From Ylistrum balloti (Eukaryota), in NCBI RefSeq assembly GCF_031769215.1, contig NW_026782013.1, positions 310,001-374,000 of the forward strand: 64,000 bases of DNA. The letters run 5' to 3'. The notes beneath the pieces are model-generated. The model saw only the letters and a list, made by a program, of their open reading frames with translations, did not search any database and had not been told where the DNA came from. Positions 1 to 64,000 of the stretch are shown one piece after another. Positions within the stretch are counted from its first letter, which is position 1; each line of letters opens with the position of its first letter. The translations under genes and the position numbers were made by a program.

Positions 1-1291
1 GTTTGATATCTTACATTAAACATTCATTTCTATTTACTAAAATACTCTGTAAACCCCTATACATAGGAAATTAAGTAGAAAGACGTATTTTTTCACGGGC
101 ATGAAAAGCAGTGCAATAATTCCTTAAAGAAGAAGTCGGTTATAGAATTATAAAATATGTAGTCAGTTCATAATACAAATCTCATCACTGTTTATTCAAT
201 AACAATTTGGGAAATGACAAAAAATTTCTTTGTACATTTCTATATATACTCGGCGAGATGAGGGCGGCCGAACAACTCGTTCTTGTAACGATTCCATTCT
301 TTGTTATCTTACAATAGCCATACTTCATTCCAATTTAAACACAGTACCCCAGTCGAGGCATAATGCTATATATATAACCATACCTTGACTGTGCCATATC
401 AAAATGTATACGTATATAGGATGTAGATATGAGATTAAACATACACATGTAAACGTGTAATATGACGGTATATGCTGTGTAAAGGACACTGCAATACTTT
501 TTGTCCATCAAGAATTGTACAACACTTCTTATGCTTCGAGTCTGATGTAACATAAAGCCTACAACAAAACAAATTATATTGTGAAGAAGAAATGGTATAT
601 CATTAACACAGGATGTACTACGTTAAAATGTAAATCAGCTTGCTACCTTACCTCAACAGATAGTAATAATAGTTGTATTATGAGTAATTGTGTCCAGAGG
701 GAGGGATGTTGGAGAGATCTACCCATCTCTTCTGTATTTACATGTCTCCGTCTTTCTGTTGTTATTGTAGTATCCTATCTTTCGTACCCGATTACATGGA
801 CTGTGTACGAACTTCGAGATAAAGAGCACGCTGATAGGACGATTAGTGACGTGATCAATCAAGCAAGAGGACAGTATATAGAAATAAAAAGCCTCTGTTA
901 CCTCACATGTCATCACTACAATCTTCGCCATTATATTTCAGTAAATCTATGTATATTAAAGTGTTTGTTCGCTCATAACCATCAAATGAAAAAGGAAAAT
1001 TAAGTGAGAAGAAATTGCCTAATAAGACCCTTATTTCGAGACGACATGATATCTTGTACTTTGAAAGACGTATCAAGTTGACATGTAATAGAGACTTGTT
1101 TTCATCATTATTTTAACGTCTTAGCAGTATAATCGGAAACTGTTGTTTACAATAGGATAAATAATGATGAAGGAAAATCCGGGTACACCATTTTTTCACC
1201 ATTAATAATCTTCCATTATTCATGTCGGCGATTTCATTTGAATCAAATGTTAAATTTCAAGGAAAGATTTTTGAATGATAAGTATAATTCC

Positions 1292-1525
1292 TGGGTGGCG
1301 CAGTGGTAAAGCACTCATTTTTCACTTAGCCGTCCGGGGTTCGATTTCCGGAACTGACGTGAAAAGGTAAGGGTCACCTGCCCGGCCACGTGGGTTTTCA
1401 CCGGGTACTCTGGTTTCCTCCCACAATAAGACCCATCGCGGGCTTACATCCTGACTAACAAGAGTGATTAATATAAGTTGAAATAATTTGTTCCACAATT
1501 GTTGTAAAAAAGACAAAGTTTATTT
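1292..1525 (+). mobile_element. tRNA-derived SINE with V/Meta-domain-like core
   Basis: Pol III A box TGGCGCAGTGG (~1296) and B box GGTTCGATTTC (~1338), then GTGGGTTTTCACCGGGTACTCTGGTTTCCTCCCACA, which resembles the conserved central core of V-type SINEs. AT-rich tail. Ends are approximate. Confidence 0.75.
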
Positions 1526-2675
1526 TCTACTAACTAAAGGAAGATGACATATTCTTTAAGACCACATAGATAGTACACTGAATGTCAACAAGACAGACCA
1601 TGTATTTGAAATTAAAAAAAAAACCTTTTAAACCAAAATTGTATCCGTTTACTCGATACCCGATTAAAATGTGTTTGTGTCGGTTAACAAAATATTGAGT
1701 GATATTATCTTTGACAACAATATTACTTATTCTTTTTGTGACGTTTTCGTAGGCTAGCTTGATAATCAAATCTACTCACTCATTTATCAATGTATTAAAA
1801 CACGAAAGATCATCAGATCATTCGTCCAAGTACGAGTCCTTCATTATATTGATTGGTGCCTCACATCCATTGGATTACGTAAATAAACGCAGAAGATCTC
1901 TATAAATCACATTTAATTGCCAGCTCCGCTAGTTATCTGTATTTTTAATCGTTTCCGCGTTTTAATGTGACTTCTCCCTATATATACATTACACTCGACA
2001 CAATCAATCTGAAGAAACAATCAACCCAACTGTACCCTTGTCTTCTCTGTTTTACTTTAGTTTCCATACGAACCTAAATTTATCAAAAAGTTTCCGACAA
2101 AAAAAAAAAGACTTTCCATTTTACATTTTACATCGTCATGAATAGAGAGCCTAAAGCAACTATAATGTTAAAAAAAACACTACTAGAAAACGATATAGAA
2201 CGTTCTAGTTTCAAATAATATGTTACTAAACTAAGACTTTATGTTAATTACTAAAAGTAAAAGTCACTGCAACCATTTTTTTGTTGATATCTAAAAAATA
2301 AAGAATGTCAACAATGCGGTCTTGATCTAATTCATACATTTCCGCTCCTAACCCTGATGCTGCGCATGCGTATAAGCCTAGACGCGTGAATATGTTAGGA
2401 ACAACACTACTAAAAGTGTTATCTGATAAATGTTGAATGAAAATAGTTGTGTTATTCGCTTGAATTTACAAGCGACAACGTGTATTTGTTGTTGACTGCA
2501 AGGTGGGGCCCAATTGCGGGTATTCGTTCTAAGTGTAAAAATATGACGGTACTGGTGTTACTGTGAGAATAACGACCGTGGTGATTAACATAGCCTTCAT
2601 AATAATCAGTGCAATATCTATTAATCTGTACAGAAAAATTCATGTGTATTTTTGCACAATGAGTTTTTTTCTTTT

Positions 2676-2764
2676 CCGATTGTGACACCCCCCCCCCCCT
2701 TCTCTCCTTTTCCGATTGTGACACCCCCCCCCCCCCTTCTCTCTCTCTCTCTCTCTCTCTCTCT
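2676..2764. repeat. Short duplication (TTCCGATTGTGACA + poly-C) followed by a (CT)n microsatellite
   Basis: Two adjacent copies of ttccgattgtgaca-C(n)-ttctctc, then a CT run, read directly. Confidence 0.8.
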
Positions 2765-3860
2765 TTGGGGCCCCACTAGTTTAGCGCCATAATTGACATA
2801 GATAATTCTCGCACGACAAAGCCAAAAACAAAACGAATTACTAAGATTGATTGTTAAAAATTATATATTATAACACTATAAATTCCTTTACCTCGTAATC
2901 CATTTTTCTTTGCGGCGGAAGTAAATGACTTCGTCACATGACAAGCCATGTAACCCACTCGGCTTTCTTCGTAATAAATCGAGCGTGAACATCTTTATAA
3001 ACAATAGTCAAGATAAACAACGTTCCGAAGCCGACAATATGTACAAAAACAACAAATTTGACGTTATAGGCGCGTGTATCGCTTTATTATGGATATATTT
3101 TACTATCCATAAACCGAATTCTCCATTTCCCAATGTTGAAATCTAAGGTAAAATAGCCATTTTAATAGATGTTTACACAACCTCAATGATATTTGTTCCA
3201 TTATTTACGATGTATTTCGTTGTTAATTTCCGGATCTCCTTTTGAGAACTTGACGGTATTTGAACCACCATGTACTTATTTTCCCCTTGATTTAACCATT
3301 GTTAGTAGGCATTTTTGTACTCCGCAGTGTTACATTTAAATGCTTTCTAGAAAATAAAGTAGCATTTTATTCAGAAAGAAATCGAGGGTCCTTCGTTGGT
3401 TACCGTAAAGTTACTTATGATGCTTACTTTTTTAAGTAGAAATGTTCATTTGAAAAGTTAAAGATTATTCTTACACCTAGAAGCTGAGAGGGTAACTTTA
3501 TTATTAAAAGTACAATGAAGTTTTCAAAGTAAAACATCGATGATGGTGTTGACGTGAGTTTAATAAATCAGGGAAGGTTAAAAACAAACGTTAAATGTGA
3601 AAACTTTCGCTATCCGTTTATGACGATGTAGTTCATGGTGTAAATTAGAATTCAGTCAATTAAATCAGTTTCTCAAATATATATATCTATTCAATCCTGA
3701 TATTGAATATAGTATCGGGGTTAGTGAATATTAAATGATTGAAATCTGTTAATGTTGTTCAATCTCGGTTTGGAGTCGGGGGGTCGTAAAATTTTGTTTC
3801 TATACTGTATATCATATATTTTGTATAAAAACGACTCTTATTCTTCCGATTTACAACATA

Positions 3861-5395
3861 TTAATCTCCATCAAGTAGATATACAACTCCATCAAGTAGA
3901 TATAAATTTCCATCAAGTAGATATAAATCTCCATCAAGTAGATATACAACTCCATCAAGTAGATATAAATCATTAGATATACACTCCATCAAGTAGATAT
4001 AAATCTCCATCAAGTAGATATACAACTCCATCAAGATATAAAGATATAGATATACAACTCCATCAAGTAGATATAAATCTTCATCACTCAGATATAAATC
4101 TCCATCAAGTAGATATACAACTCCATCAAGTAGATATAATCTCCATCAAGTAGATATTCATCAAGTAGATATAAATCTCCATCAAGTAGATAGTAGATAT
4201 AAATTTCCATCAAGTAGATATAACTCCATCAATAGATATAAATCTCCATCAAGTAGATATACAACTCCATCAAGTAGATATAAATCTTCATCACTCAGAT
4301 ATAAATCTACATCAAGTAGATATACAACTCCATCAAGTAGATATAAATCTTCATCACTCAGATATAAATCTCCATCAAGTAGATATAAATCTCCATCAAG
4401 TAGATATACAACTCCATCAAGTAGATATACAACTCCATCAAGTAGATATAAATCTCCATCAAGTAGATATACAACTCCATCAAGTAGATATAAATCTCCA
4501 TCAAGTAGATATACAACTCCATCAAGTAGATATAAATCTCCATCAAGTAGATATACAACTCCATCAAGTAGATATACAACTCCATCAAGTAGATATAAAT
4601 CTTCATCACTCAGATATAAATCTCCATCAAGTAGATATAAATCTCCATCAAGTAGATATAAATCTCCATCAAGTAGATATACAACTCCATCAAGTAGATA
4701 TACAACTCCATCAAGTAGATATACAACTCCATCAAGTAGATATAAATCTCCATCACTCAGATATAAATCTCCATCAAGTAGATATAAATCTCCATCAAGT
4801 AGATATAAATATACTCAGATATAAATCTCCATCAAGTAGATATAAATCTCCATCAAGTAGATATACAACTCCATCAAGTAGATATATCTTCATCACTCAG
4901 ATATAAATCTACATAGTAGATATACAACTCCATCAAGTAGATATAAATCTCCATCACTCAGATATAAATCTCCATCAAGTAGATATAAATCTCCATCAAG
5001 TAGATATAAATCTTCATCACTCAGATATAAATCTCCATCAAGTAGATATAAATCTCCATCAAGTAGATATACAACTCCATCAAGTAGATATAAATCTTCA
5101 TCACTCAGATATAAATCTCCATCAAGTAGATATACAACTCCATCAAGTAGATATAAATCTCCATCAAGTAGATATACAACTCCATCAAGTAGATATAAAT
5201 CTCCATCAAGTAGATATAAATCTCCATCAAGTAGATATAAATCTCCATCAAGTAGATATACAACTCCATCAAGTAGATATAAATCTTCATCAAGTAGATA
5301 TACAACTCCATCAAATAGATATAAATCTCCATGAAGTAGATATAAATCTTCATCAAGCAGATATGAATCTTCATCAAGTAGATATGAATCTCCAT
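3861..5395. repeat. 21-bp minisatellite (CTCCATCAAGTAGATATAAAT), roughly 70 copies
   Basis: Direct tandem repeat with recurring variants (...ATATACAA..., CTTCATCACTCAG...). It explains the MEIYIYL ORFs at 4358-4609 and 5105-5395. Confidence 0.95.
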
Positions 5396-6672
5396 GATAG
5401 GATGTTCAAGAACGATAATTGTTCCAAATCAAACACATTACACATTTCAACCATGTAAAAAGGATATCTGGTTTTGCACCTATATTTGTCAACAGAGTTA
5501 TTTCCCTTTACGTATGATTATATGACAACTCCTGCGTTAAGTCCTAACAAACATCTACGTATTACTTGATAATTCTAATTTCTCACTTCAGACATTTGCA
5601 AGATTGTACAAATGTCACAGAAGTAAATACGCCCTTTATTACACATTATACTGCATAATACAACAGTTTCGTCTTTCTATGGCTAGGCAGTGAAGCTAAT
5701 GGCCTTTATCTAGAAACCTAGGACGCTATTTAGTAAAAACCAAAAGGGGAGTACTGCTCCCATAATTTGATTAATATTGTAATTTTCATAAGAAAGTAAT
5801 ACTGAATGATCAACGTGGTATTCTTTTTATATAAGAAAATATAAGAAAAATATCTTGATTTCATTTTCATATCACGTAAAAGATTTTAAAAGTACCCCCT
5901 CCCCCACCCCCCACTCCCCTCTTGACTTCACATTAGGTCTTAGTATCACTAACGAACATTAGACAGACGACACACATGCATTTTGCAGTTTGATTAATTA
6001 TTTAATAATATGATTATAATGTAATTAACTGAACTATTCACTTGTGTGTCTTTTGCACAGGCTTTCACAATGAGGTTGTAGTTTTAGGATAAAAATCATA
6101 TTTGATATACAGTTAGCTGTTTATAATTTAGGAGTTCTCTGATGCTTTTAAAAACTTTTAATATATAAAAGATAAAGTTTACACAAAATATAAATACTAT
6201 TTTATTGATGGAAACCTTGCAACGGTTACATCCTCTAAAATAGATTCGCACGTTCATAGTCTTCTTACTATCATGTACACGTATTCAAGCATGCATTCTC
6301 ACAAACACATCCCTCTGGTAGGTTATTATGCACGTTTAATACATATATAAAGTCGATATGATATTTATCATACATTTTTGGCAGCTGTTTTGTCCAATTT
6401 GTATAAAAGAGCATATTTACATACGTTTCTTGATATAGAACCAGTTTGGACATACACATGCCGTTAAGAAACATCTATGCAATGATATTTCAAGAATATT
6501 AAAAGAGATCAAATATAATTGGAATCATTGTAACATTTCACTAACAAACCTATCATATTTAAGACCTTTCCTGGCAGAGCAGCACTGGTAATATATTTAA
6601 GCAGTATCTACTGTTGTTCTGTTCAGATCTAGTTTTCGGAATGTCGTTGGCTGTGGTGTTGTTTATAACTGC

Positions 6673-9600
6673 TCAGTAGGAGCTGAGATCATCATACGCT
6701 CGGTTATCATACGTTATTTTTTCGGCGTCATATACCGGTGCCAGAGTAATTCCATTGGATGTACACTCATCTATGTAGGCAGCTTTACCTTGTTTCGTTG
6801 TGTGCCTAGAAGACATAAAAAAATCACAACATAATTTCAGTAATTAACAACAAAATGGCGTAACTGTACTATGGTGTCAGTGCTCGTCCTCATTTTACCT
6901 CAACATATGTGTCGATCGATTGTAATTTATTTAACTCGTCTTCTAGCTTTCTAAACTTTAGACCCCTAAATTCACTAACGAGACCGAGAAAGACGAGACA
7001 GCTGTTTGGCGTGTAAAAACTACAAGAAACTACCAGTTGATATACAATGGATGTGGAAATTTCTTGTTATTTAGAGGCATGACGTCATCAAAATATTCAA
7101 ACATGAAGTTAAACACTTTAGCAAGGTCCTTGTGAATTGTTTTGATAACCTCTTCGATAAATTCAGCCTCGCACGACAAAAACAAAAAAGTCACCAAATA
7201 GAGGGTCACATATGTCTGTTGGAAGATCTTACCACCAAAATCGACGAAGATGTTGTCAACCAGATAATTTTTTTATGATTTTGTCCTCCATATATTTCAT
7301 CTTTGATTTGGACGTATTTTTCACCAAATACGTTACAGTATAGTTCACAGCCATATATTTGTACCTCCGTTCACCTTTCTTGGAAAAGAACGTTCTCCCA
7401 ACAAGAGAATTATTACGTTCTTTCAGTTTAGCATGGGGTATATTTTGATGTAGAATATTCATTGTTTTGTAAGTATACTGTATCTTATTCTGCAATGCGC
7501 TATAAGGTGGTATTTTCTTGTGTTACGATTTTTGATCAAAATCACTACCATGAATTCGATTACGTATAATACCTGGAAATCATGAGCTGTAATAGTTCTC
7601 GAAAATTGGGTATTGGCAAATGAAAAATTGTATACAGAACAGATGTTTATGTGGCATGTAACCACAAACTAAGTTCTTCACTGACACAGTAGTATATTAA
7701 CGGTAAGTCGGCAGATTTACAGTTTACTTCGCTCAAATCTTTTCACTGGGACTGGGACGGACGCAGCAACATAATTTATTGTCTTAATATCTACTTATCC
7801 ATTGTATGAACCTTTCAACGAATCCATGTTACAAGTGGATTTTGCCAGTTAAATGACTTATTCACTTGTGTGTCTTCTGTACAATCTTACCTGTCAACAC
7901 ATCGAAAACGCATCGACATTTTTTTTCTTTTCAAACAAATGATGTCGATATTCAACTGGAAAAGTTGTGTATTTTCTTTGTGTCTCTCTCTATATATAAA
8001 CAACGTATTGAAAGTTTGTAACGTTTTTCCTGTTTACAAATGATCTCTAGAGACGAGTTTCTTAAATTCTCGTACAGGTAAAATCGAACAGAGACAGCAA
8101 TTTTACTGCGCTATTTAAATCCATGACGTATCGTTGTTTTCATTGTTATGCCTTCTGAATGGGGCAGCCAATAAAAGCGCTCTATGATATATTCACTATA
8201 GACATATACGCACAACATTACATCGACGAAATAACTGGACAGCAGGCTGATTATATATTAAAATAACACACCTTTTCCTTATCAACACGACTGCAGTCGT
8301 GATGGCGAGGACCACCACAACTCCCGCAACTATTCCAATTACAAGAGCATGGTCAGCAGCCCAGTTCTGTAAGTATATATTCACTTGAAAAATAATATTT
8401 ACAGTTACATTTTCGTAGTTAAATTGACTGAATATCAGTCCAACTTCGATGTAAAATCTCACCGTGTGTGGTTAAACGTACTGTTGCATTATACATGAAA
8501 TTCGTATGAAAACGTTGTTAAGGAATACAAGGGAGATAACTCCAACATTATAAACATTACACAGTTACACGACAAACAATCTCTCTATAACATAATTACA
8601 TTATCACATCTGCACAATATAGAGAGACTTCAGTTCTTTTGAAAGCAATTTCCTCCCATAACAAGTTAACCCCAAGAAGATGTTAGACGTTGACAAACAT
8701 GCTCAAGTTACCGGAGAACACAGATTTAGGTAAAGCTGTTAATTTCTTTATACGCAGTACTTTAAATACTAAAACTATATTTCAACTTTAAAACAATTAA
8801 CTATGAATTCGAAATACTAAATATACAAAAACCATCGTCTAGATATATAAGTTAAGATAGAGATCTTTTCAGCGCGTTCGGTTGAGCATAAGCGTACTGA
8901 CCTCTCGTACACTCCATTATTGGATTATATTTTTGCCGTACTTACTATGTTACTGGTAGTTTGTGAATGTGGGTTCCCGTTTTTGACGTACTGTCGAAGT
9001 TGTAGAATAGACACTGTCTTTTGAAGGGCTGCTGCTAAAGCTGTTTTAGAGACATGTAGTCTTGAATTCGTGGAGCTGATGCCAATCGTCAAGTTTGTTA
9101 CCGTCTCACTGGAAATATGGAAACACTGAAATGACTCAAATGCTTTTACAATATTTATTCGTTTTAAGTTGCTCGGGGTCTTGAATTATTTTTGTCATTT
9201 ACACACAATTATCATACGATACACTGTTCGGTTTCGTGATTTTTCTCGATGAAACGACGATTTTTCTTGATCTTTTGCACTTGTATTCAATTCGTAACAT
9301 TGCATGTATTCAAAATTGCATATTCATTATCGTTGAATGTGACCTCGGTAAGGGACAAAGCTTTATGTCGCCTCTGCTACATAATCTTATTGTGCTGATG
9401 CATAGTAACAAATATGCACCATAATTAATTTGTACTTAATCTATAAAAACAAGAAAGGCTAAGAAAAAGTAGTGGTGTTTTTTCCTAAAATGGAAACAGA
9501 TATGTATTATGTTAAAGCAGTTCAACAATACATAACATGACTGGGATAGCATCAATAACTCATTCGTGTGTTGTGAATTAATATATTCTTTCAAAATAAT

Positions 9601-12600
9601 GATAATGATACAAACAATCAATAGGATTAAACAGCAGGCTAAAGCCTAAATAAACTAAAACATATTTGCTTTAACAAATAAACATCTTGAATTGTCAGCG
9701 ATGTAGCTGGTAAGGATTTAAATTATTCTGCATGCAAGTCAATAGCCTAATGTTGTTAGCAAATGTTTGATGTTGCGTGCCAATAAATGTAATTTATTGA
9801 ATTTGAAAATTTGAGTGTCGGGGACAACAAAGACATACACCCCTAAAAATTGTTAACATGGTTATCAGCAACAACCACATCGTATTAAACTCATGTTTAA
9901 AAACGGAAAGATTTAGATTGAAACCATTTAAATAAAAAAGCAGTACAAGACCAAGAGTTCAAAAATGGTAAACATTTTTTCTGCTTTATCAACAACAATG
10001 TAACGTTCTCAAAATAAGAGCAAGGTTGCTAACACCGACATCGTAACATATCACACTTCTACCTTCATACTGTACAAGGAAATCACAATGAAGTCATTAT
10101 GGCGACCATAAAACTTTTCCATTGCCCATATCAATACAATTTGTCAAAAGTTTGTTGAGTTTCCCGTCAACTCTCGACATCTATCACGGAAATACATACA
10201 AGGATCACAAGCCTAAATATATATTAGTACTGTGACAAGATAAGAGTATTGAAAGAGAGGTAAGTATACACTGTAGCGTCATGCAGGTTGTAAATGTTAA
10301 GTGTTACATGTAAGTCAATTTTGTGTGTTGAATGTAAGCAACTTCCAACTCTAAATAGAAAATTTATTAATCTTTCAATGAAAAGATTTTTTCTGAAATA
10401 ACTTGTATAATAGGTTGCATCGCGTTTAAATTCGAGGCGTCAACACCTTTCTCGTGTTATTTTTTCAAAACAGACAAAAGTAGAAATCAGTATACAACAC
10501 TTATGTTAACTTCATGTATAATAGCACGTCCAGTAGGTAAAGATTGAGCATACCCGCCAACAACTTGGATTATTTGTGTTGAAACGTCCAACGAGGAAGC
10601 ATTTGACGATTCCAGGAGTTGTAGAACGTGATCCTTCATTGTGATCAGTTGGCCCGATATGTCACCTAGCAGTTGGACACTGACTATGGTATTGGATACC
10701 GTCACTTCTGGAACATTACACCATTTAGACAAACTTATTTTAAAGAATAGATTCAGAAACATTTACGTCAAACGAACACTTCTAACTATTTGTGAATGTA
10801 TCCCATGATTTGTTCAACATTATACTGAAGGCAGGACCTTCGTTAAGGTAACATGTATAAATCAGGATTTTGTAATAACTTTCCATAACATCGTTAAAAT
10901 AATAGCAGCAATATATCGTACGTGTATGCCTAGAACGGCAGAGGTCCTGGGTTCGATTCCTGGCGGGAAGCAAATATCCTCTGTTAAACATTAAGGACTC
11001 GGCAACAATGCCTAACGTTACTTTCACAAGCATCTCTAGAACCTCTAAAAACTCGATGCATTGTTCTTTCCTGAAAGGCGAGAATGTAACTAAATACTGG
11101 CTGCTACAGTAAACTCCTCTTCAGCACGATCGGTTACGCTTAACACCAGCCATACAGAGGTTCAGTTTTGTGACCATGTGGATGCATTAGAATAAAGAAC
11201 GACCTGTGCTTCAGAGGCAGTTGACGATAAAACAGAATGCAAGAAGGCAAAGATGAAGTCGACTGGTCCATGACAATTTTTCTTGTTTCTACCGTATACA
11301 CAGAAATTTCCAAAACAGTGATGCTAAGGGCCCAGATTTTGGAAGCCAAGGAGACAATTGAGGAAAATTCAAAATGATCGAAAGAAAAGCGAAAATCTAG
11401 TTGGGGAGATGCACTACCCTAATATTTCGATAGATTTCGTAATTTTCACACATGACAGATTCTATTTATGAATTAACCGGAAAAAAGAATAACTAACCTG
11501 TTTTGCTTGGAGGAGTTGGAGTAGATGTACTCATTGCTTCTGTAGAAACTGGTTCAACCGATATGGGTATAGGTTCAGATGATGTCAGCATTGACTCGGA
11601 AGGCGAAAATGGTGTTGTAGAAGGCACAAATATTGGTGTGAATGGAGAAATTTCTGCATACGGCGTAGAAACTATTTCTGACGATACTGACTTTATTTCA
11701 GATGTCGTTGACATCAATACCGCCGATGGAGATAGTGCTTCTGAAGATGAAGGTATTTTGTCAGCTAACGTAGAGATTACATCAGTGGTTTCAGGTGACA
11801 TAGGCAGTAGAGTGGCTGTTCCACACTTTCCATCATGACAGGGATCATGATTAATATCGTTGATACCGGTATCGCACAGTTTTCCTTTGTAACCTGCATT
11901 ACAATCACAACTAAATCCACTTACTTGATCCGTACAGTTTCCATGTTGACAGGGGTTAGGTTTACAGTCGTCTATGTTTGATGAACAGTTGTGTCCTGTG
12001 TAACCGAGTGTACACTTACATTGGTAGCCATTCACGAGGTCGGTACAGGTTCCATGTTGACAGGGGTTAGGATCACAGTCGTCTATGTTTGATGAACAGT
12101 TGTGTCCTGTGTAACCGAGTGTACACTTACATTGGTAGCCATTCACGAGGTCGGTACAGGTTCCATGTTGACAGTGGGTTAGGTTCCATGTCACAGGATT
12201 CGTCTATGTTTGATGAACAGTTGTGTCCAGTGTAACCTGCTGTACATGTACATTGGTAGCCATTCACGAGGTCGGTACAGGTTCCATGTTGACAGGGGTT
12301 AGGATCACAGTCGTCTATGTTTGATGAACAGTTGTGTCCTGTGTAACCGACTGTACACTTACATTGGTAGTCATTCACGAGGTCGGTACAGGTTCCATGT
12401 TGACAGGGGTTAGGATCACAGTCGTCTATGTTTGATGAACAGTTGTGTCCTGTGTAACCGACTGTACACTTACATTGGTAGCCATTCACGAGGTCGGTAC
12501 AGGTTCCATGTTGACAGGGGTTACAGAGGGGTTCACAGTCGTCTATGTTTGATGAACAGTTGTGTCCTGTGTAACCGAGTGTACACTTACATTGGTAGCC

Positions 12601-15600
12601 ATTCACGAGGTCGGTACAGGTTCCATGTTGACAGGGGTTAGGATCACAGTCGTCTATGTTTGATGAACAGTTGTGTCCTGTGTAACCGACTGTACACTTA
12701 CATTGGTAGCCATTCACGAGGTCGGTACAGGTTCCATGTTGACAGGGGTTAGGTTTACAGTCGTCTATGTTTGATGAACAGTTGTGTCCTGTGTAACCGG
12801 CTGTACATGTACATTGGTAGCCATTCACGAGGTCGGTACAGGTTCCATGTTGACAGGGGTTAGGATCACAGTCGTCTATGTTTGATGAACAGTTGTGTCC
12901 TGTGTAACCGACTGTACACTTACATTGGTAGCCATTCACGAGGTCGGTACAGGTTCCATGTTGACAGGGGTTAGGATCACAGTCGTCTATGTTTGATGAA
13001 CAGTTGTGTCCTGTGTAACCGACTGTACACTTACATTGGTAGCCATTCACGAGGTCGGTACAGGTTCCATGTTGACAGGGGTTAGGATCACAGTCGTCTA
13101 TGTTTGATGAACAGTTGTGTCCTGTGTAACCGGCTGTACATGTACATTGGTAGCCATTCACGAGGTCGGTACAGGTTCCATGTTGACAGGGGTTAGGATT
13201 ACAGTCGTCTATGTTTGATGAACAGTTGTGTCCAGTGAAACCGGCTGTACATGTACATTGGTAGCCATTCACGAGGTCGGTACAGGTTCCATGTTGACAG
13301 GGGTTAGGATCACAGTCGTCTATGTTTGATGAACAGTTGTGTCCAGTGTAACCGACTGTACACTTACATTGGTAGCCATTCACGAGGTCGGTACAGGTTC
13401 CATGTTGACAGGGGTTAGGATCACAGTCGTCTATGTTTGATGAACAGTTGTGTCCTGTGTAACCGACTGTACACTTACATTGGTAGCCATTCACGAGGTC
13501 GGTACAGGTTCCATTGGTAGCCATTCTATGTTTGATGAACAGTTGTGTCCAGTGTAACCGGCTGTACATGTACATTGGTAGCCATTCACGAGGTCGGTAC
13601 AGGTTCCATGTTGACAGGGGTTAGGATCACAGTCGTCTATGTTTGATGAACAGTTGTGTCCAGTGTAACCGGCTGTACATGTACATTGGTAGCCATTCAC
13701 GAGGTCGGTACAGGTTCCATGTTGACAGGGGTTAGGATCACAGTCGTCTATGTTTGATGAACAGTTGTGTCCAGTGTAACCGAGTGTACACTTACATTGG
13801 TAGCCATTAACCGAGCTGTACACTTACACGAGGTCGGTACAGGTTCCATGTTGACAGGGGTTAGGATCACAGTCGTCTATGTTTGATGAACAGTTGTGTC
13901 CAGTGTAACCGAGTGTACACTTACATTGGTAGCCATTCACGAGGTCGGTACAGGTTCCATGTTGACAGGGGTTAGGATCACAGTCGTCTATGTTTGATGA
14001 ACAGTTGTGTCCAGTGTAACCAGCTGTACATGTACATTGGTAGCCATTCACGAGGTCGGTACAGGTTCCATGTTGACAGGGGTTAGGATCACAGTCGTCT
14101 ATGTTTGATGAACAGTTGTGTCCAGTGTAACCGAGTGTACACTTACATTGGTAGCCATTCACGAGGTCGGTACAGCTTCCATGTTGACAGGGGTTAGGAT
14201 CACAGTCGTCTATGTTTGATGAACAGTTGTGTCCTGTGTAACCGAGTGTACACTTACATTGGTAGCCATTCACGAGGTCGGTACAGGTTCCATGTTGACA
14301 GGGGTTAGGATCACAGTCGTCTATGTTTGATGAACAGTTGTGTCCAGTGTAACCGAGTGTACACTTACATTGGTAGCCATTCACGAGGTCGGTACAGGTT
14401 CCATGTTGACAGGGGTTAGGATCACAGTCGTCTATGTTTGATGAACAGTTGTGTCCAGTGTAACCGACTGTACTGTACATTGGTACATTGGTAGCCATTT
14501 GACGAGGTCTATGTTTGATGAACAGGTTCCAACAGTTGTGTCCAGGGGTTAGGATACAGTCGTCTATGTTTGATGAACAGTTGTGTCCTGTGTAACCGAC
14601 TGTACACTTACATTGGTAGCCATTCACGAGGTCGGTACAGGTTCCATGTTGACAGGGGTTAGGATCACAGTCGTCTATGTTTGATGAACAGTTGTGTCCA
14701 GTGTAACCGGCTGTACATGTACATTGGTAGCCATTTACGAGGTCGGTACAGGTTCCATGTTGACAGGGGTTAGGATCACAGTCGTCTATGTTTGATGAAC
14801 AGTTGTGTCCTGTGTAACCGAGTGTACACTTACATTGGTAGCCATTCACGAGGTCGGTACAGGTTCCATGTTGACAGGGGTTAGGTTTACAGTCGTCTAT
14901 GTTTGATGAACAGTTGTGTCCAGTGTAACCGAGTGTACACTTACATTGGTAGCCATTCACGAGGTCGGTACAGGTTCCATGTTGACAGGGGTTAGGATCA
15001 CAGTCGTCTATGTTTGATGAACAGTTGTGTCCAGTGTAACCAGCTGTACAAGTACATTGGTAGCCATTCACGAGGTCGGTACAGGTTCCATGTTGACAGG
15101 GGTTAGGATCACAGTCGTCTATGTTTGATGAACAGTTGTGTCCTGTGTAACCGTACACTTACATTGGTAGCCATTCACGAGGTGTACACTTACATTGGTA
15201 GCCATTCACGAGGTCGGTACAGGTTCCATGTTGACAGGGGTTAGGATCACAGTCGTCTATGTTTGATGAACAGTTGTGTCCTGTGTAACCGACTGTACAC
15301 TTACATTGGTAGCCATTCACGAGGTCGGTACAGGTTCCATGTTGACAGGGGTTAGGATCACAGTCGTCTATGTTTGATGAACAGTTGTGTCCTGTGTAAC
15401 CGAGTGTACTTACATTGGTAGCCATTCACGAGGTCGGTACAGGTTCCATGTTGACAGGGGTTAGGATCACAGTCGTCTATGTTTGATGAACAGTTGTGTC
15501 CAGTGTAACCGAGTGTACACTTACATTGGTAGCCATTCACGAGGTCGGTACAGGTTCCATGTTGACAGGGGTTAGGATCACAGTCGTCTATGTTTGATGA

Positions 15601-18600
15601 ACAGTTGTGTCCAGTGTAACCAGCTGTACATGTACATTGGTAGCCATTCACGAGGTCGGTACAGGTTCCATGTTGACAGGGGTTAGGATCACAGTCGTCT
15701 ATGTTTGATGAACAGTTGTGTCCAGTGTGTAACCGAGCTGTACACTTACATTGGTAGCCATTTACGAGGTCGGTACAGGTTCCATGTTGACAGGGGTTAG
15801 GATCACAGTCGTCTATGTTTGATGAACAGTTGTGTCCTGTGTAACCGACTGTACACTTACATTGGTAGCCATTCACGAGGTCGGTACAGGTTCCATGTTG
15901 ACAGGGGTTAGGATCACAGTCGTCTATGTTTGATGAACAGTTGTGTCCTGTGTAACCGAGTGTACACTTACATTGGTAGCCATTCACGAGGTCGGTACAG
16001 GTTCCATGTTGACAGGGGTTAGGATCACAGTCGTCTATGTTTGATGAACAGTTGTGTCCTGTGTAACCGAGTGTACACTTACATTGGTAGCCATTCACGA
16101 GGTCGGTACAGGTTCCATGTTGACAGGGGTTAGGATCACAGTCGTCTATGTTTGATGAACAGTTGTGTCCTGTGTAACCGAGTGTACACTTACATTGGTA
16201 GCCATTCACGAGGTCGGTACAGGTTCCATGTTGACAGGGGTTAGGATCACAGTCGTCTATGTTTGATGAACAGTTGTGTCCAGTGTAACCGAGTGTACAC
16301 TTACATTGGTAGCCATTCACGAGGTCGGTACAGGTTCCATGTTGACAGGGGTTAGGATCACAGTCGTCTATGTTTGATGAACAGTTGTGTCCAGTGTAAC
16401 CGAGTGTACACTTACATTGGTAGCCATTCACGAGGTCGGTACAGGTTCCATGTTGACAGGGGTTAAGATCACAGTCGTCTATGTTTGATGAACAGTTGTG
16501 TCCAGTGTAACCAGCTGTACATGTACATTGGTAGCCATTCACGAGGTCGGTACAGGTTCCATGTTGACAGGGGTTAGGTTTACAGTCGTCTATGTTTGAT
16601 GAACAGTTGTGTCCTGTGTAACCGATTGTACACTTACATTGGTAGTCATTCACGAGGTCGGTACAGGTTCCATGTTGACAGGGGTTACGTGTACAGTCGT
16701 CTATGTTTGATGAACAGTTGTGTCCTGTGTAACCGACTGTACACTTACATTGGTAGCCATTCACGAGGTCGGTACAGGTTCCATGTTGACAGGGGTTAGG
16801 ATCACAGTCGTCTATGTTTGATGAACAGTTGTGTCCAGTGTAACCGAGTGTACACTTACATTGGTAGCCATTCACGAGGTCGGTACAGGTTCCATGTTGA
16901 CAGGGGTTAGGATCACAGTCGTCTATGTTTGATGAACAGTTGTGTCCTGTGTAACCGGCTGTACATGTACATTGGTAGCCATTTACGAGGTCGGTACAGG
17001 TTCCATGTTGACAGGGGTTAGGATCACAGTCGTCTATGTTTGATGAACAGTTGTGTCCAGTGTAACCGAGTGTACACTTACATTGGTAGCCATTCACGAG
17101 GTCGGTACAGGTTCCATGTTGACAGGGGTTAGGTTTACAGTCGTCTATGTTTGATGAACAGTTGTGTCCTGTGTAACCGACTGTACACTTACATTGGTAG
17201 CCATTTACGAGGTCGGTACAGGTTCCATGTTGACAGGGGTTAGGATCACAGTCGTCTATGTTTGATGAACAGTTGTGTCCTGTGTAACCGAGTGTACACT
17301 TACATTGGTAGCCATTCACGAGGTCGGTACAGGTTCCATGTTGACAGGGGTTAGGATCACAGTCGTCTATGTTTGATGAACAGTTGTGTCCTGTGTAACC
17401 GGCTGTACATGTACATTGGTAGCCATTTATGAGGTCGGTACAGGTTCCATGTTGACAGGGGTTAGGATCACAGTCGTCTATGTTTGATGAACAGTTGTGT
17501 CCTGTGTAACCGAGTGTACACTTACATTGGTAGCCATTTACGAGGTCGGTACAGGTTCCATGTTGACAGGGGTTAAGATCACAGTCGTCTATGTTTGATG
17601 AACAGTTGTGTCCAGTGTAACCGAGTGTACACTTACATTGGTAGCCATTCACGAGGTCGGTACAGGTTCCATGTTGACATGGGTTAGGATCACAGTCGTC
17701 TATATTTGATGTACAGTCATCTCCTGTGAACCCTGAAAGAAAAGTGTATTATGATAAATGTATATCTTTAATTATAAACCCAGCATGGTTATATTTGATA
17801 ACGATAACAAATATAAAAGATTATTGATCATTTATTGAATCATCTATGCGCTCGACCCCAATGGACATATCAATCAATTTTAAAGTTATTTCAATGTTAG
17901 ATTATTACTCATGCGTTATAGACATATACTATCTTCAATTAGACTTAGTTAGGGTAATTGCTTAAGGATTTCAGTTTCCATTTCTGGATAGTAACAACCC
18001 ATGCATCCCTATTTTCTTTTATATTTCGCAATTGCTTCGATTTTTGTATTAGTTTTTAAATATTAATGATTGAAATATTTATTATAGTTTACTACATTAC
18101 TGTAAGATAAAATTGCCTGATCGTCCAGAGTACAAATGTATACTAATTACATACACTCGAACTTTTACTCCTTTCTTAAACGACTTTACTTCCACTGCAT
18201 AGCATGTCGATAATTAATAATCCTACTGTTTCACATCACCGTTTTCATTGAATCATTCTGTATGATTATATGACCAATACGGACGTACGTCAAACTTTGA
18301 TAATGGGTAACACTGAATTGTGTCTTGCTTTATTTATTTGTAATATATTTTACGGTCACCTTAAATGGATTAATCTTAATAAGCTTAGCGAATGTTCGCA
18401 TCATATTTTAAACTCGCTATTGACATAAAACGGTTTTAACGGTCATTAAACACCGTCGTTGCTCTTATAACATGTCATAGAAATAATATTGTAAGGAAAG
18501 TAAGATATCTTTAACATCAAAATATGAACTGTATAACATTAACTGCCATCCCATGTTAGGTATTTTTACCGGGTTTAAATTAAAAGAAAACAAGTCTTCC

Positions 18601-21600
18601 TATTTAATTATGATTAACTTCGACCGGTTAATGTGTGGCCATCAAGCTCATAATTTTGGTAAAGCACCTTAATATCCTGAGTTACCTCCTTGAAGAAAAT
18701 TTTATTCTTCCATCTCTGGACCTTGAGAAAATATCTGAGCCTGCTCTGATCTATTTTTAAAAACAATTTACGACCCCTCCATCAATGAAGAGCACTTTAT
18801 TGTACAATATCTGAGTGTTGAGAATATTTGAGAAATCCGGGTTAATTTGACACCTTTGGTCCCACCCATCTGGCCCGAGAAGAATTCGAAAATGTTTATT
18901 ATTTACGACGGACAGACAAAAAGGTGGAAAATTCAGAAGCTTCGATCACAATTGTTCTAAACATGGGAAGTATTACATCAAAAACAACCTGAACAGTAGA
19001 TAGTTCGTACAGGACATTTATTGATTTGATCAGGAAGGACTGAATTTTAACCTTTCCAATAGTTACAAAACGTTGACAACGCCTTTCACATCAATTAAAA
19101 CAATAAATATTATGCTTTTCTATATGTATATAATTCTTGGGAAAGTAACTGAATACATATAAGGTATCACGTCATCTAAAACATCTGAAGGTGTTGATTT
19201 AGAATGGTCTGGCCAAACGACAAACAAAAATGAATAGCACATTTGCGTGTTAATTGATATCTTTAATGATACTTTTACATATGAATAAAGCATTTTTTGT
19301 TATTGTTCATAGATATGTATTCTAACCTGTTGCCACAACAATTTTGACTCACGATTCCGGAAAAGGGGCACGAAAAATTCGAAAGAATGAGTTTTCAAAC
19401 GCATGTTTTGTGACAAAGGTACTTAACAGTGCCTATTTGAGAAACTCAAGGAGGCAACTTAATTCGACAACGTTTATTTTGATCATGCCGACGGTGAACA
19501 CACGCTATGAGCATACAAACCATGTTGGCAGATTTTGCTTCCATTTACATCACAGTGCGCATGTGCGTTTTCTGCACAGAAGGTAGTACAGTTGGGGCCG
19601 AAATATCGGGGAAGACACTTCACAGTTATTTGAAATGTTAATCTGAAACAAATGGTAAAAAAAGAATGCCTTTTGTATATAGATTTACTCTTGCTTTTGG
19701 TAAAAAAAAAAGATATGAATGAAAAAAAATAATCACGTTTTTACAATTGACCAGTGATCAGGTCGCGGAATAAAGTTATCTAAAATTATTTTGTTTCGAA
19801 ATACAGATAGTTTAAAATCCATTCAAACCAATAGAATGATGTATACTTTTGTGAAACGCACCTGACGACCCCGAAATGCCGTATTAAAACCAAACCGAAA
19901 TGTACGATAAATGCAGGTGAGAAAGAAAAGAAGATAGATAATTGAAAAAGAGGCATATTATACAATATGATGTTTCAAATTTATGTATAAACCGCAGAAT
20001 AATCATATGATTTCTACCCGAGGGTTCCTGTTGTTATACTATATATGTTTTATCTACCTGTAGTACTATGTATACATACCGTATTCTGTCATGTTCTGGT
20101 ATACTTAGAGTTACATTGGTGCTCTCTCCAGTATGTCCATGAAACGAGTACTTAATTGTGCCCAGGTTGTCATCACTTCCCAGGTAGTCATAATCGTATA
20201 TATGCACGGACAAGGGAAAACTCTGGAAGAACAAGTGCAGACTGAGTTGTCAGAAGTTAGCGACTGATCCAAAAGTCTCTCATGTCTATAAAGCGATGTA
20301 ATTTCTCATTTATCGTTTTAAGTTAAAGTATCAGAACATAGGAAATATATCTCGATGCGTGAGAACGTTTCTTCATAACTGTCAGCTGATTTATTGAAAG
20401 TTAGAAGTAAAAACCAACTGCTCACTTCCGATCAGTAGTATATGATCAACGATATATATCCTATTCAAGATTATTTCTCAAAACAACCACTTGATTTTTA
20501 TGACAATAAACCTTGTTGTATATTTCTTTTTTCCAAAAACCACGCACACACACATGCACACACTCATACATTCGTTGACATTCATTTTTTTACACAAGAT
20601 TAATACTTTTTTCGTATTTCAAACCTTACGTTTACAAGAGTTCTAGATGACGTGTTCCATTTACTCATTTGTATACCGGTATTTATATGATCTTTACAAA
20701 TATAGACAGAAAACAAATACGTCTATAGATGTGTAGTGAAATATCTGGCCTAACATTGATAGCATGGCAGATTCTGTATCATATCTAATAAGCTACGGCT
20801 AGACAATGGGGTAGTCCCACCTATTTCAAGATTTCAATCTATGGACGTTTCCAAGCCCATCAACGGCATTAATAGTCATATGTTAGGAATCTCAAAGCCG
20901 TCATGTTTGGTCAAAATATAAACCGAATGATATATTCTTGTCATGATTTTTTTCTTCTTCTCAAAAAGCATGATAGTAGCTGAGTTTCGTCATATTATTT
21001 TGATAATGTAAATATAGTATTGCGCAAATTGTATGCATATTCCACTTTTCCGTTTCGTGTTTGCACCACAATATTAACAATGATGTTAGATTTGAACTGA
21101 TAACATACAAACTAAGATAGAATCTTACTCCACTCCATCGCTCCAGGTACCAATTGGATGGGTTGTACTGCTGTGTCTTTGGTTGGTCTTTAAACAAGAA
21201 TCCGATGGTGTCGTCTACCCTATTTCCATTGTCCTTTTTAGTACATTTACTAGAATTATAAGAAACATTACCAATATACGTTTTATTTTTCTCAAGTTGG
21301 TGGATCAGTTTTGATTACATTAAACACAACAATAACTTTTTTGATATTTCCACTTTGTATGCCAAATAGAAAGTCATGCATTAATTTTCTCATAAAAAGA
21401 ACAAAATTGAAGCGAAGACTTGTCGTAATTAACACAAGGGAACAAAAGCAGATGTTCCCTGATTTATATCATGCCTGCGTCTGTGAGTATAAATGATCTA
21501 CTATAGTNNNNNNNNNNNNNNNNNNNNNNNNNNNNNNNNNNNNNNNNNNNNNNNNNNNNNNNNNNNNNNNNNNNNNNNNNNNNNNNNNNNNNNNNNNNNN

Positions 21601-23699
21601 NNNNNNNNNNNNNNNNNNNNNNNNNNNNNNNNNNNNNNNNNNNNNNNNNNNNNNNNNNNNNNNNNNNNNNNNNNNNNNNNNNNNNNNNNNNNNTACTTAC
21701 CGAGTTGTGCAAACTTGCATGTAGATATCACATCTACCTTTTAACGAATCACAATACATGTGTTCCGTGTCTTCATATTGCAACAAGTTGATTATCACCC
21801 ACGCCTTCGACGTCAATTTCTAAAAATTCATGTAATATTAAGTGTATAGATATACCCTACATCTAGCTATAACCTACATGTGTTTACATTTGATCGACGA
21901 TGTAACAAATATGGATCTGAAGCCGATTTTCATTTAAGGACAATCTCTCTTTTATATCTCGTGAAAACTTTGATGATACCTTAAATTCATATACACTCTG
22001 CGTTACAACAAATATATTTCAATGTGTGCTGAAGAAATCATGATTAAACCGTAAATGTATTTGATTGTTTACCTATAGCCTTATTAAAGGACTCTTCAGT
22101 ATGATTTTCAACTCCATACTTTAATAAAAATCGATCTAAATCACAACGTAGCGTAGCATTTTCGTGAGAAAACCATGTCTGGATTTCGACAAGCTAACAC
22201 ACCACCAAGAGCTCAAACCGTGTTTCGTTACAAGTCAAATCAAATAAGTTTAAATTGCAACATCAAATCGAAAAGCGAAACGGGGAGTTCAAATTAGAAT
22301 GAATCTTTGAGTATACATACACAAAAAAATGGCAAATAAAATCAATAAGATGTCGAACTCACACACACACACACCCTCACATAACTAAATAATTAAATAC
22401 ACAAAAACGAAACAAAAAAATAATTGTAACGGGGACAATTACATAAATTCCCCAAACTACCCCTTCTGTCGCAAATAAAATGCTTATTAAAATAAGAAAT
22501 AACTTTAATTCACAACTAAGCCTATCTACATTAGAGCAGAGTTCCTCGTCTCTGGTGCACATGCTTTACACCTGAGAGGCAGTTGTGCACGACACCGATA
22601 ATCTATGGCCAGTTAGCAATACCCTGGAAGACGACACTAGAAATACATAACATGAGTGATAGTATACCTATTAAGTGCTCGAGAGCCTCGACATTAACAA
22701 TTGACAATATCAAAGTTAAAACATCTGTGACGGCCATGTCTGTTATTCATTCTTTAAAAAAACTGATTGCACCACTGCTTTCCTTACATTAGACAAGACA
22801 TGCATCAATTTTCATAAAAATTCGGTACCAACAAATCTTCAGTGGCTGCGTCAGTCATCTTGGAATGTGGAAATATGACATGGTTATCACTGCAATCTAG
22901 TTTTCACTGTACAGTAAATCTTCTGAGTGTGATTTACATACTTCAATAATTTACTCATTTGGCTTATAAAAACGAAATACTTACCGATCCTATATCCGTG
23001 CTGCATTTTACCTGCAATTGTAATGAACAACAATTATTTCATTTTAATGACACAATCGATATAAATCTCGATGAAATGTTTGTTTTGATTTGAACTAGAA
23101 CTGTTGAATATTAAGAAACGATAAATAATCTACTTATTGCAATTTTCTCACTTTCCATGGATGCCAGTTTGAAGTCGATGTTCTGTATATAGCTGAAATG
23201 CGTGTTCTGCCGGAAATATTGTTTCATATTTAAGACAATGATTATCAACATATGAAATACTTAAATGATTAGATACAGAATGACTGGGATGAAAGCACTT
23301 TAATACAGTTCGCTTCCTACCATTTTATAGGGCTGTCTCAGTATGTCTACATTATTTAACGTTCCTAAAATTCCAAATGTATTCAGCAATAATTGATATT
23401 TTCACTGCAAATACAGCTATTTAATTTGACAGAAATGAGTGGAAATACGAAAACTTGTTATTTCACTGGAGTAAAATTATCACACCGCAGTGAAATATCA
23501 CTTTAATGTAAAACCTCATGTTTCACAGTGACAACTGTAATAGATTATTTTACGTCAACATTAAAAACAGGTTGAAATACCCTTCCACATTAATATAAAG
23601 TAACGTTACCTGTACATTACGTAGAATCCCTTGCAATAATAGTAACGTCATAAGATTAAACACTAAGTCCCTTGGACTTTTTTCGTATATACTCAACAT
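6673..23699 (-). CDS. DSL-family (Delta/Serrate-like) Notch-ligand-like membrane protein: SP, C2/MNNL-like, DSL, ~52 cbEGF, mucin, SEA-like, TM, tail
   Basis: Exons on the minus strand, 5' to 3': 23699-23610 (MLSIYEKSPRDLVFNLMTLLLLQGILRNVQ); 23011-22985 (VKCSTDIGS); 21819-21701 (KLTSKAWVIINLLQYEDTEHMYCDSLKGRCDIYMQVCTTR); 21249-21129 (KCTKK...NWYLERWSG); 20222-20080 (SFPLSVHIYDYDYLGSDDNLGTIKY...); 19642-19521 (LTFQITVKCLPRYFGPNCTTFCAENAHAHCDVNGSKICQHG); 17732-11498 (FTGDDC, EGF array, S/T/P stalk); 10707-10554; 9108-8946; 8366-8272 (TM ALVIGIVAGVVVVLAITTAVVLIRK); 6805-6673 (tail, TGA). All junctions are GT-AG with matching phases. The EGF exon contains frame breaks as assembled. The two 5'-most exons are the least certain. 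Confidence 0.85.
7060..7460 (-). mobile_element. Degenerate Penelope-like retroelement RT fragment
   Basis: The minus strand reads YLVDNIFVDFGGKIFQQT...SCEAEFIEEVIK, the same family as the fragment at 31.6-32.1 kb. Frameshifted; lies in the last intron of the DSL gene. Confidence 0.55.
11870..17710 (-). repeat. Coding tandem array of 111-bp (37-aa) Ca-binding EGF units, about 52 copies
   Basis: Unit DDCDPNPCQHGTCTDLVNGYQCKCTLGYTGHNCSSNI. Period 111 bp (e.g. CAGGGGTT at 12854 and 12965). Six-Cys EGF spacing with the N-I-D-D-C and C-x-D-x4-Y-x-C cbEGF consensus. Confidence 0.95.
21508..21693. other. Assembly gap (186 N) inside an intron of the DSL gene
   Basis: Run of N. The flanking exons (21701-21819 and 21129-21249) join in phase, so no coding exon is required in the gap. 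Confidence 0.95.
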
Positions 23700-24512
23700 A
23701 ATGTTTAAGTTTTCCTATCTTGACTGTCAGCCGTCCCGCTATTACATCTGTGATTGTGGTGTGATGTTCGGTAGTATGATAGTATATCTATACCCACGCT
23801 ATGTCTAAAAGATTAGGACAAACCAACACATGGATGGAGACCTGCTGTTCAGGTAGATACCTGTTAATTGGCAACAATGTAAGTCGGGTCAAGACAACAA
23901 ACAAATTAAAATACATTAAAAAATAGAAGTAAGAGCATAACTTTTCAAACAGGAATGGACAGAGTCATGTCTATCACATAAAACCACGAACGCTTGTTTG
24001 TAATACTTAATGTAGTCATAACAATTGCATAAAGATAACGACATAGGAGATACGTGAGTCAGTTTTTCACTAATATACAGTTTAAAAGTACCAATTAGTC
24101 CCGAGATTTCCTTGTTAAGTATGGCTAGTAATTACAGAAGTATACGGCCTTTTGTTAAGCTTCTTCATGCTGTTCTGTTATAATCACACTACTTTAATGA
24201 CTGAAAATATAGAGAAAAGTGACCACAAGAGAAGTCTGTCATATGGTCATACTCGCTATTCGGGCAACCCCGCAATTAAGACCATTTTTGTCCAGTCCCA
24301 AGGGTGGTCCTTATATTAAGATTTCAGCGAATGGAACAGTTTCACCGTTGCATCTAACTGGATTTTATATATTTAAAACATATCTAGTTGTACAATACAC
24401 CCTACTACTTTGCCTCCAGAATACCATTAGCGTGAATGATCGATTATTCGTCACGAACAAATTAAGTTGAAACTTCTGACAAACATAACCTTGGTTACAG
24501 TATCTAACAGGG

Positions 24513-24712
24513 CGCGTGCAGTCGCGGTGTCGCACGTGCTTGACCACCAATTTCGCGTAATTCAGTCGCGTGCCGTTGCATGTTTGCTAGACGGAAGCAC
24601 GGGTCTTATTGTTGTCGATTTCAAGAGATGCCGGAACTTCTGCTCCACGACGGTTTGACTGGTCGACCGGTCACGTGTCGCCATGGCAACACCGGCATTA
24701 CGTGAGTATATA
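24513..24712 (+). promoter_or_regulatory. HELT proximal promoter: two CACGTG, two CACGCG, RFX X-box, TATA-like box
   Basis: CGCGTG at 24513 and 24567; CACGTG at 24533 and 24672; GTCGCCATGGCAAC at 24677-24690 (fits GTNRCC-N0-3-RGYAAC); TATATA at 24707-24712. The region is CpG-rich relative to its flanks. Confidence 0.6.
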
Positions 24713-24819
24713 GGTGGCTGTAGTCTCGAGCTTTTCACAGATTGATTCTGACATCAAAATGCTTGAATGATTTCTCCTTGGGAAAATTAATAGAGCAGCA
24801 TATATAGATATATCTGAAG

Positions 24820-27800
24820 ATGGCCCCAAAGGAACCAAAAGTCGCAGTAAGTATCAAATTTGATGTAAATAAGCTCTATGTAAATCATATGCGGATGAGA
24901 CGGAATAAATCTATTAACGGAATGAACAAACATAAAAAAACAATCTACAGTACCAACGGTACAATTAAACACCACAACACATTTTAGGGATACAACATAA
25001 ATACTAAACATAAAGAAAGGTATCCCTAATGTAAGAGAAGGATCTCTGAAACATACACGCGTCATTCTCAATCTTAGTTTTGCATTGCTTACATCATTGT
25101 TTTGAATAAGGAAAGTAATGTTAATGCTAAATTAAAAGCGAAACTATTAACGGATGTTTATACAGTAAGTATAAAAACTAAGGATAAAATCTTATAAGAT
25201 ATATATGGCTGTTCGTTCCTCTGTATATCAATATCAGGTACATATATATCTTACTCTGTTCATCTAAGGAACAATCCTCTCACAAGGTGATAGAAAAACG
25301 GAGGAGAGATAGGATCAACGCCTGTCTGTCGGAACTCAGCCAGACCGTACCAGCGGCCTTCTCCAAACAGGTAAGACTGTTATACTATTAAACTGGTAGT
25401 CAAAACTAAAGAGATAGTTATCGTTACACTGTCCAAAAAAAAGACAATGCCACACCACCATACTGATATACGTAATCAATATCACATCATCATACAGGTA
25501 GTCAATATCACATCATCATACAGGTAGTCAATATCACACCATACAGGTAGTCAATATCACACCATCATACAGAGTCAATATCACATCATACAGGTAGTCA
25601 ATATCACATCATCATACAGATAGTCAATATCACACCATCATACAGGTAGTCAATATCACACCATCATACAGGTAGTCAATATCACACCATCATACAGGTA
25701 GTCAATATCACACCATCATACAGGTAGTCAATATCACATCATCATACAGGTAGTCAATATCACATCATCATACAGGTAGTCAATATCACATCATCATACA
25801 GGTAGTCAATATCACACCATCATACAGATAGTCAATATCACACCATACAGGAAGTCAATATCACATCATCATACAGATAGTCAATATCACACCATACAGG
25901 AAGTCAATATCACATCATCATACAGGTAGTCAATATCACACCATACATGTAGTCAATATCACACCATCATACAGGTAGTCAATATCACATCATCATACAG
26001 GTAGTCAATATCACACCATACAGGAAGTCAATATCACATCATCATACAGGTAGTCAATATCACATCATCATACAGGTAGTCAATATCACACCATCATACA
26101 GGTAGTCAATATCACACCATCATACAGGTAGTCAATATCACACCATCATACAGGTAGTCAATATCACATCATACAGGTAGTCAATATCACACCATACAGG
26201 AAGTCAATATCACATCATCATACAGGTAGTCAATATCACACCATCATACAGGTAGTCAATATCACACCATCATACAGGTAGTCAATATCACACCATCATA
26301 CAGGTAGTCAATATCACATCATACAGGTAGTCAATATCACACCATACAGGAAGTCAATATCACATCATCATACAGGTAGTCAATATCACACCATCATACA
26401 GGTAGTCAATATCACACCATCATACAGGTAGTCAATATCACATCATACAGGTAGTCAATATCACACCTTCATACAGGTAGTCATTCACACCATCATACAA
26501 ATAAAGGTAAGGTGTTATATTTTTGCAGCACAAATGCATCAAAATGAAGCAACATCACACTGATAACAATGTTTGCATCAAAGATTATTTATCATAATAC
26601 CTGTCAAACAAAATCATTCAACCAAACACGTTCCTGTGTACTCACGGTCCACGTAAGTATAGTTACCGTACCAACTACATACACAGGCCACACACAAACA
26701 GTAATTTATTTTCAATGAAAGCAAGTGTCTAAAGCTGTTTCATTAATATATATGCTGAGTCTCAGTCGATATTTGTTAATATAACATTTAGCAATCGCTA
26801 CGAAAGGGTGATATTTAGACACAAACTTGTGCAAACACACTTTACTTAATATAAGCACTTGATCAGAAATTGTTTGTTTCTAGAGCGCTGGCAAACTAGA
26901 AAAGGCCGAGATTCTAGAGATGACTGTGGAGTACTTGCGAGCGGTCCAGACAACAGAGATAGGTACTCGATTCGATCATGGTAGGTAGTTTACAAAACGA
27001 TGTCATGTGGCTTCCCATTTTTCTCTTACTTAAGGGACACTTAATAATGTGTTATCAGGTTACATAAAATGATACAGTGTGTCACTATGAATGATATTAT
27101 CTAACGTATATCTAAAGGGTATAGTCCACAAAATATATAGATAGTATAAAGTAAAAGTAGACGATTAAGCAAGACAAAGTACGTCTAAACTAGAAAACGA
27201 GACATGTAATGACGTCAACACACAGTATCCGTACATCTGTTGTCAGGGATGTGTTTATACCGACATTTCATTTAATCACCGGCTTATACAAATGCTCTAT
27301 ACTCGACATAGCTCCTGAGTGAATTTCATCATGGCTTGTCATACAAATGAAATTAAATTGATCCAATGACATATATAATAAAACGGTACCCATAATACCC
27401 TCTGACTGCCATTGCCGTGTCATATTATAAAGGGATTTTTTTTATAATAATCATTATTTCAATTCATTATTTGTCTCTGCTGTACCTGGTTCTAAGGTGC
27501 TATTCACTTGTGTGTCTTTGGAATAATATTCCGTGTTGTTTTGGTAGAACTTTGTTGAATAGTTTGCAGAATAACCTTATCGTTCTTATTTCTATGGACT
27601 TCAAAATTTACGTAAAAGTACACTGCGACAGTTCATGCATGAATGACCCGAGGTACCCACTCAGCAGACAAAACAATTACTATTTCTCGACATCTAAATC
27701 GTGAATTGACCATGCCTAGTGCGACAGTTGCTTGTTATTTCATTCCGCACGTGACCTAAGAAAGAAGCATTAGATTTTCGCGTGCTGTGTGCGTGGACAG

Positions 27801-28940
27801 CACGCTTGGCACGTGACATACACGTGCGACTTATCAGATAATAACTACCAGTAAGGTAACATATCGCAAGAATTGCGCATTGTAACGTCGCAATGTTACG
27901 AACACGTGAGTAAATTAGTTTTAAACACCCGCATCTACGTCTGTTGTCTTGAAATGCAAAGTGACACAAAGAAATGGCGGATTGATCCCTTGTTTTGGGA
28001 CATGAGACCGTGTCTCACCTAAGGGTCTATTAAAACGGGATTCATCATAGATCCCGTGATAGGCGTGTACAAAGAACTACGGACATCCCCTCAAATCGAG
28101 CCATGCATACAACAAAGGCGTCGTATGACAGCTACGCGCCACTAATTATACGTCACACACAGGCTCGCAGAATACTCGTCACGGCTGGCGTGGTGCGCAT
28201 GGAGGCTGGTGCGGTATACGTGCCTTTGTTGCACTGACGCTGTGGAGTGTCGTAATGTTTGCTCCACACACTGTCATCTCCACGTAAACACTAATTAAAA
28301 AGATGTAAAAATGTCACACACCTGTCCGTTTATGTCACAGGAGGATTATCTGTAGAATTTGTTAGTTTTCATACAATGCTTACAACTCTTATGTTGCTAG
28401 TATCTTTGTCAGTAACCTTCCATAAACTTAAAGGAAAAGTTTTGTGTTACAGGTGAATGGTACAGCTCTGACGTTTGGGCTGATTTTGTTCACCATTACC
28501 AAGCTGGGTACGACGATTGTGTTCGGGAAATCGTTCGCTATATGACAGACGTGGAAGGTCTTCAGGCAAGCGATGAACGATGCATGCGTATAATTTCCTA
28601 CCTTCAAACACGTTTTCGCGCAGACTCGTCTGTAAGCGGAGGGTCTGCTTACCGTGACGTTTTACAACGACTGACGTCATTAGCCAAATCTCGAGCGTCA
28701 CCTCCTGAGAACAGATCTTACAGATATACTCCATACGTGTTACCGACTAGAGATCTCGCAAAAACAACACATGGATTATTTACCAACATGTTCAGCAGTA
28801 GCTTTTCAGATGATAGCAGTGGCAGAATTATAGGATCGACAGACAGTACATCGTCCCGACTCTCCCCTCCCGACTTGACCAGGACTCCAAGACCTGAAGA
28901 CAGGCACCAGGCAAGTTTGCCTTATTTCAGGGGAAAATGA
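24820..28940 (+). CDS. HELT: HELT-like (Heslike/Megane) bHLH-Orange transcription factor
   Basis: Exons 24820-24846 (MAPKEPKVA), 25269-25370 (EQSSHKVIEKRRRDRINACLSELSQTVPAAFSKQ), 26884-26980 (SAGKLEKAEILEMTVEYLRAVQ...) and 28453-28940 (Orange: YQAGYDDCVREIVRYM...; ends YFRGK*). The SHKVIEKRRRDRIN and KQSxGKLEKAEILEMTV motifs match HELT. No WRPW end, consistent with HELT. Confidence 0.9.
25476..26500. repeat. 23/26-bp minisatellite (ACAGGTAGTCAATATCACACCATCAT) in HELT intron 2
   Basis: About 40 tandem copies, differing by loss of one CAT triplet. Confidence 0.95.
27748..27908. promoter_or_regulatory. Intronic E-box cluster in HELT intron 3
   Basis: CACGTG at 27748, 27810, 27821 and 27903; CGCGTG at 27779. 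Confidence 0.45.
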
Positions 28941-31560
28941 ACATACAATTTGATGTCATCGTTGTATATAAATATGTTTATATTTATTTTTTATTTTACT
29001 TTTGTCTTTTAAGAATCACTGACCAAAGAATACAAATTACCATGTGCATGGCCGTTTTAGTGTTTTTCTTTAAATTGTTTTAGCATTGTTTCTCACGAAG
29101 ATCCAACAACGGAAAGTCTACAGGTGTATTAACGTGAATATTATTGTGAATCAATACCAGTGTTACTTATATTCCGGTAAATATTCTAAATAAAGAGCTG
29201 TGTGAATGACGGCAAAAACTATCTCATATCAAAATTGACATGTTGCACAATTATATGACAACTCTGGCCATTTTGTTTAATATGACACCACAAATGATAT
29301 CCTTCACTGAAACCTTTGAAAACACTAGACACATCCAGCGATTACCCACGAAAGATAAATGGTAAGTTTGGATTACTGTATACCGATTTATCCACTTTTT
29401 GTAATAGCAAGGACAGAGGAATGGTGTTAGAAGGAGTATAGTCTGTTTCAGATGTTTACCTGTGTTTTTATTCTATATCGGAATATCAATATCATCTAAT
29501 ATCAAATAAAATGATAGGAAATTTATGAACCTTAAACAAATAATTAAAGTTTTACATACCTGTATTCTTACTTCATGTTAATATAACACCACTACACAAT
29601 ATGTATCAAGAGAATTATGTAAAGTTAAGTGTATTGTAGTGTCGAAGAAATGTTACATACTTCTTTGTATTTCATTTCAATAAATGTAGAATTACATGTG
29701 ATGTGTATCATGAAATGTAATATGATTATATGTAGGCTTATCATATTAATTTATGACTCTAAAAGATTTTGATTTTAAAAAAGTATAGTATAGTATCTCA
29801 GGTAACAGATAACACAGGATTAAACACAGCTATATTAACTCAGGTGGAATGTATAAGTATGAAACTGACTATAATTTGTTTGCCATTGTCTTCATAAAAC
29901 AACACCTGTCTTTGTCTTATAAAATGTTATCAAATCGGGAAGCTCCCGTGCGGAGAGCACACTACCATATCATACCTCCCATTTCAAATATTGATTCGTG
30001 TAATAAAATGTCTTTGTCCGAAGCCTTGTCATGTTCTTGTTATTATCGTTCATTACTTAAATTTACAATAGTGATGTTCATTTAAAGGAAGGAAAGACAA
30101 ATAAAACGCAATATTAATATGAAAATCAATAAAACCACGAAGTGCTTGTAATCATTCACTCCGACTGCGGCGTATTGTCGTATCAGCTTATTAATGTATA
30201 TTTCAGAATGAATTCAAAATTGTCGGAGCTAATCTTAAGTTTAAAGATATGTCCGATATTTATCATAATCTTCCATGAAAAGATAGGATACATATCAATA
30301 AATCACCTGTTGTTTACTTTCTAAATACAATCAATCAATTTTGATAAAGTAAAAAGGACACGAGTCTGTTCATTTGACATTAGACAATGTTGAAAAATCA
30401 AACTGATGCTCAAGATTGAGAGAGAGACACACACAGAGAGAGAGGATTTGTTTGAACTGGTTCTTTAAAGAATCACATTCCGATTCATTCCACTTCGATA
30501 GAAAAGCCTACCACAAGACGGACTAGAAACCAGCTGACCCAACAGTTTTTTTTAATATATTGCAAAATGCCCAGTGTGTTACCCTGACAGCATGTTCCTA
30601 CAGTTTTAGTCACTAGCTAAATAGTGCAACACCGATTGTATAACGACAAATCGTAGATTGACTTTGAAATGCTTGTATGCTCATCATTGTTTGTATCTGT
30701 ACATACTCAAGATTTCAATTTGCCCAGGGCCTTGAACTGTCATCCTATATCAGTGAATATGTTAAGGATGGGGATTACTCGCCGAATTGTGTGCGTTATC
30801 TAACATTCATATCGAAATATTTACGATTATTACTATATATTTATCGTTTATGCTGAAAACAAAGCAAAGGAGAGGCGTGTTTACATAGTTCGCAGAAGTG
30901 GAGACGTTTATACTTTCTGTTAAGGTGAACAAGGTGTGGTATCTTATCTCCCGATGATAAACCCATCACCTCGTCTACCGATGTTCATAGGTCAACAAGT
31001 GACTAAGGTTACTCTGTCAATATCCGTAGCTGGTACAGGTGGGGTGCACAGGTGACAAGTTTTTCACTCCCATATCAACGTATCATACCCTTAACATTAC
31101 TTACAATATCACAACTTCAAATAAGTTATGTATTTAGTAACGTGTCTTGATCGTTTTCAATATCGATCTACCTGTTACCTCTGTTACCACTTGTTAGTTT
31201 ATCTCAGCGAATGGAGGCGCATTTTGTTGAGTCAACTCGTTGTCCGGTTGTGCCACATAAAAACTAGGATAAAACTTGAACGGTACTTGCTGTTCAAAAG
31301 ACTCTTAAAAGTGTTTAGGGTAGTTCTAGCTTTATATCGCAAGAAATTTATCTTTAGTGCTAAAGTAGAATATTGTAATGATCCGCCTACAAATGTGATA
31401 TACTTTCAGGCTGACAGAGACATAACCTAAACCGCTGTATTATTTGATGTTAAAACATGTAAAATGAGAAGCGTCTCCATTGACGACACCTGACATATGA
31501 ATCTTGGTAAATCCCAGAAAGTAAAGTCTCGTTTTCAATTGAGAACCAGGTATTCAACGA

Positions 31561-32140
31561 TTACTCTGACGACAGTAAAACTCCCCCATATTTCTCATCA
31601 ACCTGCATCTTTTGAAACTGTGCTATGATTTTGTCTGTCAGTTGACTTCTTGAACGAAAATCGTGACAATGGGAACAGGCTACTGAATATCGAATCAACT
31701 GCGACATGTACACGGGTTGGGAATGCTTGGGTTGTTGTTTACATGAAATGAAAAAAATCACAATGGGGCAACCGAAATCATCACGCTTATCATAAAGCTT
31801 GGCGGAAAACTGTTCATGTTGGTTTCGCTGTAGGAAAAGATGAGATAAGCGGGTGAAGTATAAAGAGTCTGTCGAGACCTTTATTTCCAATTCTGGTGGG
31901 TATATACGATTAAACGACTTTGTCAAGGTTTTTGTGACCTGTGTTGGTAAGCTCTTCGATAAATTCAGATTCGAGTTCCAATAGGTATGCCAAAAGTCTG
32001 TTGAAAGTTCATACCACCAAACTCGACGAAGATGTCGTCAACCGGAAACACGATAATTTTTCTATTTTCGTAAATTTCCTCTTCGATAAGGGCGTATTTT
32101 CACGAAATAAGCCTCAACATAGCTCATAACCATATACAGG
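31561..32140 (-). mobile_element. Degenerate Penelope-like retroelement fragment (RT C-terminal half and thumb)
   Basis: The minus strand reads DDIFVEFGGMNFQQTFGIPIGT and IYPPELEIK...KLYDKRDDF...VYMSQLIRYSVAC, motifs typical of mollusc Penelope-like RTs. Contains frameshifts and a deletion. Confidence 0.7.
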
Positions 32141-32374
32141 GCATCCCAAATATATGATACTATTACAAAATGCAGCAACTTTGCTCATCTTTAACGGATA
32201 ATTTTCATTTATACCTCAAACTAAAGGTGACATTTAAAATGTTTTGTTTAAAAACATTACGGGAAAATACGTCAATGCCATTATAACATCGTCAATGACA
32301 TCATAACTAACTAGTCATATTTCTGGCAGATTCTCAAGGTGGCTCTTTCCAAAAACACGGACAAAGAAAGTGCT

Positions 32375-34690
32375 AAAGGATGTTAGGTAGTAATTGTTAG
32401 TAACATAGATATAAGTAACCTGATAGTGTACGAACAGGATGTTAGGTAGTAATTGTTAGCGACATGATTGTGTACTAACAGGATGTTAGGTAGTAATTGT
32501 TAGTAACCTAGATATAAGTAACATGATTATGTACTAACAGGATGTTAGGTGTTTATTGTTAGGGTAACATGATTGTGTACTAACAGGATGTTAAGTGTTT
32601 ATTGTTAGTAACATGATTGTGTACTAACAGGATGTTAGGTGTTTATTGTTAGTAACATGATTGTGTACTAACAGGATGTTAGGTGTTTATTGTTAGTAAC
32701 ATGATTATGTACTAACAGGATGTTAGGTAGTAATTGTTAGCAACATGACTGTGTACTATCAGGAAGTTAGGTAGTTATTGTTAGTAACCTAGATATAAGT
32801 AACATGATTATGTACTAACAGGATGTTAGGTAGTTATTGTTAGTAACCTAAATATAAGTAACATGATTATGTACTAACAGGATGTTAGGTAGTTATTGTT
32901 AGTAACCTAATATATAAGTAACATGATTGTGTACTAACAGGATATTAGGTAGTTATTGTTAGTAACCTAGATATAAGTAACATGATTGTTTACTAACAGG
33001 ATGTTAGGTAGTAATTGTTAGTAACATGATTGTGTACTCACAGGATGTTAGGTAGTAATTGTTAGTAACCTAGATGTAAGTAACATGATTGTGTACTAAC
33101 AGGATGTTAGGTAGTAATTGTTAGTTACATGATTGTGTACTAACAGGAAGTTAGGTAGTAATTGTTAGTAACCTAGATATAAGTAACATGATTGTGTACT
33201 AACAGGATGTTAGGTAGTAATTGTTAGCAACATGATTGTGTACTAACAGGAAGTTAGGTAGTAATTGTTAGTTACATGATTGTGTACTAACAGGATGCTA
33301 GGTGTTTATTGTTAGTAACATGATTGTGTACTAACAGGATGTTAGGTAGTAATTGTTAGTAACCTAGATATAAGTAACATGATTATGAACTAACAGGATA
33401 TTAGGTAGTAATTGTTAGTAACCTAGATATAAGTAACATGATTATGTACTAACAGGATGTTAGGTAGTTATTGTTAGTAACCTAGATATAAGTAACATGA
33501 TTATGTACTAACAGGATGTTAGGTAGTAATTGTTAGTAACATGATTGTGTACTAACAGGATGTTAGGTAGTAATTGTTAGTAACCTAGATATAAGTAACA
33601 TGATTATGTACTAACAGGATGTTAGGTAGTTATTGTTAGTAACATGACTGTGTACTAACAGGAAGTTAGGTTGTAATTGTTAGTAATCTAGATATAAGTA
33701 ACATGATTGTGTACTGACAGGATGTTAGGTAGTAATTGTTAGTTACATGATTGTGTACTAACAGGAAGTTAGGTAGTAATTGTTAGTTACATGATTGTGT
33801 ACTAACAGGAAGTTAGGTAGTAATTGTTAGTTACATGATTGTGTACTAACAGGATGTTAGGTAGTAATTGTTAGTAACCTAGATATAAGTAACATGATTA
33901 TGTACTAACAGGATGTTAGGTAGTAATTGTTAGTAACCTAGATATAAGTAACATGATTATGTACTAACAGGATGTTAGGTAGTAATTGTTAGTAACCTAG
34001 ATATAAGTAACATGATTATGTACTAACAGGATGTTAGGTAGTTATGTTAGTTACATGATTGTGTACTAACAGGAAGTTAGGTAGTAATTGTTAGCAACAT
34101 GATTGTGTACTAACAGGATGTTAGGTAGTAATTGTTAGTTACATGATTGTGTACTAACAGGAAGTTAGGTAGTAATTGTTAGTTACATGATTGTGTACTA
34201 ACAGGAAGTTAGGTAGAAATTGTTAGTTACATGATTGTGTACTAACAGGAAGTTAGGTCGTAATTGTTAGTTACATGATTGTGTACTAACAGGATGTTAG
34301 GTAGTAATTGTTAGTTACATGACTGTGTACTAACAGGATGTTAGGTGTTTATTGTTAGTAACATGACTGTGTACTAACAGGATGTTAGGTGTTTATTGTT
34401 AGTAACATGACTGTGTACTAATAGGATGTTAGGTGTTTATTGTTAGTAACATGATTGTGTACTAACAGGATGTTAGGTAGTAATTGTTAGCAACATGATT
34501 GTGTACTAACAGGATGTTAGGTAGTAATTGTTTGCAACATGATTGTGTACTAATAGGATGTTAGGTAGTAATTGTTAGCTACATGATTGTGTACTAACAG
34601 GATGATAGGTAGTAATTGTTAGTTACATGATTGTGTACTAACAGGATGTTAGATAGTAGTTGTTGGTAATGTTGATATAAGTAACATTAG
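32375..34690. repeat. Compound 44/59-bp minisatellite
   Basis: Core CAGGATGTTAGGTAGTAATTGTTAGTAACATGATTGTGTACTAA, with or without a 15-bp insert (CTAGATATAAGTAAC). Intergenic, between the 3' ends of HELT and RBM22. Confidence 0.95.
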
Positions 34691-34974
34691 AGTGTACCAA
34701 CAAAATGTTAGTCAGTTATTGTAAGCAACGCAGATATAAGTAACATGATAGCATATAGACAATATGCATCATCTTTGTTGAGTTCATTAATAGTAAGAAC
34801 TGGTTATTTCATTATCAGTGTAAGAATAAGCAGGCTAACATGACAATACCTAAAATGGAAAGCTACCCAAAATGGAACACATCCCAAAACGTTTGACAGT
34901 GTTTTCATTTTGTAATACAAGTGAATAATAACTAGATCTGTTCTAAACAAGAAATAAGGTGTTTTTATATTACT

Positions 34975-35410
34975 ATGGCATGTTTTATCAACATATCTTC
35001 TTTATGGCATGTTTTATCAATATATCTTCTTTATGGCATGTTTTATCAATATATCTTCTTTATGGCATGTTTTATCAATATATCTTCTTTATGGCATGTT
35101 TTATCGATATATCTTCTTTATGGCATGTTTTATCAATATATCTTCTTTATGGCATGTTTTATCAATATATCTTCTTTATGGCATGTTTTATCAATATATC
35201 TTCTTTATGGCATGTTTTATCAATATATCTTCTTTATGGCATGTTTTATCAACGTGTCTTCTTTATGGCATGTTTTATCAACGTGTCTTCTTTATGGCAT
35301 GTTTTATCAACGTGTCTTCTTTATGGCATGTTTTATCAACGTGTCTTCTTTATGGCATGTTTTATCAACATGTCTTCTTTATGGCATGTTTTATTAACAT
35401 GTCTTCTATG
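34975..35410. repeat. 29-bp minisatellite (ATATCTTCTTTATGGCATGTTTTATCAAT), about 15 copies
   Basis: Direct repeat. It explains the three overlapping ORFs with a 29-aa period. Confidence 0.95.
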
Positions 35411-36870
35411 TTGCCTATCATCTCTATTTAAAATCTGAAAGATGAGATTATAAAACATTTTTGATAGATAAGTGACTGGGTTTAATGAAAAAGTAAGTAA
35501 ACTTTATAAAAGGAAGAAAAATATTCAAGATAATATTGGTTACTTCTATAGGATATAAGAGGTGTTCCATTTTGGGTACCTCTATCTGTTGAAATGCATT
35601 GCTGAATCTAATTGTAATAAGAAATAATCTTCCATATGTAAAACGCTAACAAATAAAGTTTGTATTGGAGTAATATGCACACTTTAGATTAACAATGGAA
35701 TTGCATGCATATCAAGATTCATATGTGAGAAACTATAGTTTGCAAGGCTGTGTGCTTTCCTTTAATAATAATGTGACAACTTTTCACCTAAAGTTTATGG
35801 CAATTCTTTCTCTTTTATTTCCTAATATGTCTTTCTCACTGAAAACCACAACATACAAAAATAAAGCTCAATAGACTCTTTATTCTCTCAGACAAACCAT
35901 TCACATTGCAGGGAAAGATCTCTCGCTATCAAAATCCTATTTCACTCATACATACAATCTTGCATTGTTCCCCTCCAAACTTCCATCGTTTTATTTCATG
36001 TTTTATCATTGTATGATTGTATTACTAAAAAATCTCTAATATTTACAAAAGACTACAGATTCAGATGTAGAGGTGCTAAATGTAAACATGTAACACTGAA
36101 AGACCAAATACATACATATCTTTAAATATGCACTGAAAAAACCCAGACAACAAAAAAACTATACAACAGATGATTTTTAAAAGAAATAAAACAGTTTTAT
36201 TAAAAGACTCCAAGAATACAAGTTCCTATTGGTATTATTTCCTGAAGACTGAGTCACAAGCAACTTTTTTGTACCACAAACAAAATCTTCTGTCCAAAAT
36301 GAGGTGCTTTTCCCCTTGAGGAATTATAATTCTCCAAAGATTGATTTTGTCACCTGTGACTTTTTTGCATGAAACATGAAATCTCTTGTTCCTTTTGAGA
36401 TATTTTTTCATAAGTGGCAACACTAACACTGTCACCGGTAACATTTTACTACCACTAGTCACATCTCTTCCGATAACTTATTCTGTCCCTAAACCCACTT
36501 CCTCCTTCTGTGATCTAGTGGTTCCTGTACCATTGTGTACTGCCTGTAACATACTGTGTAGCTGTAGAAGTGTCAAGTAAGACTGTTCCCAGGGTAATGT
36601 CATATTTGTGTTCAGTGAATTGTTGTGGTCAGGATGATAAAGCACATAATGACACATAATGCAAATGCTGACTTTCCTCCCAATAACCAACTGCATACAC
36701 AGTCACATCAATCGAAACCCACAGGACTCTGCTCTTAAGACAAATGACAAGATTACAGTCACTTGAGTTTCCAACAATAACATACCAGTGTCCATGTACT
36801 GTAGCCCTTGTCTTCTTATTCAACAGTATAATCTGGTATTAAACATTATGGAGATGACAATCTAACATGA

Positions 36871-39800
36871 TTATGATTTGCTGCTTGTGGTGACAGCACC
36901 CATTCTTGTTGGGTCCTGTGAGGGGTAGTGTACTGGCATGGCGGAACCCATCATCACTCTTGGAGGGGGACGCATCGGCATCATTCCTGGGGGAGGGGGA
37001 GGTAACCTCACACCTGAACAGACGAAAAGACATAATTCAAAGTAAATTCATAACTTTTCTAGTAGAAATTACATTAACTAATATGATAATAGCTGAACGT
37101 AATTTTATTTAAGTCATGACAATATTATATCAAACTTGAGCAGTTTTGTGTTACAAACCTGGTGGGGGAGGTCCTCTGAACATTCCAAATGGCATCATGT
37201 GTGCACCAGGAGGAACAAGACGAGGAGGCATTCCTCTTGGAGGACCAGGTGGCATTGGAAGGTGGTTGGGGGCATTGGGTAAATTAAAGAAATTATTTGC
37301 AATTTCTTCTGGTGGTGGAGGCAAGGCTGAAAGTTGACACCAATGCAATCAGAAGTTATCAATTACACTTAAATGAATCTATTATGGCGACTTCAGCAAC
37401 ACGACAGGTGTCTATATAAACACACATATTACTCTTACTATATCAAAATTACTGAAGCAAATTGAAACATGTTTGGTACATTGCATATGAAGTTATTTCT
37501 AATCATATTTATGTAAGAAGGCTATTACTTTTCTGAAGGAAATTCCAAACCTACAAGCTACCTATTACAAAAAAGTAACGTTATAAGTAAAATAAAATAT
37601 TCTCATTTTTTTTAGAAAATCAGTTATATTTATTAGTTCTTTGTGTTAGCATCATTTTATTCTCATCCAACATAATATCAACATAACTGAAAACATGTCA
37701 GACAAATGAAGCTAAATCTGTGACCAAGTACTTACCCCCTGGAAGACCAGGTACTGGCTCAAGAGCTTTTTCTGAGTCCTCTCCATCTTTCTTTGTGATT
37801 CCTAGCTGGGCTTGAGATTTACCCCACTTAATGTTGAGACGTCTTCCACCCATAATCAGTTTATTAAAAGACTTCTCTGTGGCATTCTCAGCTGCCTGTC
37901 TTGTTGTGAACTGCACAAATGCACACTGCTGCTTACTGGCGATGTTGATTGATCTGATTTCTCCGAACTGGTAAAAGTGGTCCCTACGGACACAAGGTTT
38001 GATACAGAATTTACCACTTAAGCTTTGGTTTATTGTTATAGATGTGTAAAGGAAATACTATACATCAGTTACTGGTGTAAGAAGTAAATATGTTATGTGG
38101 TCTACTTGTAAAGCTGACATTACAGAAGATAAACATCAAGAAAAGAGTACACTGTTGACTGTTTTAAACATTTTGAAGCTCTTCTGAGATGAACAAAAAT
38201 TTTGTATAAGTAATGATAGGCAATAACTCCATTTTCACTATGTTAAACTCAAGTTGTTCACAAAATCATGTGAATTTATGCCCAAAAAATTATGTTTGAA
38301 ATGTTGATGAACAGGTTATTTGCATAACCAGAAGCGTTCGAATATCATGATACAAGGGAGACAACCATTATACACTTGTGCAAAACACAAACCTGAGTTC
38401 GGTCTCTCCTATTTTGTCCCCAAGATTTCCAACATAGAGAGTTGTGATGGATTTATCTTCTGGAGCATCTAACTTTGGCATATTACTGTAGCGGTTCATG
38501 AGTTTGTCTGCCACAGGGTCATTCATTCCGTAGAATCTGTCCTTTATGTTTTGATCTGCTAGAGGATCATCAGGATCTGTTGGTTTGTCATGTCTGCGGC
38601 ATAAGATAATTTATTCTAAAATAATAGTAATAAGATATGTTTTTAATTGGATAATTATCTCCAATATACTCAAGAATTCTGATGCTAGCCCAATAATGGC
38701 AGCCATCTTTCTGGTTGAGATAGATAGTTGGAGAACTTTATTATAACAATTCTACATCATGTACATGTATTCTACATCATCAATGCTTGAAAGGAGGGTT
38801 TTAATTGGCTAAGAACATGTAAAAGACTGTTTCACACGAAATTGTGCAGTTTTCAGTTTTTTGTTGACTTTTGTTGATATTGAGATAATTACATCACTTT
38901 TTAGCTCAAGTAAGTTTAGAATGGGGATAGTATGTTTGTTTTTATGCATATACAGGAGATTAGATCGTGAATTTTGTGGTCAAGTGTTTAAACAACAAAA
39001 TTCCAGTATATGCATAAAGACAAACATACAATTCCCTAATTGATATCATCCATTTGTCTTAATTGTTCAGGCTCTAGTTTCACAAATCTTCCTTAACTTA
39101 AGGAAGTTTCCTTAACTAACTTTTGTAATACTTTCTTACATGAAATTTTAACCTAAGGAAAATTCTTTAAGTTAAGGAAGATTTGTGAAACAGGGGCCAG
39201 ATCAACCTAGAGAATAATATAACTTCATTTCTACAATAAATAATAACAACTGGTAAGTTCATTGTGCCTGTCATATGTTAAGCATATGCTCTTGGATGAA
39301 TCGGTCCCTGGCTAAGAATTTCAGAAACTCATGTATCATATGTAGTCCTGATGTTATATTTTGAGATACAGTGAGTAGACCTTTGCAGCAGCACCAATTG
39401 TTCTATCTACAGAGGTATTTATAGCATGTTGTATTGGGTTTTTATTACTCCCATCATTCACAGTAGATGTTCACAGGAACACACATTGTTCTGCCTAATA
39501 AGTATTAGGTTAAGTATCAGGAATGATAAAACACTTAAAAGTTATACGATCATACCTGTAGGGACACTCCTCTCCTCTCTTACACTCCCCCTTCACCCAG
39601 AAGGAGCAGATATGAGGTCTATTTCGTTTGTAGTAGGGTGTTGTACGGGCCAGTTTCAGAAGCATGTCACTTGGAGTCTGAGCTTTACCCAACTGTCCAG
39701 GTGCAACAGTACCATCACCATTTGCGATCTGAAAATGACAATTATCAACTGCAGTTTAGTATTTTTCCGTGCATTTTTCAAAGTGAATTTTTTTACTATT

Positions 39801-42800
39801 TACATCAATTATATCGCAACTCATTTAACAAGTTCTAATAATATAATAAATTGTTCTAAAAATTACTGGAATAAAATGTTAACACACACAGTTGCAAACA
39901 TCTACATTACCACTGCAATACTATTCAGACATGAATTTTATAGTTTTATGATGTTTGAAACAAAATATGCATTCACAGAGCCATTTCGTTGAATCTTTTA
40001 AAAAAAAAACAGACAGCACAGATCAGTAGGGAAGCAGATCTCCAAAAACGTTTTGCATATGTAGGATTAGAGGTCCAGTCATGCCTGGCAGAATCTAATG
40101 GCAGAAAACCAATAGTCTGCAAAATTATATAAAACAATGTCATGTATATACACATCTGAGAAAAGTTTATGAAATTTTGTGAAAGAGAAAGCAAAAAAAA
40201 AAAAAACCCTTATCCTTGGTTTTTCTGAATTTCAGCTCAAACACTCTTAAATTGTAAATTTCAAGCTGCAAGTTGACCAAAATATAGTTAAGTTTATTGT
40301 AAACTATGTCTCTGCAGATTCTGTTTTGTCTTGGCGATTTTCAATGGATAAGGAAAAAGTGTCCTATATGTCCTTTAATGTACATGTATATTGTAATAAA
40401 TTGGTATAGTGTCTTCCTTATCATGTATATAATATATTTGGGTGAAGGCATATAGAGGGTAATGGGGAATGATTTGTTGTATACTTCAGCTTTAACTGAC
40501 ACCGGGAGGGGGACCATGCTGATAGTCGACAGACTGACACGGCTAATGGCTTAGCCGAGAGCTTGACCTTAGGTCAATTGGACTATCAAGGCTTCAGAGG
40601 AGTTCCTCTCCAGAGAACAGATGTGTGTGTGACTGTCTCGCTGGATATTTCGTTGAGGTCTATTACCTCAGGGTTTCTTGTGTGTTGATCTGGGCTAATA
40701 TAGTATGTGTTGTATAAAGTGTAAATAAACTTGTAAATAGAATTTTTGCTGTTGTGATGTATTTCCACTGACTCTGTAGATATATATCCACCCAGTCATG
40801 TTACAATATCTATACTAATCCTGGTCACAAATGTTAACTGTACAAACCTCATTCTCCATGTTTTGTGTGTAATACTCTTTGTTTACATCAGACTTCGGCA
40901 TGTTGTCTTGGATCTTCAATGCTGCATCTCTCACCTGCACAGGTAAGCCTATGGACAAAATCAAGTGTTTATAAGATCTCTCATTAGTACAAGTAGGACT
41001 ATTGTTAGTCAAGTGTTTACAAGATCTCTCATTAGTACAAGTAGGACTATTGTTAGTCAAGTGTTTACAAGATCTCTCATTAGTACAAGTAGGACTATTG
41101 TTAGTCAAGTGTTTACAAGATCTCTCATTAGTACAAGTAGGACTATTGTTAGTCAAGTGTTTACAAGATCTCTCATTAGTACAAGTAGGACTATTGTTAG
41201 TCAAGTGTTTACAAGATCTCTCATTAGTACAAGTAGGACTATCGTTAGTCAAGTGTTTACAAGATCTCTCATTAGTACAAGTAGGACTATTGTTAGTCAA
41301 GTGTTTACAAGATCTCTCATTAGTACAAGTAGGACTATTGTTAGTCAAGTGTTTACAAGATCTCTCATTAGTACAAGTAGGACTATTGTTAGTCAAGTGT
41401 TTACAAGATCTCTCATCAGTATATGTTAGACTCTGACTAGTCAAGTGTTTACAAGATCTCTCATCAGTATATGTTAGACTCTGACTAGTCAAGTGTTTAC
41501 AAAATCTCTCATCAGTATATGTTAGACTCTGACTAGTCAAGTGTTTACAAGATCTCTCATCCGTACATGTAAGACTATAATGGAGTCACTGAATTACAAG
41601 ACCTCCCAATGGTTAAATTTTAGACTGATAAAGTATTTACAAAATTTCTCATTGGTACACATAAAAGTATTGCCAGTTAAAAGATTACTGGCTATAGTCA
41701 ATCAAACAATTACAAGACCTTTCATCAGTACAAGTAATAAGAATTAAGTCATTCATATGAAATGGTGAATATTTTCATTATCTCAGTTGAACAGAGAAAA
41801 ATCAAAATGCAGTTGAATGATTCATTTAAAATTTTAGCGATTCTTGTTGAAAATATATCAATTTCATGAAAATGTACACAAATGCCCCCTCCCCCAAAAG
41901 ATGTCATGAACAGTTTTATTACCATACTCAAGATCTAAGAGGCAAGTCTGACACACATTCTTTATCTTTGAACATGTTTGGCACACTTCAGTCTTTTTGA
42001 ACCTCATACGTGCACCAGGACACCATCTGAACACTGTAAAAGGACGTGCACAAATCTTGCATTCCTTCCCATATTTCTCCTTCATCTGAAAATACAAAAG
42101 CAAACAGGTGTAAGGAAACCTAATTGATGCAAATTCTGCCATTCTACACATATAAGACTCATGAAATTTAATACCATATATGTATACATGTATTTGTAAA
42201 AAATATCTACAATGTTTCCTCTAATTTTAACATCTGAATTCAAATCTGGCACATGATGTACAATGTAATTATGTATAAATATTTTTTGAACTCTCAAGTT
42301 ATAAGTAAAGATTGTCATTGATGTTACATGAATGTATGGCTCAACTCTATAACTCTATCAGGACACAGTGGCACTTCTCAGTTTTTATCCATGTACAATA
42401 ACACTACAATGTCAGCACTTATTGAAACTAAATGACCAGTACCTTTGATTTACATAATAAGTTTGATTCATGATTTACATACTAAAATAGTCTTGAAATG
42501 AAAATGTCTATCTTTTCTAGACACAGCTCAGTTACCTGGTCAGCTCTTGAACACTAAACTTATCTTTTGTTGTTTTAATCTTTCTAAGAAATACTTGTCA
42601 ATGACTAAAAATATTGTTGGGTAAAATTAAGGAGACATGTAATGACTTTTTCCAATCCTATTAAATTTATAGAATTACTTGTCAATGACTTAAAATACTG
42701 TTTGGTAACATTAGAAGAAACATTTCAGGACTATTTCCAACACTGTTATAATTACATGCAAATGTTGTTATGTTTTTGCAAGGTCAAATAGTACTGGTGT

Positions 42801-45800
42801 AATGGTGGATATTGACATCGTCAAACTCAATGCTCCAACATCCCCTAAAAATATTCAGCCTTTATATTTTTGTTGTGGTGACAGTCCTTTTACACCTCAA
42901 CACACAAATAACAATTTTCTGGATTAATAGTGTTGTAAAAACAAACAAAATAAATTAAGTTATTTTTTGCATTGGCATGTACCCAAAATCACAGATGCAT
43001 TTCTTTGGAGCAAAACGTGGATTGACATTTCATCCCTACAAACTCGTAATTAAACACACACACACATTAAGAGACCATGCGGAACCTAAACATCACAAAT
43101 CAAGCTTCAGAAAATATCCTTCCAACAGTCAAGAAATAGTGACAATACACTTCAAATGTCAAATTCCATGATGGCTTCCTGTCAGCCATATTCAGCCTCA
43201 AAATTTACTAGACACAACTAGTGATCAAGGATTATTCTCTTTGTACTTCTAAAGAAATGGTTATAGCAAACTTCAACTGTCAAAATCCAAGATGGATGGG
43301 CACAACAAGCTATAGCAACTTACATGTACATCTTTAAGTTTCAGAAATATCAATACACTACTTCAAGATATTATGATAACAAGAATTGTTACCTGACAAA
43401 ATTTCTTAGATGTCAATAGTTAGCTGATATCTGCAAATTTTGGCAACTAATAACTCACTGTTAACTGCTTGTGCATTATAAAAATTGGGGTAAAACTTAA
43501 ATGGAGCATTGTACCAGTGCCATTTAAGCTACATTCAAAAGTGCTTAGAGTAAGGGGTTTGACTTCTGAACTTGAAAGTAAACATGGATGAGTCCATGAA
43601 GATAAAGGTTTCAAAAGTTCAGACCCAGCATATAATTTTCTTTGTTGACTGACTCACAGGATAGCTAAAGTTCATTTTATTATTAAAAACTACAACCAAA
43701 TCATTTTCAACTTTTTCTATCATTACACGGAAAATGGAAGGTGAACCACATACTTGAATAACGTACTATCTGATGGGCTTAAAAGTGTTTGTCAGGTTGA
43801 TTTTATTCAATGTATGCAGATTCTGTTCTGGTGTTGCAAACTTACCATGCGTATGTAAGGATTGTCTCCGAGACATGTCTGGCATAAAATCGGAAAATCC
43901 TAAAACATGAATAAGAAATTCAATATATATAATGTTCAATGTATACAAATAAATTGAATTCAAAAGATAAAGCATTTCCACAAAAATATATACTTGGGTG
44001 GTATGCATGGGTTTATTAATTTTGTCAAGGCAGTTTTCTGATATATAGGCATTCTTATGACCATAAGGTTACGTGAGTCTATCAAAAAAGCATTGAGAGG
44101 CAACAAGCGTCATGAAAATTTCTTTTAAGATACATAATGAAGTTAGCGACATCAAACATGTTATTGCCAGGACCATAATACACCTATGTAACAAGTTTCA
44201 TTTTGTATTTGTGAAATAGGTTTCGTTAAATTTTCTTTGGTCATAAGTACATGTGTGTATCATTCTCTAGCAACACCCTCAAGCTACAGTGAACGAACTT
44301 GGCACTCGCCCACTCGCCAAGGGGGAGTGATATCATTATTGGGCGAGTAAAATCATAAATTGACTTGTCCGGTTTGGTGAGTACGACAAAATTCCTCTCT
44401 CCAAAATAACGTGTTTAATTTCTTTGACCAATACGCTGAAGTAAGTTTGTAATATATCCGAGTTTACAGTAACTTAATCGTACAGTAGTAATGTGTCCCG
44501 TAGTAAGTACACGTAACAGTTTTCTGGCTAAATCGCTGTGAAATATGTCACCACTTGTTGATGGGTTGTGCTACTGACAAATACAACCGTGTTCCGATTG
44601 GCGGATACACTGTAATGGGACGCTAATCACTAGCAGTGTTACATCCAGCGTGTTTTCGGTTCATCAATTCAACATGTCCCTATTACGGTATGGCTTCACC
44701 GGCGCAAAAGCACCAGTTGTGACGCCGATTGGGAATAACAATAATACCAAACTGAAAGAATATGAGAAAAACAGAAAAAGAATATTCAATTCAAAATGGA
44801 AGGTTGGCCATGCTTGGTTAGAAGATTAGGAAGACGGTACAGGTATGTACTGTAAATGGTGCAGAGACAATCGTGAACTGTTGAAGTCTCGTGGATTGAT
44901 AAAACGCAACACCACTTTTATTGATGGGTGCTCATCTTACAAGTTGGAATCGATTACATACTTCTGTCACCAACTTCAGTAAATAAAATTAACCAGATGT
45001 TAACATGTCTCAATTCTTTATTGTTAACCCTAATGAAAATGAATCAATGTAGCCATTAATAATTTGGGCGAGTAGAAATTTGTTTTGGGCGAGTTGATTT
45101 CTATAGGCACTCGCTCGGTTCGGCGAATAAAAAAATTGTTAAGTTCCAACACTGAAGCTATATATATTAAAATACTAAATAAAGTTAATGACATGTAAAG
45201 ATATCTTCTTAATATGATCATAATACATTAGTGTATCAAGTTTCAGGTTCATAAAAAGATATATGAAAATGGGGATATATATATGATAAGGAATTCTGAC
45301 AAGCCTCCAATATAAATGAGTCCAAAGGAGGAATCCCTAAAAGTGATAAAGTTAAAATTCATGATCATCTGTGACATTTGCACTTAATTCTCACTCTGGC
45401 TGCACACTATAGTAAATGGAGAACAAAGTCAGATATATAAAATGTCATTTTAGCACAATGTTATGCTACAGAGGTGAACATTTTTTATGCAGTTATACAA
45501 AATCATAGTCACTTAAGCTAGGGGTGAGTCATGTTTGAAACATGACGCCCATTTGGTTACAAAGTTTTAAAATAACTATAAATGTTTCTATTTCAAAATG
45601 ACTCTGCATTTTGAGTAATTAACTACTCAAAGCAGTACTGTACCTGTCCCTCAAATGCAGGACTTTTTTATTATTATTATTATTTGCGGGGTTGTGCCCA
45701 GGCAGATTATGGAAATATTGAAAACATATCTTTTGATGTCGCTACATTTAAAGAGTATATTAAAAATATTTTCTGACGAAGACTCACGTGTTGGCGCTTT

Positions 45801-46053
45801 TTCGATAGACCAGGTCACACAATATAGCCAATTTCTCTTAACCACGTTTATGAAAATTTGAGCATTTCAAACATACACGATGTTGAGACAATGCTGTCTC
45901 TAACATATTAACTGTTATCCAAACTAGTATTCATATGAAAGGACAAAAAACGCTTCTAAAAATAAATGATACGAGGAAAACAAAAATACACAAACTTACA
46001 GACTCTTCCCAATTCTGTCGATTGTACGTATTCGCTCCTTTAGAAGCCGCCAT
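36871..46053 (-). CDS. RBM22: Pre-mRNA-splicing factor RBM22 (Cwc2/Ecm2 family)
   Basis: Nine phase-consistent exons: 46053-46000 ([18 protein letters not shown]), 43899-43846 ([18 protein letters not shown]), 42085-41923, 40948-40848, 39728-39556 (CCCH: [23 protein letters not shown]), 38593-38393, 37983-37736 (RRM), 37326-37159 and 37013-36871 ([11 protein letters not shown]...TAA). Confidence 0.97.
39071..39197. mobile_element. PIF/Harbinger-like MITE, about 127 bp
   Basis: TIR GCTCTAGTTTCACAAATCTTCCTTAACTTAA versus the reverse complement of the right end, GCCCCTGTTTCACAAATCTTCCTTAACTTAA. Flanked by a 3-bp CAG duplication (39068-39070 and 39198-39200). Confidence 0.65.
40963..41535. repeat. 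48-bp minisatellite at the 3' end of RBM22 intron 3
   Basis: Unit AAGTGTTTACAAGATCTCTCATTAGTACAAGTAGGACTATTGTTAGTC, about 9 copies, plus 3 copies of a diverged variant further from the exon. Confidence 0.95.
44287..45154 (+). mobile_element. Internally deleted hAT-type DNA transposon (TTF zinc-finger N-terminus only) in RBM22 intron 1
   Basis: Imperfect TIRs CAGTGAACGAACTTGGCA and CAGTGTTGGAACTTAACA; AAGCTA duplicated on both sides; subterminal GGCGAGT repeats. ORF from 44674 reads MSLLRYGF...[27 protein letters not shown]...[13 protein letters not shown], with an in-frame TAG. Confidence 0.75.
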
Positions 46054-47925
46054 CTTTGTAGTCAGTGTTTGGGTGATCTATAATTTCAAAGCGGAACGAA
46101 AAATATCATCTTTTTATTTTTTTTGTAAGTGTCAAATACATAATAATAACCATTTGGTAACAAGTTCTTTAAAATCAAATGACAAAATTTAAAGTACGAA
46201 CTTTTTTTTTATAATGTACATTTCATAATGCGTTTCGAAAGTTTATTTTCACGTTGTTTCGTAAATTAATATTTTCGTCTAAGCCATTGCCGTGTTTGTC
46301 CTTTAAGAACATATCCAAGCATCTAGGTGATTCTGGTTTGTTTTGATGAATCTTGGCCATCATCATCATACGTATTCGTGGATTTCGAACAGTTTATACA
46401 TATATTTAGATGGCGTTTCCCCTACATGTATAAGAAACATATTGTCGAAAATAAGTCAATGATATGATAATGTCCAAACGACTGATTATCTCCGGAAAAT
46501 TTGTGTAGTGGTAAGTCACGGGTAACAAATGTTTCAGAACCCAGATGTATTGTTATCGTCTCGACCTCGGTTCCGAAACGTTATGTATTTCGGATCGGTC
46601 ATTTCTTCAAGCTGTATTGTTTCTACCAAATAATAATCATTTTCAACTGGTTGAAGGTTTTGTCATTATGGTTGATTGTGGAAAGACACGGAGAGAAACA
46701 GAATTAATTATGGAAGGAGGAGATTTGAAGGAAGATAATGCGCCACGGATACTTTCCACGGAAGTTGGTTCACCAACTTTTTTTGTGAAATATTGATAAA
46801 AATATATGAATACACAGAATACCTAAATTATTTCAGAAGTACCAAAATGACTTTATAAAGAGTAGACAAATATCTTCCTTAAAACTAGAAATTGAGAGTA
46901 GGCTAGAAGGCACTTTTACTAGCCTCGGTTAGTGATAATTTCTCATTACTCAAGGGATTGAGTGGCCAGCCAGAGATCGAAGGGTTATTCAATCGAACAC
47001 AAGCAGCGACAGGGTATGTTTTTGATGTGTTTGACCAATCCTAAGGTAGAAGCTAAAGGAGTCGTTCATTTTAAAAATTTACTGAAACAGTTTGATTTTT
47101 AAGTACAAAAGGTATATACATCTTCATAAGCATCTGCACTAATGTTTAAAGGCACTGCTAAGTATTTTGATTTGCAACTCACACATTATTAGATAGCAGA
47201 TACTTTCCACTGGTAGAAACGTCTATGGACAAACAATCAGTTTGGACATTGTAGTGTTTCAGGGATCCAAGGACAAACAATCAATTTGGACACTAGTGTT
47301 TCAGGGATCCAAGGTCAAGGCCATAGTCAGTGATGCTGGATGTTTAGAAAATATTGCTTAGTTCAATTTAAACACTAAGCAACTCAATTCTTGCATAGAT
47401 TTTGGTCCATATTTATACAAGGATAAAGTAATGAGTATACTTTGGACATAGTCGTTTATCAAATTCCACTTTATGCTTTCATGGAATTTGATAAATCTTT
47501 ATGCAAAGAACAAGTATAAGTGTACTTTTGACATTGTTGTGTTTCAGCAGTAAAGGTCAAGACTTCGAGGGCAAGGCCATTTTTGTCTTCATTTTCAAGT
47601 TATATTTATATGAAATAGAAAAGTAATTGTCCTGACAATATTACGTTGTGTTTTTCAGCTATGTTTAACAGACTGGAAATAAGATGATACAAAATGATAT
47701 TCACAAACATCAGTTCCATTGATTTCTGATAAATCCAGCATGTTACTAAGTTACTTCTAACATGTACTTTACTGAGACTATGATTCCACACGTATGTAAA
47801 TAGGTATGTAACTAATAGAAATATGTATGTAAATGTATGCTGCTGCAGCCTTTTCATGTGATCACAGAAGATGGAACCCTGCAGAAATACATTGAATTGG
47901 GTTGGCTGAATCATAAACAAGTACA

Positions 47926-50900
47926 ATGTCATCCAAGGGAATCTTCTCCATAAGTTTTAACCAGGATCATGGTAAGCATGTCACAGAAGGAAAGCACCAT
48001 TTACATATCATGATGCACATTTAAATCTTAAAATTTTCCAAAATCTATGTCTTATCAAATCGTTTATGATATTGGTCTAGTGATCATTACAGGAAAGAAA
48101 AGGGATCATGGGATGTATTTAGATATCTAAGTTGGTTAGAGCAGTTATCTTGAATCAAAGATATATGATTTGATTCTCAGTCTGATTCTATCTGTTCACT
48201 CTCCTCTAACAATATATATGGTATATAAATTCTTTGAAATGTTTCATCAGACAAAAGACCAATACATCAAACATTTAAGATGTTTCAAATCATACATTTG
48301 AAAAATATGTGGCAGCTTTATGCAAATCATACTTTTGAATTGGTGTCAGGTCAAGGCAGCTTTCTGTTAAAGTGGTACAATGTATCATAAAAGAAGCCAT
48401 GTAGATATGCTTGTGGTGGGCTTTACTGAATCAAAATGACCTATTGATCCTCACACATATGGCCTCATAGCAAAAGAGTAACTTTAATGGTCAATGTTAT
48501 AAATTTCACCACATTTTCTATAATAGTAAAATGAGGTTATAATTCACATATATTGCACATGTATAATTGCATATTATTATATGTATATTAATTTATTAGG
48601 AAATAACAATTGTCATCAATGGCTTTGGTGTACATGCCTGAACCAGGTGTAAATTAATCATGATCCTAATCAATTTCAGGTTGTTTCATATGTGCGACAG
48701 ATTCAGGTCTTCGGATCTATAACGTCGAGCCTTTGACACAGAAGTTATATCTCAGTGAGTATGACATCGAAGTATTAATGTTAAGTATTGGTTATTGCTT
48801 AATACACATTAATGATCATTCCAGAAACTTCCTAGTATTTTTACCTTTTCAGAGCATGAGGCTCTTAACTAGCTATATAAGTTTTGATTTAAAACTGAAG
48901 CAGTCCTAAACAATGTAAAGATCAGAAAGAATAGAGACAGATTGTATTGTTCTAGAGATTGGATGACATGATGCCTGTACAGTTTCATCAATAATACTCA
49001 AACATGTACATTTATTTTTTTTAATGGAATTTATATGTATTCTCTCTGTTATGGATCACACATCATGTAGATGTATATTTACAATGACCTATTCCCTTTA
49101 CCACATACAATTACATGTAAAAAGCAAAGAACTAATACTTCCAGGTACATATGATACTTTATACTAGATGATAAGGTTAAACAACAAGGAATAACAAGTT
49201 TTATTCATGGAAAATGTACATATAGGTACTGCTATCAGTAGGATCCAGACCAACAAGAGTGATGTATATGGTTGGCTGCTATCAAATGCATTGAAATACA
49301 TTGAAGTTTCCATTCATGACACAGTGATGTGAATTTTATTAATTTCAGATGAAGCTGTTGATATATATTGTATGTAAATATGCTTATGCTGTTTTAAATT
49401 CAATGTCTTGCCGTTAAGATTAAAGACTAAATCATTTATAATACCCAATGTCTTTTTATAGACTTCAACCCAAGACTCTCTTGATTTACCAATTATGATA
49501 ATTAATATTGCAAGTATTGACAAGTCATTAATAATATACATAAAAACCTGACTGTACACCACATGTTATCTGACACAGAAGAGTAGACAATTCAAGAGGA
49601 AGTTATTAAAGAAATCTTACTGTACATAAACCATTATCTGACAGAAAGCAGTTGACATGTAAGAGTGACTACATTTAACAAGTCTTACTGTGCACCAAAC
49701 ATTTTCTGACACAGACCATGACACAGTGGGAAGCCTGGCATGTGCTGAGATGTTGTTCCGTACAAACCTACTGGCTCTTGTTGGAGGTGGCAGCTTTCCC
49801 CGCTTTGATGAAAAAGCAGGTAATGATCTTATGTCAGTTTTACATGGTTCACAATGTTTGAGATGTTCTTGTTGTCAGCAGTCACTAATATAATGATTTT
49901 AATTCAAAGGGTCAAATACAGGTTGATTATATGATCAATGCTGGTAGAGTGTGGGGCAAGTCAAGGTTGTTTTCAGTGACCTGTCATCATCCAGCATTCA
50001 TCTCTGATTACATTAATCTACTGAATGCCAAGACACCTGGAGAATAGATTAGGGGTGGAAGGTGGCCTCTGGGTTACAGGTTCAAGGTAGTTGCGAGGTA
50101 TTGGCCGCAGGTCAGTGGTTTTTCATTACCACCTAACCTGGCACATCCTTAAATAATACACCTGTTAATAGTACATACAGCAAATATAAACAAACAAAAT
50201 AATAAACACCTCAAGTTTTATATCCAGTTTTGAGGTATTAATGTTTGGGATCACCTGTCTGGCCACATGCTTTCTCAGAAAAATACCATTTCTATTTATA
50301 AATATATATTTCACTAGATAAATCAGGTGAAGTTCTAGTGTATACAGAAAAAAGTTTATACACAAAAAGAGCTTAAAAGGTTTTCCATGGTAACAATGTG
50401 ATATGGATATCAATGATATCACTGACCTTATCAACAAGAAAGAGAACTCATTATACAAGGAAGTAAAATATAATATTTCAGAGTGTAACAAAAATACATT
50501 AATCAAAATTGTTGTGTTCAGAGTTAAAAGAATCTTAAAGAATCAACCAATCAAGGTAGTTTTGTTTAGTAAAATTTTTCCTGCTTGATCAACAGTACTG
50601 ATTTGGGATGACTCCCAGAAGGATCCAGCTAAAAAGGTTGTTCTGGAAATAACATTTGCACAGCCAGTAGTGGCAGTCAAAATGAAAAGGGAAAGGTATG
50701 ATTAAGATTGTATGAATATAAAAAAGTTTATTATTAATATTTTTCATACCTTCTTGCTTCAGTTAATGGAAATTTTAGGTTTTATCACTGAAAACTACTT
50801 TGATATCATACTTTAATATTAGTGTACTAAATATTTAAGTGTGTAAATTTAATGTGTTAATGTATGATAGTGTGTAAAGTTGTTGTTATATGTCTAATTT

Positions 50901-53900
50901 GTGTTAATATCATATTTGTAAATTATTGTTTCAATAAGTAAAGGTATGGCACCATCATAGTATATTAAAAGTTCCAAATGAATATAACACAATGTAGGCA
51001 TGATCTGGTGCTCTAATACCTATTAACAATGATAATGTCTTTCTTTTCACTAGGTTGGTAGTTGTGCTGAGAAACCAGGTCCATGTGTTCAGTTTCCCTA
51101 ACAAACCCCAAAAGTTGTTCACATTTGGCACCAGGGATAATCCTAAAGGTAATGAGATATGTTACATGTCACTCTGTTTATCTAATATTTCATAATGTAC
51201 TGGTGATTTACATGTCACTCTGTTTATCTATAATGTACTGGTGATTTACATGTCACTCTGTTTATCTAATATTTCATAATGTACTGGTGATTTACATGCC
51301 ACTCTGTCTATCTATCATTTTATAATGTACTGGTGATTTACATGTCACTCTGTTTATCTATAATGTACTGGTGATTTACATGTCACTCTGTTTATCTAAT
51401 ATTTCATAATGTACTGGTGATTTACATGTCACTCTGTTTATCTATCATTTTATAATGTACTGGTGATTTACATGTCACTCTGTTTATCTATAATGTACTG
51501 GTGATTTACATGTCACTCTGTTTATCTACTATTTTTATAATGTACTGGTGATTTACATGTCACTCTGTTTATCTACTATTTTATAATGTACTGGTGATTT
51601 ACATGTCACTGTTTATCTACTATTTTATAATGTACTAGTGATAATATAACTACCAATGAAAGTGTTGATAGAATCACAACATCAATACTGAACAGTTAGA
51701 CATTAAATTTCATTATTGAAACCAATATAGATAATGTAAGTACATGTATACTTGAATCAGATCCTTCTTGTTATTGTCAAAAAAAAAGTATGGGTATCTC
51801 TTAATCTACACTACAGATTTCTTTGAATGGTTTGATATCACTACAAATGAAATTGAGAAGAATTTAATTACCTTATGTATACATATACAGCTCACCAGTC
51901 AATTAGTTTCATCATGATCAGTGTAAATGTGTGTGTTAATGTTTTTTGAAATGTAAAGAAAATATTGAGGAAATATTCTTTGAAAGAAGAAGGAAAATGT
52001 GACTAATTTAATGATTTAATCAATCATAAATGCCATGACAATATGTGTGAATTAAAGTTACTTTTTCAACTTCCTACATCCTTATCGTAAACATAAAACT
52101 GGCATCTCATGTAAAGTGAAATTAAATTCAAGAACAGTAGTTTTTAGATTTTAAGTATGTTTTACTTGATCAGGTCTGTGTGAGGTCAGTGGGTTTGGCC
52201 AGACTTTGGTGTTTCCTGGACACAAGTGTGGAAGTATTCAAATTGTGGTATGTAGCACCTACCTAACAAATACATGTAGTTTAAGCAGGTAGATACATAA
52301 TCAGTTAAAGGCTACATATTTCTGTTGTTTGTTATTTTATACCCATCCACAATGCTGATACCCTCTAAAACATAAGTGCAATAATACTGCAAAACAATAC
52401 TGTTACAAATATTCACATTGCTGCAGAATTATTATTTGCTGTCACTTTTGATTAAAGTCTATTGTACTTGTATAAATAGATGTGCATAACCTGTAAGATT
52501 TGAAGTCTGTAATGTATTTCTGTATATCATCCTTTACTACCTTTACTATAGGCATTATTTTACAAAGAGTTAACAAGACAGGTAGAGAGACTTGTACTAT
52601 TTATGTGATGAGATTTTAATAATCTTGATTACCTCCCTACTAAAGTGAACCTTGATAATTTCCCTTCCCCAGGACAGGTAATGTAATTTGTAGTAATTAG
52701 GTCAATATATTTCAACTGGGATTGATTACCTCCCCATTTCCCGGGTAAAGTGATATGTAGTACTGGGTATTTGATTCAATAGATTTCAAAACACAGACAC
52801 GATTGGCCCTCTTCCCTCGGACAGGTAAAGTCATGAGTATAACTAAGTTCATAGACTTTTACACACACATAGTTTGGATTACCTCACTTCTTTCAGGAAT
52901 TGAGTAAAGTCATATTTATAGTACTGAATATATCATAAGGTTTTAACACTCTCTTTTGGTAGGATCTGGAGACTACTCAGCCTGGTCAGTCCTCCTCACC
53001 TATTACCATCAATGCCCATCAGAATGACCTTGCTTGTCTTGCACTCAACCAGAATGGCACACTCCTGGCAACTGCTTCTAAAAAGGTAACGCAAGATTAT
53101 ATGTAATGAGGAATACTGTTGAGGAGCAATGTGTTAATTGTATTCATAGTACACAAAATAGTGTTAATACCTGGTAAATTATATTGGTCATCAAATTCTG
53201 TAAAACTAGGTAAATACACTGAGGTCTTGTTTCAGGGAACACTAATAAGGGTGTTTGACCTTGTGACCAAAAAACAAGTTGTAGAGCTGAGGAGAGGAGC
53301 AGACACTGCAATGTTATACTGGTAAGGCTATCATCCTATAACAAATACTATCACAGACACCACAATGTTATACTGGTAAGGCTATCATCCTTTAACAAAT
53401 ACTATTACAGACACCACAATGTTATACTGGTAAGGCTATCATCCTTTAACAAATACTATCACAGACACCACAATGTTATACTGGTAAGGCTATCATCCTT
53501 TAACAAATATTATCACAGACACCACAATGTTATACTGGTAAGGCTATCATCCTATAACAAATACTATCACAGACACCACAATGTTATACTGGTAAGGCTA
53601 TCATCCTTTAACAAATACTATCACAGACACCACAATGTTATACTGGTAAGGCTATCATCCTATAACAAATACTATCACAGACACCACAATGTTATACTGG
53701 TAAGGCTATCATCCTTTAACAAATACTATCACAGACACCACAATGTTATACTGGTAAGGCTATCATCCTATAACAAATACTATCACAGACACCACAATGT
53801 TATACTGGTAAGGCTATCATCCTATAACAAATACTATCACAGACACCACAATGTTATACTGGTAAGGCTATCATCCTTTAACAAATACTATCACAGACAC

Positions 53901-56249
53901 CACAATGTTATACTGGTAAGGCTATCATCCTATAACAAATTCTATTACAGACATCACAATGTTATACTGGTAAGGCTATCATCCTTTAACAAATACTATC
54001 ACAGACACCACAATGTTATACTGGTAAGGCTATCATCCTATAACAAATACTATCACAGACACCACAATGTTATACTGGTAAGGCTATCATCCTATAACCA
54101 ATACTATTACAGACACCACAATGTTATACTGGTAAGGCTGTCATCCTTTAACAAAAACTATTACAGACACCACAATGTTATACTGGTAAGGCTATCATCC
54201 TATAACAAATACTATCACAGACACCACAATGTTATACTGGTAAGGCTATCATCCTTTAACAAATACTATCACAGACACCACAATGTTATACTGGTAAGGC
54301 TATCATCCTTTAACAAATACTATCACAGACACCACAATGTTATACTGGTAAGGCTATCATCCTTTAACAAATACTATCACAGACACCACAATGTTATACT
54401 GGTAAGGCTATCGTCCTATAACAAATTCTATTACAGACATCACAATGTTATACTGGTAAGGCTATCATCCTATAACAAATTCTAATACAGACATCACAAT
54501 GTTATACTGGTAAGGCTATCATCCTTTAACAAATACTATCACAGACACCACAATGTTATACTGGTAAGGCTATCATCCTATAACAAATACTATTACAGAC
54601 ACCACAATGTTATACTGGTAAGGCTATCATCCTATAACCAATTCTATCACAGACACCACAAAGTTTTACTGGTAAGGCTATCGTCCTATAACAAATTCTA
54701 TCATAGACACCACAAAGTTTTACTGGTAAGGCTATTGTCCTATAACAAATTCTATCACAGACACCACAAAGTTTTACTGGTAAGTCTATCATCCTATTAC
54801 AAATTCTATCACAGACACAGCCATGATAATTCGCTGATGTATATAGATCAGATATATTGACCTAATGAAGGTTTTCATTTTTTAAATTGAAATTTAAACC
54901 CTACAATATTTTATTTGTAGTATCTCCTTCAGCCATGACTCAGCTTTTCTCTGTGCATCAAGTGACAAGGGAACAGTCCATATATTTGCTGTCAAAGAAA
55001 CTCATTTGAATAAAAGATCCTCGTGAGTACACTTCAAGAGATGATTTGATGTTGAGAACTATAAAGTTATCAGAGAGATGAAACATTATTTTTCTAGTTG
55101 TCCAGAGCACTAATAATGCAATGTAAATATATCTATGTATCCCTAATCCACTGAAAATATGTGTGTACCTCTGATCCCCTACCAATACATCTGTGTACCT
55201 GATCCCATATAAATTTGTTTATGTACCCCTGATCCCTAGTAATATATATATACTCAGTCCCCTGTAATGATATCTATGTACACCTGATCCCCTGTAATGT
55301 CTGTATATCTAGTCCCCTATAAAATTATTTGTGTACACAGTCCTTTCATCCATGATAAATATGTCTGTACCATTTATCACATGTTATGATGTCTATATAC
55401 ATCTCTCTGATGTGTAGAAGTATAAAATGTAAACATTATAGAAACATTCTTATATATTCATAAGAAAAAATTGAAATTTCCAGCACATCATATATTTGCA
55501 TTTTGCACTGATATTTATTTTACTCCACAGCTTCAAACAAATGGGGTTCCTCGGAACTTATGTGGAGTCCCAGTGGGGCCTTGCCAGCTTCACTGTGGCT
55601 GCTGAATGTGCCTGTGCTTGTGCATTTGGACCAGGACATTCAGTCATAGGTACAAATTCTTCATCTATTAGTTCATCATAAATCTTTGGAAGGTTCAAAC
55701 TCCATTGTTAATAGATAATTGTATACAATCATTTTATTACCAAACCACTATATTAATGTATTATTTGGTCAATATATGTGTTAATCTAATTCTATCGTTA
55801 AATCCAAGGGTCCTATTCTTGATTTACCATCCATTTCTGTGCCATTGCAAGTATATGGCATTACTTGGTTTGTTTTCATTTACAGTGGTTCTTGAATACT
55901 ATGACCTTGTTGATAAATGATAAAAGGAACTTTATAAGCATAAAGGTAAAAATTTCTTGGATTGGATTTTTGGCATTGCTCCAAGAAACTTTTCCTGAAG
56001 AATGACTTTAATCAGCCTGGTTATTGACCAGTTTCTGAAATATGGAGTTAGTTAATCAGCTGCATAGAAATGAGATCTTTTTGATTTTTGCCATTATGAA
56101 TACCAAGGATACCTTTATATTATTTCTCTTTTCTGTTTTCAGCCGTGTGTGTGGATGGAACTTTCCATAAATATGTGTTCACCACTGATGGCAACTGTAA
56201 CAGGGAGGCATATGATGTATATCTAGACCTAGGGGATGACATGGAATAG
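47926..56249 (+). CDS. WDR45: WD repeat domain phosphoinositide-interacting protein 4 (WIPI4)
   Basis: Eleven phase-consistent exons: 47926-47971, 48680-48754, 49715-49819, 50596-50695, 51054-51148, 52174-52247, 52963-53085, 53236-53321, 54921-55022, 55531-55649 and 56143-56249. PROPPIN LRRG motif ([10 protein letters not shown]), [10 protein letters not shown], and C-terminus [26 protein letters not shown], as in WDR45. Confidence 0.95.
51162..51640. repeat. 35-46-bp minisatellite in WDR45 intron 5
   Basis: Core ATAATGTACTGGTGATTTACATGTCACTCTGTTTATCT, repeated about 11 times. Confidence 0.9.
53300..54820 (+). repeat. 54-bp minisatellite built from the WDR45 exon 8/intron 8 junction, 28 copies
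   Basis: Unit ACAGACACCACAATGTTATACTG|GTAAGGCTATCATCCTTTAACAAATACTATC. The first copy is the real exon end and donor (53321/53322); the last donor-like copy is at ~54779. Confidence 0.95.
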
Positions 56250-56476
56250 AGCAAACGGGGAATGGCATTTGCCATACCTTACAAACAAGGGAGATATGAA
56301 TACAGGATGTATGAACAAGGGTTGACCAATTGAAACTTGAAAAGGATGTTGTTTTATTGTGTCACCAGTGATAAAAGACTTGTTTGTGATTACATTATTG
56401 TATAATTATAAAACAACTGATTGATAATTGTTGTTATTAAAGCACTATCTAATGAAATGTATATGTACATATATAT

Positions 56477-56993
56477 ATGAAGGATATAGAAATTTTTGAC
56501 CGTTACAAATGTCTTGGTATTGTATTTAAACAAAGTAGGAATTTTGCAGAAGCAAAAATTAATCTTGTACGACAGGCTACAAAAGCCAAGTGTGCTCTGT
56601 ATACTAGAATTCATAGTTTAAGATTACCTGTTGACTGTCAATTAATACATTTTGACCAAACAATTGTTCCTATATTGTTATACGGATGTGAAATCTGGGG
56701 TTTCTCAAGCACAGCCTGTATAGACAAAGTACATTTAGATTTTTTGAGAAATGTACTTGGTGTTAAAAAAAGTACACCGAGATATATGTTGTATGGTGAC
56801 ACTGGACGTGTACATATCAAAACACGGATGGTTACTTACTGGGCTAGAATTGTCGAGTCACATGACTGTAAACTTGCTCACATAGTGTACAATTTTTTGT
56901 TGAAATACAATTACTTTAACAATTGCCAGTCTCAGTGGTTACAAGCAGTAAAGTCTACATTGGACAATTGTGGTATGAGTAATATTTGGCATA
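56477..56993 (+). mobile_element. 5'-truncated non-LTR retrotransposon (LINE) ORF2 fragment, post-RT region
   Basis: YKCLGIVF...FDQTIVPILLYGCEIWG...KVHLDFLRNVLGVKKSTPRYMLYGDTGR...RMVTYWARI is typical of the region after the RT domain in L2/CR1-like LINEs. It is cut at 56994 by a CACTA terminus. Confidence 0.85.
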
Positions 56994-57833
56994 CACTACT
57001 GCAGACAGAGGTCATCAAAATACCATTAAAATCTCATGAAGTTATCATTAAAATCATTAAAAGTGTTAAAAATGGCCATTAAATCTTGTATTGATATATT
57101 TTAACAGGTTTCTGCTTAAGCCATTAAAAAGGCACTTAAAATCTTGTTTTAAGATACAATTACAAAGAATTAATTGTCATTTAACACCCAAAATTTGATG
57201 TAACATGCTGTTAAAAAAATTAATGTTGATAAAAGATACTTGAAATTTGTATCTTTGTGTTTTAATTGCACTTAACAGAAAAATAATGGCCATTAAAACG
57301 TTTCCTTAATTTTGTACACGACCCAAGTTCATTTTAATTATTATTACTTTCTTTGCATGACAACAAAGTGACTTAATTGCCATTAACTTTGCTATAAATT
57401 ATTTAATTGCCATTAACAGTCAATGAACAAATGCTTTATCTGAAATTTTATTGAAGGTGTTTTCCAAGTGCCATTAAATTTCAACAACCAATTAATTAAC
57501 AGGCATTAAATTCTTTAAGTAAAAAGTAATTTCATGCAAGTCTATAAATCTCTAAATTTAAGTGTCATTAAAACAATCTTATGTATATATATGCCATTAC
57601 TTTAAATTTGGATACATATGTATTTGACTGGATTTGCAATTGATCACAAATAAAATTGCATTATATAAATCATGTATTTTCTTGGCTTATCAATTCCTAG
57701 GGAAAATTGTAGTTTCTTACATTTTAGTTTGTAATCATAAACATTCAATAAAAAATTGTTGATATTTTTCAATAGACTAAGCTGTGAAGTACACGGCAAA
57801 CATATATCTATACCTTTTGAGTGAAACACTAAT

Positions 57834-59497
57834 TTACATGCGTTTGTACTGAACCTTGTCACTGTTCAAAATCCATATTTTCTCTGTTTCAATCGCTGTC
57901 ACCAGGGGTATTGAAAGGCGGTTTGTCAGAATATAACTACATCTAGCTTTTGCAGATTTTGGCAAGTCATTATTCTGAGCAATTGCAAACCATAGTTTGG
58001 TTTCTGAATCAAAATGGATATCTTTTATCCATTCCACAAAAGCTAAAAATTGTGAACTACATGCATCATTCATGGCTTTATGCTCTACAAAGTATAAAAT
58101 ACGTCGGAAACCAACAAATTTCCCTGACTTAACTTTTCGTTCAGGTGGACCTCTGTCAAATTCACAGCATATAAATGATGAAATAGTAAGTGCGTTGCTT
58201 CTTTCTTTTACTTCAGAACAGTATGACACTTCATGGCGAGTGATTGGATGCGTTTCCTTGTGGTAATAGTACTTGAAGTACCGTTCACAATTACATCCTG
58301 ATGTATTGCACTCTCTATGAATTGCCTTAACATCTCTCTTTTTCAGTACAACATACTTTGCTGAATCACTTTTATTTTGTGACTCTTCTCCAATCAAATC
58401 ATTTACATTCATTTGTAAGGAGTTCAAAGAAATGCGTCCAGAGCTCAACATGTAGTGGCACCAGTCATGTAAAAGGAAGGTTTCTATAGTGGTGGCTTCA
58501 GGATATCGCTTATTTAGAACTCTCTTACAGATCCAGGAATTGAATCTTTCGTAAGTGTACATCCATGTTCTGTAAACTGGCCCGAACCGCCTTAGACCCT
58601 CTGGAATGTCATGTAGAAGACGTATTGTAATGTTCTGCAAATGCAGCGGGAAGTACATTTCTAGCATAACAAGAGCCTTATTTAACTTTCATTCTAAAAT
58701 GTCAATGTCGGTTGCTGTGATACTCTCTTTACAGATTTCAGCTAAGCAGTCAAATAGAAGAAAAAGGGTTTCTCTACATTGCTGCTCTAATAGGCCATGT
58801 AAACAGAATTTAAGAATACCATTTGTGGCGAGTTGTTTCCAGTCATGAGATTTTAAACAAGTAGTTTTACTAATAAAGTTGGATGGTTTTAATCCAAAAC
58901 CTATTGGAACACGAATACTCTTTGCACGCTCATCCGCAAGGATTATTTCAGTTTTCGATAACTGGAATGGGAGATCAGATGTTTTCTTTTCGTCGCACAT
59001 TTATTTTGAGAATTAAACTTTTTTCTCTTATTAGAAATTCTTAGTGTCTCTGTTTCAGTGGTTTCACCTTCGGAGTCGGATTGAAGATTACAAGCAATGT
59101 TTTCACCATGATCAACATTAGCACTAGTGTTGCCTCTGGAAAGAAGATGGAAGCGATTCATTTTCTTTTCAGAATTGATGATTTTTTCCATGTTGACTTT
59201 GTTACCAGTGACCACATTCATAACATTCTGTACTACATCTTTTATTGTGTGACATGCATCGGGGAAGCATTCATTCACTCTGTCATGTCCCTCTAATTTT
59301 GCTAACACATTGTTTTTACATCCAGTGGCAGTGGCAACACAGTTTGCTTGGGTTTTGTTTTTTGTCTTTTCATAAGCTTTTCTGTAGTCTAGCACCTTAG
59401 AGAAATTCCGTTCGGGGGGTTTCAAAGACTCATCTTTGTTTTTTTTCACAAAATGCAAACAGTCTAAACGAAGAACATCATTCTTATCAATTAACAA
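57834..59497 (-). pseudogene. Decayed EnSpm/CACTA transposase (C-terminal half, DUF4218-like region)
   Basis: Motifs ECFPDACHTIKDVV, LKSHDWKQL and LLHDIPEGLRRFGPVYRTWMYTYERFNSW. Frameshift near 59000, in-frame TGA at 58689-58691, N-terminal catalytic part absent. Confidence 0.85.
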
Positions 59498-59731
59498 AAA
59501 TTTTCCTTTTCATAGTTGCACCTCAACTGAAACCAAAGTCCAGGGAAGTGTGGCAACGGCTAGGAGCCAATCTGCAAAACCGGAGAAAATACATGTGTGA
59601 TGAGGACGAAGGAAAACATATTTTAAAACCTGTAAAATCTAGCAGCCACGGTACCGATATTGTGCCAAGTACCAGTTCAGACGGTCCGGATCAATTTACA
59701 ATTGGGCAAATGGTTCAGCTGACCAAAAAGC

Positions 59732-62257
59732 ATGAATAAAAATAGCATGGCATCAGGGATTATTGTATCCACACATATGGATGACATGTTTGTTGATATT
59801 GCCATTCAATCTGTAAATGAAATTTCTTCAGAGGACAGAGACTCAGAGTCTGAACTACCTGAATCTGCAAGTAATGGTGAAACAAACTTATCCAGCAAAC
59901 TAATAAATCATGTCATCAAGTGGAGGAAAGATCGTCTTGCTGCAGCAAATTTGAACAAAAGGAAACAACCAGATGATGATAAACCAAATGCTGAGAAAAT
60001 TAAAAAACATGTGACGGTAACTACTGTTGGAAACAGTTCAGGTGGAAAGGGTACAGAAATTCCAGGGAACAGTTCTGGTGGTAAGAGTACAGAAATTCCA
60101 AGGAAAGGGAGTTCTGGTGGTAAGAGTACAGAAATTCTAAGGAAAGGGGGTTCTGGTGGTAAGAGTACAGAAATTCCAAGGAAAGGGAGTTCAGGTGGTA
60201 AGAGTACAGATAATCCAGGGAACAGTTCTGGTAGTAAGAGTACAGAAATTCCAAGGAAAGGGAGTTCAGGTGGTAAGAGTACAGAAATTCCAAGGAAAGG
60301 GAGTTCAGGTGGTAAGAGTACAGAAATTCCAAGGAAAGGGAGTTCTGGTGGTAAGAGTACAGAAATTCCAAGGAAAGGGAGTTCAGGTGGTAAGAGTACA
60401 GATAATCCAGGGAACAGTTCTGGTAGTAAGAGTACAGAAATTCCAAGGAAAGGGAGTTCAGGTGGTAAGAGTACAGAAATTCCAGGGAACAGTTCTGGTG
60501 GTAAGAGTACAGAAATTCCAAGGAAAGGGAGTTCTGGTGGTAAGAGTACAGAAATTCCAAGGAAAGGGGGTTCTGGTGGTAAGAGTACAGAAATTCCAAG
60601 GAAAGGGAGTTCTGGTGGTAAGAGTACAGAAATTCCAAGGAAAGGGAGTTCAGGTGGTAAGAGTACAGAAAATCCAAGGAAAGGGAGTTCTGGTGGTAAG
60701 AGTACAGAAATTCCAAGGAAAGGGGGTTCTGGTGGTAAGAGTACAGAAAATCCAAGGAAAGGGAGTTCTGGTGGTAAGAGTACAGAAATTCCAAGGAAAG
60801 GGGGTTCTGGTGGTAAGAGTACAGAAAATCCAAGGAAAGGGAGTTCTGGTGGTAAGAGTACAGAGATTCCAAGGAAAGGGGGTTCTGGTGGTAAGAGTAC
60901 AGAAAATCCAAGGAAAGGGAGGTCTGGTGGTAAGAGTACAGAAATTCCAGGGAACAGTTCTGGTGGTAAGAGTACAGAAATTCCAAGGAAAGGGAGTTCT
61001 GGTGGTAAGAGTACAGAAATTCCAAGGAAAGGGAGTTCAGGTGGTAAGAGTACAGATAATCCAGGGAACAGTTCTGGTAGTAAGAGTACAGAAATTCCAA
61101 GGAAAGGGAGTTCAGGTGGTAAGAGTACAGAAATTCCAAGGAAAAGGAGGTCTGGTGGTAAGAGTACAGAAATTCCAAGGAAAGGGGGTTCTGGTGGTAA
61201 GAGTACAGAAATTCCAAGGAAAGGGAGTTCAGGTGGTAAGAGTACAGATAATCCAGGGAACAGTTCTGGTGGTAAGAGTACAGAAATTCCAAGGAAAAGG
61301 AGGTCTGGTGGTAAGAGTACAGAAATTCCAAGGAAAGGGAGTTCAGGTGGTAAGAGTACAGATAATCCAGGGAACAGTTCTGGTGGTAAGAGTACAGAAA
61401 TTCCAAGGAAAAGGAGGTCTGGTGGTAAGAGTACAGATAATCCAGGGAACAGTTCTGGTGGTAAGAGTACAGAAATTCCAGGGAACAGTTCTGGTGGTAA
61501 GAGTACAGAAATTCCAAGGAAAAGGAGGTCTGGTGGTAAGAGTACAGAAATTCCAAGGAAAGGGAGTTCTGTTGGTAAGAGTACAGATAATCAAGGGAAC
61601 AGTTCTGGTGGTAAGAGTACAGAAATTCCAGGGGACTGTTCTGTTGGTAAGAGTACAGAAATTCCAGGGAACAGTTCTGGTGGTAAGAGTACAGAAATTC
61701 CAAGGAAAGGGAGTTATGTTGGTAAGAGTACAGATAATCCAGGGAACAGTTCTGGTGGTAAGAGTACAGAAATTCCAGGGAACAGTTCTGGTGGTAAGAG
61801 TACAGAAATTCCAGGGAACAGGTCTGGTGGTAAGAGTACAGAAATTCCAGGGAACAGGTCTGGTGGTAAGAGTACAGAAATTCCAGGGAACAGTTCTGGT
61901 GGTAAGAGTACAGAAATTCCCAAGTTCAAAAGTTTTGTGTTGATGGAGTATTCCAACGAACAATTATATTGGGGAATTTTACAAACGGCTGACATGACAA
62001 ATGATTTCATCATAAGGAACACTTGCAAACCATTTTACAAAGACCAGAAAGTTTCAATTGACGAATTCGAGATGAAAATCAGTACCCGAGATTATGAAGT
62101 AAATCCTGACATGAAATATTGTGTATGGAAACTTGCTTGTGAAAACCAGTTCATTAAACTTTTACCTAAAGGGAAATTTGGAACAATAGTAATGAAAGAC
62201 GACCACATGAAGGACATGTTTTTCAAGGAATTTCAGAAGAATTTGGAAAAATACTGA
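59732..62257 (+). CDS. 841-codon accessory ORF inside the CACTA element, with a central Ser/Gly/Lys-rich repeat
   Basis: One open frame: about 100 unique aa, about 50 SSGGKSTEIPRKG / NSSGGKSTEIPG units, then about 110 unique aa. A probable upstream continuation lies in another frame (59548-59739). Function unknown. Confidence 0.55.
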   Translation: MNKNSMASGIIVSTHMDDMFVDIAIQSVNEISSEDRDSESELPESASNGETNLSSKLINHVIKWRKDRLAAANLNKRKQPDDDKPNAEKIKKHVTVTTVGNSSGGKGTEIPGNSSGGKSTEIPRKGSSGGKSTEILRKGGSGGKSTEIPRKGSSGGKSTDNPGNSSGSKSTEIPRKGSSGGKSTEIPRKGSSGGKSTEIPRKGSSGGKSTEIPRKGSSGGKSTDNPGNSSGSKSTEIPRKGSSGGKSTEIPGNSSGGKSTEIPRKGSSGGKSTEIPRKGGSGGKSTEIPRKGSSGGKSTEIPRKGSSGGKSTENPRKGSSGGKSTEIPRKGGSGGKSTENPRKGSSGGKSTEIPRKGGSGGKSTENPRKGSSGGKSTEIPRKGGSGGKSTENPRKGRSGGKSTEIPGNSSGGKSTEIPRKGSSGGKSTEIPRKGSSGGKSTDNPGNSSGSKSTEIPRKGSSGGKSTEIPRKRRSGGKSTEIPRKGGSGGKSTEIPRKGSSGGKSTDNPGNSSGGKSTEIPRKRRSGGKSTEIPRKGSSGGKSTDNPGNSSGGKSTEIPRKRRSGGKSTDNPGNSSGGKSTEIPGNSSGGKSTEIPRKRRSGGKSTEIPRKGSSVGKSTDNQGNSSGGKSTEIPGDCSVGKSTEIPGNSSGGKSTEIPRKGSYVGKSTDNPGNSSGGKSTEIPGNSSGGKSTEIPGNRSGGKSTEIPGNRSGGKSTEIPGNSSGGKSTEIPKFKSFVLMEYSNEQLYWGILQTADMTNDFIIRNTCKPFYKDQKVSIDEFEMKISTRDYEVNPDMKYCVWKLACENQFIKLLPKGKFGTIVMKDDHMKDMFFKEFQKNLEKY
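60035..61920 (+). repeat. 36/39-bp coding minisatellite within the CACTA accessory ORF
   Basis: Units GAGTTCTGGTGGTAAGAGTACAGAAATTCCAAGGAAAGG (39 bp) and CAGTTCTGGTGGTAAGAGTACAGAAATTCCAGGGAA (36 bp); both lengths are multiples of 3. Confidence 0.95.
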
Positions 62258-64000
62258 CTAGATTTCACATAATTTCAGCCTAGATATGATGTAGATGAAA
62301 ATGTATACAAAACAAAGAACATTACAAGTTTTGTCAGACTTTATTTTTCTGTTCTATTAAATATATGTGTATACAAATAACATCAATACAAACATGATTG
62401 CAATACAAGTGGCATTGCATATCATAGAGTTCTCTCATACTATAAAAATGATATTAGCATATCGTACAAGCTAGGTATAAATTACCTTTTTTTCATTCAG
62501 GGCAGGAAGTCTTGCATCCTAAATATTTATGTAAGACAAATTGTCTTACATTATTCTACATTCTCTGCACTACTGGAAAATTTCATAGTAAAATGGAAGG
62601 AACATTCATGTTGAAAAACTTGTCTAATTTCTGCACATTCTTTTCATTTTACCATTCAAAGTGATAGATTGAAGGCATCCTTTCAATATTGTAACAATAG
62701 TGCTTTCACAACATAATGATGTAATAAATTTTCTAATGATGCAGAGAATAGATATACATGTCTTATTATATATTCCATAGATAATCAAGAATGCCATATA
62801 ATTTAATGGTTATTAAAAATCTAGAAAAATATACCTGTAGTAGCAATTATTCCTGAAAAATGTAAGGTGATATATTGCTTCTCTTTAAGGGGCATTAATG
62901 TTCATGGCTGTTAAAATACCATTTTTGTATTTGAAATACACCATTAAAACATGGAAGTATTTTTTATTTTAATGGGCTGTTTTCTTGTCCCCATTAATTT
63001 TGTACCTTTAATAGTAATTAATTAATGAAAAAGATCAAGTTAATTTCCATTAACAAAAACCATCAAAAAAATTTGATAGGCGTTAAAAATAAAAATGGTT
63101 CCCTTTAATTGCCATTAAATTGGCGAGCTTTTATATTCCTTCCAAAAATATATTTAATAGCTATTAATTTTCCTTTTTTAACAGCAATTAAAGGTACAAA
63201 ATTAACAACTTAATTAATAGCTTTTTAATGGGAAATCTTAATGGGCTATTTAATGGTCATTTTAATGGCTTGTATGTGCAGTAGTGGAGGTTAATTAAAT
63301 AAAGAAATCTGAAAATCTGAAAAATCTAAATTATTGACTTTAACCAAGATCCCGATATGTCATTAGTCAACTGTATCGGCATGGAACTGAAAATTTGCTA
63401 CAGATCAAGTTATGGTTCGACTTTATCAGTGCCATATCAGACTTGAGATCCTGGTCCATTTAAAGCTTGACAATATCAACATGCTATTAAACCTTGGGTA
63501 CTGGCCATAGTTGGTCTAAAATTATTTTAAGTGTAGTTAGCCTTCGGTCTTTGTTGGAGTCAAGAATTGACCTTTAGTTTTCAAGACACTTATTCAACAC
63601 CCAGTTCATACGGCATTTTGCAATAGATTTAATCATTAATACTTAATATGAAATTAAATACTATATTAACCTTGTGGGATATGTTTTTATTACATAATTT
63701 AAATGGCTGAGTAATTTACTTGAAGTTGTACTGCTATAAACTTAAAAGGGACAGCTTACACTCTATCGTAACTATTTAGATCTTCCAGATGTAAAGAAGG
63801 CTTTTATATATTACATTTCTACTTCAACTATTGTTTACAGTATCTAACCTATAAGTACAGAACACAAAACACAAAAGCCCTGACTAAGAGTTGGGATTAC
63901 TTGCGGACAGTTAAATTACTAATATACAAACAACTTTAATGAGTTTTCATTTCATATAAGATTGTATGAAACAAGTCTTTTAGAAGTTTTTAAGAAACTT

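What the first reader, a model, noticed from the sequence alone, without database searches (positions are those of the whole stretch)
59732..62257. CACTA accessory ORF with about 50 repeats resembling the histone H3 N-terminal tail
Seen: the repeat reads RK-GSS-GGK-STEI-PRK and is flanked by unique domains in the same frame. Established: H3 residues 8-18 are RK-ST-GGK-A-PRK, histone mimicry is known in viruses, and some plant DNA transposons encode anti-silencing proteins. Inference (speculative): a transposon-encoded multivalent decoy for H3K9/K14/S10 writers or readers, or alternatively a basic disordered DNA-binding linker with PRKRR NLS-like variants. Caveat: the repeat is also stop-free in other frames, so openness alone is not evidence of selection.
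Basis: partly seen in the sequence, partly recalled or inferred. Interest (0 to 1): 0.7.

Follow-up and report, generated by a model that had tools for sequence, protein, structure and literature searches.

The report
Repeat-swollen linker in dead CACTA gene
The 50-fold peptide repeat is real. It is a recently expanded tandem repeat in the floppy linker of a broken scallop CACTA transposon accessory gene, and its likeness to the histone H3 tail is no more than its amino-acid composition would give by chance.

Summary
ORF 59732-62257 (841 aa) carries 50 tandem units (31 of 13 aa, 19 of 12 aa) between two unique ends. It lies inside a CACTA element, 56994-63286.

The histone-mimic reading does not hold:
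- The unit matches the scallop's own H3 tail no better than 31% of shuffled units do.
- No ARKS/T and no GKxP motif is present, and 19 units lack RK altogether.
- The closest relative from elsewhere (P0020) has the same two ends but a single, non-H3-like linker segment.
- The only other copy in this genome has 11 units, with an in-frame stop and a frameshift.
- Other family members carry unrelated repeats at the same position.
- AlphaFold2 predicts that linker to be disordered.

The window copy is also defective. A 3.4-kb internal deletion removed the 5' part of this gene and half of the transposase. A 1-nt insertion at about 59737 cuts the conserved upstream coding piece from the ORF, so the ATG at 59732 is fortuitous.

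What is mildly new is the gene family itself. It is an unannotated accessory protein paired divergently with Tnp2/DUF4218 transposases. Its parts are a helical domain with an LQNRRKY motif, an SH3-like barrel, a disordered basic linker and a confident beta-rich C-terminal domain with no clear PDB match.

This scan had not noted this element before.

The parts
56994..63286 (.). Internally deleted (non-autonomous) CACTA DNA transposon copy, 6.3 kb
   Evidence: About 96% identical over its whole length to C1183:6516-14739, which is 8.2 kb and carries 3.4 kb more in the middle. The flanks outside these limits do not match.
56994..57003 (+). Left terminal inverted repeat, CACTACTGCA
   Evidence: Read directly. 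The homology with the C1183 copy starts exactly here.
63277..63286 (+). Right terminal inverted repeat, TGCAGTAGTG
   Evidence: Perfect 10-nt complement of the left TIR. Homology with C1183 and C980 ends here.
57012..57580 (.). Left subterminal repeats (TTAATGG-type motifs)
   Evidence: the repeat finder families D1-D8. Six exact TTAATGGC sites lie at 57075-57477.
62800..63273 (.). Right subterminal repeats (TTAATGG-type motifs)
57834..59497 (-). 3' remnant of the Tnp2-type transposase gene, in three ORF pieces; the DUF4218 part lies at about 58452-58733
   Evidence: Pfam DUF4218, E 2e-6, above the cut-off; genome search hit at the same place. The Transposase_21 part is missing here but present in C1183. 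It is intact in the relative at C982: 647 aa, PF02992 E 3e-25.
59482..59496 (.). Junction of the 3.4-kb internal deletion
   Evidence: The window lacks C1183:8835-12211. That stretch encodes the transposase N-half and the N-terminal part of ORF2.
59518..59738 (+). Conserved ORF2 coding piece in another frame (WQRLGANLQNRRKY motif and first half of the SH3-like barrel), ending in TAA
   Evidence: Continuous with the downstream frame in the C1183 copy. Aligns with the family's invariant LQNRRKY block.
59737..59737 (+). 1-nt difference (extra T) that shifts the frame and creates the TAA and the apparent ATG start
   Evidence: Window CATGAATAAAAAT against C1183 CATGAA-AAAAAT. The family alignment shows the C1183 frame is the ancestral one.
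59732..60034 (+). N flank of the 841-aa ORF: second half of the barrel module, the ELPE...IKWRKDRL block and a KRK...KIKK basic cluster
   Evidence: Aligns with P0020, P0002 and the other family members.
60035..61920 (+). Coding minisatellite: 50 units of 39 or 36 nt within the linker
   Evidence: An exact 177-nt duplicate at offset 654 shows recent block duplication.
61919..62257 (+). C-terminal domain (112 aa): seven strands plus a C-terminal helix, then the stop codon
   Evidence: AlphaFold2 pLDDT 93.1, pTM 0.85. 67% identical to P0020. No significant PDB match: Foldseek E > 0.2 and best VIA Z 3.9.

Best explanation
The ORF is the 3' remainder of the accessory gene (ORF2) of a low-copy scallop CACTA (Tnp2/DUF4218) transposon.

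In intact relatives, ORF2 is transcribed divergently from the transposase. It encodes, in order:
1. a helical domain ending in an invariant LQNRRKY motif;
2. a small SH3-like beta barrel;
3. a disordered linker, basic and rich in Ser/Thr, with NLS-like clusters;
4. a beta-rich C-terminal domain.

The 50-unit array is a lineage-specific tandem amplification, by slippage or unequal exchange, of a short linker segment just upstream of the C-terminal domain. It is tolerated because the linker has no fixed structure. It stays open because the unit has no stop codon in most frames and both unit lengths are multiples of three.

The window copy is a dead derivative. It has a 3.4-kb internal deletion and a 1-nt frameshift, so the 841-aa ORF probably makes no functional protein.

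Inferred, not shown: by analogy with TnpA of En/Spm, intact ORF2 proteins probably enter the nucleus and help transposition by binding the TTAATGG subterminal repeats or chromatin, with the linker acting as a flexible tether.
For: - Element limits, TIRs and subterminal repeats.
- Transposase identity.
- Pairing with the transposase: 4 of 5 DUF4218 loci in the genome lie next to an ORF2 relative. At C982 and C705 the coordinates show divergent orientation, as in the window and C1183.
- Family and architecture: 115 representatives at E <= 1e-3 and 30 at <= 1e-30; alignments.
- Domains in the P0010 model: helices 66-157, barrel 189-254, linker 266-339 with pLDDT < 50, C-terminal domain 348-461. 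The barrel matches Tudor/KOW/PWWP/SH3 folds at Z 5.5-6.9.
- The linker is hypervariable. Its length is 55-213 aa in relatives against 657 aa here, with similar composition.
- Unrelated repeats sit at or near the same place: P0009 (7 aa, about 16 copies), P0015 (33 aa), P0002 (20 aa) and L015 (8 aa, 3 copies); P0019 has a 10-aa repeat.
- P0020, the nearest relative, has one ...NTTEIP|KFK segment where the window has 50 units.
- The C1183 copy has 11 units with a TAA and a +1 shift.
- Distinct variants among units are 6 synonymous to 15 non-synonymous, spread 6/6/9 over the three codon positions, which looks neutral.
- Deletion and frameshift in the window copy.
Against: - The window array has no stop over 1.9 kb, and both unit lengths keep the frame. 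This could reflect some past selection for coding while the element was active.
- pN/pS between the two copies over the unique parts is 0.47. With 21 differences and p = 0.10 this is inconclusive.
- No function of ORF2 is shown. DNA binding to the subterminal repeats is analogy only.
Confidence: 0.8

Rival explanations
1. Histone H3-tail mimic: the array is a transposon-encoded multivalent decoy for H3K9, S10 or K14 writers and readers, and it blunts silencing.
For: The 13-aa unit can be laid on H3 residues 8-18 as RK / S[ST] / GGK / PRK when two gaps are allowed. Histone mimicry by short motifs in disordered regions is known in viruses and in G9a (PMC6028506). RKxS resembles a basophilic kinase site and occurs 20 times.
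Against: - 31% of composition-preserving shuffles match the scallop H3 tail as well.
- 0 ARK[ST], 0 GK.P, and PRKG fails the G9a motif at position -2 (PMC10611923).
- 19 of 50 units have no RK.
- The array is absent from the closest relative and from all 115 family representatives. No array-bearing protein was found by the word search.
- The sister copy is short and broken.
- The window gene itself is truncated and frameshifted.
Confidence: 0.03
2. Adaptive linker expansion: a longer basic, phosphorylatable, NLS-rich linker improves ORF2 function (nuclear import, non-specific DNA binding or condensation), and the expansion was selected while the element was active.
For: PRKRR units (4 copies) and other K/R clusters give 9 NLS-like hits in the linker. 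NLS-like clusters recur in the linkers of relatives. The frame is intact over 1.9 kb. Several family members independently carry repeats in this linker.
Against: - Unit variants look neutral.
- Copy number differs five-fold between the only two copies.
- The copy with the long array is the deleted, frameshifted one, so expansion after the gene's death is at least as likely. An exact 177-nt duplicate inside the array, against 4% divergence between the copies, points to recent growth.
Confidence: 0.12
3. Assembly artefact: the 50-unit length is an over-expansion or collapse error of the assembler, not the true allele.
For: Contig C980 ends inside the same array. This shows that the repeat troubles the assembly.
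Against: The array has an ordered, non-periodic succession of 16 unit types and unique flanks on both sides within one 64-kb stretch. Read support could not be checked here.
Confidence: 0.05

Closest known systems
En/Spm (CACTA) transposons of plants, with transposase TnpD and accessory protein TnpA
   Same: CACTA termini, clustered subterminal short repeats, a Tnp2-type transposase (PF02992 and DUF4218 in relatives) and a second, non-catalytic gene inside the element.
   Different: Here the two genes are divergently arranged rather than spliced from one transcript. ORF2 has no detectable sequence similarity to plant TnpA families: no Pfam hit, including PF03004 and PF03017. The host is a bivalve. 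A 3-bp target duplication is not evident.
Internal minisatellites and deletion derivatives of DNA transposons (dSpm/Ds-type non-autonomous copies)
   Same: An internal deletion removes coding sequence but keeps both ends. A tandem repeat array varies in copy number between copies.
   Different: The array lies inside a coding linker and keeps one long reading frame.
Histone H3 mimics (G9a ARKT, influenza NS1 ARSK)
   Same: A short basic motif in a disordered region; an RK dipeptide is present in 31 units.
   Different: There is no A-R-K-S/T core, the motif is not conserved in relatives, and the similarity is not above composition (PMC6028506).
SH3-like small beta-barrels (Tudor, KOW, PWWP, chromo)
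   Same: The middle domain of the family superposes on these folds at Z 5.5-6.9, with 50-77 residues aligned.
   Different: The Z values are below the tool's own caution line of 8, there is no sequence-level match and no aromatic cage was examined. In the window this barrel is split by the frameshift.

Membership tests
CACTA (En/Spm) superfamily of DNA transposons | Terminal inverted repeats beginning with CACTA | tested here: met
   CACTACTGCA at 56994 and its 10-nt complement ending at 63286. The same ends occur in the C1183 and C980 copies.
CACTA (En/Spm) superfamily of DNA transposons | Tnp2-type transposase (Pfam Transposase_21 with DUF4218) | tested here: met
   The window keeps only the DUF4218 part (E 2e-6). 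C1183 has weak Transposase_21 pieces plus DUF4218. The relative at C982 is intact: 647 aa, PF02992 E 3e-25 and PF13960 E 1e-12.
CACTA (En/Spm) superfamily of DNA transposons | Subterminal arrays of short repeats | tested here: met
   TTAATGGC occurs 10 times in the window against 1.76 expected, and 8 of the 10 lie within the element's ends. Repeat families are listed.
CACTA (En/Spm) superfamily of DNA transposons | 3-bp target-site duplication | tested here: inconclusive
   The window flanks are ATA and GAG, with no duplication. The C1183 copy is flanked by TAGT on both sides, which is 4 bp.
Histone H3 tail mimics | A-R-K-S/T core (H3K9/K27-type motif used by G9a and HP1 chromodomains) | tested here: not met
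   There is no ARK[ST] in the 841 aa. The unit reads IPRKG. Motif as described in PMC6028506 and PMC10611923.
Histone H3 tail mimics | Fit to the published G9a substrate motif [GCSAKLN]-R-K-[TGQSVMALNKER] | tested here: not met
   There are only 2 matches (KRKQ in the N flank and one variant unit, LRKG). The canonical PRKG fails at position -2 (PMC10611923).
Histone H3 tail mimics | G-K-x-P context of H3K14 (GCN5 recognition; from my own knowledge of the GCN5-H3 peptide structures) | tested here: not met
   0 GK.P. The unit reads GGKSTEIP, with P at +5.
Histone H3 tail mimics | Similarity to the H3 tail beyond amino-acid composition | tested here: not met
   Smith-Waterman score 28 against the scallop's own H3 residues 1-40. 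31% of 5000 shuffled units score at least as high, and 5.9% with soft gaps.
Histone H3 tail mimics | Conservation of the mimic motif among relatives | tested here: not met
   P0020 has no array. P0002 has a different 20-aa repeat. None of the 115 representatives carries the unit. The C1183 copy is broken.
Histone H3 tail mimics | The protein is made, and it is modified or bound by H3-tail factors | not testable with these tools

The most novel reading that the evidence does not exclude
The intact ORF2 family could be a previously undescribed chromatin-directed accessory protein of animal CACTA transposons. Its SH3/Tudor-like barrel and its C-terminal beta domain would read chromatin or DNA, either to target insertion or to escape silencing. 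The weak best structural neighbours of the C-terminal domain are BAH, Tudor and PWWP readers and MazF. The repeat-prone linker would set the spacing or valency. A weak Atlas neighbour (DUF8039, found with plant Transposase_24) hints at a deep link to plant TnpA-type proteins.
Probability: 0.1. Interest if true: 0.55.

Novelty: new member of a known kind. Interest (0 to 1): 0.2.

Why it matters
As a histone mimic it would have been a striking anti-silencing device, but the evidence removes that reading. What remains is ordinary transposon decay together with a coding minisatellite.

There is a useful by-product. A compact, unannotated accessory-gene family of animal CACTA elements is now defined. 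It has a clear four-part architecture and a confidently folded C-terminal domain with no clear match in the PDB. This gives people who annotate bivalve genomes a handle for these elements, and a candidate for the unknown animal counterpart of plant TnpA.

Tried and rejected
- Pfam on the whole ORF, on both ends, on C1183 pieces and on 30 family members gave nothing for ORF2.
- A splice acceptor seemed to lie at about 59515. I rejected it because the pyrimidine run is coding (KIFLFIVAPQLK) and aligns with relatives.
- Foldseek and VIA searches of the C-terminal domain gave no significant match: E > 0.2 and best Z 3.9.
- Foldseek on the full-length relative gave only weak eL21, Tudor, KOW and PWWP rows.
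- ESM Atlas on the C-terminal domain gave PemK-like features below the recognition threshold; I treated this as noise.
- ESM Atlas on P0010 gave TM 0.18-0.30 to DUF8039; I kept it only as a lead.
- The word-based protein search with the whole 841-aa ORF found nothing at E <= 1e-3, but repeat words saturate the candidate list.
- A literature search for animal or mollusc CACTA accessory genes found nothing relevant.
- P0108 in the representative search is a bacterial repeat protein and a false positive.
- The transposase context of the paralogues at C980 (about 90 kb) and C1307 was not confirmed by tblastn.
Full report
**1. The observation**

The ORF at 59732..62257 (+, 841 aa) exists. Tandem Repeats Finder reports one array at 60035-61920, with period 39, 49.7 copies and 88% matches, plus a 114-nt higher-order period.

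The translation parses into 50 contiguous units of 16 sequence types:
- 31 units of 13 aa, consensus RKGSSGGKSTEIP.
- 19 units of 12 aa, GNSSGGKSTEIP. These differ by a 3-nt deletion plus substitutions and have no RK.

The ends are unique and in frame. Openness alone therefore says nothing.

**2. The context is a CACTA element, and this copy is defective**

BLAST against the only other copies in the genome, C1183 and the end of C980, puts the element at 56994-63286.

- The element starts with CACTACTGCA and ends with the perfect 10-nt complement.
- It has clustered TTAATGG-type subterminal repeats. Exact TTAATGGC occurs 10 times in the window against 1.8 expected, with 8 of the 10 in the element's two ends.
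- On the minus strand, 57834-59497 is the 3' part of a Tnp2-type transposase (DUF4218).

The C1183 copy is 8.2 kb. It has 3.4 kb (C1183:8835-12211) that the window lacks between 59482 and 59496. That stretch holds the Transposase_21 part and an upstream coding piece of ORF2. The window copy is therefore an internally deleted, non-autonomous derivative.

A more distant relative at C982 has an intact 647-aa transposase (PF02992 E 3e-25, DUF4218 E 1e-12).

A target-site duplication is not evident in the window. C1183 is flanked by TAGT on both sides.

**3. The ATG at 59732 is fortuitous**

Upstream, 59518-59738 is open in another frame. It encodes ...EVWQRLGANLQNRRKY...TIGQMVQLTKKHE and then a stop. 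In C1183 the same sequence lacks one T (CATGAA-AAAAAT against CATGAATAAAAAT) and runs straight into the N flank and the repeats.

The LQNRRKY block is invariant in all relatives, and the break falls in the middle of a conserved small barrel. So the C1183 frame is the ancestral one and the window carries a frameshift.

The apparent splice acceptor at about 59515 is coding sequence (KIFLFIVAPQLK) that aligns with relatives. No intron is needed.

**4. ORF2 is a real but unannotated gene family**

A protein search of the genome with the C-terminal domain found diverged paralogues with intact frames and no 13-aa repeat: L015, 393 aa, and L020, 373 aa.

A word search with L015 gave three proteins. 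A profile of five members against 1.84 billion representatives gave 115 hits at E <= 1e-3 and 30 at <= 1e-30. None has a name or a Pfam domain.

Within this genome, 4 of the 5 DUF4218 loci lie next to an ORF2 relative. At C982 and C705 the arrangement is divergent, as in the window and C1183. This supports ORF2 as the accessory gene of this CACTA lineage.

AlphaFold2 gives these results:

| Region | Model | Result |
|---|---|---|
| Helical domain | P0010, residues 66-157 | Helices |
| Small beta barrel | P0010, residues 189-254 | Matches Tudor/KOW/PWWP/SH3 folds at Z 5.5-6.9, below the tool's caution line of 8 |
| Linker | P0010, residues 266-339 | pLDDT < 50, predicted disordered |
| C-terminal domain | P0010, residues 348-461 | Folded |
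| C-terminal domain | Window's own domain, 112 aa | pLDDT 93.1, pTM 0.85, seven strands plus a C-terminal helix |

The window's C-terminal domain has no significant PDB match: Foldseek E > 0.2, best VIA Z 3.9.

**5. What the repeat is**

It sits exactly in the family's disordered linker.

- Linker length is 55-213 aa in relatives and 657 aa here, with similar composition: K+R 0.14-0.25, S+T 0.14-0.37, and few hydrophobic residues.
- Other members carry unrelated tandem repeats at or near the same place: P0009 (7-aa unit, about 16 copies), P0015 (33-aa unit), P0002 (20-aa unit, 5 copies) and L015 (8-aa unit, 3 copies); P0019 has a 10-aa unit.
- The closest relative, P0020, is 67% identical in the C-terminal domain. 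It has the same N-side block (HVIKWKKERL) and the same junction (...NTTEIP|KFKNFVLMEY), but only one such segment and no array.
- The sister copy in C1183 has 11 units, with an in-frame TAA in unit 9 and a +1 shift in the last unit. Its C-terminal domain has two 1-nt deletions and a TAT>TAA change, shared with C980.
- Distinct nucleotide variants among the window's units are 6 synonymous to 15 non-synonymous, spread 6/6/9 over the three codon positions. This looks neutral.
- An exact 177-nt duplicate at offset 654 inside the array, against about 4% divergence between the copies, shows recent block duplication.
- pN/pS between the two copies over the unique parts is 0.47 from 21 differences (p = 0.10), which is inconclusive.

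**6. The H3-tail resemblance**

I took H3 from the scallop's own histone cluster; its tail is the canonical one.

- With BLOSUM62 and gap penalties -11/-1, the unit trimer scores 28 against residues 1-40. 31% of 5000 composition-preserving shuffles of the unit score at least as high. With soft gaps the figure is 5.9%.
- The 841 aa contain no ARK[ST] and no GK.P.
- The published four-residue G9a motif is matched only twice, and never by the canonical PRKG (motif from PMC10611923; ARKS/ARKT/ARSK mimics from PMC6028506).
- 19 of the 50 units lack RK.
- None of the 115 family representatives carries the unit. A word search with the whole ORF found nothing, but its sensitivity is limited because repeat words saturate the candidate list.

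**7. Verdict**

The headline interpretation, an H3-tail decoy, is not supported.

The most likely account is a coding minisatellite that grew in the unstructured linker of a CACTA accessory gene, preserved here in a dead, internally deleted copy.

That intact ORF2 proteins act like TnpA, by entering the nucleus and binding the subterminal repeats, is inference by analogy and is not shown.

**8. Limits**

Transcription and read support for the 50-unit length are untested.
- The helical domain was not searched on its own.

Noticed in passing
L033:3353-5296 (+) = G000:C982: A diverged relative of the element has an intact 647-aa Tnp2 transposase (PF02992 E 3e-25, DUF4218 E 1e-12). An ORF2 relative runs off the contig start in divergent orientation. 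This may be a still-active CACTA copy in this scallop genome.
   Followed up: partly
L011 (C1183:6001-15500) and L009 (end of C980): C1183 and the end of C980 share the flank beyond the right TIR and the same disabling mutations in ORF2. They are probably one locus assembled twice (haplotigs) or a segmental duplication. C980 breaks off inside the array.
   Followed up: partly
window 56477-57082 (+): A 201-aa ORF abuts and crosses the left TIR. It has no Pfam hit. From memory, its LLYGCEIWG-type stretch recalls the C-terminal part of non-LTR retrotransposon reverse transcriptases, so the CACTA copy may lie in an older retroelement.
   Followed up: partly
window 40815-41540: This stretch is open on both strands (241 aa on the minus strand; 154 and 144 aa on the plus strand). 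It gives only a weak low-complexity Pfam hit (Fibrinogen_BP, below the cut-off). It is probably another tandem repeat.
   Followed up: no
P0010 residues 185-283 (family barrel): ESM Atlas structural neighbours include plant clusters carrying DUF8039, one of them together with Transposase_24, the plant CACTA TnpA-type family. TM is only 0.18-0.30. This is a lead to a possible deep link between animal ORF2 and plant accessory proteins.
   Followed up: no
P0017 (643 aa): This family member carries two tandem copies of the helical LxNRRKY module and no C-terminal domain, so the N-terminal module can occur on its own and be duplicated.
   Followed up: no
P0002 residues about 420-540: Its 20-aa linker repeat contains KGKKSTES. 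This may share ancestry with the window's KGSSGGKSTEI, so the repeat-prone segment may be older than the scallop array even though the H3-like features are not shared.
   Followed up: partly
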